Program-made: the position numbers and the translations under genes
Assembly: GCA_951406725.2 (NCBI GenBank)
Contig: OX597823.1
Span: forward strand, 22,320,001 to 22,384,000
Reading direction: 5' to 3'
Length of the DNA: 64,000 bases
Source of the DNA: Octopus vulgaris
Taxonomy: Eukaryota
Notes under the pieces: model-generated
Database searches by the model: none
What the model was told of the DNA's origin: nothing
The model's input: the letters and a program-made list of their open reading frames with translations, nothing else
In this document: positions 1 through 64,000 of the stretch, piece by piece
Layout of the letters: the number at the start of each line of letters is the position of its first letter
Numbering within the stretch: position 1 is the first letter of the stretch

Positions 1-570
1 ATGCTCACAGCAGCCATATTCCTACCGCTCTATGTCATGCTGGTGAGACCCATATTGGAGTACGGGATTCAAGCCTCTTCTCCTTATCTCCTCAAAGACA
101 TACAGCATCTCGAAAGAGTCCAGAAGCTGGCTACCCGCATGGTTCTTGGTCTCAAGAATTTGTCTTATGAAGAAAGGCTGAAGACGTTGGACCTTTATTC
201 TCTAGAAAAACAACGATGCCGTGGAGATCTCATTCTTGCTCACAACATCATAAGCGGAAAGTGTTACCTCTCGAAAGAGCTGTTCTTCACTCCTGCTCCA
301 GAGCGTCGGCTGCGGGGTCATTCCGAAAAGCTCTATCTGCGACGATTTCATCTCAATCGAAGGAGAGGGGCTTTTTCCCTCCGGGTTGCGGATCCGTGGA
401 ATAAGCTGCCAGACGAGATGGTGAAGATGTCGACGACCGCTCGGTTCAAAGTCTCCCTTGACCTCAAGTGGCCTGAACTCTTTACATGAACACCACCCTG
501 TACATAACTTCATGTCCCCCTACATGGCCTTGCTTTATGCTTTTTGAGCCAACATTAACTAACTGACTAA
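1..570 (+). mobile_element. 3' end of a CR1-clade LINE (ORF2 C-terminus 1-489 plus short 3' UTR)
   Basis: VRPILEYG..SPYL.KDI..LERVQ.LATRMV.GL..LSYEERL..L.L.SLE..R.RGD...RGH..KL...F..RV...WNKLP is the typical CR1-group post-RT region; it ends in a short (TAAC)-like tail. Confidence 0.85.
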
Positions 571-592
571 TATATATATATATATTCATATA

Positions 593-597
593 TAATG

Positions 598-663
<66 letters not shown>
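593..663. repeat. (TAA)n microsatellite
   Basis: direct reading. Confidence 0.95.
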
Positions 664-664
<1 letters not shown>

Positions 665-1126
665 GATAGGGAAATTAAGGCCAACAGACCAGATATAGTT
701 GTCAGAGATCATGAAGGAAAAAAATGCTTTCTAATTGATATATCAATACCGGCAGATGACAACGTGTCTCTGAAAGAAATGGAGAAACATTCAAAATACA
801 AATACCTGGAAATAGAGGTAACTAGAATGTGGAATCTGAAAACAGAAACAATTCCTATCATAGTAGGTGCATTAGGCATGATAAAAAAATATTCAGACAA
901 ATACATAACAAAAACACCAGGACTTACAAACACATATAACATACAGAAAATTGCACTACTAGGCACTGCACACATCCTACGCAGAACACTTTCCATACAA
1001 TAACCATCAGAGCATCACAACAAATCACAGCACATACCCAAGGCACACACAGAGCTGCGCTCGGTAGTGAAGTGAAAGCACGCTATAAAAATAAAACTAC
1101 TGAATAATAATAATAATAGTAATAAT
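664..1126 (+). mobile_element. 5'-truncated R4/Dong-type non-LTR retrotransposon (restriction-like endonuclease C-terminus + 3' UTR) embedded in (TAA)n
   Basis: RPDIVV...CFLIDISIP.D.NVSLKEMEK.SKY..L..E+.RMW......IPIIVGALG (PD-D/ExK RLE); TAA repeats on both sides. Confidence 0.85.
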
Positions 1127-1212
1127 TTGAGGGAATATTATTCCTAACTTACAAGGAAAAATTCAATTTAGAAATACTAAATCAAATTTCACAAAATACA
1201 ATATATATATAA

Positions 1213-1362
1213 AAATTAGAAAAAAAACACCTTTTATCAATTCAAAACGAACAATAAAATTATACCATCTAGAAAATTACATATTTCTATTATACGTAAT
1301 TTTCTAGATGGTGTAACTTTATTGGTCATCTTGAATTGATAAAAGGTGTTTTTTTCTAATTT
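1213..1362. repeat. imperfect inverted repeat (~68 bp arms, 15 nt loop) between TA tracts
   Basis: 1213-1280 is the near reverse complement of 1296-1362. Confidence 0.9.
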
Positions 1363-1476
1363 ATATATATATATATATATATATACTTCAACAATTGAGG
1401 GTAAAATTAATTAATTATTAATCAATTTCACCAAGTGTTCAGTATGCAAAGGGACCATTTAAGGCGAATTCAAATT

Positions 1477-1764
1477 ATTACATTATATAAAAGGGCTTAG
1501 TAAAATAAATTACTTTGCCGCATACTGAACTCATTAGAAATAACAGCTAAAAAACTTTTTTAAAACTATTTCTAATACTTAAAGAAAACCTCTCTCATAT
1601 AGTCTTTGCTCAACTCAACTTCGTGAGTTGAGTTGAGCAAACACTATATGAGAGAGGTTTTCTTTAAGTATTAGAAATAGTTTTAAAAAAGTTTTTAGCT
1701 GCTATTTCTAATGAGTTCAGTATGCGGCAAAGTAATTTATTTTACTAAGCCCTTTTATATAATG

Positions 1765-1768
<4 letters not shown>
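1477..1768. repeat. near-perfect foldback (~144 bp arms, loop tcgtg), probably PLE-derived
   Basis: 1477-1620 is the reverse complement of 1626-1768; the upstream 'ttgaggg..attaatt..atcaattt' end resembles that at 53663. Confidence 0.9.
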
Positions 1769-2670
<902 letters not shown>

Positions 2671-2689
2671 GTCAATCCTCAACATATCC

Positions 2690-3600
2690 TTCTTGACATA
2701 ACTTTTGGTACTGCAGACATCGTTGTGACTATTAATAAAATGAAACTCGATTCAGCAGTGAACCCTGACAGATTTCCCTCTATTATCCTGAAGGAATGCA
2801 GACGTCAACTTCCGAATCATCTGGTTAATCTCTGGAGGAATTCGTTGAACGCAAGTTTTACACCCGAAGATTTTCTATTTCAGTTAGTCCATATCAGTTT
2901 CAGAGAATGTAAGTCATTCCTCGTGAATTACCGTCTGATCCTACTAACCAACCTCTTATATCGTTAAAGTACACGAGAGAGGGGTAAGATAGAAAATAAA
3001 TTAATAAATAGCTGCTTTCCGAGAGAAAAACAATATAAGCATCTAGATCCCAAACAACATAGTTTTCATGGTAGGGTCAGTGACTGCTTCATATAGCTCT
3101 TCTATGACATCCAACTCGGAAAGGGTTGCAATGCAGATGTCATTTACCAATGAGTCTGGGTATGTGACTGAACAGGACTCAAAACTGACCTGTACTCTGT
3201 GATTCAATGAAGAAGAATTATACGATATGCTGCGAAAAAAGGAAGAGTCGAACTCATCCATTTTGGAAAACAGAATATATTTAAACAGACATTCTCTTCC
3301 CTCGAGCGAGCTCCTCGTAGCGTCAAATAATATCAGAAACTTAAGTGTAATTGTGAACAACAGCCTACAATGCACACATCAACAATAAAGTGATATGGTC
3401 TGAAGAATAATGTCATGGACTCTTAGAGCTTTCCACTCCAGAGATCTTGATATCATCCTCCTTCTCTACGTTTCCCAGGTCTAATTTTGATTATTGATCA
3501 TACTAGACAAATACAAAACAGTGCTGAGAACTAAAGTAACCAAGTGATCGATCACAAAATCAAAAAGATTCAAACTATATGTCTCCAATGCCACCAACAG
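2690..3600 (+). mobile_element. old degenerate CR1/L2-like LINE RT fragments
   Basis: INKMKLDSA..PD.FP.IILKEC...L..L..LWRNSL and YR.I.LT; later remnants resembling 'RDLGVIVD..L' and 'WILR.F.SRD'. Confidence 0.5.
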
Positions 3601-4041
3601 TTATTCAATGTGGGAAATATTCTACCAGTACTGTTCAAATGATGTCGATATCAACTTCACAAGTTACTCAAGCACTGCTTCCAGAGCCATACGCATTCTA
3701 CAAAAATAAAATCCACGTCACATAACAGCATTGTGACATCATTCTATTTTACCTCAACTATTCTGCTTTGTTCAACATTATTACGAAGCAAATTAGAAGC
3801 AAAAAACATTTCTTTTCCTCCAGCCCCAACAAATTCCATACAAACCACCAACATCTAGATATATCACGGCATGCAAACAATTCCTTACTAAAATGGGTTA
3901 TGATGTCCTATATGGCTATGACCAGGTGATACTGCTAAGTTATGGTTTGACTGCGCTTGACATGGCAAGACCTATTGAAGTTCTATCTATCTATCGATCT
4001 ATCGACCTATCGAGTGATCGATCTATCTGTTTATTTATCTA

Positions 4042-4074
<33 letters not shown>

Positions 4075-4075
<1 letters not shown>

Positions 4076-4232
4076 GGGTTCAAATTCCGTCGAGGTCGAC
4101 TTTGCCTTTCATCCTTTCGAGGTCGATAAATTAAGTACCAGTTACGCACTGGGGTCTATGTAATCGACTTAATCCATTTGTCTGTCCTTGTTTGTCCCCT
4201 CTGTGTTTAGCCCCATGTGGGTAGTTAAAAAT
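4075..4232 (+). mobile_element. tRNA-derived SINE, family A (partial)
   Basis: box B gggttcaaattcc plus core gaggtcgactttgcctttcatcctttcg.ggtcgataaa shared with ~11 other copies. Confidence 0.85.
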
Positions 4233-4242
4233 AAATTATTAC

Positions 4243-5837
<1,595 letters not shown>

Positions 5838-6124
5838 CATCATCATCATCCTCATCATCATCAGTTAATAAGGAGAGACACAAATAAGAAAGAAGAAAAC
5901 AAAGGACCACTGATGCGGTCACAGGAGTGTGACGAAAGAACTCTGGTCGAAATAAGATTAAGATTAATGTAAAAAATAAATAACACTGGAGCAAAATAAC
6001 ACCAAATATATAGTGCGTGTGTTTTTATTGGCTAAACTGGCAAAATGACCATTCTGAAATATAACAATATCTGTTTCAACACACGACTTCACATAAAAAA
6101 ATCTTGCACAACAAATATTTAAAC

Positions 6125-6183
<59 letters not shown>

Positions 6184-6524
6184 TTATAAAGACTGACGTA
6201 AGTCTTCACGAAGGTAAATAGATGATAAGAAGAGCGTGATGCGCTTTGTCATGGATTTTTTTTTATTTAACGGTTCGAACGATATTCCAACAGATCGTCT
6301 GCCTTCTTCAAGTTCAAAATGCAAAATGAAACAACCACTGAAATTTAAGATATAAACGAGAAAATACTGCGTTCCTGTTTTGAAAAATGACATAATCAGT
6401 TTTCTGATTTTTAACTGGTAATATGCTGGTAACTTTCATGCAACACTTTTGAAATGACAGCGAAATTTCGGTGCCAGTTAATCACTAAAGGAATTCCATC
6501 ACAAAATTTACTTTGCCAGAATTA

Positions 6525-6703
6525 TGCGTAGGGAGTGGCTGTGTGGTAAGTTGCTTGCTAACAAGCCACATGTTTCCGGGTCCAGTCCCACTGCGTGGCA
6601 TCTTGGGCAAGAGTCTTCTGCTATAGCCCCGGGCCGACCAATGCCTTGTGAGTGGATTTGGTAGACGGAAACTGAAAGAAGCCTGTTGTATATATGCATA
6701 TAT

Positions 6704-6767
<64 letters not shown>

Positions 6768-6996
6768 ATGTATGTGTTTGTGTATCTGTGTTTGTCCCCT
6801 TAGCATTGCTTGACAACCGATGCTGGTGTGTTTATGTCCCCGTCACTTAGCGGTTTGGCAAAAGAGACCGATAGAATAAGTACTGGGCTTACAAAAAATA
6901 AGTCCCGGGGTCGATATGCTAAACTAAAGGCGGTGCTCCAGCATGGCCGCAGTCAAATGACTGAAACAAGTAAAAGAGTAAAAGAGTAAAAGAGTA
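6525..6996 (+). mobile_element. tRNA-derived SINE, family B, with internal (TA)/(TG) tract
   Basis: ggagtggctgtgtggtaag (box A) ... (GTAAAAGA)n tail; copies at 13377 and 20264. Confidence 0.85.
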
Positions 6997-6999
6997 GAA

Positions 7000-7470
7000 G
7001 TTTGACTTTCCTTGCTAATTGTAACTATGTCATTTGCAATTTCTTTAATCGTGATTCACTGTAGCTGCGTTTCACCTAATGGTGTACAAAAGCATTTGCA
7101 TGTTTCCAATAATCCCCTATATCAGCAAAATCCGTTTCATCCTTAAAAATTGGGATTTTGGATTTGACGGAATTATATGATATGGATGATCGGAGCGATG
7201 GTGAAGGTAACTGTGGGAGGACGTGGGCTTGCAAAATAACTCTGTGACTATCCTGCCCCCAGAAGATCTAAGTTTTGTGTTCAAAAACTCAACGCTAGTT
7301 TTTGAAAAACTAGACGTAATTTTAATTTTGGACCTAATGCCATAGTTGTTAGCGTAACAGTCACAGAAATACAAGTTAAAGAAGACATTCAAATACTTGC
7401 TTGGTCTTGCAGCAATACTCTGGTTACGGTTTACTGATGATGTTTTGTTTGTCCGGGAAGGACAGTTTAA
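7000..7470 (-). pseudogene. degenerate Penelope-like RT/thumb fragment
   Basis: IKIT..FSK..VEFL.......G.IVTELFCKPT.SHSYLH..S.HP.H.....PKSQFLRMKRI matches the equivalent region of the PLE at 22-26 kb. Confidence 0.8.
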
Positions 7471-8235
7471 TTAACTTTAGGAATCAAAGTAAAATTTGTG
7501 ATTATCTGGCACCGAAATTTCACTGATATTTCAAAAGTATTGTATGAAAGTTACCAGCATATTGCAGAAAAATATTCTCGTTTCTAACAAATATTCCCTC
7601 AGACGCATATTGTAGCCTTTAGACTCAATAAATGTAAAAGGGTAATGCCTCTAACCTCAAGAAAACCACCTTTGGAGTTTCTGAATGCTCGACCTTGAAA
7701 AACAGCCGTAAGAGAGGTAAGCCCTGTTCAATGTGCATCGACATGAGTCAAGTCAATTTCATCACGAATCATAACAGAAATATTCTAGTTTACAGAAAGT
7801 AGGACGTGTAAAGAATTCCATTTGGTGCACACAGCAGAATGCACCAAACACAGGTTCAAGATTCAATGGCTATAGGTATGATGTCTGGCACAAATAGCAG
7901 TAGTTCGACAGGACTTGCCGAGCGTTTTACATCAAAGGGCTACAGTTTAGAGGAACATCTGAAAGTGTACGGTCGCAGAAAATATTCTGAATCTACACTT
8001 TCAGTTCTCAAAATGCTTGAAGACAAATATATTATTAGCATCATGTCCTGGAGGAATGGAAAAAATTGACAGGTGAATTTTATCACATTCACATAGAACT
8101 GTTCGACTTAATATAATTTTTTTCTTGAATTTCTGTGTTTCTGTGGTTGTTTTAATTTTACATTTTGAACCCGAAGAAGACGGACAAGCAGTTATTCAAA
8201 CCGTTAAATAAACAATCTATTACAAATCACATCGT

Positions 8236-8323
8236 GCTTCTTCTTCTTCTTCTTCTTCTTCTTCTTCTTCTTCTTCTTCTTCTTCTTCTTCTTCTTCTTC
8301 TTCTTCTTCTTCTTCTTCTTCTT

Positions 8324-8392
<69 letters not shown>
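8236..8392. repeat. (CTT)n + (ATT)n microsatellite
   Basis: direct reading. Confidence 0.95.
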
Positions 8393-8395
<3 letters not shown>

Positions 8396-9455
8396 GCGTG
8401 CTTTCACTTCACTACCGAGCGCAGCTCTATGTGCCTTGGGTATGTGTTATGATTTGTTGTGATGCTCTGATGGTTACTGTATTGAAAGTGTTTTGCGTAG
8501 GATGTGTGCAGTGCCCAGTAGTGCAATTTTCTGTATGTTATATGCGTTTGTAAGTTCTGGTGTTTTTGTTATGTATTTGTCTGATTATTTTTTATTATAC
8601 CTAATACGCCTACTATGATAGGAATTGTTTCTGTTTTTAGATTCCACATTCCAGTTACCTCTATTTCCAGGTCTTTGTATTTTGAAAGTTTCTCCATTTC
8701 TTTTAGAGACACGTTGTCATTTGCTGGTATTGATACATCAAAGGCGGCGAGCCGGCAGAAACGTTAGCACGCCGGACGAAATACTTAGCGGTATTTCGTC
8801 TGCCGTTACGTTGTGAGTTCAAATTCCGCCGAGGTCGACTTTGCCTTTCATCCTTTCGGGGTCGATAAATTAAGTACCAGTTACGCACTGGGGTCGATGT
8901 AATCGACTTAATACCTATGTCTGTCCTTGTTTGTCCCCTCTGTGTTTAGCCCCTTGTGGGTAATAAAGAAATAGGTATTGATACATCAATTAGAAAACAT
9001 TTTTTTCTTCATGATCTCTGGCAACTATATCTGGCCTATTGACATTAATTTCTGTATCTGTGTGTATTGGCCTATCCCAGAGAATGGTTGCTTTCTCGCT
9101 TTCTGTTACCTTTTCTTGTGTGTACCTATACCATCTTTTTCCTGTTGTTATTCCATAATGTTGGTATAGCTTCCAGTGTATGTAGGTCCCAATTCTGTCG
9201 TGTCTATGAATATATTCCTTCTTATCCAGGACTGGGCAGCCAGAGATAATATGATATAGTGTTTCTTGTCCATCTCCACATATTCTTCAGTTACTTGTTA
9301 TGTTTCTTTTCATTATAAGTTTTTGGTAATTTCTGGTGGGGAGGCTTTGGTCTTGTGCTGCAATTAAAAATCCCTCCGTCTATGCCTTTAGTCCTGAGCT
9401 TCTCAACCATTGCTGGGATTTTTCTCTGTTTATTTGTTTTGCATTTAGTTAGTCC
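8392..9455 (-). mobile_element. R4/Dong-type LINE 3' fragment (CCHC knuckle + RLE), interrupted by a SINE
   Basis: reverse complement of the 664-1126 sequence, extended into C..CG...ET...IISGCP.L...EY..RHD; flanked by (ATT)n. Confidence 0.85.
8742..8973 (+). mobile_element. full-length family A SINE with a 16 bp target-site duplication
   Basis: ggtattgatacatcaa at 8726-8741 and 8974-8989. Confidence 0.9.
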
Positions 9456-9471
9456 ATTATTATTATTATCA

Positions 9472-9564
<93 letters not shown>

Positions 9565-9565
9565 A

Positions 9566-9605
<40 letters not shown>

Positions 9606-9639
9606 GTTGTTGTTGTTGTTGTTATTATTATTATTGTTG

Positions 9640-9721
<82 letters not shown>

Positions 9722-9734
9722 GCAGTAGTCTTAT

Positions 9735-10412
9735 TTTTATTATGTGCTATTACTGCACTACCGAGCACAGCTCTGCGTGCCTTTGGTATGTGCTGTGGTT
9801 TATTGTGGAGCTCTTATTTTCACTGTGTTGAAGTGCTTTACGTCGGATGTGCGCGGTGCCTAGTAGTGCTATTTTCTGTATGTTATATACGTTCGTAAGT
9901 CCTGGTATTTTGGTTATGTATTTGTCTGAATGTTTTTAATCATACCTAATGCTCCTATTGTTAGAAGAATTGTTTCTATTTTTTGGCTCCACATTCGGGT
10001 TACTTCTATTTCCAGATCGTTTTAGTATTTTGAGAGTTTCTCCATTTCTTTTAAAGAGACATTGGCATCTGTTGGTATTGATTCATCGATTAGAAGGCAT
10101 TTTTTCTTGGGGATTTTTGACAACTATATCCGGCCTATTGGCCTTGACTTCTCTATATGTATGTATTGGCCTATCCCAGAATACGGCTGCTTTCTCATTT
10201 TCTGAGCCCTTTTCTGGGGTGTGCCTATATTATATTTTTTCTGTTGTCAATCCATAGTGTTGGCATAACTTCCAGTGTATATAGGTCCCAACTCTGTAAT
10301 GTCTGTGGATATATTCCTTCTTAGCCAGGACTGGACAGCCAGAGACAATATAATTTATTGTTCCTTCCCAATCACCACAAATTCTGTAGTTATTTGTATT
10401 TCTCTTCATTAT
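9735..10412 (-). mobile_element. third R4/Dong-type LINE 3' fragment (diverged)
   Basis: homologous to 8392-9455; its 3' end abuts the (ATT)n array at 9456-9720. Confidence 0.85.
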
Positions 10413-10559
10413 GTGAATAAGAAAGTTGGTAGGTAAGCTTATTGGATTTATAGTAAATACTGTAGTTAGATTAAATATTTAAACATTGAAGTGTAGTCTA
10501 TCCTATCTGAGTTGCAAAACAGGTAGCTGAAAGTGAATTTCGTCAGAAAATTTAAGTTC

Positions 10560-11650
10560 CCATCATGCCAAAGTCATCCTGCACAGACCTTCTCAAATTC
10601 GACCAAACAACCTATTATTTTGCCCGGGCCAAAAACATGGAGGAGGCTGGTGAGAGAAAGCTGGTTAAAAGCCAAGAGTTGGTAGTGTAATGTTGATGCC
10701 AAAGTTGGCGGATACATTGCATGCCAGATGTATGCAGCTGAGATAATTAACTTTACAATGCCCTTCTTAGGCTTGGTGTTACTGGTGCAGTAAAGAGGAG
10801 GGTCTTATTTTCCATCACCGAAACTTCAGAGAAGTCCACTAGAAGGTTTGGGATAAAGAGGGCAGGTTTGAGGGCACTGGGATGAAAGCTAAAACTTGGT
10901 CAAACCTGGCTAGATCAACTAGGATAGGGAATCGGATGTTAAAGGTTCTAAAACACACTAAAATCTCATCAGCAGAGATGGGTGAGATTGGGAGAATCAT
11001 AGAAGGGCAGTCATGCAACTCTCAAGATAAACCAAGAAAGGCAGGAAGAAATCCGATGGTTTTGTGACTGAAACTAAAAAATACATTTGGGTCTATTCCA
11101 CATAATTAGCAAAGAAGGCTTTTTGAAAACATCACATGCCCAGTAAGATGAGAGTTACTCAAATCAGAGTGAAACGGGTCAGCTAAAAGTGTCATAAATA
11201 GTTGCATCATTTCAGTTATTCTTTTTGTTGTTGCTGTGTACGTGGTAGAGAAGTCAGCAGGAATGGAGTGTTGACTGTCATGATAAAAAGCTTTCATGAT
11301 AAACTGATTGTAAAAGTATCATTAGTTGCTAGAGGCAGGCGAATCCTTCAAGGAATTGAAACGCTCGCCTCATGGGCAACGATGATCTTCAAACCATCAA
11401 CATTAAGGTCTTTTCTACTGAAAATATGAAATGTAATGGAAAAGTCCTGCTTCCCTTTATCCAAAACTACCATCACAGCATTGACAGAAAAACCAGTTAA
11501 GAGCATGGAGAAACACTTTCACAGCAACAGTAAAGACACGGTTTCCATTTATACAACCAGCAGAGACACCGAGAGCTGGTAAACAAAGGCTGATGAATTT
11601 GGGTTGCTTGGACACTTTGAGGCTTAGACATACCAACGCGCCTCACTGCT
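10560..11650 (-). mobile_element. possible highly degenerate DIRS-like tyrosine-recombinase remnant
   Basis: faint fragments (L..L..DPF..., ELH, TS.AF) across broken frames; no intact motif. Confidence 0.25.
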
Positions 11651-12213
11651 CAGGATCTTGTGGATCCGTCATTATACGATGTCAGTAAATCAACTGGGGA
11701 AACCCTGGAAAAAAAGATAAGCAATTTTTGAGGAATTAGCTAAGGATCACAAGCGATATTGCTTTGTATAGGTTCACTAATACCCTACGACTCACTTTCA
11801 GGTGGCCTCTCAATTGTGACACGAACAAATGAATTCATGAGTTACACAGATTGCTGGTATACTACAGTAGTAGAAGCTAGAAATGATGTTTTCACGGGAA
11901 GAATGTAGATTACTGCCAGTGGATTTTAGGTGGCAAAGGACAGAAATCTCTTGCGGGGCTGTGAAAGTAGGGTGATTCGACACGGACCACTTTTCAGCCT
12001 AATAGTTAAAGGAAAAAACAAACAGCATCCCATCCAAGAATTAGTCTGTGCAGACGTTATTCAGTCTAGTACTCCGAAGCAGCAAACACTGGGCCTATTT
12101 CTCTCAGCCGCAAACAAGCAACTGAGAATGAATCTCGTCAGACCATTTTAGCACCCAGAATACGTCGTGCCGACTACAATTCACTGAAACATCTTCTCAA
12201 ATTCCCCCAAAAA

Positions 12214-12356
12214 CATACATACATACGTACATACATACATACATACATACATACATACATACATACATACATACATACATACGTACATACATACGTACAT
12301 ACATACATACATACATACATACATACATACATACATACATACATACATACATACAT
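12214..12356. repeat. (TACA)n microsatellite
   Basis: direct reading. Confidence 0.95.
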
Positions 12357-12720
12357 AAATGCATGCATGCATCTGCTCACACAGTGACTCCAAATACTGC
12401 ATATATACATACATGCAAAAATAGCGATGTTGAAATTTCAATGAAGGAGCCTTGAATCTATGTTAAAAATTGGTTCTTTCTTGTTCGTGGCTGAGGGAAA
12501 TCTTGAAATAAAAGTGTATAACGACATATACATTCATTCATAAATACATACAAACACACACACATGCATACACACACATACATACAAACATACATACATG
12601 CACACATGCACACATACACATATAGGGTAACAATAAAGTCGAGATACAATATATGAGCATTCTTGTTTTTTTTTTCTTCCGCAGCTTCAATAAAAGTTTG
12701 TCAATTTCGTCAATCTGTGT

Positions 12721-12752
<32 letters not shown>

Positions 12753-12937
12753 TGGGGAGGAATGCATTATGCATATATGGCAGCTAAATGAAACAGTTCG
12801 AGAAAATATATTATTCATTTTAGATTTGACTGCTTGTGAGACGTAGCTCAGTTTTTGATAAATTCTTCCTTAGTTTGGCATTCATAGGCACACCGAATTG
12901 CTGATCGTTTTAAATATTAATCTGTTTAAGGTGTTGA

Positions 12938-13178
12938 AAGGCTGCGAGCAGGCAGAATGGTTACCACGCTGAGCAAAATGCGCAGCAGTACTTTGTCATT
13001 CATAAATAAATACATACAATACTCTTTACGTTCTGAGTTCAAATTCTGCCGAGGCCGATTTCACCTTTCATCTTTTCGGGGTCGATAAAGTAAGTAATAG
13101 TTGAGTACCGGGGGTTGATATAATCGATTTTACCCTTTCCGCAAACTTGTCGGCCCTTTGCTAAAATTTGAAATCATT
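12938..13178 (+). mobile_element. family A SINE (diverged)
   Basis: gagttcaaattctgccgagg...ggtcgataaa core. Confidence 0.75.
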
Positions 13179-13376
13179 ATGAGCCCCATTATTAAACTAT
13201 GTCTCTTAGTCATTGCACAGTGATCGCTTTAAGCTTTATGCTTATATAAATATCATTATTATTTACAGGATTGTAAAACCCGGCGCCGTATAACAAAACC
13301 ATTCGTACCGAAAACCAATATACTGAAGACGTAGAATGATACGATTTTATCCTGGAATAGAAAAAAAAACATTGAC

Positions 13377-13538
13377 AGGCGTAGGAGTGGCTGTGTGGTA
13401 AGTAGCTTGCTTACCAACCACATGGTTCCGGATTCAGTCCCACTGCGTGGCACCTTGGGCAACTGTCTGCTACTATAGCCTCGGGCCGACCAAAGCCTTG
13501 TAAGTGAATCTGGTAGACGGAAACTGAAAGAAGCCCGT

Positions 13539-13585
<47 letters not shown>

Positions 13586-13806
13586 TTGTGTGTTTGTGTG
13601 TTTGCGTGTTTGTGTGTTTGTGTTTGTCCCCCCCCCCAACATCGTTTGACAACCGATGCTGGTGTGTTTACATCCACGTAACTTAGCGGTTCGGCAAAAG
13701 TAACCGATAGAATAAGTACTAGGCTTACAAAGATTTGCTCGACTAAAGGTGGTGCTCCAGCATGGCCACAGTCACATGGCTGAAACAAGTAAAAGAGTAA
13801 AGAGTA
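13377..13806 (+). mobile_element. family B SINE
   Basis: homologous to 6525-6996. Confidence 0.85.
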
Positions 13807-14024
13807 TGTTTGTTATTATATTGCTAACTAAAATACAGCCCTTATTTATTTGAATGAATTTGTAAACCAATTGTGAATTTTAACTGCGTTCATAAGAATA
13901 TCTAGAACATTTTTATTCATTGATATATTGTAGTGGTGTTTCACACACGACTGTGTACATTGTTCTTCAGTAAATATAATGCTAAATTCTAATTTCTGGC
14001 AAATACAGGTCGAATATAAAATAA

Positions 14025-14353
14025 GAAGGAACCCCTTCGGTCATGAATGACCATGAGATTGCACCTAGAAAGTTACCCTCCGAGGCACAAGTCTGGACAA
14101 GGTAGTGTATGGAAGACCAACAGTCGCCCTTGCATACCAGCCACCCCTCATCACACAACTGATGTTATCTAAGGGAAAGCCCGGTACAGCTTGGCACCAG
14201 TGACGTTGCAATATATTTCTACAACTGATTGAACTGGAGCAACGGGAAATAAAGTGTCTTGTTCAAGAATACAACACATAGCCAGGTCCGGGAATCGAAC
14301 TCACTAACTCATGATTGTGAGCCCGACGCTCTAATCACCGAGCCATGCACCTT
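14025..14353 (-). mobile_element. tRNA-derived SINE, family C
   Basis: tRNA-like head on the minus strand (gagttcgattccc); homologous to 27975-28302. Confidence 0.8.
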
Positions 14354-14489
14354 CAGCTATATATATATATTGCGGCGTACATGGTAAAAGGAGTTCATTT
14401 TCTACCTTTTCCTATGTATACTTTGCAAATTATTTCGTTTCCGCCATTATTATAGAGATCTCCTGAAATAGAATAAACAAAAGATAATA

Positions 14490-14755
14490 CAGTAATCCCT
14501 CGCCATATCGCGATTTTCCTATCGCGGTTGACTTATGGCGGTTGACCTATCGCGGTTTATTATTTAAGCTGACGTCGATTCCTCCGTGGTGTTGTTTTGA
14601 ATTTATAATAAAATAAGTATATACAAATTATAAAAATATAAAAACTATTAAAAAATTATAAAATATATACAGTACAGCACTGTTTCTACTTCGCGGATTT
14701 TCACCTATCGCGGGGCTTTTGGAACGTCACATCCGGGATAGTTGAAAAATTACTG
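14490..14755. mobile_element. pogo/Tigger-type MITE
   Basis: TA|CAGTAATCCCTCG...AATTACTG|TA imperfect TIRs with TA TSD. Confidence 0.7.
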
Positions 14756-14834
14756 TAGTGCCTATAATTGACTGCAGTGAAGGACTGATTGGTTCTGACT
14801 TCTGAAAATTTTAAAAGAGAAATATCTTAAATAT

Positions 14835-15239
14835 ATTGAAGTATCGCCCGGCGTTGCTTGGGTTTGTAAGGGAAATAACTATATAAGCATTTTTAGAGAT
14901 GTAAAGTATAATAGCCATCTCAATATCGCTAACCACAAAGGGGGGTGGTGTTACTGTAGCTTTTTACGTTCTGAGATTTAATAATACATTTTTAGAGAGT
15001 TACTTCCCTTATATATGCCAAAAATGCATTAAAAATGGGGAAAATTGATGGTAAATTTTTTTAAATCGTAGACTCATCGTAGACGCGCGCTAATACCCAG
15101 AAGGGCTCGATATGAATCACGACTATAAGATTCCCGGTTTTGGTTAAACTGCACCGCAAAATGTGGGAGTAGTTAGGAATCTAAATCGCAGGAGACACAA
15201 CCTCTCTTTTATACACAACCTCTCTTTTATATATAAAGA
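14835..15239 (-). mobile_element. non-autonomous Helitron
   Basis: minus-strand 5' A|TCTTTATATATAAAAG and 3' subterminal hairpin CCCAAGCAACGCCGGG; terminal CTAG is eroded. Confidence 0.7.
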
Positions 15240-15692
15240 TGTTACACTGCAGTCTCTTTCTGGAAATGAACTCTTTCACTACTACTTTTGGATGTTTTTA
15301 CGCATACAGCGTAGAGAGTAAGTGTTAGCAAAGGATTTGACTGATTAAATTATGCATGCAGGGTTTGCTATTTCTACTAATGTAAATACTGTAATACAAA
15401 TGTAAATGATGTAAATGATATACATAATTCCTCATCTCTTAAATATAGAACTGTATTTCTACTAAGTCAAAAAAAATGACACACAAACGCACACTGGTGC
15501 TCTCACACTCACTCACACACACACACACACACACAAACACACGCATCCCAATAAAGGAGCATAATAAGAAAATTAAAACGTGTGTGCTTGCGCGCGCGCG
15601 CGTGTGTGTGTGTGTATGTGTAGGCACAGTATGAAAATGAGTGTGTATATATATATATATTGTGTGTGTGTGTGTGTGTGCATTTCGGATTG

Positions 15693-15744
<52 letters not shown>

Positions 15745-15747
<3 letters not shown>

Positions 15748-15842
15748 CGACGGGCTTCTTTCAGTTTCCGTCTACCAAATCCACTGAGTGGGACTGAACC
15801 TGGAACCATGTAGTTGAGAAGTAAACTTCGTACCACACAGCT
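15745..15842 (-). mobile_element. family B SINE 5' fragment with an internal deletion
   Basis: reverse complement of the family B head. Confidence 0.7.
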
Positions 15843-16407
15843 ATATATATGTAGGTAAACGACCTGCCACAAATAGCAGTTGAAAACCTTCAAATCACAA
15901 TCTATTGCCTTGATAAAAGAAGGATATATTGTAAAACATAGTTCTACTAAGGATGTGATAATCACAACAAAGAGTGTCTTGGAGTAGTGAAGCTGCTTTT
16001 CCTACACAACCGAACAAAAAGTTTTCACGTAAATGTATTGGGAAACTTTTGTTTGAAAACTGTTCTAATTAAAAAGAAGTACATTAAAAATCTGAAATAT
16101 AAAGTTAATTATATGTTGCTTAAATATCACATGGGAAATATTCCTTCATATGTGTTTGTCCAAACGCTTCTTTTGTTTACGTTTTGAAAAGCGTTTCGTG
16201 TGTCGTTATCAAATGTTTGGAAGAAACAAAAGTAAATAGTCAAAAGAGTTTGAGTTATAAGAGTGGTTGATTGGGGTTTGCTTGTAAACTTTTCAAAGGA
16301 AAAGTTTTACCATCGTTCCCTTTCTAAATGTCATATTTGCTACACAAGTCCGACATTGTTTATGTACTTGACGTATAGTCTCACACACACACACACACAC
16401 ACACACG

Positions 16408-16452
<45 letters not shown>

Positions 16453-17624
16453 CACACACACTTACGCATGCATTTATACATACATACATATGTGTGTGTT
16501 TGTGGGTTTCTGTATGTTTCTGTACATATGCATGCACTTTAAACACACACGGACTCTCTTTACGTGCAGACACTCGTGAGCGCACACACACAAACATGGA
16601 CACATATATATATTTGAAGAAAGATTTTCTTCAAATGAACTTATTGAAAAAAATCACCGAAAACAAAAACAAAAAATACAATAATACAAAACTTTTGGAC
16701 GGAAGTTTTCGTAATCTGTATGTGCTTTTGTGGTTCGATTTGTCAAGCACACATCATGAGATAATCCTCATAAAACTTGTCTTGAAGAATTGAACAACGC
16801 AAACGTTTATACACACAACTGCACTAACTTCCTTCCAAAATGTTCGTGTTATTCTACACGCCCACACGCGCCCGTGCGCGTATGCGTGTGTTCGCGAGTG
16901 TGTGTGCATAGCTTTTCACACAAATGTATCTATATGTATATCATTTCTTTTCAATTTTGAATGTCACTCTCAGGAAGACAACAAGCAACCAGCCATAAAA
17001 AAGCTTAACCCCCACCGACACCACCACCACTCACATAGTTCGTTGTGAGTTATAAAGGACGAGAAGCAATCTAATAAGAAGCCATTTTAAAATCACAAAT
17101 AAACGACTCAAGAATGGAAAGAGTACTAGAAGAGAGATTTTTGAGGATAAAATCTTTTCATGTAGGAAAACTTGTTAGTAGAGGTAACAAGAATATTGAA
17201 AAGACAAAATTGTAGTAGGAAGATATTTCACTCGACTGACATCTGAAGAGAAGAAAGTTTCAACAATGACTTTAGGATTATCTATGGAAAAGTGATAAAG
17301 AAACATGGTACCAGTGCTGAAAGAAAGGTGGAATTTGAAGCTACTTAAACAGAAACAGCAATGTTAGAAAGACTCGCTTTTGTACTCGATGAAGGAAAGA
17401 AGACCAGCAGAAGCACCAATCTAGATATGACAATCAATTTCACTCATGAATACTTTCGAAAGAAATATATTGAAGTGTCAATGTAGAGAGTATTTCTTCA
17501 TACGCCTAATTCAGCATTAGAGCTAATATAATGAGTCCAACAAAGATCTTTAGAAAACTTTTAATCCAAAAGGATAGAAAACTCAGGAAGAACAGATTCT
17601 AACATAAAGATACCAATATCCTAA

Positions 17625-17835
17625 TCTATTCTAGACACAAGGCCCGAAATCTTTGGAGAGGGGGCCAGTCGATTAGATCGACCCCAGTACGCAACTGGTA
17701 CTTAATTTATTAACCCCGAAATGATCAACGGCAAAGTTGACCTCGGCGGAATTTGAACTGAGAACATCTAAGACAGACGAAATACCGCTGAGCATTTCGC
17801 CCGACGTGCTAACGTTTCTGCCAGCTCGTCGCCTT
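17625..17835 (-). mobile_element. family A SINE with TSD-like ataa.gataccaatatc
   Basis: core on the minus strand; flanking direct repeat near 17604 and 17836. Confidence 0.8.
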
Positions 17836-17859
17836 ATAACGATACCAATATCGCAGGAT

Positions 17860-18040
17860 CGTTTTAGCAGGCCGAGCGTAATACTGAGCGGCGTTTCATC
17901 AGGTTTAAGTTCAAATGCCGCCTAGGTCGACTTCCCCGTTCATCCTTTCGGGGGTCGATAAAATAAGTACCAGTTGAACACTTACCTCCTCCGCGAAATA
18001 GCTAGCAAAAAACCAAAAAACAAAATTGAAACCAATATCT
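17860..18040 (+). mobile_element. family A SINE (diverged)
   Basis: aagttcaaatgccgcctaggtcgac...ggtcgataaaataagtaccag. Confidence 0.7.
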
Positions 18041-18283
18041 TCATTGTTCCTGTAACAATTAGTTCAAAGAATTTCACGTTTTGCAGAGTTGAAAGTAATC
18101 ATCCGCCGAATGTAAGATAAGAACCAACGATTTTCACCTGATCAAACAAGTGTCACCTGCAAAGATAGCAAGTCTAGGTATAATTGTATCAGGAAGAACA
18201 TTAGTATCATTAGTATCAGTGTGTTGGTGCTAGCGGTATCTGAGAACAAAATGTAAATTTAAGTAACGCATTCATCAGTGAGC

Positions 18284-18330
<47 letters not shown>

Positions 18331-20263
18331 TGCACACACTCACACGCGCACACTCATACACGCACGCACACGCTCACACGCACACGCTCACACGCACACA
18401 CTCACACGCACACACTCACACGCACACACTCACACGCACACACTCATTCACGCGCATACACATATATACACATAGGTTTGAAAGCCTCAACAATGCAGAT
18501 TTAATTATCTCATATATTTCTGATTATTTGCATTAACGTATATTTTGTACATCTCGAGTTAGTCTTCATGACACAATTTTGTTTCTAGAAAATACCTTAC
18601 GTGAATGCAGAGGTTTAGTTTCTGGCTATAAATTGGAGTCACAGTAGACAGTTTCAATTATCTTATACTTCTCTTGAAGAAGGGTTCGAATTATTTTGTT
18701 ATTTTCACCAACTATTCTTGGAGGAACCTGCTTATAGGAAGAAATAAATCAGCTGCAGAAATTTACATTTCTTTCAAAGAAGTTCAGTTGCATTGTTTAT
18801 CGTCGGGATTGTAGGATGTTTCATTGAGTTTTTCAGATATGGATTCAGAAAAAGGCTTCTTGATAAAACAAATCATTTATATTTTTATTCGCAAGTTTTT
18901 GGCTGTGGCTTCCTCTAACTGTAAGCTTATGATTAGAGCTCCGTTCAATTTCACAAATAGATTTTGCAGTTTTCACATCCCTGAAATCAGGCTTTTTCAG
19001 CATCATGTTTCATACCATGTTGCAAGAAAGATTCATAACCCCTCCACCTAGTAGGTACAAATATGATGTCAAATTGTTTAATCTTCACAGATTTCAAACA
19101 AAAAACAAAATCAATCATAAACATGTGAACTACAATTTGAAGATGACTGCAGGTTGTTGGACTGAACAGAAATATGTAATTTTCAATATATCGGAAATAC
19201 ACTGCTCTCATAGGTGTGCACAGGGGCTGAAGTATCGTATTGTGTCTGAATGTTCAGATTTTATTGCCCCAAAGTAAAATAAGATAAAATAAAAAAAAAA
19301 AGAAAAATGTTAAAATAACAAAAAAGGCTACATACTTAGCTGAAAACTTATTTCATGTCATAACATACTACGGGTGTGGCGAAAATTATATTGGCCGAGC
19401 AGGCATGTGACTTAGAGAAGTGATGACACTTCACCAACAACAAATACGTGATCCGAAGTGTATGAAGTGCCACACAGCGAAGATTTAGAACGACATGCTG
19501 AAGCTCTGCAACTAATTTGAAGTATTCCAATAATACCTAAGTGCGTAGTATACAGAAGCGCAACAATGAATTAACAAATAAACATTTTTTTATTAAAAAA
19601 TATCAGCAAGGTTTAAATCGAATATTAATTACACTCATTATTAGTTCACTTATTAAGGAAACGTATTTCTAATTTATATTTCAATATTTCTATAAATGGC
19701 TGTCTACCTGTTTTTGAATATTTAACATTAATTCCAGAGCTGCATTGTTACTAGTGTGAATATAATAAATTTGGGTTACTAACATACATAGCATTACTCT
19801 CCTTGTAATGAGTCTATAATTGAATAACACGCAGATTTTACACATGTACACTACAATAATGTAATTGAAACTGGCATAAACTTTGAAATATTTAATAATG
19901 TAGCTTGAAAAAATTTGATTGTGACAATGTAATACAAAAATTTAATTACTATATAAATGGAATTTAGCATCTCTTTGCACACGCATACACATACACACGT
20001 ATACATACATATACACACACATACATATAAGGGATATACACGTACATACATAAATACATATGTATATACATACACGCACATACACCTATTAAATGAGGAG
20101 GATGAATAAGTAACCGACTTTTCGACATCATCCCTGACAGAGCATACTTCATCAAAGTATTCCAGCCGTGACCATCCCGTGTTTTCCAGAGACAATGTAT
20201 TCTGGACTACATTAACCAATAGGACATTAATTTTGTTCTTCTTTTTTAAAAAATAAAACGAAC

Positions 20264-20683
20264 AGGCGCAGGAGTGGCTGTGTGGTAAGTAGCCTGTCTA
20301 CCAACCACATGGTTCCGGGTTCATCCCACTGCGTGGCACCTTGGGCAAGTGTCTTCTACTATAGCCTCGGGCCGACCAAAGCCTTGTGAGTGGATTTGGT
20401 AGACGGAAACTGAAAGAAGCCCGTCGTATATATGTATATATATATATATGTATGCGTGTGTGTGTTTGTTTGTCTGTGTTTGTCCCCATAGCATTGCTTG
20501 ACAACCGATGCTGGTGTGTTTATGTCCCCGTCACATAGCGGTTCGGCAAAAGAGACCGATAGAATAAGTACTGGGCTTACAAAAGAATAAGTTCCGGGGT
20601 CGAGCTGCTCGATTAAAGGTGGTGCACCAGCATGGCCGCAGTCAAATGACTGAAACAAGTAAAAGAGTAAAAGAGTAAAGAGT
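20264..20683 (+). mobile_element. family B SINE
   Basis: homologous to 6525-6996. Confidence 0.85.
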
Positions 20684-21340
20684 TAGTGTGAGGTTCGAGA
20701 AGATTTAACTACCATTTCTAGCATGTCTTGTGGCCGCAAGCAGGTTTCTTTTGTTTAGTCGCATAGCCATACATATATGAATAAGCAAGGAAGTGATGGC
20801 GAGATAGAGAGAATTAGCGGGCAAGAATGGGAAAATAAAGCGTATAGAAAAAGAGTGGAAGAGAAACAAAGATGAAGAAGGGGAGAGCAACACACTGAGA
20901 TAGCGTTAGGGAGCGAGAGCTGGAAATATAATAATTAGCTATTAAATTTAACGCCTACACTTAACATTATGAATGACAAGCTTCTAGTTCATAATCTCAC
21001 GTACATACATACACACTTGCCAACGTATACTCATTTAAACAAACACGTGTGCATCATATATGCATATGATGTGCACATGTGCAAAAAGGGTCACATGTCT
21101 GACGGATGCATTTAACATTTATGCGTGTGTTGAATGTATGTAACTGGCTTTACTTCCTGGGTGTTTTCTGGACAACAAAATATTTGTGTGACGATATATA
21201 AGTACGCGGTGTACTCTGTAGGTGTTCGAGTATAGAGGGAGATAGATAAACAGATAGATGGATAGACAGAGAGACAAAAAAGATAGATAGATAGGTATAA
21301 ATAAATGTATGTATATCTGTTATCATACATGCTAATACAT

Positions 21341-21395
<55 letters not shown>

Positions 21396-21482
21396 AAAAA
21401 TTTTTTTAAAAATGCAGAATGCTCAAATGAAATAAAATTTTAATAAAATGAGAAAATGATAAAATATATAAATATATATATT

Positions 21483-21523
21483 TATTCAACCGGTTTTCGT
21501 CAATGTATGACTTGTCAAGAATA
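21483..21523 (-). ncRNA. minimal type I hammerhead-like motif (U3-A8 variant) near the PLE 3' end
   Basis: tattc-TTGACAA-gtca(tacat)tgac-GAAA-accgg-TT-gaata. Confidence 0.6.
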
Positions 21524-22161
21524 TTTATGTTTTAAGAAGTTTTTTTGAAAATTAGAAAGGGGAAAAAAAGAAAATTGCAATGTTTTTTGTAAAAGAATAA
21601 TGATAAAAATGTACAAAAATTAAAAAATAAGTTCTCCGATACATTGTGAGTTCGTTGTGTATCTTGAGTTTTATGGTTGTTTACCAAAAAGTTACCTTGA
21701 GGTGTTAAGATCCAAAGGGATTAAGAGCATGTGATGTGTTGTGTTGTTGAATACAGCATGTTGCAGGACAGGAAGTAGTAGTAATTGTGGTCCTGGTTCT
21801 TCAGTTCCTGTGTTGTGAGTAAGGGGAGAAAACTCTTTTGAGTTCTTCAATAAAACCCAAATTATAAAACTATCATTTTAGCTTCATTTGCATTATCTTT
21901 TTTATATATAATTGCTTGTTAACTTAACTTTCAGATTTTAACACTTTATTTATATTATTTTCTAATAATATAAAACTGCATAGACAATTGCATTTCAAAT
22001 TGTCATATCATTCTATAATAAAAATGATAGTAGTAACAACAACAATAGTGAAAATGATATTTAAAGAATATAAGTTTTAGCTTGAAGTGGTGAATGCATG
22101 GTATCTTTATATATTTGTGTTAGTCCATCCATGAAGAGTGAGGTAGAGAAAGGAAGTTTGA

Positions 22162-24318
22162 TCAACGAGGAGTTTGCATATTAAGTTGTGTTTGGAATTT
22201 TTCAATAAAGAGATTCTCCTTGTTAATTCTCTCCTGTGTGGTGATCCCGTCTTTACATTGGTAGAAGGGGAATATATAGAATTTGGGGTTTAAGTCTTTG
22301 GCACATGAGTCTAAGTGGTCACTCAGTGGAATTTGTCGGTATTCCGGGAGATTTATTTGTTCTTTATGCACCGTTACTCGTTTACGTAACGGGAGACTCG
22401 TTTGTCCCACATAATTATGTTGGCAACCAGCGCATGTGAGAACGTAGATAAGGTTCTCGGAGGAACAGGAGAAGTTAGTCTTGATTTTAAACTTCGTACC
22501 TTGTTTGAAGGTAAATTCAGAGCCTTCAAGTAGAAAGGGGCAGGTACCACAGTTTGAGCGTGCACATTTTTTTACTGTTGGGGGTGGATGTGGTGTGTGA
22601 AGTTTGGCATTTGTCAAGAGTTTTTTTAAAGATTTGTGTTGCCTTTTGCATTTGAGGATTTTGTGTGTATTTATAATGTTTTTCATTTTTGGGTCTGTTG
22701 ACAGTAGACTGAGGTTTTGTATGATTGTGGTGTATGCTTCGATATTTTTGGGGTTGTGGGTGGAAATGTATGGAAGTATTTTGAGGTTGTGTGTGGTGTT
22801 AGGTTGGGTGGTTTTCAGTGTAGTGTTGTCTAGTTCTTTGGCGCGTTTTATTCCATACTCTATAAGGGTGGAGGGATATTGACGTTGTAATAGTGTTTTT
22901 TTGAGGTCTTGAAGGCGTATTTCTCGTGTTTTTGGATCCGAGACAATGGTGCATACCCTTTTAGCTAAATTGAAAGGGATATTTGTCTTGGTGTGTTTTG
23001 GGTGGCATGAACTAAAGAGGAGGTATTGTTGTGAGTCTGTAGGTTTGTGGTAGATGTCTGTTATGATTTGGTTTTTAGGTGTTTTTATAATTAGGAGATC
23101 AAGGAATGGGAGATGATGTTTGCTAAATTCCATAGTGAATTGGATGTTGGGATGTATGTTGTTTAGTATGGTTTTGAATTCCAGGAGTTTATCATAAGGT
23201 TCTTTCCATATGATGAAACAATCATCTAAATACCTTTTCCAGTTTTCCATTAGGTAGGTGTGGAAAACATGTCCAAATTTCTGGCTTGATATTTCATAGA
23301 GTGACAGTTCGAAGTAACCCATTATGAGGTTCGCAAGGACTGGTGCAGCCTTGGTACCCATCGCAATGCCACATTTTTGACGGTAGTGTGTGTCGTCGAA
23401 GAGAAAAAAATTGTTTGTCAGAATGAACTTAAGAGATTCTGTAATAAAAGACTTGTTAATGCGGTCAGGGAATGTCTCTGGGTGTTTTTCTAGCCAGAAG
23501 TCAATTGCCTCTATACCATACTCATGTGGAATGTTGGTGTAGAGGTTGATGACATCAAAGGATACCAGGAGTGCCCCCTCGTTAACTGTTTTCGGGAGGT
23601 GTTTGAGCATGTCCAGATCATCCCTAATGAAACTTTTGATGTGGGTAAGGAAAGGTTTCAAAAGGATGTCTAGGAAGTTACTCAGGCGGTGTGTTTCACA
23701 GGAGGTACCCGCCACGATGGGCCTTAGTTTTAGGTCCTCCGGTGCTTTGATGTTGATGTGGATGTCAGTGGAGAGTTTGCAGGCTTCGGTGATGTATTTG
23801 TTTTTATGGATTTTAGGAAGGCCATAAAAAAGGCTGGGCTTGCATTTGAAAATGGTGATATAATCCCTTTCTTTTTCTGTGAGTCCCTGGCCGTGTTGGC
23901 GTATGAGTGTGGTGAGGTTTCTGATTGTTTTTTGCTGTTTGTAGTTGTTAATAACCTCATAGAAAATGCTATTGTTAAGCATGGAGAACACTAGGTGTTT
24001 ATAAAATTCCGTGTCCATAAGGACCACAGCACTCCCTTTGTCCGCTTCTTTGATGGTGAGGTTTTTATCCAGTTGTATGTCACGTAGGTTTTCCCATTCT
24101 TCCTTACTGAAATTGGATTTTACCTTGGTTTTGCTTGGGGTAAAGGGGAGACTCTGGATGTGTTTACAGAAATCGTCCAGTGTTTTATTTCTCCCTTTTG
24201 GTGGTAGGAAGTTGCTTTTATTTCTGATCAATGAGTCGTCCCCATTGTTGATATCTGTCAAAGCTTCTGTTAGGCGAAGTTTTCTGCAGAATTCAGAAAC
24301 GTCATCCTTGACCTCCCT
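22162..24318 (-). CDS. PLE polyprotein: RT + Cys-rich linker + GIY-YIG endonuclease (5'-truncated, otherwise open)
   Basis: ADKG..VVLM, FYGLPKIHK, LRPIVA, SFDVINLYTNIP, QKCGIAMG, RYLDDCF, FLDL, C-x4-C-x2-C linker, NLIYVLTC..C...YVGQT...R...H. The first ~14 aa of the 732 aa track ORF come from the junction. Confidence 0.92.
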   Translation of the reverse strand, partial: REVKDDVSEFCRKLRLTEALTDINNGDDSLIRNKSNFLPPKGRNKTLDDFCKHIQSLPFTPSKTKVKSNFSKEEWENLRDIQLDKNLTIKEADKGSAVVLMDTEFYKHLVFSMLNNSIFYEVINNYKQQKTIRNLTTLIRQHGQGLTEKERDYITIFKCKPSLFYGLPKIHKNKYITEACKLSTDIHINIKAPEDLKLRPIVAGTSCETHRLSNFLDILLKPFLTHIKSFIRDDLDMLKHLPKTVNEGALLVSFDVINLYTNIPHEYGIEAIDFWLEKHPETFPDRINKSFITESLKFILTNNFFLFDDTHYRQKCGIAMGTKAAPVLANLIMGYFELSLYEISSQKFGHVFHTYLMENWKRYLDDCFIIWKEPYDKLLEFKTILNNIHPNIQFTMEFSKHHLPFLDLLIIKTPKNQIITDIYHKPTDSQQYLLFSSCHPKHTKTNIPFNLAKRVCTIVSDPKTREIRLQDLKKTLLQRQYPSTLIEYGIKRAKELDNTTLKTTQPNTTHNLKILPYISTHNPKNIEAYTTIIQNLSLLSTDPKMKNIINTHKILKCKRQHKSLKKLLTNAKLHTPHPPPTVKKCARSNCGTCPFLLEGSEFTFKQGTKFKIKTNFSCSSENLIYVLTCAGCQHNYVGQTSLPLRKRVTVHKEQINLPEYRQIPLSDHLDSCAKDLNPKFYIFPFYQCKDGITTQERINKENLFIEKFQTQLNMQTPR

Positions 24319-25889
24319 TAAAACTAAGGCCCATCGTGGCGGGTACCTCCTGTGAAACACACCGCCTGAGTAACTTCCTAGACATCCTTTTGAAACCTTT
24401 CCTTACCCACATCAAAAGTTTCATTAGGGATGATCTGGACATGCTCAAACACCTCCCGAAAACAGTTAACGAGGGGGCACTCCTGGTATCCTTTGATGTC
24501 ATCAACCTCTACACCAACATTCCACATGAGTATGGTATAGAGGCAATTGACTTCTGGCTAGAAAAACACCCAGAGACATTCCCTGACCGCATTAACAAGT
24601 CTTTTATTACAGAATCTCTTAAGTTCATTCTGACAAACAATTTTTTTCTGTTCGACGACACACACTACCGTCAAAAATGTGGCATTGCGATGGGTACCAA
24701 GGCTGCACCAGTCCTTGCGAACCTCATAATGGGTTACTTCGAACTGTCACTCTATGAAATATCAAGCCAGAAATTTGGACATGTTTTCCACACCTACCTA
24801 ATGGAAAACTGGAAAAGGTATTTAGATGATTGTTTCATCATATGGAAAGAACCTTATGATAAACTCCTGGAATTCAAAACCATACTAAACAACATACATC
24901 CCAACATCCAATTCACTATGGAATTTAGCAAACATCATCTCCCATTCCTTGATCTCCTAATTATAAAAACACCTAAAAACCAAATCATAACAGACATCTA
25001 CCACAAACCTACAGACTCACAACAATACCTCCTCTTTAGTTCATGCCACCCAAAACACACCAAGACAAATATCCCTTTCAATTTAGCTAAAAGGGTATGC
25101 ACCATTGTCTCGGATCCAAAAACACGAGAAATACGCCTTCAAGACCTCAAAAAAACACTATTACAACGTCAATATCCCTCCACCCTTATAGAGTATGGAA
25201 TAAAACGCGCCAAAGAACTAGACAACACTACACTGAAAACCACCCAACCTAACACCACACACAACCTCAAAATACTTCCATACATTTCCACCCACAACCC
25301 CAAAAATATCGAAGCATACACCACAATCATACAAAACCTCAGTCTACTGTCAACAGACCCAAAAATGAAAAACATTATAAATACACACAAAATCCTCAAA
25401 TGCAAAAGGCAACACAAATCTTTAAAAAAACTCTTGACAAATGCCAAACTTCACACACCACATCCACCCCCAACAGTAAAAAAATGTGCACGCTCAAACT
25501 GTGGTACCTGCCCCTTTCTACTTGAAGGCTCTGAATTTACCTTCAAACAAGGTACGAAGTTTAAAATCAAGACTAACTTCTCCTGTTCCTCCGAGAACCT
25601 TATCTACGTTCTCACATGCGCTGGTTGCCAACATAATTATGTGGGACAAACGAGTCTCCCGTTACGTAAACGAGTAACGGTGCATAAAGAACAAATAAAT
25701 CTCCCGGAATACCGACAAATTCCACTGAGTGACCACTTAGACTCATGTGCCAAAGACTTAAACCCCAAATTCTATATATTCCCCTTCTACCAATGTAAAG
25801 ACGGGATCACCACACAGGAGAGAATTAACAAGGAGAATCTCTTTATTGAAAAATTCCAAACACAACTTAATATGCAAACTCCTCGTTGA
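24319..25889 (+). CDS. second, more 5'-truncated copy of the same PLE RT/GIY-YIG ORF
   Basis: protein identical to the C-terminal ~520 aa of the minus-strand ORF. Confidence 0.92.
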
Positions 25890-26526
25890 TCAAACTTCCT
25901 TTCTCTACCTCACTCTTCATGGATGGACTAACACAAATATATAAAGATACCATGCATTCACCACTTCAAGCTAAAACTTATATTCTTTAAATATCATTTT
26001 CACTATTGTTGTTGTTACTACTATCATTTTTATTATAGATGATATGACAATTTGAAATGCAATTGTCTATGCAGTTTTATATTATTAGAAAATAATATAA
26101 ATAAAGTGTTAAAATCTGAAAGTTAAGTTAACAAGCAATTATATATAAAAAAGATAATGCAAATGAAGCTAAAATGATAGTTTTATAATTTGGGTTTTAT
26201 TGAAGAACTCAAAAGAGTTTTCTCCCCTTACTCACAACACAGGAACTGAAGAACCAGGACCACAATTACTACTACTTCCTGTCCTGCAACATGCTGTATT
26301 CAACAACACAACACATCACATGCTCTTAATCCCTTTGGATCTTAACACCTCAAGGTAACTTTTTGGTAAACAACCATAAAACTCAAGATACACAACGAAC
26401 TCACAATGTATCGGAGAACTTATTTTTTAATTTTTGTACATTTTTATCATTATTCTTTTACAAAAAACATTGCAATTTTCTTTTTTTCCCCTTTCTAATT
26501 TTCAAAAAAACTTCTTAAAACATAAA

Positions 26527-26567
26527 TATTCTTGACAAGTCATACATTGACGAAAACCGGTTGAATA
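26527..26567 (+). ncRNA. minimal type I hammerhead-like motif (U3-A8 variant), mirror copy
   Basis: same sequence as 21483-21523 in the right arm. Confidence 0.6.
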
Positions 26568-26706
26568 AATATATATATTTATATATTTTATCATTTTCTC
26601 ATTTTATTAAAATTTTATTTCATTTGAGCATTCTGCATTTTTAAAAAAATTTTTCCTTACTTATCATTTCTCCACGTGCGGTCAACACAACCCCACCATT
26701 TATTGA

Positions 26707-26754
<48 letters not shown>

Positions 26755-26892
26755 CATACATATATACATGTATATATATATATACACACACACATATATA
26801 TATACATATATACACATATATACACATATATATATGTATATATATATATACATGTATATATATAAATATGTATATATATATATATGTATATA

Positions 26893-26925
<33 letters not shown>

Positions 26926-27073
26926 TTGAGTAGTTGAATGAATTATCTTATTAAGGATAATTCGAAAGATAACCGATAACTGGGTATCAAATTCACATCA
27001 GAAAGAACACGGTTGAAGTTACGTCCCTAGGGCATAGACTATGTGCTTTCGTGCGGAAATTTGTATGTTTATT

Positions 27074-27191
27074 TTAAAAATATAAGTTTATGAAAGAATG
27101 GAGTTGAACGACTTGTTAACAAATTTCCTTTATAAAGGAAATTTGTTAACAAGTCCTTCAACTCCATTCTTTCATAAACTTATATTTTTAA
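27074..27191. repeat. near-perfect 118 bp palindrome terminating a TA-flanked insert (26925-27191)
   Basis: centre cctttataaagg; arms are reverse complements. Confidence 0.9.
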
Positions 27192-27203
27192 TATATATAT
27201 ATA

Positions 27204-27305
<102 letters not shown>

Positions 27306-27307
27306 TA

Positions 27308-27847
27308 TATGGGCCCGGTTTCCCGGTTTCTGTGACGTATGTGTTCCCCCCAGCTTGACGGGACGCCAGTCCATCGCAGCGTTACTCAAGAAACAGGAAG
27401 AGAGAGAGTGAGTGAAAGTTGGAGCAAAAGAGTACAACAGGGGTCGCCACCCCCACCCCACCGGAGCCTCGTGACGCTTCCCTGGTGTTTACGCTCAATA
27501 AACACACACGACACCTGATCTAGGAATCGAAACCGCGATCCTCCGACCGCGAATCCGCTGCCCTAACCACTGGGCCATTACGCCTCCCTAAATAAATAAA
27601 TGCGCCCTTTGTGAAACCTACCCAGGCTCATGGGCTTGGTTTCCCGGTTTCAATGGCGTATGTGTTCCCCAGCTGGACGGGACTCCAGTCCATCGCAGCG
27701 TTACTCATTTTTACCAGCTGAGTGAACTGGAGCAACGTGAAATGAAGTGTTTTGCTCAAGAACACAACGCGTCGCCCGGTCCAGGAATCGAAACCACAAT
27801 CTTATGATCATGACGCTGACACCCTAACCTCTAAGCCACGCGCCTCC
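27308..27847 (-). mobile_element. two adjacent tRNA-derived SINEs (27308-27587, 27590-27847)
   Basis: minus-strand heads ggaggcgtaatggcccagtggttagg...ggtttcgattcc and ggaggcgcgtggcttagaggttagg. Confidence 0.8.
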
Positions 27848-27901
27848 ACATATACATATATATATATATATATATATTATATAAATGTATATATATATAT
27901 A

Positions 27902-28423
<522 letters not shown>

Positions 28424-28512
28424 TATATGCATATATATATATATACATTTATATATACATATATATACATACATATATATATAACAAATGAAAGACAGAT
28501 GGAATATATATA

Positions 28513-28745
28513 TGGGAGCGCGTGGGTTAGTGGTTAGGGTGTTGGACTCCCTAACCACTAATCGTAAGATTGTGGTTTCGACCGGTCGATGCGTTGCGCT
28601 CTTGAGCAAAACACTTCATTTCACGTTGCTCCAGCCCACTCAGCAGGCAAATATGAGTAGTACTGCGAGAGACTGGCGTCCCATCCAGGTGGGGAATACA
28701 TACGCCATGGAAAGCAGGAAACATGGCATGGTTCGAGTAAGTAAC
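28513..28745 (+). mobile_element. tRNA-derived SINE related to 27590-27847
   Basis: gcgcgtgggttagtggttaggg...cttgagcaaaacacttcatttcacgttgctccag. Confidence 0.75.
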
Positions 28746-29040
28746 ATTTAAACGATATATATATAGATAGATACATGTGTGTGTATGTGTATGTAAAGCA
28801 GATAAGCCGCAAGTTACGAAGTTTGAAGTTCCAATCAACACAATATGTATATATTTATCTTCGTTAAAAATAAATTTTCGTCCACAGTAAATGTAGTTTC
28901 GTAATGTTGTTTTACGCAAGAATAATTACTTACTTTACTACTTTATACAATAATAAGCCTATCAAAAGAATGAAACAACATTTCTTTGCATTTTCTTCTA
29001 TATTTTTCCTTTGAGATATTCTTCTGATAACTTTACTTAG

Positions 29041-29408
29041 TAATTACTCACGCCTTGGCGAAAGCGGAGGTATTGTTTTCAATCGTGGAAAAGATACTTC
29101 AAGAACCGCTGGATGGATTTGGATGAAACTTTCAGAGACGTTTGGCCTCGTGACTGGCACGAACTGTTTAGATTTTGGGATCGATCCGGTACCGGACAAG
29201 GATTCTGGTTTATTTTACCTGTTTGTTTTTTTTTGTTTTTTTTACTTAATTTTTGAGAACGGTCAGGTTCACTTTTAGTATTCTCGTTCGTGAGAGTAGT
29301 CGATTTTTATTTCAGATATTCTCATTTTTAAAATCATCTCTGGCTAATCGTTGAGAGGACGTTGGTATTGCCTTGGCAGAGGTTTGTGCTCTCTGAGTGC
29401 TCTTGTTT
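29041..29408 (+). mobile_element. Helentron-associated non-autonomous element (HINE/DINE-1-like)
   Basis: 5' ctcacgccttggcgaaagcggagg, internal 'ggatggatttggatgaaacttt', 3' ccttggcagaggtttgtgctctctgagtgc hairpin, T-rich end. Confidence 0.65.
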
Positions 29409-29454
29409 TTAATGCAATGTACCCTAGTGATACACACACACACACACACACACA

Positions 29455-29510
<56 letters not shown>

Positions 29511-29671
29511 TACACACACGCACACACACAAATATATATATATAATATATATGATGGCCACTACTTTCCGAAGTAAAAAAAAAAAAAACGGTGATACGCA
29601 ATAAATTATGAATCTATATATACCTATTCAGCATTACATAGATGCATTTATATATTTTTGTGTATATATAC

Positions 29672-29721
<50 letters not shown>

Positions 29722-29903
29722 TCTCTTACACGTTCACTCGTTTCAGCCGAGGTGTTTCACATCACCACTCCTGTATGTGCCTTTGTCCCAGCTATTGATA
29801 CATTTAGTGTATATATATATATATACATATATATGTATATATATATGTGTGTGTGTATATATATACGTATATTCATATATATGTATGTATATGTATATGT
29901 TTG

Positions 29904-29997
29904 AACACTGAACACATAACATGCATCTGTGTGGGTGAGTCTGTGTACGTGTAGGAGAAAATATATATAATTTTATATATATATATATATATGTACA

Positions 29998-30028
<31 letters not shown>

Positions 30029-30041
30029 CTGTATATATATA

Positions 30042-30101
<60 letters not shown>

Positions 30102-30162
30102 TACATTTTCTCCTACACGAACACAGAATCACCCACACAGATGCATGTTATGCGTTCAGTGC
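29904..30162. repeat. inverted repeat (~68 bp arms) with a TA-rich spacer
   Basis: cactgaacacataacatgcatctgtgtgggtga...gtaggagaaaat versus attttctcctacac...acagatgcatgttatgcgttcagtg. Confidence 0.85.
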
Positions 30163-30362
30163 TGAATAACATGAAGTAGAAGCTCACATATAGAGACAGT
30201 GGAGTCTGTTGTAGTATAATATTCAAGTAACCGAGATTAATTCATAATATCTTTAGTGTATTTGTGTAGTGGTTCATGTAAGCGACTGAAGACAAGCTAA
30301 GTAGGCGCGTGGAAATGGGGAAATAAAAAACAGATTTAGATTTCTAGCTATAAAGTGTCAAT

Positions 30363-30413
<51 letters not shown>

Positions 30414-30444
30414 CTCTCTCTCTCTCTCTCTCACTGTCTCTGTC

Positions 30445-30476
<32 letters not shown>

Positions 30477-30718
30477 ACACACACTCAAATATAAAAAAGT
30501 ATTTTTTGTGTATTTGTGAATGAGTGTTTATGTATGTGAGAAAGATGAAAAGCGCGTGTGCGTGCATGTATGCGTGCGTGTGTGTGTGTGTGTATGCATG
30601 TATATACATATATATATATATAAAGTTAATCCAAACAAGAAAACAAAAAGACAACAACGCAAGGATGTGGAACAAATAAAGTATTATTGGACGCTCAGGA
30701 AAGAAGGGAAGAAGGAGG

Positions 30719-30753
30719 GTTTGACGTTTCGAGCGGAGCTCTTCGTCGGAAAC
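30719..30753 (-). ncRNA. minimal type I hammerhead motif (U4>C) in a TA-flanked PLE-like fragment (30622-~30930)
   Basis: gttt-CCGACGA-a-gagc(tcc)gctc-GAAA-cg-TC-aaac. Confidence 0.7.
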
Positions 30754-31354
30754 ATAGGAGAAAGAAAGATCCCGAGACGGGAGGACAGAGGAAAAAAAGT
30801 TGCAGGTAGTATTCACGAGGTCACATACTAAAAAGACGGAAGTGGTAAAAATGGAGGAAAATATTTTTTTAAAAACAAGAGAGCTGAATCAAAGAAGGAA
30901 TGGTAATAAAGGTGTGCGAGATGACAAGGGTGTGTGTGTGAGTGTGTGCGTGTGTGTGTATGTGTGTGTATGGTGGACAATGGCTAGTAGCAGGCAATAG
31001 TAGAATTAAAGGAGTGGTGTGGGGGTACCCTAGCAAGTCAGAAAGGCAGGTCAGAAACAGGGAGGTATGTGTGTGTGCGTGTATATGTATCGTGTGTGTG
31101 TTTTGTTGTAGTATGTGTGTGTGTACGTGTGCGTTTTTTGTGTGTATGGCGAGTAACTGTGCTTAACTTAGTGTATGTGTGCGTGTGTGCTTGTACGTGC
31201 GTGTGAGTGTATATATACGTATGTATGATTGTGTGCGTGTATGTATGTGTGTGCGTGTATGTATGGTTGTGTGCCGTATGGGATGCATGTGTGGGTTCAT
31301 TTGTGTGTGTGTGAGTGAAAAGGCTGGCTCTTTGAAATACAGGAACAACAGAAA

Positions 31355-31543
31355 TAGGAAGAGTGAGTGAGAGAAAGTTGTGGTGAAAGAGTACAGCAGG
31401 GTTCGTCACCACCCACTGCCGGAGCCTCGAGGAGCTTTAAGTGATTTCGCTCAATACACATTCACAACGCCCGATCTGGGAATCGAAACTGCGATCCTAC
31501 GACCGTGAGACCGCTGCCCTAACCACTGGGCCATTGCGCCTCC
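31355..31543 (-). mobile_element. SINE of the 27308-27587 family
   Basis: ggaggcgcaatggcccagtggttagggcagcgg...gtttcgattccc. Confidence 0.8.
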
Positions 31544-31599
31544 ACTCACACACAAACACACATACACATACACTCATATATATATATATATATATATAT

Positions 31600-31670
<71 letters not shown>

Positions 31671-31706
31671 TATAGATATATAGATGGATAGATAGATGGA
31701 TAAATG

Positions 31707-31783
<77 letters not shown>

Positions 31784-34389
31784 TTAGAGATAAAGATATA
31801 GATGTATAGGTATGTGTATGTATGTATATCAAATAAAAATTTACCTTCTTTTAAATGATGAAATTTTAATGACAAAAATTTTAATAAGCATCGTGTGACT
31901 ACTAGCAACAAACATCAGTTGATGTATGTTAATAGCATTTTCAAAATGTGTATTTTGATTTAATTATTTGATATGACGTTTTCAGGTAGACTTTGATCTG
32001 TAGTCATATTTAAATAATAAAATTTATGTGGTATCTAAAATATGAGGGTTTATCATGTCATCGGCGATGCCTTATATAATAGTGAAACAGTAGCAGATAA
32101 AATGGCCACCGTGGGTGTATACTACTGAAGTTTGATGCTCAGACTATGCTATGGATCTACATTGAAACTTCTGGCTACTTTAACTGCCCTTGAGCAAGGC
32201 AACTGCGAAAATCTAATTAAAGTTTCAAGCAACATATTCGATGTTTGTCGATGAATAACAAGGGAAATTACTGTCATAGATCCTCTCATAGGACCATTTT
32301 CGAAAGAAATGCCATACACATTAGTGTCAAAAGCAAAAATCCCCTAAACCAACTTGTGCTATTGCATGTGCATCCTAGTATATATATACGTATGTATAAA
32401 TGTATATGTAGACACAGACATATACAAATTTAAGTCAGTACTGATGAGCAGACAAGAAGGTGGAGTAAAAATTGACATGCATTATTGCATTGAGAATGCC
32501 ATGCCAATGTTATGTGTTTATTGGGAGCAAATGGGAATGTCAACCAAAAATGTGACTGTACAAACAGAACATTGACGGAAACACAGTTCTCATGTAGGAC
32601 GGGTTATTCCATTTTAGTCTCATTTCTAGAGGTTTTATAGCCGAAAAGGAAGCGACTCTTGGTAAGAGTATTTATCTTATTTCACCTTAGCTTCATGCAA
32701 CGGTCATTAAAGGTAATCTTGGAATCACGCACAACTCACCGGGTAGACAATTGATAACTACGAAAGCACACACAACTAATAACTGTAACATTTAAGGCGC
32801 GCACAATAACTGCAGATAAATACATTCGCACTAAATAGCAGGAAGACTACAACTGCAAAATAACGTTACATTATTACGGTGAAGCGTTATAAATTATATC
32901 CATTTTATGGTAAATTGGGATTTATGTAAAATATATAATACAGCCGTCTTAACTTTGGTTTATATAGCGCTTGGTGTATTACGGTAAAATGCACTTCAGC
33001 ATCTGGCAATTATGGATAACGTAACGCGGATCCCCAGAGTTCTATAATTGATGTGTGTCTGTGTGTCTGTGTACAACGGTGCTAAGACAATATTTCACTA
33101 ATATTCTTCAGTTTTTATCGTTGAAGAATTGTTCTGATGCTCTCGGGTGACTTATGTTTGATGTGCAATATTTCACTTGATCATCGGCATTACTTTTAAT
33201 GCGCTATTAATGTTCAAGAAGTGTTGCGAAGCTCGCTGGTAATATATCGTTGTTGTGTAGTAGAGTGGGTTCAATTCTTACATGGGATAGTACGTTGAGT
33301 CAAAGGTCAAAGCACTTCTTTTCTCGTTGTTCCAGTTTACTCGGTGCTAAATGAATACCAGCCGGGTAATGAGGCATCTCTCTCTCTGCCTCAATCGTGC
33401 ATTTTGTGTATGTGCCATTGAATGAAGGAAGCGAGCACCAAAGAGATTGTCTATGTCTGATCACAACTACATAGATTCAAAACAGAATTACTAGATACAT
33501 GGTGCAAGTTACCAAGTCATATCCATTCGCATGTGGTAGCTTGCTGTTCGATGTATGCACGTGTGCGCGGCCTGCGTGTTTGAATGCATATATGTTCGTC
33601 ATGTGTGTGCATGTGTGTGCATGCGTGTGTTTGTGTGTGTGTCTGAGTGTATAAGGGTAAGTGTTTGTGAGTGTGTGTTTGTATATATTAGAACATACAT
33701 CTCTAGACACAAACCATTCATTCTCCGTACGCAGAACCATGGGTTTCAGTGTTAATCCTTGGTGAAGATTGAATCCAGGAAAACATCCCCAACACTCTCT
33801 GATCTTCGCCTATATCTCATACCCCTACTAAAACGGAAAACTTGATGTGGAGTTGAAGCTTTGCTTCTCCTGTAAAGATCGGGTCTAATTGGCAGCTACT
33901 TCCAACGGGGCGCCAAAGAAAGCTTCTCTTTTCTTCTAGTTGGACAACTATCCATTTAAATCAGGATATTGGATAACCACAGCTAATCACTCAAGCATTA
34001 CTTGGTAATGCGCCATCCATAGCATGGCCATCTGCATGGCATACGCGATGCAGTTAAGAGAAAAGAGCAAAAAATTGGCTGTCGGATTTTTCTCGATGAC
34101 TTCGATATACCAGATCTTCATTTTCTCATCACTAAACTTCTGGGAGTGTTGCAGAAGAGACAATTTTGTTGCGACCTGAAAAAAATGGTAATCTCTCATT
34201 ACCTTAGAAAACACTGCAATGGGACTGTTTAAGAGGCACAGCACCAAGTGTCAGTAAAGTGTGAGACATTCATATCACTGTCATGAAGGATGGCTTCACA
34301 ACCTGTCTATGTATAAGAACGTACGCGTGCGCGCATATTCATGTAGTTAAATACCCATGTTTTAATGCTCTCTATTGCGTTCTTGTTCC

Positions 34390-34432
<43 letters not shown>

Positions 34433-34435
<3 letters not shown>

Positions 34436-35068
34436 AAAGTCTTGTAGACTTTGGATACGTGTGTGGGCCGAACGAGGCATCAGACTTTCCACCAAGCTGG
34501 CAGTCTATAGGGCAGTCGTCATCACCTCTCTGCTCTACGGCTGTGGGACGTGGACGCGGTATAGGAGGCAAATGCGAGTACGTGACCAGTTACACCTCCG
34601 CTGCTTGCGATGAAGCATGGGAATTTCCTGGGAGGACAGAGTCTCCAACACTCCGGTGGGTCGGACATGTAGTCCGAATGGACGACGCACGTCTATCAAA
34701 GATGATCTTCTTCTCTGAGCTGGCTTCTGGAGCAAGAAAATCTGAAAGGACACTCAGGCGATACAAGGACAGCCGGAAAACTTCCCTTGAGGCCTGCGGC
34801 ATTTCAGCCCTTGGCTGGGAATCGCTTGATTCTGACCGCGGCATCTGGCGTCTAGCTGTCCAAACGGGTGTTAAGCTGTTCGAGGAAAAGCACATCAAGA
34901 GCCTGGATCAGAAGCAACAAGCCCGAAAAGAGAGAATCCCCAACCCTACTTCTGCTGTTATGTGCTCAACATGTGGCCACGTCTGCGCGTCCGCCTCTGG
35001 GTTCCGCTCTCACCTCCGGCGTCACTGACGTCATTGTCGAGTCCCGACAGACTTTCATTATTATCATC

Positions 35069-35072
<4 letters not shown>
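34433..35072 (+). mobile_element. RTE-clade LINE 3' fragment (frameshifted) between (TA)n tracts
   Basis: RVW..RGIRLSTKLAVYRAVV..SLLYGC.TW, LRWVGHVVRMDD.RL.K, RYKD..K, DR..WR, C-terminal C2H2. Confidence 0.88.
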
Positions 35073-35130
<58 letters not shown>

Positions 35131-35289
35131 CCTGCTCACTTAGCCAGCGGGGTGGTGTCATTTGAAGGCTAAAACAATGCGAAGCGCATTGTGACCAGCT
35201 ATGTGTAGCAACACCTGATAGCTTGGTCGGTCACAGTGATCACGGTCATATATATATATATATATACCAGATTAATAATTATATACATA

Positions 35290-35570
35290 ATTTTATTAAA
35301 GGGGTCAGGAAAGAACCTTCTCCAACATGCTGAAAATAGACACCACTATATAACTCCAATAAAACACAGGTTGTAAAATACTAAATAAAATTTCACAGTT
35401 AATTGCGTATTGAGTCGAATTTGGGTATTAAAGCAATAAAAAAGCTTATTTCCCATCATCAGCACAATATTCAAGGTATATAACCACAAATGCTTATACC
35501 TACCCATACAATGCAAAGCCGTACGTCCATATAGAAATACCTGCACATATATGCCAGATAAATATAGTAT
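35290..35570 (+). repeat. unclassified dispersed repeat, second copy at 42890-43140
   Basis: shared ttaaaggg.tcaggaaaga...ccaacatgctgaaaat...taactccaa.aaaacacaggttgtaa. Confidence 0.7.
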
Positions 35571-36307
35571 ACAATGATCGCCAAGACAACCTCAGACAAG
35601 CTGCATACATTATTAAATCATGGCGTGCAATTAGGCGGTTTTGGGGTGGGGTTTGCTATGAGCTAATTTTGTGTTTTGGTATTAGATATATTTTTCCCAC
35701 TTCCATTCATCTAGTTATATATAGACGAATTTATGGTAATGGTCAATAAGGTAACATGAAGAGAAGTTCAATTTCATATACAAGCAACATTCTATTAAGT
35801 TACTTCCTAGTTTTCTTTCCTATTGTGAAGTTTTTGAATCACCCTCTCATGCGTATCTTCATAGATATTGTAAGCTGTGGGCGTAATGCAAGAGCGATGT
35901 TCGTTCTGATTTCTTCTAGCCTGGCACGTTCTGGCTCATCTATTTCTTATTACTTCAGATAAACATTTGAGAATAAGTGTTTATCTTTCTCGAAAATAGC
36001 CTGTGATTATTATGTGTCTTCTCATCTATGTATCATGTTGATTGATTTTTCACTGAAATTCTTGCTAATAATTATACTTTTAGCTACTATCTTCTGGTCA
36101 TGAAGTTTGTCACTGCTTTAACTACATATATGCATAAATCTGTCTATGTATGTACGTATGTTTGTATATTTATATGCGTGCATATATATGATTATATGTG
36201 TGCACGTATTTTTCACTCATCTCAGTTTGCGAAGACGAAATTTATTGAATGGCTGGATTTGTACTTTTAGATTCATGTATGTATACACATGAGTGTATGT
36301 GTATGCG

Positions 36308-36402
<95 letters not shown>

Positions 36403-36428
36403 ACATACATACATACATACATATTATG

Positions 36429-36478
<50 letters not shown>

Positions 36479-36614
36479 CATATTTATATACACATATGCA
36501 TATATATACGCATACATACATGTACATACACACATACATATGTTTGTACTTATGTATCTAAACATATATAATAGGTAATATATAGATAGATAAATAGATA
36601 GAGAGATAGATAGG

Positions 36615-36646
<32 letters not shown>

Positions 36647-37111
36647 AAGAAAAAAAGGAAGAAAGAAAGAAAGAAATAGATCGACTGGTCGGTAAATAGA
36701 AACAGAGACAAACAGACAGACAAAAGAACAGACGGACAGATAGGTAGACTTGCATACATACAGACTGACCTTAGTACAATGTCCATATGCATTTACAACA
36801 AGCTTAACTACTGCATTTGTTTTACATATTCTTCACAGTTTCATAAATGACTTTTCTAATTAAACGTATCTTATCTGGTCTTGTGAAGGACAGTTTCTTT
36901 GCACAGATAATTACAGAAATAAATCCAAGGTTATTGCCCTGTTACCGTATCTGCAGATTTCTCATTACTTCCATTTAATGCATTCTTTTTCACTTAATTT
37001 TGACATGATGCTGACATCTGAGTTATTCTAACTTCTTGAGAGAGATCGAGCCGATTGCTAACAAAGCAACAAGATACTTTGAGCTAAGAGTGTTCCCGAT
37101 GTTTGTAAATA

Positions 37112-38699
37112 CCGTAAATCCTCGAGTATAATCCGCATTTTTTCTCAAAATTTAATGGCCAAAATTACGAGGTTAAAAATGAAAAATATTTTCTAAGTAA
37201 TGTCCGAGTCTCTATTTGCTGTCCGGCAATGTTTATTCAGACGGATTTTGTGATGTCGGGCGCGAAAATAACTTAAGCTAAGCCTGAAAGCAATGAAGTC
37301 ATAAAAGAATCATCCATAACTTGCAGTAAGCAACATTTATTAAAATAAAAGTATTCAGAACACAGAATAACATGTAACAAAAACAATTTGCAAACATATT
37401 TACATTCACATATAACAGTTAAGAACATCACCATTATTGTATTACGCCTGCGCGGAAGTGTTTGTTCGACTTGGTGCTGCTGGCTTAATTATGCACGAAT
37501 TGTGCTTAATAGTTTAGCGCTAAATAGTTCATCCTGCTGTTTGTATTGGCAGTTTGCATCATTACCGTGGCAAACAATAGATAATTAAATACCAGTATTA
37601 AATATTTGAACTACTGTGGGTCTTTACTAGGGTTTTTTATAAGCGGGACTTAAACCTGTACCTTAATCTCCAATAAAACATTTTATACATTACATGCTCA
37701 TAAAATGCCTCGTAGATCTTAGCTATGTTTAAACTTGAAGTTATATCATATGCTGAAGGGCATGTTAATAGGACCGTCGGAAGAAAATTTGATGTTGACG
37801 AAAGCAATGTCAGGTTATGGAGAAGAAATAAAGAGGAAATTAAACAGATGCCAAAGATAAAGAGGGAAGAAGTGGGTAAAAAGCCAAACATCCTGAGCTT
37901 GAAGAAATTTTGCTTGAATGGGTAGAGGTAAGAAGACTTGGTGGAATAGCTATTAATACCGTACATCTGAGACTACAGGCAAAACTCATTGCTAAAAAGA
38001 TAAAACGTAATGAGTCAGAATTTAAAGCATCACGTGCCTGGGTCAGTAACTTTATGTCAAGGCATGACTCGTATATTAGGAGGCGAACCGACATTTCACA
38101 AAAGGATCGTGTATGAATGGGATGAACTTGATCCCCAGATTATTGTGAAAAGTTTTATCAAATGTTGTATATCTTCTGCACTGGATGGTACTCAAGATGA
38201 CGTTGTATGGAAAGATGAAATAAATGAAAGTGAATCTTCTGATGTTGACTATGAATCTGACGATGACGGAGATTTACACTACAATGATGCTAACATGTTT
38301 ACGGAGAAACAAATGGAACAGTTATTTGATGGAACAGTTAAGTGACGTTGAATTTGAAGAATTTGAATAAATGTTTTTGCTTTTGCTTTTGTAACTGATT
38401 GTGATAAATATGTAAAGGCAATTTACTTAATATTTATTTTTCACTGACGTTATTACTGCTATTTCTTTATTTTCTGCGAACAAAATGCACAAAAAAAGCT
38501 ACACGTTTGCATGATGTTATATATACAATAATAATAAAGGACGTTACCGTATACATTTTTACTAATATATAGACATCCTTGACTCAAGTTAGAGAAGGGG
38601 TGCATGATATACACATGGTTTAGGTTTTTCAGAGGTACAGCTCCTTAAAAATCCCCTGCGTATTATACTCAAGGGCGGACTATACTCGAGGATTTACGG
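37112..38699 (+). mobile_element. internally deleted pogo-superfamily DNA transposon
   Basis: TA|CCGTAAATCCTCGAGTATAATCCGC ... GCGGACTATACTCGAGGATTTACGG|TA. Frameshifted Brinker-like DBD (FKLEVI.YAE...NR..GRKF.VDE.NVR.WR), CENP-B HTH (FKAS..W...FM.RH) and C-terminal W......IVKSF.KC.IS..LDG..DD; DDE core missing. Confidence 0.9.
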
Positions 38700-38817
38700 T
38701 ATGTGGTTGAATTGGTGTGTCGGTTGAACTGTCGATGCATACACCTAAGCGTTGGCATCTATTCATATAAAAATTTCACATGGAAAATTTATGTATATAA
38801 GTATATATGTATGTTTG

Positions 38818-38855
<38 letters not shown>

Positions 38856-38957
38856 GGAGTAAACACATAAATGTGAAACGAGGTGGAAAAAAGAGTACTC
38901 AAATACCAGTGGTAGAATAATATGCTTTATTTAAAGCAGCAGAAAATTCAACAAAAC

Positions 38958-38995
38958 CTGTTACTCTGAGTTTCCCGTTGCCGTTCATCGGACAG
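38958..38995 (-). ncRNA. type I hammerhead-like motif inside a foldback insert (38853-39051)
   Basis: ctgt-CCGATGA-acggcaacgg-GAAA-ctcagag-TA-acag; the related copy at ~49216-49245 has stem II acg(ggaa)cgt. Confidence 0.6.
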
Positions 38996-39047
38996 TTTTT
39001 TCTAGCAAAAACAGGTTTCGTTGAATTTTCTGCTGCTTTAAATAAAG

Positions 39048-39144
<97 letters not shown>

Positions 39145-39536
39145 CTGTGTGTCTGTGTCTGTGCCTGTAAATATCCATGCCTGCATGCATATATGCATTA
39201 CGTTTTTCGGTTTTTCTTTTGAGATTTAATAAGATTTTTCTTTTGCAAATTTCAAACCAGTCACTAACAAAGTGTCCTTGTCTTTAAGGGAAGTGAGACT
39301 TCGCACTTTCTCAATATCCGAATTCGTTGGTTGGTTGGTGCAAATATATTTTTATGTGTGAATACAATTGAGAAGAGTCGCTTTATGTAGTAAGTAGAAG
39401 CTGTAAATCGTCATCATTTGAGTTAACGAGCTTTGCAGCTCATTAACAAGCAATGGTGACATTTTTCAATCATATACATACTTGCACTCATACATATATA
39501 CATATATATATATATGTGTATGTGTGTGTGTATACG

Positions 39537-39596
<60 letters not shown>

Positions 39597-39651
39597 TATA
39601 CATACATATATATATACATATATATATATATGTGTGTGTGTGCTTGTATAC

Positions 39652-39701
<50 letters not shown>

Positions 39702-41133
39702 ATACGTGTATATATATATATATACATATATATACATACATATATATACATATATATACATATATATATATATACATATATATATATATGTGTATGTATA
39801 TATACATACATATATATTTGTATGTATATGTACATATGTATCTATATTGTTCATACAAATGCTTTCATACATACATCAACTTGTAGTATCCACGTAGAGC
39901 AAGAAACCTGAATAATATCTGTGTATTTTGCGTATTATCGTTTTGATGGCTGCAGAATACAAATCACTAATTACTTGTCGGTTGACCGCCTTATTACTTT
40001 ACCAACTCGTCCATCCATGCTCTCAAAGAGTAAAACAACACAAACCAGGACGTGTTACTTATTCATTTATCACAAGTCAATAAATACATCCAAGGACTTC
40101 GTTTCTTCCATGATTTGGGAAGCAATTTTGCATATTTGATTTGCACAAACATGTGTAAGCTGTGGAATCAGATTTTTCTAAATATTCCTATTTAGTGCAT
40201 CTTTTCATTAACATAATTTAGCATGATCTTCAATATACAACTTTTGCATGTTTTCAAGCGATTTTATCTCTCTTGAAGAACTATTACTCCTTTCCAATTA
40301 TTTCTGTCGTATAAGTCTCCCTTTTCCCAGTAGAATGCAATGATCAAACGATATTCATTTCTTTCATCCTACAGTATCGTTTTCGGCGGTGGTAGTATCA
40401 GCAAATGTAAGACTGGACAACACTTCTCTTTAAATTAGTAATTGAACCTCGGCCAGCGTTAGTTACGTAATATAAAGGTTATATGCCTAAAGTGACTTTA
40501 GATTTTCCAATAACAGTAGCAGTGTTGCGTGCGGTGACATTTGAATACTTGTTAAGTGCAATACTTTATGGTTCAATTGTTCTCAGTATCAAATAATTAT
40601 TGTGAAAATGAGTTATAATCCAGGTGGATAACCTCCTAGATAATGTATTTACTTTGGGGCAATGTACATGCGGTGATGGCTGTATTTTAGAGCGCATTTT
40701 CGTATAATGCTTCAGCTCAAGTTTCTCCTCAAATCATAATTTATCGTCTTAAAAGAAATGGTCCCGCAGAAGAAACTATGGATATAATGCGTCTGAAAAC
40801 AAAAGGGAAGGTGGTCAAGGCTGGATTTTAAACAAGACAATATTCTAGTTCTGTATGCTTTGGTGTGTATGTGTGTGTGTGTATGTGAAGAACATATACT
40901 GAGTTACACTTCAGTAAGTTGTACTTAGAAAATTGCATTGAAAGGTAACACATACGCTACTCATCAGTTATTTCTGCATTGGGTGGGTTTGTATAAGGCG
41001 GTGATATTTATGCTTCCACAGTTTGAACATCTGTAACTTTCAATCTGGAAGTTCAGGACGGTATACTTTGAAGCCGATTTATCCTTGGACGTTTCCCGAA
41101 TGTTATTGACGCTTTGCACATGTATGTATGTAT

Positions 41134-41216
<83 letters not shown>

Positions 41217-41364
41217 GGTTATGAGAGGTAATGGTGTCAAGAAGATCCAAAAGTGTCAGGTAATGCTGAGTAAGTGCTATGGACAGACTATAGTTGAGCC
41301 CCAGGTTTCGGTAATTATGTGAATGCCGAGTCCAACGTAGGTCATATATTAGCATGCATATATA

Positions 41365-41645
41365 TAAAAAATTAACAGAATGAGATAAAAAACATCCAAG
41401 GCTATGAAAGTTTTCAGAACATTTATAAAGAGAAGGTCTTAAAGCTGTTTCCGGGATATTTTATATATCCCTTCATCAGAGACGGTGCGAGAAAATGGTT
41501 AAGCAATAGTTAATCATTTTTTCGCACCGTCTCTGATGAAGAGACATACAAAATATCCCGGAAACAGCTGTAAGTCCTTCTTTTTATAAATGTTCTGAAA
41601 CCTTTCACAGCCCTGGATTTTTATCTCATTCTGTTAATTTTACAT
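41365..41645. mobile_element. PLE-like foldback element carrying two opposed hammerhead motifs (41436-41483 minus, 41529-41576 plus)
   Basis: ~135 bp diverged arms; gtct-CTGATGA-a-gggata..tatccc-g-GAAA-cagct(t/g)-TA-ag(a/t)c. Confidence 0.8.
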
Positions 41646-41917
41646 ATGTATGTGAGCATATGTGTGTATATGTGTGCGTGTACAAGAAAAGTATGTGAAT
41701 GTATGTGAACATTGACAAGTGTATCAATTTGATTTACCATCCATATTTATAAAATACTACAATTAGTCGTCATTTTTTACGGTACGGGGCCAGATTGTTA
41801 TCAATAATATTAATACGCTAACTTTATGTTTTTAGTAAGTACCTGTTGTGTGCGTCACACTTACTTCAAAGAAGTAGCAAAGCGAGATAGAGGAGGACAG
41901 AGAGGAAGTAAGAGAGC

Positions 41918-41950
<33 letters not shown>

Positions 41951-42634
41951 TGAAAGAGACAGTGAATGGTGACAGCGTTCATTTGTGTTTTTAAATGTTT
42001 ATCACATCGCAAGGGAAGTAGATACATAGATGCATATACACATTGTTAAATCAAAAGCGGGCGAGGAGAGGGACACAAAGGAAGTGAAAGAGAAAGAGAG
42101 AAAGAAAGTGAGAGAGATAGTAGATACATAAATCCAAAGAAAAGGTCATACATAGATACATACACATAGCAAATATTAAATGTCAATTTCACTTTTCATT
42201 ACCAAACGAGGATAAAATCAACTCACAAATGGCTAAGTACTCCACAGACATGCATAACATTAATGTAGTTCTCAGGGAGATTCAGCCTCACACGGAATAT
42301 GACAAGGCTGGCCCCTTTGAATTACAGCTACAACTCGCGACATGTATATATGAATGTATTTGTGTGTATAGTTTAGATTAGTTAAAACATGTTTGCAATA
42401 ATAAGTGTCGCGTGGTGGAAATAAACGCAATTACCAAACTTTCATTCATTAATCCATTTATTATTTCGTTCTTTTGCATTTCAATTTGTACATGAAATTT
42501 ATTTGAATATGTACGATGTTTTAAGGTTAAATAATAATAATTCCGTTTACGTTTGTGTAACTGATATATTTTGGTTGGATTATATAGCCATTAGTGTTAC
42601 ATTACTTTCTATATTCTGTAACTGTTACAATATA

Positions 42635-42785
42635 CTTTTCTAGGCCTGAATATTTTGGAGGGAGTGGGTCAGTTGATTAGATCGACCCCAGTACACAATT
42701 CTTACTTAATTTATCGACGCCGAAAGGACGAAAGGCAAAGTAGGTCTCGGCAGAATTTGAACTCAGAATGTAAAGACAGGCGGTC
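42635..42785 (-). mobile_element. family A SINE fragment
   Basis: reverse complement of the core. Confidence 0.7.
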
Positions 42786-42851
42786 ATAATATACAAACGT
42801 TTCTCATGACACCAGTACACTGTTTGCTGATGCTTACATTTTTTATGTTTT

Positions 42852-42879
42852 CCGTGAATTTTTCACGGGTCCAGCTAGT
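42852..42879 (+). mobile_element. Helitron-like 3' terminus
   Basis: hairpin CCGTGAA-ttt-TTCACGG followed 6 nt later by CTAG|T. Confidence 0.6.
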
Positions 42880-43396
42880 ATATATAATTATATTAAAGGG
42901 ATCAGGAAAGATAATTTTCCAACATGCTGAAAATTAACGACAAAGGTGCAAAACACTGCCTTATAACTCCAACAAAACACAGGTTGTAAGCGAACAAATG
43001 AAAAATGCTAAATAAAACTACACAGTAAATTGTAAAGTTTAAGGTATATAATCACAGATATTTATATATAGACATACAAAGCAAAGCCTTTCATCCATAT
43101 AGAAATATCTGCGCGTATACTCCAAATAAAGTCAAATATATATTTTTCATTTCAACAACGTGTTTTTTTTTATCAAAATAGCGTCGCAGGAAATGCAATT
43201 TCGATCGGAAACAAAAATATTTTATTATTACTCTTAATAGAATTGAGGATAGAATCACGTTGATGATTATATCAAATGGTCAGCATGAAATAAAACCTTG
43301 TAGTTAATCGTGTCTCAATCACCGAAAACTAAAGTCATTAAATGTCTGGATTTGTATGTGTAGATTCATATATGTGTATATATGAGTCAGCGATGA

Positions 43397-43489
<93 letters not shown>

Positions 43490-43493
<4 letters not shown>

Positions 43494-43695
43494 GCTGGTA
43501 GAAACGTTAGCACGCCGGGCGAAATGCGTAGCCGTATTTCGTCTGCTGTTGCGTTCTGAGTTCAAATTCCGCCGAGGTCGACTTTGCCTTTCATCCTTTC
43601 GGGGTCGATAAATTAAGTACCAGTTACGCACTGGGGTCGATGTAATCGACTTAATCCGTTTGTCCCCTCTGTGTTTAGCCCCTTGTGGGTAGTAA

Positions 43696-43698
<3 letters not shown>
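43490..43698 (+). mobile_element. family A SINE
   Basis: near-identical to 8742-8973. Confidence 0.88.
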
Positions 43699-43732
<34 letters not shown>

Positions 43733-43764
43733 TATATATGTGCATTTAAGTATACGTCCAGTCA

Positions 43765-43830
43765 TAGAGTGACCGATGGTTTCGCATCTATAAAGCGCTT
43801 AGCTCTATGGGCGACTCGCGTCAGACTCTA
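43765..43830 (-). ncRNA. type I hammerhead-like motif (A9>C) in a TA-flanked insert (43745-43950)
   Basis: tagagt-CTGACGC-g...atagagc(taagc)gctttat...c-GAAA-cc(atc)gg-TC-actcta. Confidence 0.6.
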
Positions 43831-43947
43831 ATGGCGAAGGCCATATAGCTCTTCAATATATATAGCCATATATCGCTAAATGCTTTTAAATACATTATTG
43901 GTCTATGCTTTAGAGTGCGCTTCCTTTTCGGATATATGATACACTGA

Positions 43948-44019
<72 letters not shown>

Positions 44020-44149
44020 GCTGCTTTCTCGTACACGAGTAAATTCATTGCTAGAGAATCATGGACACGATCCCTCTGTGAATCCATTTATATTTTCTGT
44101 AAACCGCTTAATTGAGCTAATTCGAAGCCAAACAGTGACCTAATACATG

Positions 44150-44340
44150 GCTTCCTTATGGTAGACATGAAAGTATGAAAGTATATGGACGACATGAAAG
44201 TATATGCTGAAAATATGCACAATACGAAGTGCCTTGACCGAGATATGGTATTCGCGAATGATATAAAACTTCATTTAGACCACAATAAATATGCGCACTT
44301 GATTGCAAAATGGGGGGAATACCATATGCAAGTCTAGCAA
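44150..44340 (+). mobile_element. degenerate RT remnant of an RLE-type LINE
   Basis: tatatggacgacatgaaagtatatgct = YMDDMKVYA. Confidence 0.4.
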
Positions 44341-45098
44341 CATTTCTACCTCTGGTTTCACTTCCTACGAGGAATGCTACAGGAACTGAGGGTTGACTCA
44401 ATATATATTCTGCGATAGAAAACGTAACAAGTAACGTAACCAGTAACCACAATGTTTTTGATGCATCAGTAAATCACATCGACATTTGAGCTACTGGGTT
44501 GAACACGTGTTATTGATGTTAAAACCCCAATACTATTAATCACACCAAACATTGCCGTAATACTACTCATAGTAACTGCCTGTAATTAAAGGAAGGAAGA
44601 TAGCTCAATATCAGTTTAAAGGACCTTTGAATATTGCATCATAACTCTTCGACTTAAAGCGCCAAAGTAAAAGCGCACTCAGGAAATCAATCTGTATATA
44701 TGAGCGCAAGAAAGATGTATTAGTTCTCACTTTGAAAGATATGCTTTTGGTATCGATGAAAAGGAAATAATTATATATCATCTGGTACATAAAATGAGAG
44801 AGGGTTGTAATCAATACAGACCTTGTTAAATTTGCACTTAAAATGTAATCCACATCATAAGGAATTATCTGAAAATGTCATTACTATTTTCTTATAAGAT
44901 AGTTCTGAAGATATAAAAGTATTCACAGTAAAATGAAGAACCCATCATTAAAAAAAAAGATAGAAGAAAGAATACAATAGAAAGTAGACACAACTGACCA
45001 AGTAATGATCTGGGTTTGGGAAAAGAAAGTGAGGCTAGCAATAATATAAAATCAGTTGCCCAGCATAATGTTAAAGGTAAGTAAAAAGGAACGTATTA

Positions 45099-45343
45099 CA
45101 TGGTGTTCAAAAAATCTCTCCACAGTGAATTTTTTTTCATCCTGACTCTCTAAGATGTATTTCGAAACATGTGTAGAAGAGTCAACTTATGTATTGAAAA
45201 TGAAAGACGACACTTTCAACACCTCTTATAAAGTTTTTAAACTCTTGTAAAGTCTTATATATTCTTTTTTAGTCTTAAACCATCCTATAAACATTCATTT
45301 TGCAATAAAATACTTACTGCGGAGAGACTTGTTGAACACCCTG
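45099..45343. mobile_element. Tc1/mariner-type MITE
   Basis: TA|CATGGTGTTCAAAAAATCTCTCCACAGT ... ACTGCGGAGAGACTTGTTGAACACCCTG|TA. Confidence 0.8.
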
Positions 45344-46544
45344 TATTTGAACTAATGAAAAATCTACAGGTATAACTGCCACACTGTAATTTCAGATTTG
45401 AACCTATGCTTATTGATACATTTAGTTACTTCACTATCCCAGTACCAAATGTGACACTCTGATTATTAGAATATCAAAAAGAATAGCTAATTAGGAAATT
45501 ATAATTACAAGCTATTGATAGAAGACTCACGGTATTATAAATTGTTATATCATAACAATTCACGTGAGTCAAGAGAACAACTGACCTTGTGTTTTATTGA
45601 GAAAGAACGTAGCTCTATAATATACATGCTGCAGATGATCATGATATTTGGGATGTAAGAAATCTGAAATTGTTTTTTTTATTCTACAGAGTGAATGCTT
45701 AAGCAAAGCATGGCAAAAATACACAACGCCTGCTTCTTCCTCACCATCAAAACCTTTCTTTTTTATTGTTATGCCACCGAACCGGTAGCCGGTCAACATA
45801 AACTCAAAAACTCTAATGAGGTGCAGAAAACACACACACACACACGTACATACACAGGTTCGCACACACATACACACATAGTACATTCACACACACAAGT
45901 ACACATATATACATACATACATACATACATACATACATACATACATACATACATACATACATACATACATACATACGCTCACATATACATACAGAAATTC
46001 TAAACCTCAAAAGCTTAATATCTTTAACGCACATACGTCATATCTTGTTCTATGTTATCGAAGATGATACTCAGGATTGGAGTATAGGTCTGGTTCCTCT
46101 TGCTAAGTCTGGTGGTTGTTGATAAGGCCTATTCGGACTAGGAATCCACTCCTGCATGTAGGGTACGTATGAGAATGTCGGTGCTTGAATTATACGATGC
46201 TCGAGATTCGTGTACTGCACGATTATTCTTAGCTGTATGAGCACTTTCACATCAAACCTTTTGGGCGTCCTTGTGAATTAGTCTGCTGTAGTCGAGTTGG
46301 CTTCGGGCAAGCAGCTCTCTGTAGTCAGCCAAAGTGCTGAGGGTTCTTAGTAGCACTTTTAGACACTGTTTGGATCTCGTCAATTGTCCCTTAGATTGTC
46401 TGCAATGTTGGCTTACTGCTTTACCTCAGAACCAAGGATCCTGTTTTGCATGTGGTTGTACATCCTGCGCATCCATTAACAGGACTGCAATCAACATGCA
46501 TCCATACATTCAAACGTACATACATACATACATACATACATACA

Positions 46545-46578
<34 letters not shown>

Positions 46579-47924
46579 CATACATACGCTCACATATACA
46601 TACAGAAATTCTAAACCTTAAAAGCTTAATATCTTTAACGCACATACGTCATATCAGCAGCTAATGTAATCCACAGCTCCTTTATAGACGATCTATTGGT
46701 CAATACCAGAAATTGTTACAATTCTGAGAAAAATCAAGATTTTGGAACATTTTCTGTTGATGTGGAGAAGGAATTTGGCAAAAAGAAATAATTATGTATA
46801 TCAGCTGAATGCAGGAAGGTTGTTTCTCAAGCCATATAATCTATCAAAAGTCTGGTTATTACTTATGTTCGATACAACGAATGCTACAAACCTTGGTTGA
46901 AATAAGATTTATCCAACAAAGTCGTTTTGAACAAAGACCAAAATATATTAAACCAGACAGATATGATAGTTAGAGTTTTCCTCTTAGAAGATACTATACT
47001 ATAATCCATTTTGCAGCACCAGTACTGTTGCTTATATTTGCAGTACATGACTTCAAAATTGAGGAAGTCCGCTCAATAAATAGTAAATTTGCAAGATCGT
47101 GACATAGGCTGCAAAATTTCACAGAAATGATAATTAGAACGGAAGAAAAATGACTGTAGTTAAGTTCGGAGATCTTTTGAGTATTATTCAGACATCATCA
47201 GCTAAATAAAGTCACCAACATTACATACATCAACTCAGTTCCCAAAAGTGAAGTGAAAGCTATACTACCCGTTTGTAGTAAATGTCCCCAGAATCACTTA
47301 ATTCCTATCGACCTCTCATGTGAATTACAGGATTAGAATACCTCAACCAGGCCTAAAAAGAGAACACTCAACCTTCCACAAAAAATATTACTTTCCACGT
47401 AAATTAGAGGATGAGGATAACCATCCTTTGGAGGCAAATGTAGAGACTAGTTCTCTTATTGAATACATTCATTAATATCAATATACGGATTATATTGTGG
47501 AACACTTCTATCAAGATTTCCGCTGTGTGTAAATATAACATTCTTGATAAAGTGGTTTGAGATAGAGATAGAGAAAGAAGCCATCTGCAGCGGAAGAAGC
47601 CAGTTGCCCTGCAGATTTGAAAGTTTCTCGTAAAATCAGAAAGGACAATTTTATCGAGCAACTTTTCTGTTTGTAAATTTAAATTGATCTTTATGACTAT
47701 GTGAGCGACAATCTGGAAAAGTTAGTATTTTCAGATAAAGAAAGACAGATCAACGACATTTTACAAATTCAGCGTGTAAGCAGAAAAATAAAAATATGCA
47801 AGACTTCCTAAAAGGTTCCGCAGTTTGATATTTAAACGCCAGAGCTGGAGCGTTGTGCCTTATTACAAACTAGTTTCCTCTCTAGGAAGATTTCAAATAA
47901 CTGAGACAGAAACTTTATACATAC

Positions 47925-47973
<49 letters not shown>

Positions 47974-48180
47974 GATAAATCTCAGAGCGAGTTATAAACA
48001 GTAGCGGTAACACAACGCGATGCATATATGCCATTTGAATATGGCTAACCCAAAAGGGTGGATGCTACTGTAGTTTGTAGCCCCAGGAAGACACCTCCTC
48101 CCGCTGGCTATAGACACACTATCTGTGTCCTGTCAGTATTTGTGAAGGGGAGTCATCCTCCCCGTCTTCAACACATGATA

Positions 48181-48225
48181 CACACGTACCCGAGTTTCAA
48201 GGTGTTTACCTTTCATCAGCGTGTG
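48181..48225 (-). ncRNA. minimal type I hammerhead ribozyme with a canonical core
   Basis: cacacg-CTGATGA-aaggt(aaac)acctt-GAAA-ctcggg-TA-cgtgtg; stems I and II are perfect. Confidence 0.85.
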
Positions 48226-48447
48226 ACAATCATGGTTGTCGACGAGAAGTCAGATTCCTTCACAAATACATATATCTCTGTATCTCCTTTGATTAATTTT
48301 AATCCTTCAGCTAGTTAATGCTTTTGTGGGGCTTGCAATCACCTATATTATTGATTCGTTTATTATCCTTTTTAATTGTTACACGAGATAATAACAGTCA
48401 ATAATATCGTCGCAAATATTTTCTCCTGAATTATATGCTTCGTATTG

Positions 48448-48515
<68 letters not shown>

Positions 48516-48592
48516 TGCAGCGTGGAAGGTGTTTATAAGCCATTTAAGAAACACACAAAAACCGTTAGATTCACTTCAACATTTAAATTTAA

Positions 48593-48643
48593 TTTGTCAA
48601 AATATTTTCGTCGCTTTGAGACCGTGACCTGTTCACTGACAAA
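48593..48643 (-). ncRNA. hammerhead variant with swapped G3-C8 core pair, inside inverted repeat 48512-48682
   Basis: tttgtca-GTGAACA-g-gtcac(..)gcgac-GAAA-atat-TT-tgacaaa. Confidence 0.65.
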
Positions 48644-48728
48644 ACTCCAAATGGCTTATAAACGCCTTTCACACAGCAATTGTTTTCGTTCCAGCACACG
48701 ATCTCAGATCAGCTCACTTGCATAGCAA

Positions 48729-48777
<49 letters not shown>

Positions 48778-48817
48778 TAGTTAGTTAGTTAGTTAGTTAA
48801 TTAGTTAGTTAGTTAGT

Positions 48818-48864
<47 letters not shown>

Positions 48865-48877
48865 CTAGATATAATAT

Positions 48878-48973
48878 TAATTAACAGGAGATGGATTGGT
48901 ATTAAATCTGTATTGGGTACACCATATCTAGTCTCCAATAAAGATGTAATATCAATCTATCTCCTGTTAATTA
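48878..48973. repeat. imperfect hairpin at the edge of a microsatellite-flanked insert
   Basis: taattaacaggagatggattggtatta..tct..attgg / ccaat..agat.taatatcaatctatctcctgttaatta. Confidence 0.8.
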
Positions 48974-49266
48974 GTATTATTACCCTAATTACCACTGCGG
49001 AGTTCCTGAAAGACAATATAACACAAGTTTACTTCGACTGCGGATGACAACAGGTAGCCTAAACTGTGCCGGTACTCTACTCAACATTTAAACACACTAA
49101 TCGACTTATATTTATTAGTCTAACATATTAATTATATGTGTGTGTGTGTATGTGTACACCAGAGTAAGCACATAAATGCGAAACAAGGTGGAAAAAATAG
49201 TACTCGAATACTAGAACGGGAACGTGAAACTCTGAGTAACACGTTTTGTGATATTTTTGTATAAGT

Positions 49267-49316
<50 letters not shown>

Positions 49317-49357
49317 GTATGTTTGCATATATACATATATGTAAATACATCTATTTG

Positions 49358-49414
<57 letters not shown>

Positions 49415-49565
49415 TCTGTATGTGTGTATGCATACGTGGGCACAGGACGTCACGAAACGTGTACAACAAAAAGTACGAAGCACGAGTACATAGAACAACA
49501 TGAATTATTCTTTCGAACAACGAAAGACACAAATGGAAAAAAAAAAACAAGCAACATAAAGAATG

Positions 49566-49626
49566 ACCCTTCATCAGTTGTTGGCTGTTTTTCTTGTCTC
49601 GTATTTCGAGCATTTAACAATATACG
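49566..49626 (-). ncRNA. non-circularly permuted hammerhead motif
   Basis: cgtaT-A-ttgtt / aaat / gctc-GAAA-tacg / 17 nt / aacaa-CTGATGA-a-gggt. Confidence 0.65.
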
Positions 49627-50010
49627 CTTTCGATAAAACAGTGGCTCTAGCAAAGCAAATTAAATAAAATTTGAGATTTTGCAGAGAGTCAAAATTGGTA
49701 ACACAAACAGGACAGTGAAAACGAACAGGAAGGGTTGCTAAGCCTAAACCAGGTTGTGGTGGCGAACGCATAAATCAAACTTGGACAGGAGATAAACATG
49801 AACATGTCTTCCTTGTTCCAGCTACAACGGAGAGAAAGAAAGATGGCCGATGGTCACGTGGGAGTCATGTGAGCAACGGAGGAGGAGGAGCGGGGTCAAA
49901 TAATAAGATAGAGAAGAACGAAAGTGTAAAAAGATCTTAAGAGTGCGCATCAGAATTATTAAGATAAAACTTAGAAGAGGATGCGTGGCATTCAATCATA
50001 TAATAATATA

Positions 50011-50056
<46 letters not shown>

Positions 50057-50409
50057 TGAGAGAGAGCTGTTTATCGAGTGATATATTTGTGTCTGTCCGT
50101 CTGTCTGTCTGCCTCTCTAATATATTTATAATATTGTTATCTTATATTTACATCTAATGCTATCAAGCCATTTATCTTACTATATGTCTGTCTGTCAACT
50201 TGTCATTTTGCACGCTCATATTTTCTTTCAAATATAAAACGGTCTTGTCTATAGAATTGTTGTATAAAACTATATGCATGTTTGTGCGCGTGTATATGTG
50301 TGTGAGTTTGTGTGTGTGTGTGTATCAGTGTATATCTCACTCGTCCACTGTCTGTTGCTTTTATATACGTACTACATACATGTGTATACATATAAGCATA
50401 ATATATATC

Positions 50410-50470
<61 letters not shown>

Positions 50471-50735
50471 GCGCATGTACTTGCATATACTTGTGTGTGT
50501 ATATAAGTACCAATATAATGTTCTTTTGTTCATTTTTACCATCAAGGCCAAGGCCATACTCTATGTATATGGTTTTAAGTATGTGTTGGTGTGAAGACGT
50601 ATATATGTGTGTCTGTGTCTGTGCCTGCATAGTAAAATGGCTGCATACAACAAACTTGAATCACGCCTCCACACCTACGCACTCTTGAGTGGGTGTTCAA
50701 GAATAGTTACTTTTTGCGCTACACACGCACGCACA

Positions 50736-50790
<55 letters not shown>

Positions 50791-51009
50791 TGTCATCCAC
50801 AATGATACTCATTCCGACAAACAGAGATTCAGGCACACATATATACTTTAAAAACGCCCACATATTCTCATACACACATATCCATATACAACACGTAAAC
50901 ATAGTGTTCAAACGTAAACGTATATGGACTCTACAAACTTGCTTTCATACGCACAAAACACATATACAGACAATATATATATAAACGCACGCACGCTCAC
51001 ACACACTCA

Positions 51010-51045
<36 letters not shown>

Positions 51046-51536
51046 TATACACAGACTCACACTCTCACACATACCCATAAAATTCTTATTCGCTGGTCTG
51101 CAAACACACACGCAAACATTCACGCACGCGCGCACACATGTACCCACGCATATACATACATGCACAGCGAAAATTTAATTCCTGCAGAAAATATATTATA
51201 CAACTGTCGTATACATATGTGCGCCGGCGCACGTAGAAGACAATAGTTACAACTTATACAATAGTGATTTTTTTCTGTCAGTGATGACGCGTCTTTGGTA
51301 ACGACTATGGCTGTCATATTCGCTTATCAGGGCTAAATACATATACAAACTATCATATTCACACTACCTGCCATACATCGCATTAGCGCACATCTTTTCA
51401 TATGATATATTAATTCGATCCACGCATCACACACACACGCACACATATACACACATATATGTATATGTATATATATACATATATATATATATATGTATAT
51501 ACATATATATCTATATACATGTATATACATATATAA

Positions 51537-51591
<55 letters not shown>

Positions 51592-51680
51592 TAAACAGTA
51601 AAAATAATTACAGACATGGACAAGAACATGAAACGCCACAGAGACGACACAAGGACCACAGGACGGGACATTCGAAGCCC

Positions 51681-51742
51681 TCAGTCATCAGTCAAGAACC
51701 AGATCATCTTAGCAATTTCGGCTGATTAATCTTGAGATTGCT
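51681..51742 (-). ncRNA. non-circularly permuted hammerhead motif, copy 1
   Basis: agcaaT-C-tcaaga / ttaa / tcagcc-GAAA-ttgct / 13 nt / tcttga-CTGATGA-ctga. Confidence 0.65.
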
Positions 51743-52460
51743 CCGATATGGGCAGCCCGCCAAGGGAAATCTAAGCCAAGTGCATTAGATCCCCTGGAAG
51801 AAAGCTTCGAATGTATACAACACGAGGACGGAAAACGAACGAAGTACACGAACAAAAATACAGAATACGTGACAACAATAAGAATACAAAAACGTAAAAA
51901 CAATAACGGTAAAAATAAAGTATAAAAAATAAACAACAAAACAAAACCAGGACGTAGGACAAGGGTCTTTCGACAGGACGAATTGAGTATGGGGCTGGCT
52001 TATGAAGTTGTGCCTAATGGCCACAGGGAGACGAACAAGTACGTGTTGCTTCAGCGGCTGCTGGAACGAAAAGAGCGCTCAACAGCGGCTAGCGGTCACG
52101 TGAGAACAAAAGACAAGAGAAAGGGACAGATGAAAAGAGAGAGAAGGTGGACGAGGGAGGAGAAGAAAGAGACAGATCGAGGGGGCTGGAGGTGAGAGAG
52201 ATAGAGAAACGTAGAAGGGGGGAAGACGGATGGAGAGGGAAAGAAAGGAGGGGGAATAAGGGGGAGAGAGAGAGAGAGAGAAAGAAAGATTAAGAGTCGT
52301 ATCAATGCTTGAGAAAAAATATACTTATCGTATAAGGACAATTGTGGATACGTAGCCGCCGATTATATAGGTAAACAGTAAAAATAATTACAGACATGGA
52401 CAAGAACATGAAACGCCACAGAGACGACACAAGGACCACAGGACGGGACATTCGAAGCCC

Positions 52461-52522
52461 TCAGTCATCAGTCAAGAACCAGATCATCTTAGCAATTTCG
52501 GCTGATTAATCTTGAGATTGCT
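52461..52522 (-). ncRNA. non-circularly permuted hammerhead motif, copy 2
   Basis: identical to 51681-51742. Confidence 0.65.
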
Positions 52523-53207
52523 CCGATATGGGCAGCCTGCCAAGGGAAATCTAAGCCAAGTGCATTAGATCCCCTGGAAGAAAGCTTCGAATGTATACAA
52601 CACGAGGACGGAAAACGAACGAAGTACACGAACAAAAATACAGAATACGTGACAACAATAAGAATACAAAAACGTAAAAACAATAACGGTAAAAATAAAG
52701 TATAAAAAATAAACAACAAAACAAAACCAGGACGTAGGACAAGGGTCTTTCGACAGGACGAATTGAGTATGGGGCTGGCTTATGAAGTTGTGCCTAATGG
52801 CCACAGGGAGACGAACAAGTACGTGTTGCTTCAGCGGCTGCTGGAACGAAAAGAGCGCTCAACAGCGGCTAGCGGTCACGTGAGAACAAAAGACAAGAGA
52901 AAGGGACAGATGAAAAGAGAGAAGGTGGACGAGGGAGGAGAAGAAAGAGACAGATCGAGGGGGCTGGAGGTGAGAGAGATAGAGAAACGTAGAAGGGGGG
53001 GGGAAGACGGATGGAGAGGGAAAGAAAGGAGGGGGAATAAGGGAGGAGAGAGAGAGAGAGAAAGAAAGATTAAGAGTCGTATCAATGCTTGAGAAAAAAT
53101 ATACTTATCGTATAAGGACAATTGTGGATACGTAGCCGCCGATTATATAGGTAAACAGTATATATATATATATACACACATACATGCATACATACATATA
53201 TATATAT

Positions 53208-54561
53208 ATATATGTGTATATTGGCAGGGCTGGCCTGCTAGGTAGCCGGCCAGAATGCTAGAAATAGATCATCAACGATCAAACTACAAGGGAAATTCTC
53301 TAGAGGAAGAATTCAGCGAACACCAGAACCAAATTTGGCGGGCAGGACATATGAAAAATTAAATAAAAAACAGACTTAAATGCATACCTCGGTTTCGGTC
53401 TTAACAAAAGAATTACTTGCATAATTCAAGTGTCCGTGACTTCTTCAGCACATTCGGTCCTCGAGATGCAAACTGCAAGACTAACCCCAGCCCTCTGTGT
53501 CAAGACAGACACGTGCTTAGTCCTACTGATTACATCGGGAATAAAATTTCAAATGTCTTGGTTCCGGCGCGCTAAGAGACTCCTGAAGCGAAGGGCTGCA
53601 GTGAATAATTCACTGCGGGTAAAGCTTACTACTAGGGAACGTATTTATTTAAATATTTAAAAATTGAGGGAGATAAATTAATATTAATTTTAATATCAAT
53701 TTAAAACCAGTAGTCCAGCATTCAAAAAATCTGAGGAGTCAGAGAAAATTCAAATATATGTGTATATTGGCAGGGCTGGCCTGCTAGGTAGCCGGCCAGA
53801 ATGCTAGAAATAGATCATCAACGATCAAACTACAAGGGAAATTCTCTAGAGGAAGAATTCAGCGAACACCAGAACCAAATTTGGCGGGCAGGACATATGA
53901 AAAATTAAATAAAAAACAGACTTAAATGCATACCTCGGTTTCGGTCTTAACAAAAGAATTACTTGCATAATTCAAGTGTCCGTGACTTCTTCAGCACAGT
54001 CGGTCCTCGAGATGCAAACCGCAAGACTAACCCCAGCTCTCTGTGTCAAGACAGACACGTGCTTAGTCCTACTGATTACATCGCTTCAGGAGTCTCTTAG
54101 CGCGCCGGAACCAAGACATTTGAAATTTTATTCCCGATGTAATCAGTAGGACTAAGCACGTGTCTGTCTTGACACAGAGAGCTGGGGTTAGTCTTGCGGT
54201 TTGCATCTCGAGGACCGAATGTGCTGAAGAAGTCACGGACACTTGAATTATGCAAGTAATTCTTTTGTTAAGACCGAAACCGAGGTATGCATTTAAGTCT
54301 GTTTTTTATTTAATTTTTCATATGTCCTGCCCGCCAAATTTGGTTCTGGTGTTAGCTGAATTCTTCCTCTAGAGAATTTCCCTTGTAGTTTGATCGTTGA
54401 TGATCTATTTCTAGCTTTCTGGCCGGCTACCTAGCAGGCCAGCCCTTCCAATATACACATATATTTGAATTTTCTCTGACTCCTCAGATTTTTTGAATGC
54501 TGGACTACTGGTTTTAAATTGATATTAAAATTAATATTAATTTATCTCCCTCAATATTTAA

Positions 54562-54567
<6 letters not shown>
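53208..54567. mobile_element. PLE-like non-autonomous insert: direct repeat (period 546 bp) plus an inverted copy, in (TA)n
   Basis: ttggcagggctggcc at 53221 and 53767; 54081-54555 is the reverse complement of the unit; hammerhead-like motif in each copy. Confidence 0.88.
54218..54293 (+). ncRNA. type I hammerhead-like motif with an extended stem II (mirror copies on the minus strand near 53380-53455 and 53926-54001)
   Basis: aatgtg-CTGAAGA-agtc...gacc-GAAA-cc(ga)gg-TA-tgcatt. Confidence 0.55.
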
Positions 54568-54645
<78 letters not shown>

Positions 54646-54851
54646 CTATGTAAGGAATGCATATAAGGAATCCACTCTTGGGATTCAACACACTAGAAAG
54701 AACAGCTAGGTTCTATAACCACAAAATTAAGGATAAAATCCGACAGGAACGAAATGAAAAAATAAAAACATTTTACCATCTAGTTTCCTGGACCAATTGT
54801 TTTCTGAATTTAGTTTAGCAAATAAATAATATTCGCTAGGTGAAATCTTCT

Positions 54852-55166
54852 TCAACAGGTACACCTTAGACGAGTTTCAGGTAAGCCAAACTTTCTGAGC
54901 TTCTCCCTTTCCATTGAGACAACGTGATCTTCAATATCAACCAACCCAGAATTATATAGGTCATTGTTGAATGCTATTTCTCTCTCAGGGAATCTTAATT
55001 GTGCCTGATATTTGTAGTCTTCCGATAAATCATTCTTATATTTGTGCCACAACGCTAATGGATTACTTACTTCACAATTCAGGAAAAGAATTGCAAAAAG
55101 GTCTCTCAAAGAAATAGATACAATTCGTTGTATGTACATAGTTTTTTTGTATGTAGGATCTTCCAT
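54852..55166 (-). pseudogene. Helitron Rep/helicase fragment (inter-domain region)
   Basis: LRDLFAILFLNCEVSNPLALW.KYK..LSED...YN.GL.DIED......L..FGLP. Confidence 0.8.
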
Positions 55167-56130
55167 ACTTTCTTATCTATATGATCGTATATTGAAATTA
55201 GAGAATATTTTTTAGTGGTCTTCACATTTGTATTTATTATTTATTTATATGTTGTAATTGTGTATTATTACTTTCTATATTTTTTTATATGTCTATTGGG
55301 GTGTATTTTGGTTAAAGAATATTATAAAAGTGAAAGGATTTTGTCTATAATTTATTTCGACTGTTTTCCATACTTTTTAAAATCTATATGGTCATATATT
55401 TGCATTACAGAATATTTTTTTAGTCATTTTCACATTTTTCTATTACTTATTTTTATGTTGTAATTGTATATTATTACTTTCTATATTTTTTATATGTGTA
55501 TTGATGAGTATTGTTTAAGTTTTTGTTAGAGAATATATTATAAAAGTGAAAGGATTTTGTCTATTTATTTATTTCGACTGTCCACCTGCGACGATGATTA
55601 AATTGACTAGGAACATAGTGCGCGATGAATATCCAATATCAAATGATCTTAATCTCCATATTTAAATTGCATTAAACTTTGGCAAGCTTACTTTTACCTA
55701 TTCTAAGTTACTTGAAAGGTGATATTCCCTTCCCTCTCTTCGATTTGTTGATACTTTTGTTTACCTACCAATGCGCTGTTTCACTTTGAGGATGCTTATT
55801 TACCAATCCATTATGATATTTCGATTGTTGTCCATTCTTTCATATATGTTTTAGCATTGCCGTTCTGGCCCTTTTTAAACAATCACAAGAAATTTCGCTT
55901 TCATGTAAAACAACTATATTTTATAGTCATTATCTGTAATCTACTCCCAAAACACTCTAGTAGCTCTACTTTGCATCGCGTGCTTTTTCTTGAGATTTCC
56001 GAATGGCAGAAATCATGTCAACTCCCTGCATGAAATCAACATTGGGAAAGTCCTGTCCTAGATCGATTTGCATGGCATAAAACGTGTCATGATCCAAACA
56101 ATTTGGGTTAAAGAAACATAATAAAACAAT

Positions 56131-56530
56131 ATCCTGCAATCAACAGACACATTTGGCCAATCTCAAGCAATCCCGCAATCAACAGATACATTTGACCAAT
56201 ACCAGGCAACAGAAAGATCAACAGACACATTTGGCCAATCCCAGGCAATCCTGCAATCTACAGACACAGTTGGCTAATCCCAGGCAATCCTGCAATCAAC
56301 ACATACATTTGGCCAACTTTGAGCAATTCGGCAATCAACAGATACATTTGACCAATCCCAGGCAATAGAGAGATCAACAGACACATCTGATCAATCCCAG
56401 GCAATCCTGAAATCTACAGACATATTTGGCCAATCCCAGGCAATCCTGCAATCAAAACACACATTTAATCAATCCCAGGCAATCCTGCAATCACCAGACA
56501 CATTTGCCCAATCCCAGGCAAAATCAAAAT
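56131..56530. repeat. 39 bp minisatellite, ~10 diverged copies
   Basis: unit caatcctgcaatcaacagacacatttggccaatcccagg. Confidence 0.9.
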
Positions 56531-56769
56531 CATCAGTCTCCACATTGTGGCTTCATAGCAAAATCCATACCTAAATTGAAATTGCCTTTATGCATCTATC
56601 GCAAATAGATACAGGTTTCTATTTGTCTCGCCTTTAAAAGAAAATCTTTCCTTTAAACACTCATACACCGAAATCGACGGGAGTGACCATTATTGCTTCA
56701 ATCTTCATTGAATTAGAATTAAAACACTCTCGATCATAATAGTGAATTCTCTAGAGATAATTATTTCCA

Positions 56770-56945
56770 CTATAGCTACAAGTGCTTAAATTTGTGGGTG
56801 GTGGGAGCTAGTCTATTAAATCGACCCTCGAGCTCAACAGGTACTCATTTTATTGATTCCGAAAGGATGAAAGACAAAGTTATCTTGGAGGAATTTGAAC
56901 TCAAAAAAGTAAAGACGGAAGAAATGCCGCGAAGCATTTTGTCCT
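56770..56945 (-). mobile_element. family A SINE (old)
   Basis: reverse complement of the core, diverged. Confidence 0.6.
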
Positions 56946-57609
56946 AATGAGAAATTATTGTGAGTGTTTTAATCAAGCACTTGATTTCGTCACTGATTTA
57001 GTCTCGTGAAGCGCAGATGTTTTTGCAAAAGCTCTGTAATACTGTGACGGAGGATTTAGTTTTAGCTGATATTTTGATGAGAAAGAATATAATCCTACAT
57101 TTAGGAAGTAGCTCCTACATTTAGAAGTAGAAATGGAAATATCTTGTGATGTAATCCCAATTTTACTTTTAATTTTCTCTTTATAAAGCCAAAGAGCTTT
57201 TGAGTTCGTCTCAGTTCATTTATAAGAGAGCTTAGGTATTTTAAAATCTTCAATAAAATTTCCGTTAATTTTTTTTTTTGCAGTTGTTTCAAAAACAAAA
57301 TAACAGTGACTCTATTCCCAAGAGCAAGTGATTGTCCGCTTAAAAGAAACTGCTCGGCAATTTCATTGTGCCAAGCTAAAATTACAGTCAAAATCTTATA
57401 TTAGTGTGACAAAAAACATAGATGTAAGATAAGACATTACACGCAGAGCTATATCATTGATCAACCCATATATTTGGAGATTAAGACAAAATGATAGTAC
57501 TTTTAACATAAAGTTGTCTCTACTTGATTTCAAACTTACTTACTAGGATAACATAAGATGGAAGGCACTTTTTGCTTAACCGAAATTATTTTAATATTAG
57601 TGCAGAATA

Positions 57610-58032
57610 AAGCGACGTGCAGGTAAAATCGTTAGCTCACCGGGTAAAATGCTTGGCGGCATTTCGTCCGTCTTTACGTTCTGAGTTCAAATTCCACCGG
57701 GGTCGACTTTGCCTTTCATCATTTTGGGGTCGATAAATTATGTACCAGTGAAACACTGGAGTTGATGTAATAGACTAGTCCCATCCCTGAAAATTTCAGG
57801 CCATGTGTCTTCAGTAGAAAGGATTATTACTGCAGAACAAGGAGGCGAGCTGGAAAAATCGGTAGCACAATGGGTAAATACTTAGCTGCATTTCATCTGT
57901 CTTTACGTTCTGAGTACAAATTCCACCTTTCAGGGTCGATAAAATAAATACCAATTGAGCACTGGGGTCGATGTAATCGACTGTCCCCCTTCCCTGGAAT
58001 TGCTGGCCTTCTGCCAAAGTTTGAAACAATAT
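57610..58032 (+). mobile_element. two adjacent family A SINEs (57610-57827, 57840-58032)
   Basis: tctttacgttctgagt.caaattccacc core twice. Confidence 0.8.
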
Positions 58033-60979
58033 TACGACAAAATTGAAAGAGAACAAATGAAACTGAAGTAGCAGCATTCTTAGTAATTCTTCACAATAAT
58101 GAAATATTTTCGATATATTTTTTACAAGACTGCCTCGCCTCAGAAAAAAATTCGCAACAAGTTTTTGAATATATTTGTTTTCAATTCATTGCTATTTGTT
58201 CTGAACGTTTTTCTTTTCTGTGTCAAGCTCCAAGCCGTTTTTTTTTTAATCAAGGGTCTAATCAATGTCGGACGTGTTTTGAAAGCCACTGACAATATTT
58301 TCCCCCGTGTGTTTGTTCCTCTGGCTTATTCCCTTTTCTTATTCAACCACATTATTTTTCTGTGACCATGTAGTATTTTGGAGTGAATGTAGTTGTGTAA
58401 ATGAATTTAATTGAAATGATTTAATTTTACTCTTAGTAATGTATTTATAGCATATTTTTATATATTGATTTAATTATTTAATAGAATGTTTGCGGTTATT
58501 AACACACACACATACACATATATACGCACACATACGAACACCCAAACAAATAATTAATTGTTTATTTATTCGTTTTTATCCCTCGGCATGCATCAAATTG
58601 TTTTCTTTCCAATTATATTTTCCGAATACTCTATTCAACGGTTTCCTGTTTCGTTGTTCAGATTGTGTTAGGGAATCGGAAATGTAAAATTCAGTCACGA
58701 ACCGTGATAATTATAACTTAATATATTTTGACACCACTTGGCTCTCAGTGCCAAGTTCTCTCTGCTTACCTACTTATATATCATGAAACTGTGAATTCAA
58801 TTGCTTACATATAAAACACACATACACACACACACGCGAGCACACACATACGGATACGAACACATGCACACATCTATGTTAATCCAATTACAATATTTTT
58901 TCATTCATCGCTGTACTTTAATATTTTTTCTTGGTAGGCCATCAATACTAAAAACAAGTGGTTCGATAAATACCCTATTTGCATCTTCCTCACGTTTCAT
59001 TTTTTTCTCACGCCTCTGTGTAAAGCAGAAAAAATAATGATAACACGATTGCTAAATACGTTGGGTCAGCCTTTAATGTTGTTATTGGTACGTTGGAAAT
59101 TATAACGCACACGTTCATACTTATTCCAACATCGTACTGGAAGTGATCGACTTTCACATCACACAGGTAAATGCATGTAAATTCAAAGTAGTCTGTAAAA
59201 GCTTTACGCAGATGTTCAGTTTTTAAAACCTACAAGCCGGTACTAAACAAGATTTCCGTTATACCCTGTCTAATAATTGGTGCCTGCTCATTTGAGTTAG
59301 CAGGGATTTTCCCCTCATTCTGAACACGGCTATTTCTGCTTCAGTCCGTGTTGGATCTGCCGTCAGTTGGTTGGTACTGAATTTTGTTTCTGTCAGAGGA
59401 TATACAACTTTTGAATATGGGTCACATCTCCAATATATGACATTGCCGACAGTTTTGTTTGCATGAAAAGCTATTAAGAATCCATTTATGCTATTCTCTT
59501 CTATTCAGCACTAACTTCATCGTGGCTATCCCCCCAAATAATCGATATCCAGCAGACACAGGAAGACCTAATGAGTTTTGTACCATATTTTCTGTGGTTG
59601 GTCTGAAGATGAATTGCCGCAAAATTATATCCAATAACAAACACAAATCATATGGCTGTTGGCAAAAACATATCCTATATAATAATATATTAACAAAATG
59701 CTTGTATGAAATGCCATTTTGCTAAAAAGTCATTTGATGAAAAATCATGATAAAATTTATAGGCATATATACATGCACATGCATATGCAATACCCACCAC
59801 ACATACACATAGGCATGCGCGCGCAAACCCACACTCATAGAGTAAACAAACTGCTTCCTTAGCCAAAAGAATCATGGTTACAAATTACTAATAACATCTC
59901 ACTAGCAATCTACATTTAGATCCACACACATCTGCTTGATTGACGTGTGTGTGTGTGTGTATTTGTGCGTGTGTGTGTATGTACGTGTGTATGTATGTTT
60001 GTGTGTGCGTGTGTGTGTTTATGTGTGTGTGTGTGTGTATAAGATTCATATCCGGGAATCGCCTTAGTCAATCGTGATGTTGAACACACACACACGCAAA
60101 CACAGATACACACACACACACACACACTCACACGTATACACACACGCATGCAAACAATGACATACAAGTGTGACTATTGCTCGCCTGTATATATCGACAG
60201 ATGCACACTTGTGTGAGTATCGATGTAAGTTTGTATGCGCGCATGGGCATTTCGTCTGTGTGTGCATTCAGAGGCATGCGTATTCGTGTGTATGCATATA
60301 GAGGCATGCGTTGGATGACTGGATCGAGGAGGGATACGGAAAGGGGTACAAGAAGTGCGGAAGGGAGGAGAGATAAGGAAAAGAGTACCATTATGTTCTA
60401 TCTCCTTAGCCCTCGTTCCTTCTGCATTTCTCCATCCACTTTAAATCCCTTTCTGCTTCGTTCCCCGACCCAGCCACCTAACGGTTTCCTCTTTATAAGG
60501 TACATACTAGAGTGCTATATTCACTCTATGGCCGAATTTTTGATCGGTAGAGTCAAAAGTGAAACTTCTGCTTTTGAATTTAATTTTTACATGTATTCAC
60601 CTGATGTAAACGGTCTTTTCGCACGATGTAATACTTCTATTCAACAATAAAAAAAATAACGTGTGAAACAGCTGTAGTGAACCACTATCCATCTGTTGCG
60701 ATTTCTTTATTATTCACCTTACTTGGAACCTGCAATTCCTGTCCATCTGGAGTCCTGTTGAGTGCAGCACAATTGGTGCAGTGTTTGTACCTATGTGCAA
60801 CCTTGTGACTCGCTGCATGTTCAGTTGGCCATTTGTGATTGCACACACAAATCCGTGTTTACTTCAGTAAGAATGTATTTGTTCTTCAAATATTGCTTTA
60901 CGCGATAGCGATTTCACTGACTCGGCCTTGGTACTCTACTATTTATATTTAAAGACCTGATTCGCTTACTTCCTGAATT

Positions 60980-61037
<58 letters not shown>

Positions 61038-61069
61038 CGCGGGCGTGGGTGTTTGTGTTTGAATGTATT

Positions 61070-61285
61070 CCTTTCAAGTTTTGGCACAAGGCCAGCAATT
61101 TCCAAGGAGGGGTAGTTCGATGAGACTGACCCCAGTGCTCAACTAGTACTTATTTTATCGACTCTGAAAGGGATGTAAGATAAAGTCAATCTCGGCAGAA
61201 TTTGAACTCAGAGCGTAAAGAGGAACGAAACGCCGCTAAGCATTTTACTCGACGTCTTAACAATTCTGCCTTCTCGCTGCCTTCA
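61070..61285 (-). mobile_element. family A SINE
   Basis: reverse complement of head and core. Confidence 0.75.
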
Positions 61286-61484
61286 TGTGTGTGTAATTAT
61301 ATTATCCATTTGTATGCTTGTCTAATATCATTTAATATATGAACGTCTGTACGTAGGATTGTGTGAGTACAAGTATCTTACAAACGTCACTATATCTGGT
61401 ATCTTTTATTTTTATACCTTTGTTACTTCGGTGCCGCTTTTTCAAATTTATTACCTCATTGTGATAATATTAATCTCCTATGAA

Positions 61485-61696
61485 GGCGGCGAGCTGGCAG
61501 AATCGTTAGCACGCCGGGCGAAATGCTTAGTGGTATTTCGTCTGTCTTTATGTTCTGAGTTCAAATTCCGCCGAGGTTGACTTTTCCTTTCATCCTTTCG
61601 GGGTCGATAAATTAAATACCAGTTGCGTACTGGGGTCATCTAATCGACAGGCCCCCTCAACCAAAAGTTACGGGTCTTGTGCCTAGAGTAGAAGAG
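61485..61696 (+). mobile_element. full-length family A SINE with a ~19 bp TSD
   Basis: aatattaatctccta(t/c)gaa at 61466-61484 and 61697-61715. Confidence 0.9.
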
Positions 61697-62253
61697 AATA
61701 TTAATCTCCTACGAACTCCATAAACTCCATTTTTACAGATAAGTGATTGATCTTAAAACTACATCCCTTTCAACCTGGAGTTTGTAGAAGAGGCATGTGA
61801 CTGGACGCTTTACCAATTCCTACTTCTGCTCTCCTTTTGACAATTGAAATGTACAAACTTTTCCCGGTTTCTCTTGGTGAATTCATTGCGACAATAAATT
61901 AATAAGCAATAGGTAGAAAAGTACCTGAAGAAACGAATCACTGAACATCTATGCAGTACCTCAAAGTTAAATAAAATGTGTTCGGTAAGTCTTTTGAAAC
62001 ATAGCTAAGTACTTCAACAGACTTATTGCATAATTAGTAACGTTTGTTGCTTTATAGTATAGTTGTATAATTCGGTTATCTTCTCGGAATTTCTGGCTAA
62101 TTTGATATTGGACGAAGTGGTTTGGATACATTGATTAATAAACTTCATTGATTGATTATCAACCACTTCGTGTTATGTATAAAAGTCTTGTCTATGTTTG
62201 AGAGAGTAATCAACCGTCTGTACCATACCTATATTGGATCTCACTATTATATA

Positions 62254-63520
62254 TCAGGTGATCCCATAAGTTCTGTCCGAATTTTGAATAAAGAAAACAA
62301 GTGATCCAATGTTATATTTAATTGAAATTTAGTCATCAATGTACTTTTCCTGATTTTCTATGACTTCCTTCCATCTATTTACAAGCGTTTTAATCCCTTC
62401 AATGTAAAACTCTTTTGGTTTCAGAGCGAAGAACTCTGAAATGTCAGTTCCGATCTCCTCCTGGCTTGCGAAAGTTATGTCCCCCAAATGGTTCTGTAAA
62501 CTACGAAACAAATGGTAGTCTGAAGGAGCAAGGTCGGGAGAATAAGTAGATGAGGAATATTTTCCCAACCAAGCTTTTCGATCTTCTGTGATGTGATCTT
62601 TGGATTGTGGGGTCGCGCATTGTCCTGATGAAATATCACTATTTTTCGGTTCACTAAAGTTTGGCTCAAACGTTCTAATTGCTGACAGTATACTTGAGCA
62701 TTGATTGTTGCATTAGGCGGTAACAATTCAAAGTGAATTACTCCTTTGCAATCCAAACAGATATAGAGAAGACCCTTTTTCCTATGAAGTTCCCTTTTCG
62801 GTTGTGGTTGAGCTTTTCCCCTTTTACCAAGCCACTGTTTGCGACGTTTAACATTTCGATAGAAGATCCATTTTTCGTCGCCAGTCGCTAGTCTATCCAA
62901 AAAGGGTGAAATGTGTTTCCGAGAATGGAGAGAAGAGCATATCTCAACTCAGGATTTGTGGTTGCTTTCGGACAATTCATGAGGCACCCATTTTCCAAGT
63001 TTAGGAAACTTTCCAAGTTGTTGAAGATGACGATGAGAAGTTGTATGGTTTGAACTAAGCTTTATTCCTAATTCTTCAATTGATAATGCAGGATTTTCTT
63101 CAAGTAATGAATCAAGGAACTTATCATCAAACTCAGCTGGACGTCCTGTTCGATCTTCCTCTTCAAGACTGAAATCTCCGCTTCTGAAGTTTGTAAACCA
63201 TCTTCTGCAAGTTCTTTCATTCAAGCATTCTTTCCCATAAAGTAAGCGTATGTTTCGAGTCGCTTCGGCTGCAGAGTTTCCTTTTCTTGTACTCATAAAG
63301 CATTATGTGCCTCAAATGCTCTTTGGATACTTCCACGTTAGAAAGGGTTTTAATTAAAGAAATTTTCATTCTATTATTCTGTAAAATAATATTTAATTAG
63401 TTTAAATGTACACAAATGCCTAAAAATAATTTTAAATTCCATTAGACATTCTAAAATACTATTAAATTTCGTTCAGTTTTAAAAAAGGTAAAATCGGACA
63501 TAAGTTATGGAATGGCTTGA
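62254..63520 (-). mobile_element. full-length but defective mariner element
   Basis: TA|TCAGGTGATCCCATAAGTTCTGTCCGA ... TCGGACATAAGTTATGGAATGGCTTGA|TA; ~1.27 kb. Confidence 0.93.
62329..63336 (-). pseudogene. mariner D,D34D transposase pseudogene
   Basis: WVPHEL, TGDEKW, HQDNARPH, YSPDLAPSDYHLF; start is GTG, with an internal stop and frameshifts. Confidence 0.93.
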
Positions 63521-64000
63521 TACATGTGTGTGTGTGTGTGTAAATACGCTCATTATATGTGTACATAAATATATACATACATATTTCAGTAATGTTGATT
63601 ATTGTTTCAGTTCGCCAATTATACAAAGTATCGTGCCATCTGATCGTCTTTTTTTTTTTTTTATAAATGAGTACAATTTTCCTGACATACAGTATTGAAA
63701 AAAACAGCGTGTTGGTTTGTATTTCCAGTTTGTTTATATTTTCTTATATTCGATTCCTTTTTGCTAACGGTAGACTTGTTGAACGAAAAATTTTAAACAT
63801 GAGCTTATTAATGTTGCCTCTCTCCATTTTATGGTATCCTTTTCAATATAAAACCAATGCTCCTTTTAGGTATTTATCATTACTGCTACTCTTAGCTTCA
63901 GATTGATACAAGTCGATGTTTTAAGGCTTGCTTTTTATACTAGTGTTGACGTACTTTTTGCGGTTTCAACAATGGCTGTTATATTTTTCCTGAAATATTT

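What the first reader, a model, noticed from the sequence alone, without database searches (positions are those of the whole stretch)
49566..49626. A second, sequence-divergent element has the same permuted hammerhead topology with covarying stems
Seen on the minus strand: cguaU-A-uuguu, aaau, gcuc-GAAA-uacg, 17 nt, aacaa-CUGAUGA-a-gggu. It has the same non-canonical strand order and the same 4 nt stem I-to-II linker as 51681-51742. The stem sequences are completely different yet still pair: III cguaU/Auacg, I uuguu/aacaa, II gggu/gcuc with two G-U pairs. Two independent instances make chance unlikely and suggest a class of non-autonomous PLE-like retroelements processed by a rearranged ribozyme. 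Both hosts (49430-49990 and the 780 bp unit) also share a ggtcacgtg motif next to a purine-rich tract.
Basis: partly seen in the sequence, partly recalled or inferred. Interest (0 to 1): 0.85.

Follow-up and report, generated by a model that had tools for sequence, protein, structure and literature searches.

The report
Rewired hammerhead ribozyme of Naiad retroelements
This stretch is one slightly decayed copy of a jumping-gene family whose RNA carries all the catalytic parts of a hammerhead self-cutting RNA in a scrambled order, with one helix supplied from upstream, and it is likely the ribozyme that Naiad-type retroelements were reported to lack, although cutting is untested.

Summary
The motif is real: intact hammerhead core, blocks in S-G-C order, stems I and III covarying. 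That order is published (type SGC, Eckert 2023), from metatranscriptomes only. Across 13 lineages the strand before GAAA pairs with a segment upstream of the cleavage block (G10.1-C11.1 in all 13). The strand after CUGANGA closes a separate helix beside a hairpin, so two helices sit between A9 and stem II. The host is a ~580-bp non-coding repeat with TA-type ends (3,974 first-look candidates); a pairing-blind pattern gives 11,201 genomic hits against 751 in the control. The same fold lies 3' of Naiad-type reverse-transcriptase genes in this genome and in 9 of 80 metagenome loci, and, by eye, in published Naiad consensus sequences said to lack canonical hammerheads. One locus holds the unopened form with both hairpins inline. 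Cleavage (predicted after A49621), expression and the mobilising enzyme are not shown. I did not find this architecture in print (9 searches). This scan earlier noted rearranged hammerheads and twister-like RNAs in Penelope-like elements of other genomes.

The parts
49430..50010 (-). Family A host: ~580-bp non-coding interspersed repeat between simple repeats; boundaries approximate
   Evidence: 40 scored of 3,974 candidates, other copies 86-90% identical; no Naiad-protein match in L001-L060
49685..49691 (-). Helix X1, 5' strand (UGACUCU), pairs with the strand after the core
   Evidence: also in the unconstrained fold
49650..49684 (-). Inserted hairpin between X1 and stem II (base partly decayed in this copy)
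49644..49647 (-). Stem II 5' strand GAGC (G49647 = G10.1), upstream partner of GCUC; fifth pair lost in this copy
49635..49641 (-). Helix T, 5' strand (CUGUUUU), joins the distal ends of stems II and I
49616..49626 (-). Block S: III' CGUAU, H17 = A49621, stem I UUGUU; predicted cut between 49621 and 49620
   Evidence: cut site by analogy with the hammerhead core, untested
49600..49611 (-). Block G: II' GCUC, GAAA, stem III AUACG
49585..49591 (-). Helix T, 3' strand (AAAACAG)
49571..49582 (-). Block C: I' AACAA and core CUGAUGA
49564..49570 (-).
49852..49860 (-). CACGTGACC after a pyrimidine tract; shared with family B, role unknown (E-box-like, label recalled)
51591..53150 (-). Family B: two head-to-tail 780-bp units of a young (99-100%) non-coding repeat with the same architecture
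51668..51814 (-). Family B ribozyme motif, copy 1 (II GGCUG/CAGCC; core 51691-51685; predicted cut after C51736)
52448..52594 (-). Family B ribozyme motif, copy 2 (core 52471-52465; predicted cut after C52516)

Best explanation
This is a slightly decayed copy of a high-copy non-coding repeat whose RNA carries a rewired hammerhead motif, also found 3' of Naiad-type retroelement genes, that is predicted to cut itself after A49621 and likely serves to cut tandem or read-through transcripts into unit-length RNA. The 5'-to-3' order is X1 - hairpin - stem II 5' strand - T - [III' U H I] - short linker - [II' GAAA III] - T' - [I' CUGANGA] - X1'. G10.1 therefore comes from an upstream strand, and A9 runs into a different helix. 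X1, the hairpin, stem II and the core would meet at a four-way junction. Formally it is a circular permutation of the S-G-C cyclic class, with two helices inserted between A9 and G10.1 and the chain opened in the first of them. Shown: core, block order, helices by covariation, copy number, insertion anatomy, position 3' of Naiad-type RT genes. Inferred: folding into the active core; cleavage in cis as a monomer (stem III is 4-7 bp, not the 1-2 bp of dimer-type motifs); retention of the two cut ends by four inter-strand helices (X1, II, T, III), which would favour ligation to a circle; and copying into (TA)n by a Penelope-like RT/endonuclease in trans.
For: Core letters kept in 27-30 of 30 family-A copies at each fixed position. 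On a MAFFT alignment of 15 A/C copies, 93.5% of 417 cells pair. Both-side changes occur in 5 of 6 stem I, 4 of 5 stem III, 3 of 5 upstream stem II and 1 of 5 X1 pairs; 0 of 500 shuffles reach the score; slid partners pair 39-47%. In 13 lineages upstream stem II starts with G-C in all 13 and shows 3-4 Watson-Crick types at each further pair (partner chosen as best match). In a partner-blind fold, 6 of 13 lineages leave exactly the complement of II' unpaired between hairpin and T (permutation p = 4e-5 on the 8 with a defined segment). Of the first 30 pairing-blind genomic hits, 20 have an upstream stem II scoring at least 4, and none has an adjacent one. Genome: 11,201 hits against 751 in the control. 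Same strand, 3' of decayed RT in 6 of 20 G000 stretches, plus 3 degenerate. The RT's relatives carry an N-terminal GIY-YIG domain. Metagenome Naiad-like loci: 9 of 80 split form, 2 CSG, 0 antisense, 0 SGC in shuffles. L284 has C-S-G order with two hairpins inline between A9 and G10.1. Published Naiad consensus ends show the split or CSG form by eye.
Against: No cleavage or RNA-end data. Eckert et al. state that known alignments have no insertion over 1-2 nt between CUGAnGA and its stems, and I found no tested precedent for two helices there. The window copy has a 5-bp stem I and a 4-bp stem II. Seven of 13 lineages did not give the clean partner-blind result. Single-lineage p-values for stem II are modest: 7 of 21 below 0.05, and the 21 are related. 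About two thirds of the 80 Naiad-like loci show no CUGANGA in the available 3' region. No intact Naiad was seen in G000 (50 of 11,352 candidates scored), so the driver of young family B is unknown. For one canonical element, hammerhead cleavage was not needed for insertion in vitro and required protein (PMC11167929 passages).
Confidence: 0.72

Rival explanations
1. In family A the motif works as an ordinary type-SGC hammerhead with the reader's adjacent stem II (extra A, GGGU/GCUC); the upstream pairing is an alternative or inhibitory fold.
For: The adjacent helix is 96.7% paired in 15 A/C copies, with one both-side change. [quoted passage not shown] Natural stems II can be 1-2 bp (PMC3088659 passages).
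Against: Duplex energy is -1.5 to 0 kcal/mol against -3.8 to -6.5 for the upstream partner in A/C copies with an intact stem II. The GGGU strand is taken by X1 in the unconstrained fold. The adjacent helix has 0-2 pairs in B, D, the G000 Naiad and most metagenome loci. None of 30 unselected hits scores 4.
Confidence: 0.1
2. The fold is conserved but is not an autonomous self-cleaver: it cuts only with element protein, or serves mainly as a recognition or promoter-linked structure for the RT complex.
For: A canonical PLE hammerhead cleaved only with protein and was dispensable for insertion in vitro (PMC11167929). A four-way junction at A9/G10.1 may strain the core. Many Naiad-like elements have no such core in the region held.
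Against: All catalytic letters, the U-H site and G10.1-C11.1 are kept while the helices change completely across distant lineages. A binding role alone would not need that.
Confidence: 0.15
3. Chance co-occurrence of short motifs, amplified passively by a repeat family.
For: Whole-fold z-scores are not significant (-0.7 to -1.2); Rfam gives no match.
Against: No hits in window shuffles. Compensatory changes across families. Sense-strand-only occurrence 3' of related RT genes in unrelated samples. Nested folding programs and Rfam's nested models cannot represent three crossing stems.
Confidence: 0.01

Closest known systems
Type-SGC and type-CSG hammerhead ribozymes (HRIMA-1; Eckert, Friedrich, Weinberg, Weinberg 2023, PMC10085705; introduction, results, discussion, one methods section and supplement passages read)
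   Same: Same core; S-G-C cyclic order; short linker from stem I to stem II; extra helix tying the distal ends of stems I and II.
   Different: There CUGAnGA is directly followed by its stem II strand, and SGC RNAs came from metatranscriptomes, none from genomes of known organisms. Here stem II's 5' strand lies upstream, two helices are inserted at A9/G10.1, and the motif is chromosomal, in thousands of copies, in retroelements.
Naiad clade of Penelope-like elements (Craig, Yushenova, Rodriguez, Arkhipova 2021, PMC8557442; passages and supplement look-ups read)
   Same: (TA)n targets, 5' truncation, partial tandems; decayed N-terminal-endonuclease elements in G000 carry this fold at their 3' end; the paper flags unexplained 'HHR_core' and 'HHR_half_core' in 10 and 8 entries.
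   Different: The paper reports no canonical hammerhead in Naiads. The window element has no ORF, so it is at most a non-autonomous relative.
Minimal type-I hammerheads of canonical PLEs and animal non-LTR retrozymes (Cervera and de la Pena 2014, PMC4209133, passages; Li et al. 2026 preprint 10.64898/2026.07.22.740005, abstract and passages)
   Same: Hammerhead near the 3' end of a PLE or of a tandem non-coding derivative; proposed processing of multimeric RNA.
   Different: Those are circular-permutation type I with a 1-2 bp stem III that needs a dimer. This one is pseudoknotted, of the opposite cyclic order, with a 4-7 bp stem III.

Membership tests
Hammerhead ribozyme class | Core CUGANGA, GAAA and U-H site | tested here: met
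Hammerhead ribozyme class | Stems I and III anchored on the core, with covariation | tested here: met
   both-side changes in 5 of 6 and 4 of 5 pairs
Hammerhead ribozyme class | Stem II closed by G10.1-C11.1 next to G12 | tested here: met
   13 of 13 lineages, with the upstream strand
Hammerhead ribozyme class | Site-specific self-cleavage after H17 | not testable with these tools
   needs an in vitro assay; only contigs were available
Type-SGC hammerhead (Eckert 2023) | Block order S, G, C | tested here: met
Type-SGC hammerhead (Eckert 2023) | Block C intact: stem II strand within 1-2 nt after CUGAnGA | tested here: not met
   absent in B, D, Naiad and most metagenome loci; only a weak G-U-rich alternative in A/C
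Type-SGC hammerhead (Eckert 2023) | Short stem I-to-II linker and a helix joining the other ends of stems I and II | tested here: met
   linker 1-5 nt in 20 of 21; helix T appears in most constrained folds; T was left out of the pair count
Naiad PLE (autonomous) | ORF with N-terminal GIY-YIG and C-terminal RT | tested here: not met
   no match in family A or B loci; present, decayed, in other G000 elements with the same fold and intact in metagenome loci
Naiad PLE (autonomous) | (TA)n insertion bias, 5' truncation, partial tandems | tested here: met
   B: fixed 3' end before (TA)n in 27 of 30 loci, head-to-tail pieces in 18 of 30 (some loci overlap). A: TA-type 3' flank in 15 of the 19 copies where the end anchor was found, tandem pieces in 3 of 30. 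Not specific: the young canonical PLE also ends in (TA)n
Non-autonomous Naiad derivative | Sequence homology to, and mobilisation by, an autonomous Naiad | tested here: inconclusive
   shared ribozyme architecture only; no intact Naiad among 50 scored candidates; no DNA similarity to the young canonical PLE
Animal non-LTR retrozyme | Type-I hammerhead in each tandem unit | tested here: not met
   the order is S-G-C, not C-G-S
Animal non-LTR retrozyme | Circular unit-length RNA in vivo | not testable with these tools
   no raw reads were offered

The most novel reading that the evidence does not exclude
A fourth separable block exists in the hammerhead: stem II can be uncoupled from CUGANGA by a two-helix insertion and delivered from upstream. 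This triple-crossing, four-way-junction ribozyme and its CSG sister form are the ancient self-cleaving RNAs of many Naiad retroelements, and drive a retrozyme-like superfamily of over 10,000 copies in this genome.
Probability: 0.6. Interest if true: 0.9.

Novelty: new variant of a known kind. Interest (0 to 1): 0.85.

Why it matters
It would answer an open point stated in print, that Naiads lack canonical hammerheads yet carry unexplained core fragments. It would give non-circularly permuted hammerheads their first chromosomal, animal and retroelement context. It would also overturn the working assumption that CUGAnGA and its stem II strand cannot be separated, so current descriptors and Rfam models miss a family with thousands of genomic copies. 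Each claim is directly testable with short transcripts. The inline (L284), opened (this element) and plain CSG forms also suggest how such permutations arise in tandem-repeat elements.

Tried and rejected
Rfam: no hammerhead match at E <= 5 in 44000-58000 and none at gathering score in 8 loci. Whole-fold z-scores were uninformative. Within-family covariation in 30 family-A copies showed decay, not compensation. Expression: no RNA holder listed. Laying contigs of 4 runs showed no place where many molecules begin or end. One run has loose ends resembling a template-switch primer (recalled), a hint of cDNA that I do not count as evidence. The first metagenome scan with a decayed RT found nothing, and neither did viral contigs. 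Walking up one Naiad 3' UTR needed several steps because copies are short and old. No single G000 copy was shown with endonuclease, RT and ribozyme together: L192 and L200 have EN then RT but no ribozyme in the stretch fetched. An intact Naiad was not found (stricter first look, 50 scored). The young canonical PLE shares no DNA similarity with A or B. A-versus-B homology is unresolved. The RT tree is the quick one only, and ribozyme labels are scattered over several deep branches; no origin or order of events is claimed. Literature searches that found no report of this architecture or of permuted hammerheads in Naiads. The library lacks most subscription papers, and bioRxiv supplements are closed. 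PMC10162972, PMC7936874 and PMC13725137 (passages) gave no precedent for an insertion at A9/G10.1. PMC13725137 mentions variants 'with additional helices' and cites one reference that I did not identify.

Full report
Observation. A descriptor for all six block orders finds this one site in the 64-kb window and nothing in 40 local dinucleotide shuffles. A scan that asks only for the core and stems I and III finds three sites, 49577, 51691 and 52471, and nothing in 100 shuffles. The 780-bp unit did not pass the first descriptor, because the strand before its GAAA has no adjacent partner after CUGAUGA.

The host. The element is one copy of a ~580-bp non-coding repeat (family A). A DNA search of the own genome (2.8 Gb) gave 3,974 first-look candidates; the other scored copies are 86-90% identical. 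The 3' flank is TA-type in 15 of the 19 copies where my end anchor was found, and 3 of 30 have head-to-tail pieces. The neighbouring 780-bp unit (family B; 2,637 candidates, 99-100% identical) has a fixed 3' end before (TA)n in 27 of 30 loci, variable 5' truncation, and tandem pieces in 18 of 30 loci, some overlapping. Neither family matches a Naiad-type protein. A pairing-blind pattern of core words gives 11,201 hits in the genome against 751 for the reversed pattern. Its first hits fall into several families with different stem sequences.

What is known. Eckert et al. 2023 (PMC10085705) named this block order type SGC and showed cleavage. They assumed that CUGAnGA is directly followed by its stem II strand, and found no SGC RNA in genomes of known organisms. 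Craig et al. 2021 (PMC8557442; passages; supplement) describe Naiad elements: N-terminal endonuclease, (TA)n targets, no canonical hammerhead, but unexplained core or half-core motifs in 18 entries.

The real architecture. In every family examined, the 4-6 nt before GAAA have a Watson-Crick partner 19-45 nt upstream of the cleavage site. The strand after CUGANGA pairs further upstream (X1), with a hairpin between the two. A further helix (T) joins the distal ends of stems II and I. In the window copy these are GAGC 49647-49644, X1 49691-49685 with 49570-49564, the hairpin 49684-49650, and T 49641-49635 with 49591-49585.

Tests of stem II. (a) On a MAFFT alignment of 15 homologous A/C copies, 93.5% of cells pair. 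Both-side changes occur in 3 of 5 upstream stem II pairs, 5 of 6 stem I, 4 of 5 stem III and 1 of 5 X1. None of 500 shuffles reaches the score, and slid partners pair 39-47%. It stays possible there as an alternative. (b) Over 13 lineages the first pair is G-C in all, and each further pair shows 3-4 Watson-Crick types. The partner was chosen as best match, so that p-value is biased. (c) A fold blind to II' leaves exactly its complement unpaired between hairpin and T in 6 of 13 lineages. Five gave no or an empty segment and two a wrong one; permutation p = 4e-5 on the 8 scored. (d) Of the first 30 pairing-blind hits, 20 have an upstream partner scoring at least 4 and none an adjacent one. (e) Per-lineage shuffle p-values are modest, 7 of 21 below 0.05, and the rows are related.

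Link to Naiads. A 20-base motif from the published octopus Naiad end has 301 exact matches in the genome and 0 in the control, which also suggests that the genome is an octopus (inference). Walking upstream reached decayed RT frames. Their intact relatives are ~920-aa proteins with GIY-YIG at residues ~55-150 and RT near the C-terminus. In 20 long G000 stretches, the fold lies 3' of RT remnants on the same strand in 6, with 3 more degenerate. In 80 metagenome loci of such proteins, 9 have the split form and 2 the plain CSG form, all on the sense strand, with none antisense and no SGC hit in shuffles. Relaxed rules add L215 and L288. About two thirds have no CUGANGA in the 3' region held, and many contigs end early. 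The split form occurs on several deep branches of a quick RT tree. By eye, published Naiad consensus ends show the split form in three Acropora entries, two Octopus entries, and one entry each in parts 12 and 19. They show plain CSG in five entries of parts 13-16, two named as Nippostrongylus by file order. I saw 55 of 62 CTGATGA, 23 of 23 CTGACGA and 29 of 43 CTGAAGA places, did not search CTGAGGA, and miss cores split by line ends.

The unopened form. L284 reads I'-CUGAUGA, hairpin, hairpin, stem II 5' strand, T', then blocks S and G. This is C-S-G order with both inserted helices inline, 23 nt between A9 and G10.1. L283 has the same start but is cut off. Opening that circle in the first hairpin gives the window's layout. 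It is one complete example, but it supports reading X1 and the hairpin as an insertion at A9/G10.1.

How it likely works. Transcription through a tandem unit or terminal repeat yields the motif, which can close stems I and X1 only once the core is made. It would cut after H17, about 190 nt (A) or 145 nt (B) before the 3' end. With a 4-7 bp stem III it should not need a dimer. In a tandem, two cuts would release a unit-length RNA whose ends stay paired through X1, II, T and III, favouring circularisation; copying by a Penelope-like RT would give the head-to-tail insertions in (TA)n. This adapts the model of Cervera and de la Pena (PMC4209133) and is inference. Against it, a canonical PLE hammerhead needed protein and was dispensable for insertion in vitro (PMC11167929). 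The driver is open. Naiads here look dead, yet family B is 99% identical. A canonical C-terminal-endonuclease PLE with at least 25 near-full-length stop-free copies among 60 scored also ends in (TA)n but shares no DNA similarity with A or B. The window copy itself is weakened (5-bp stem I, 4-bp stem II); 14 of 30 A copies and 30 of 30 B loci keep the full motif.

Verdict. A real and well-supported RNA structure that should work like a hammerhead. It belongs to the S-G-C cyclic class, but fails the intact-block-C feature of type SGC, so I file it as a new variant. Nine literature searches did not find it (listed under Tried and rejected). Earlier notes of this scan report rearranged or CSG hammerheads and twister-like RNAs in Penelope-like elements of other genomes; none of the summaries mentions a split stem II. 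Cleavage is the missing experiment.

Noticed in passing
window 21386-26708: Young canonical Penelope-like element (RT then C-terminal GIY-YIG, 746-aa open frame at 22162-24402 minus) with a 100% identical inverted copy, between (TA)n tracts; at least 25 near-full-length stop-free copies in the genome.
   Followed up: partly
window 26524-26565 (+), approximate: That element's 3' end holds a minimal type-I hammerhead-like motif with a U3-A8 core variant and a palindromic stem III, seen in 5 of 6 copies checked by exact pattern; the variant is described in PMC4209133.
   Followed up: partly
window 53208-54576: A second young repeat, in three 98-99% identical inverted and direct pieces, abuts family B. 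Each has CUGAAGA followed by two small hairpins, then GAAA, a short stem III and a U-A site in canonical order, but no clear G10.1-C11.1 pair (by eye).
   Followed up: no
L242:2930 and L262:3480: Plain type-CSG hammerhead motifs 3' of Naiad-like RT genes in metagenome contigs; type CSG was described from two sequences with no known context.
   Followed up: partly
L061:1500-2200: A family-B-like element starts right at the 3' end of a truncated Naiad, suggesting a shared target at TA ends.
   Followed up: no
window ~49970 region of family A relatives (L004, L012 and others): The 5' part of family A copies has a GTAAGT splice-donor-like word upstream of the long pyrimidine tract, as expected if a 5' intron is present; untested.
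   Followed up: no
window 41400-41560: An imperfect palindrome carrying CTGATGA on both strands (41479 minus, 41533 plus); no hammerhead stems found.
   Followed up: no
window 56131-56521: 39-bp tandem repeat, 10 copies, 79% matches.
   Followed up: no
PMC8557442 File S5, parts 16-19: Several arthropod Naiad ends have CCCCUGA(C/A)GA without hammerhead stems that I could see; earlier scan notes read similar Naiad motifs as twister-like.
   Followed up: no
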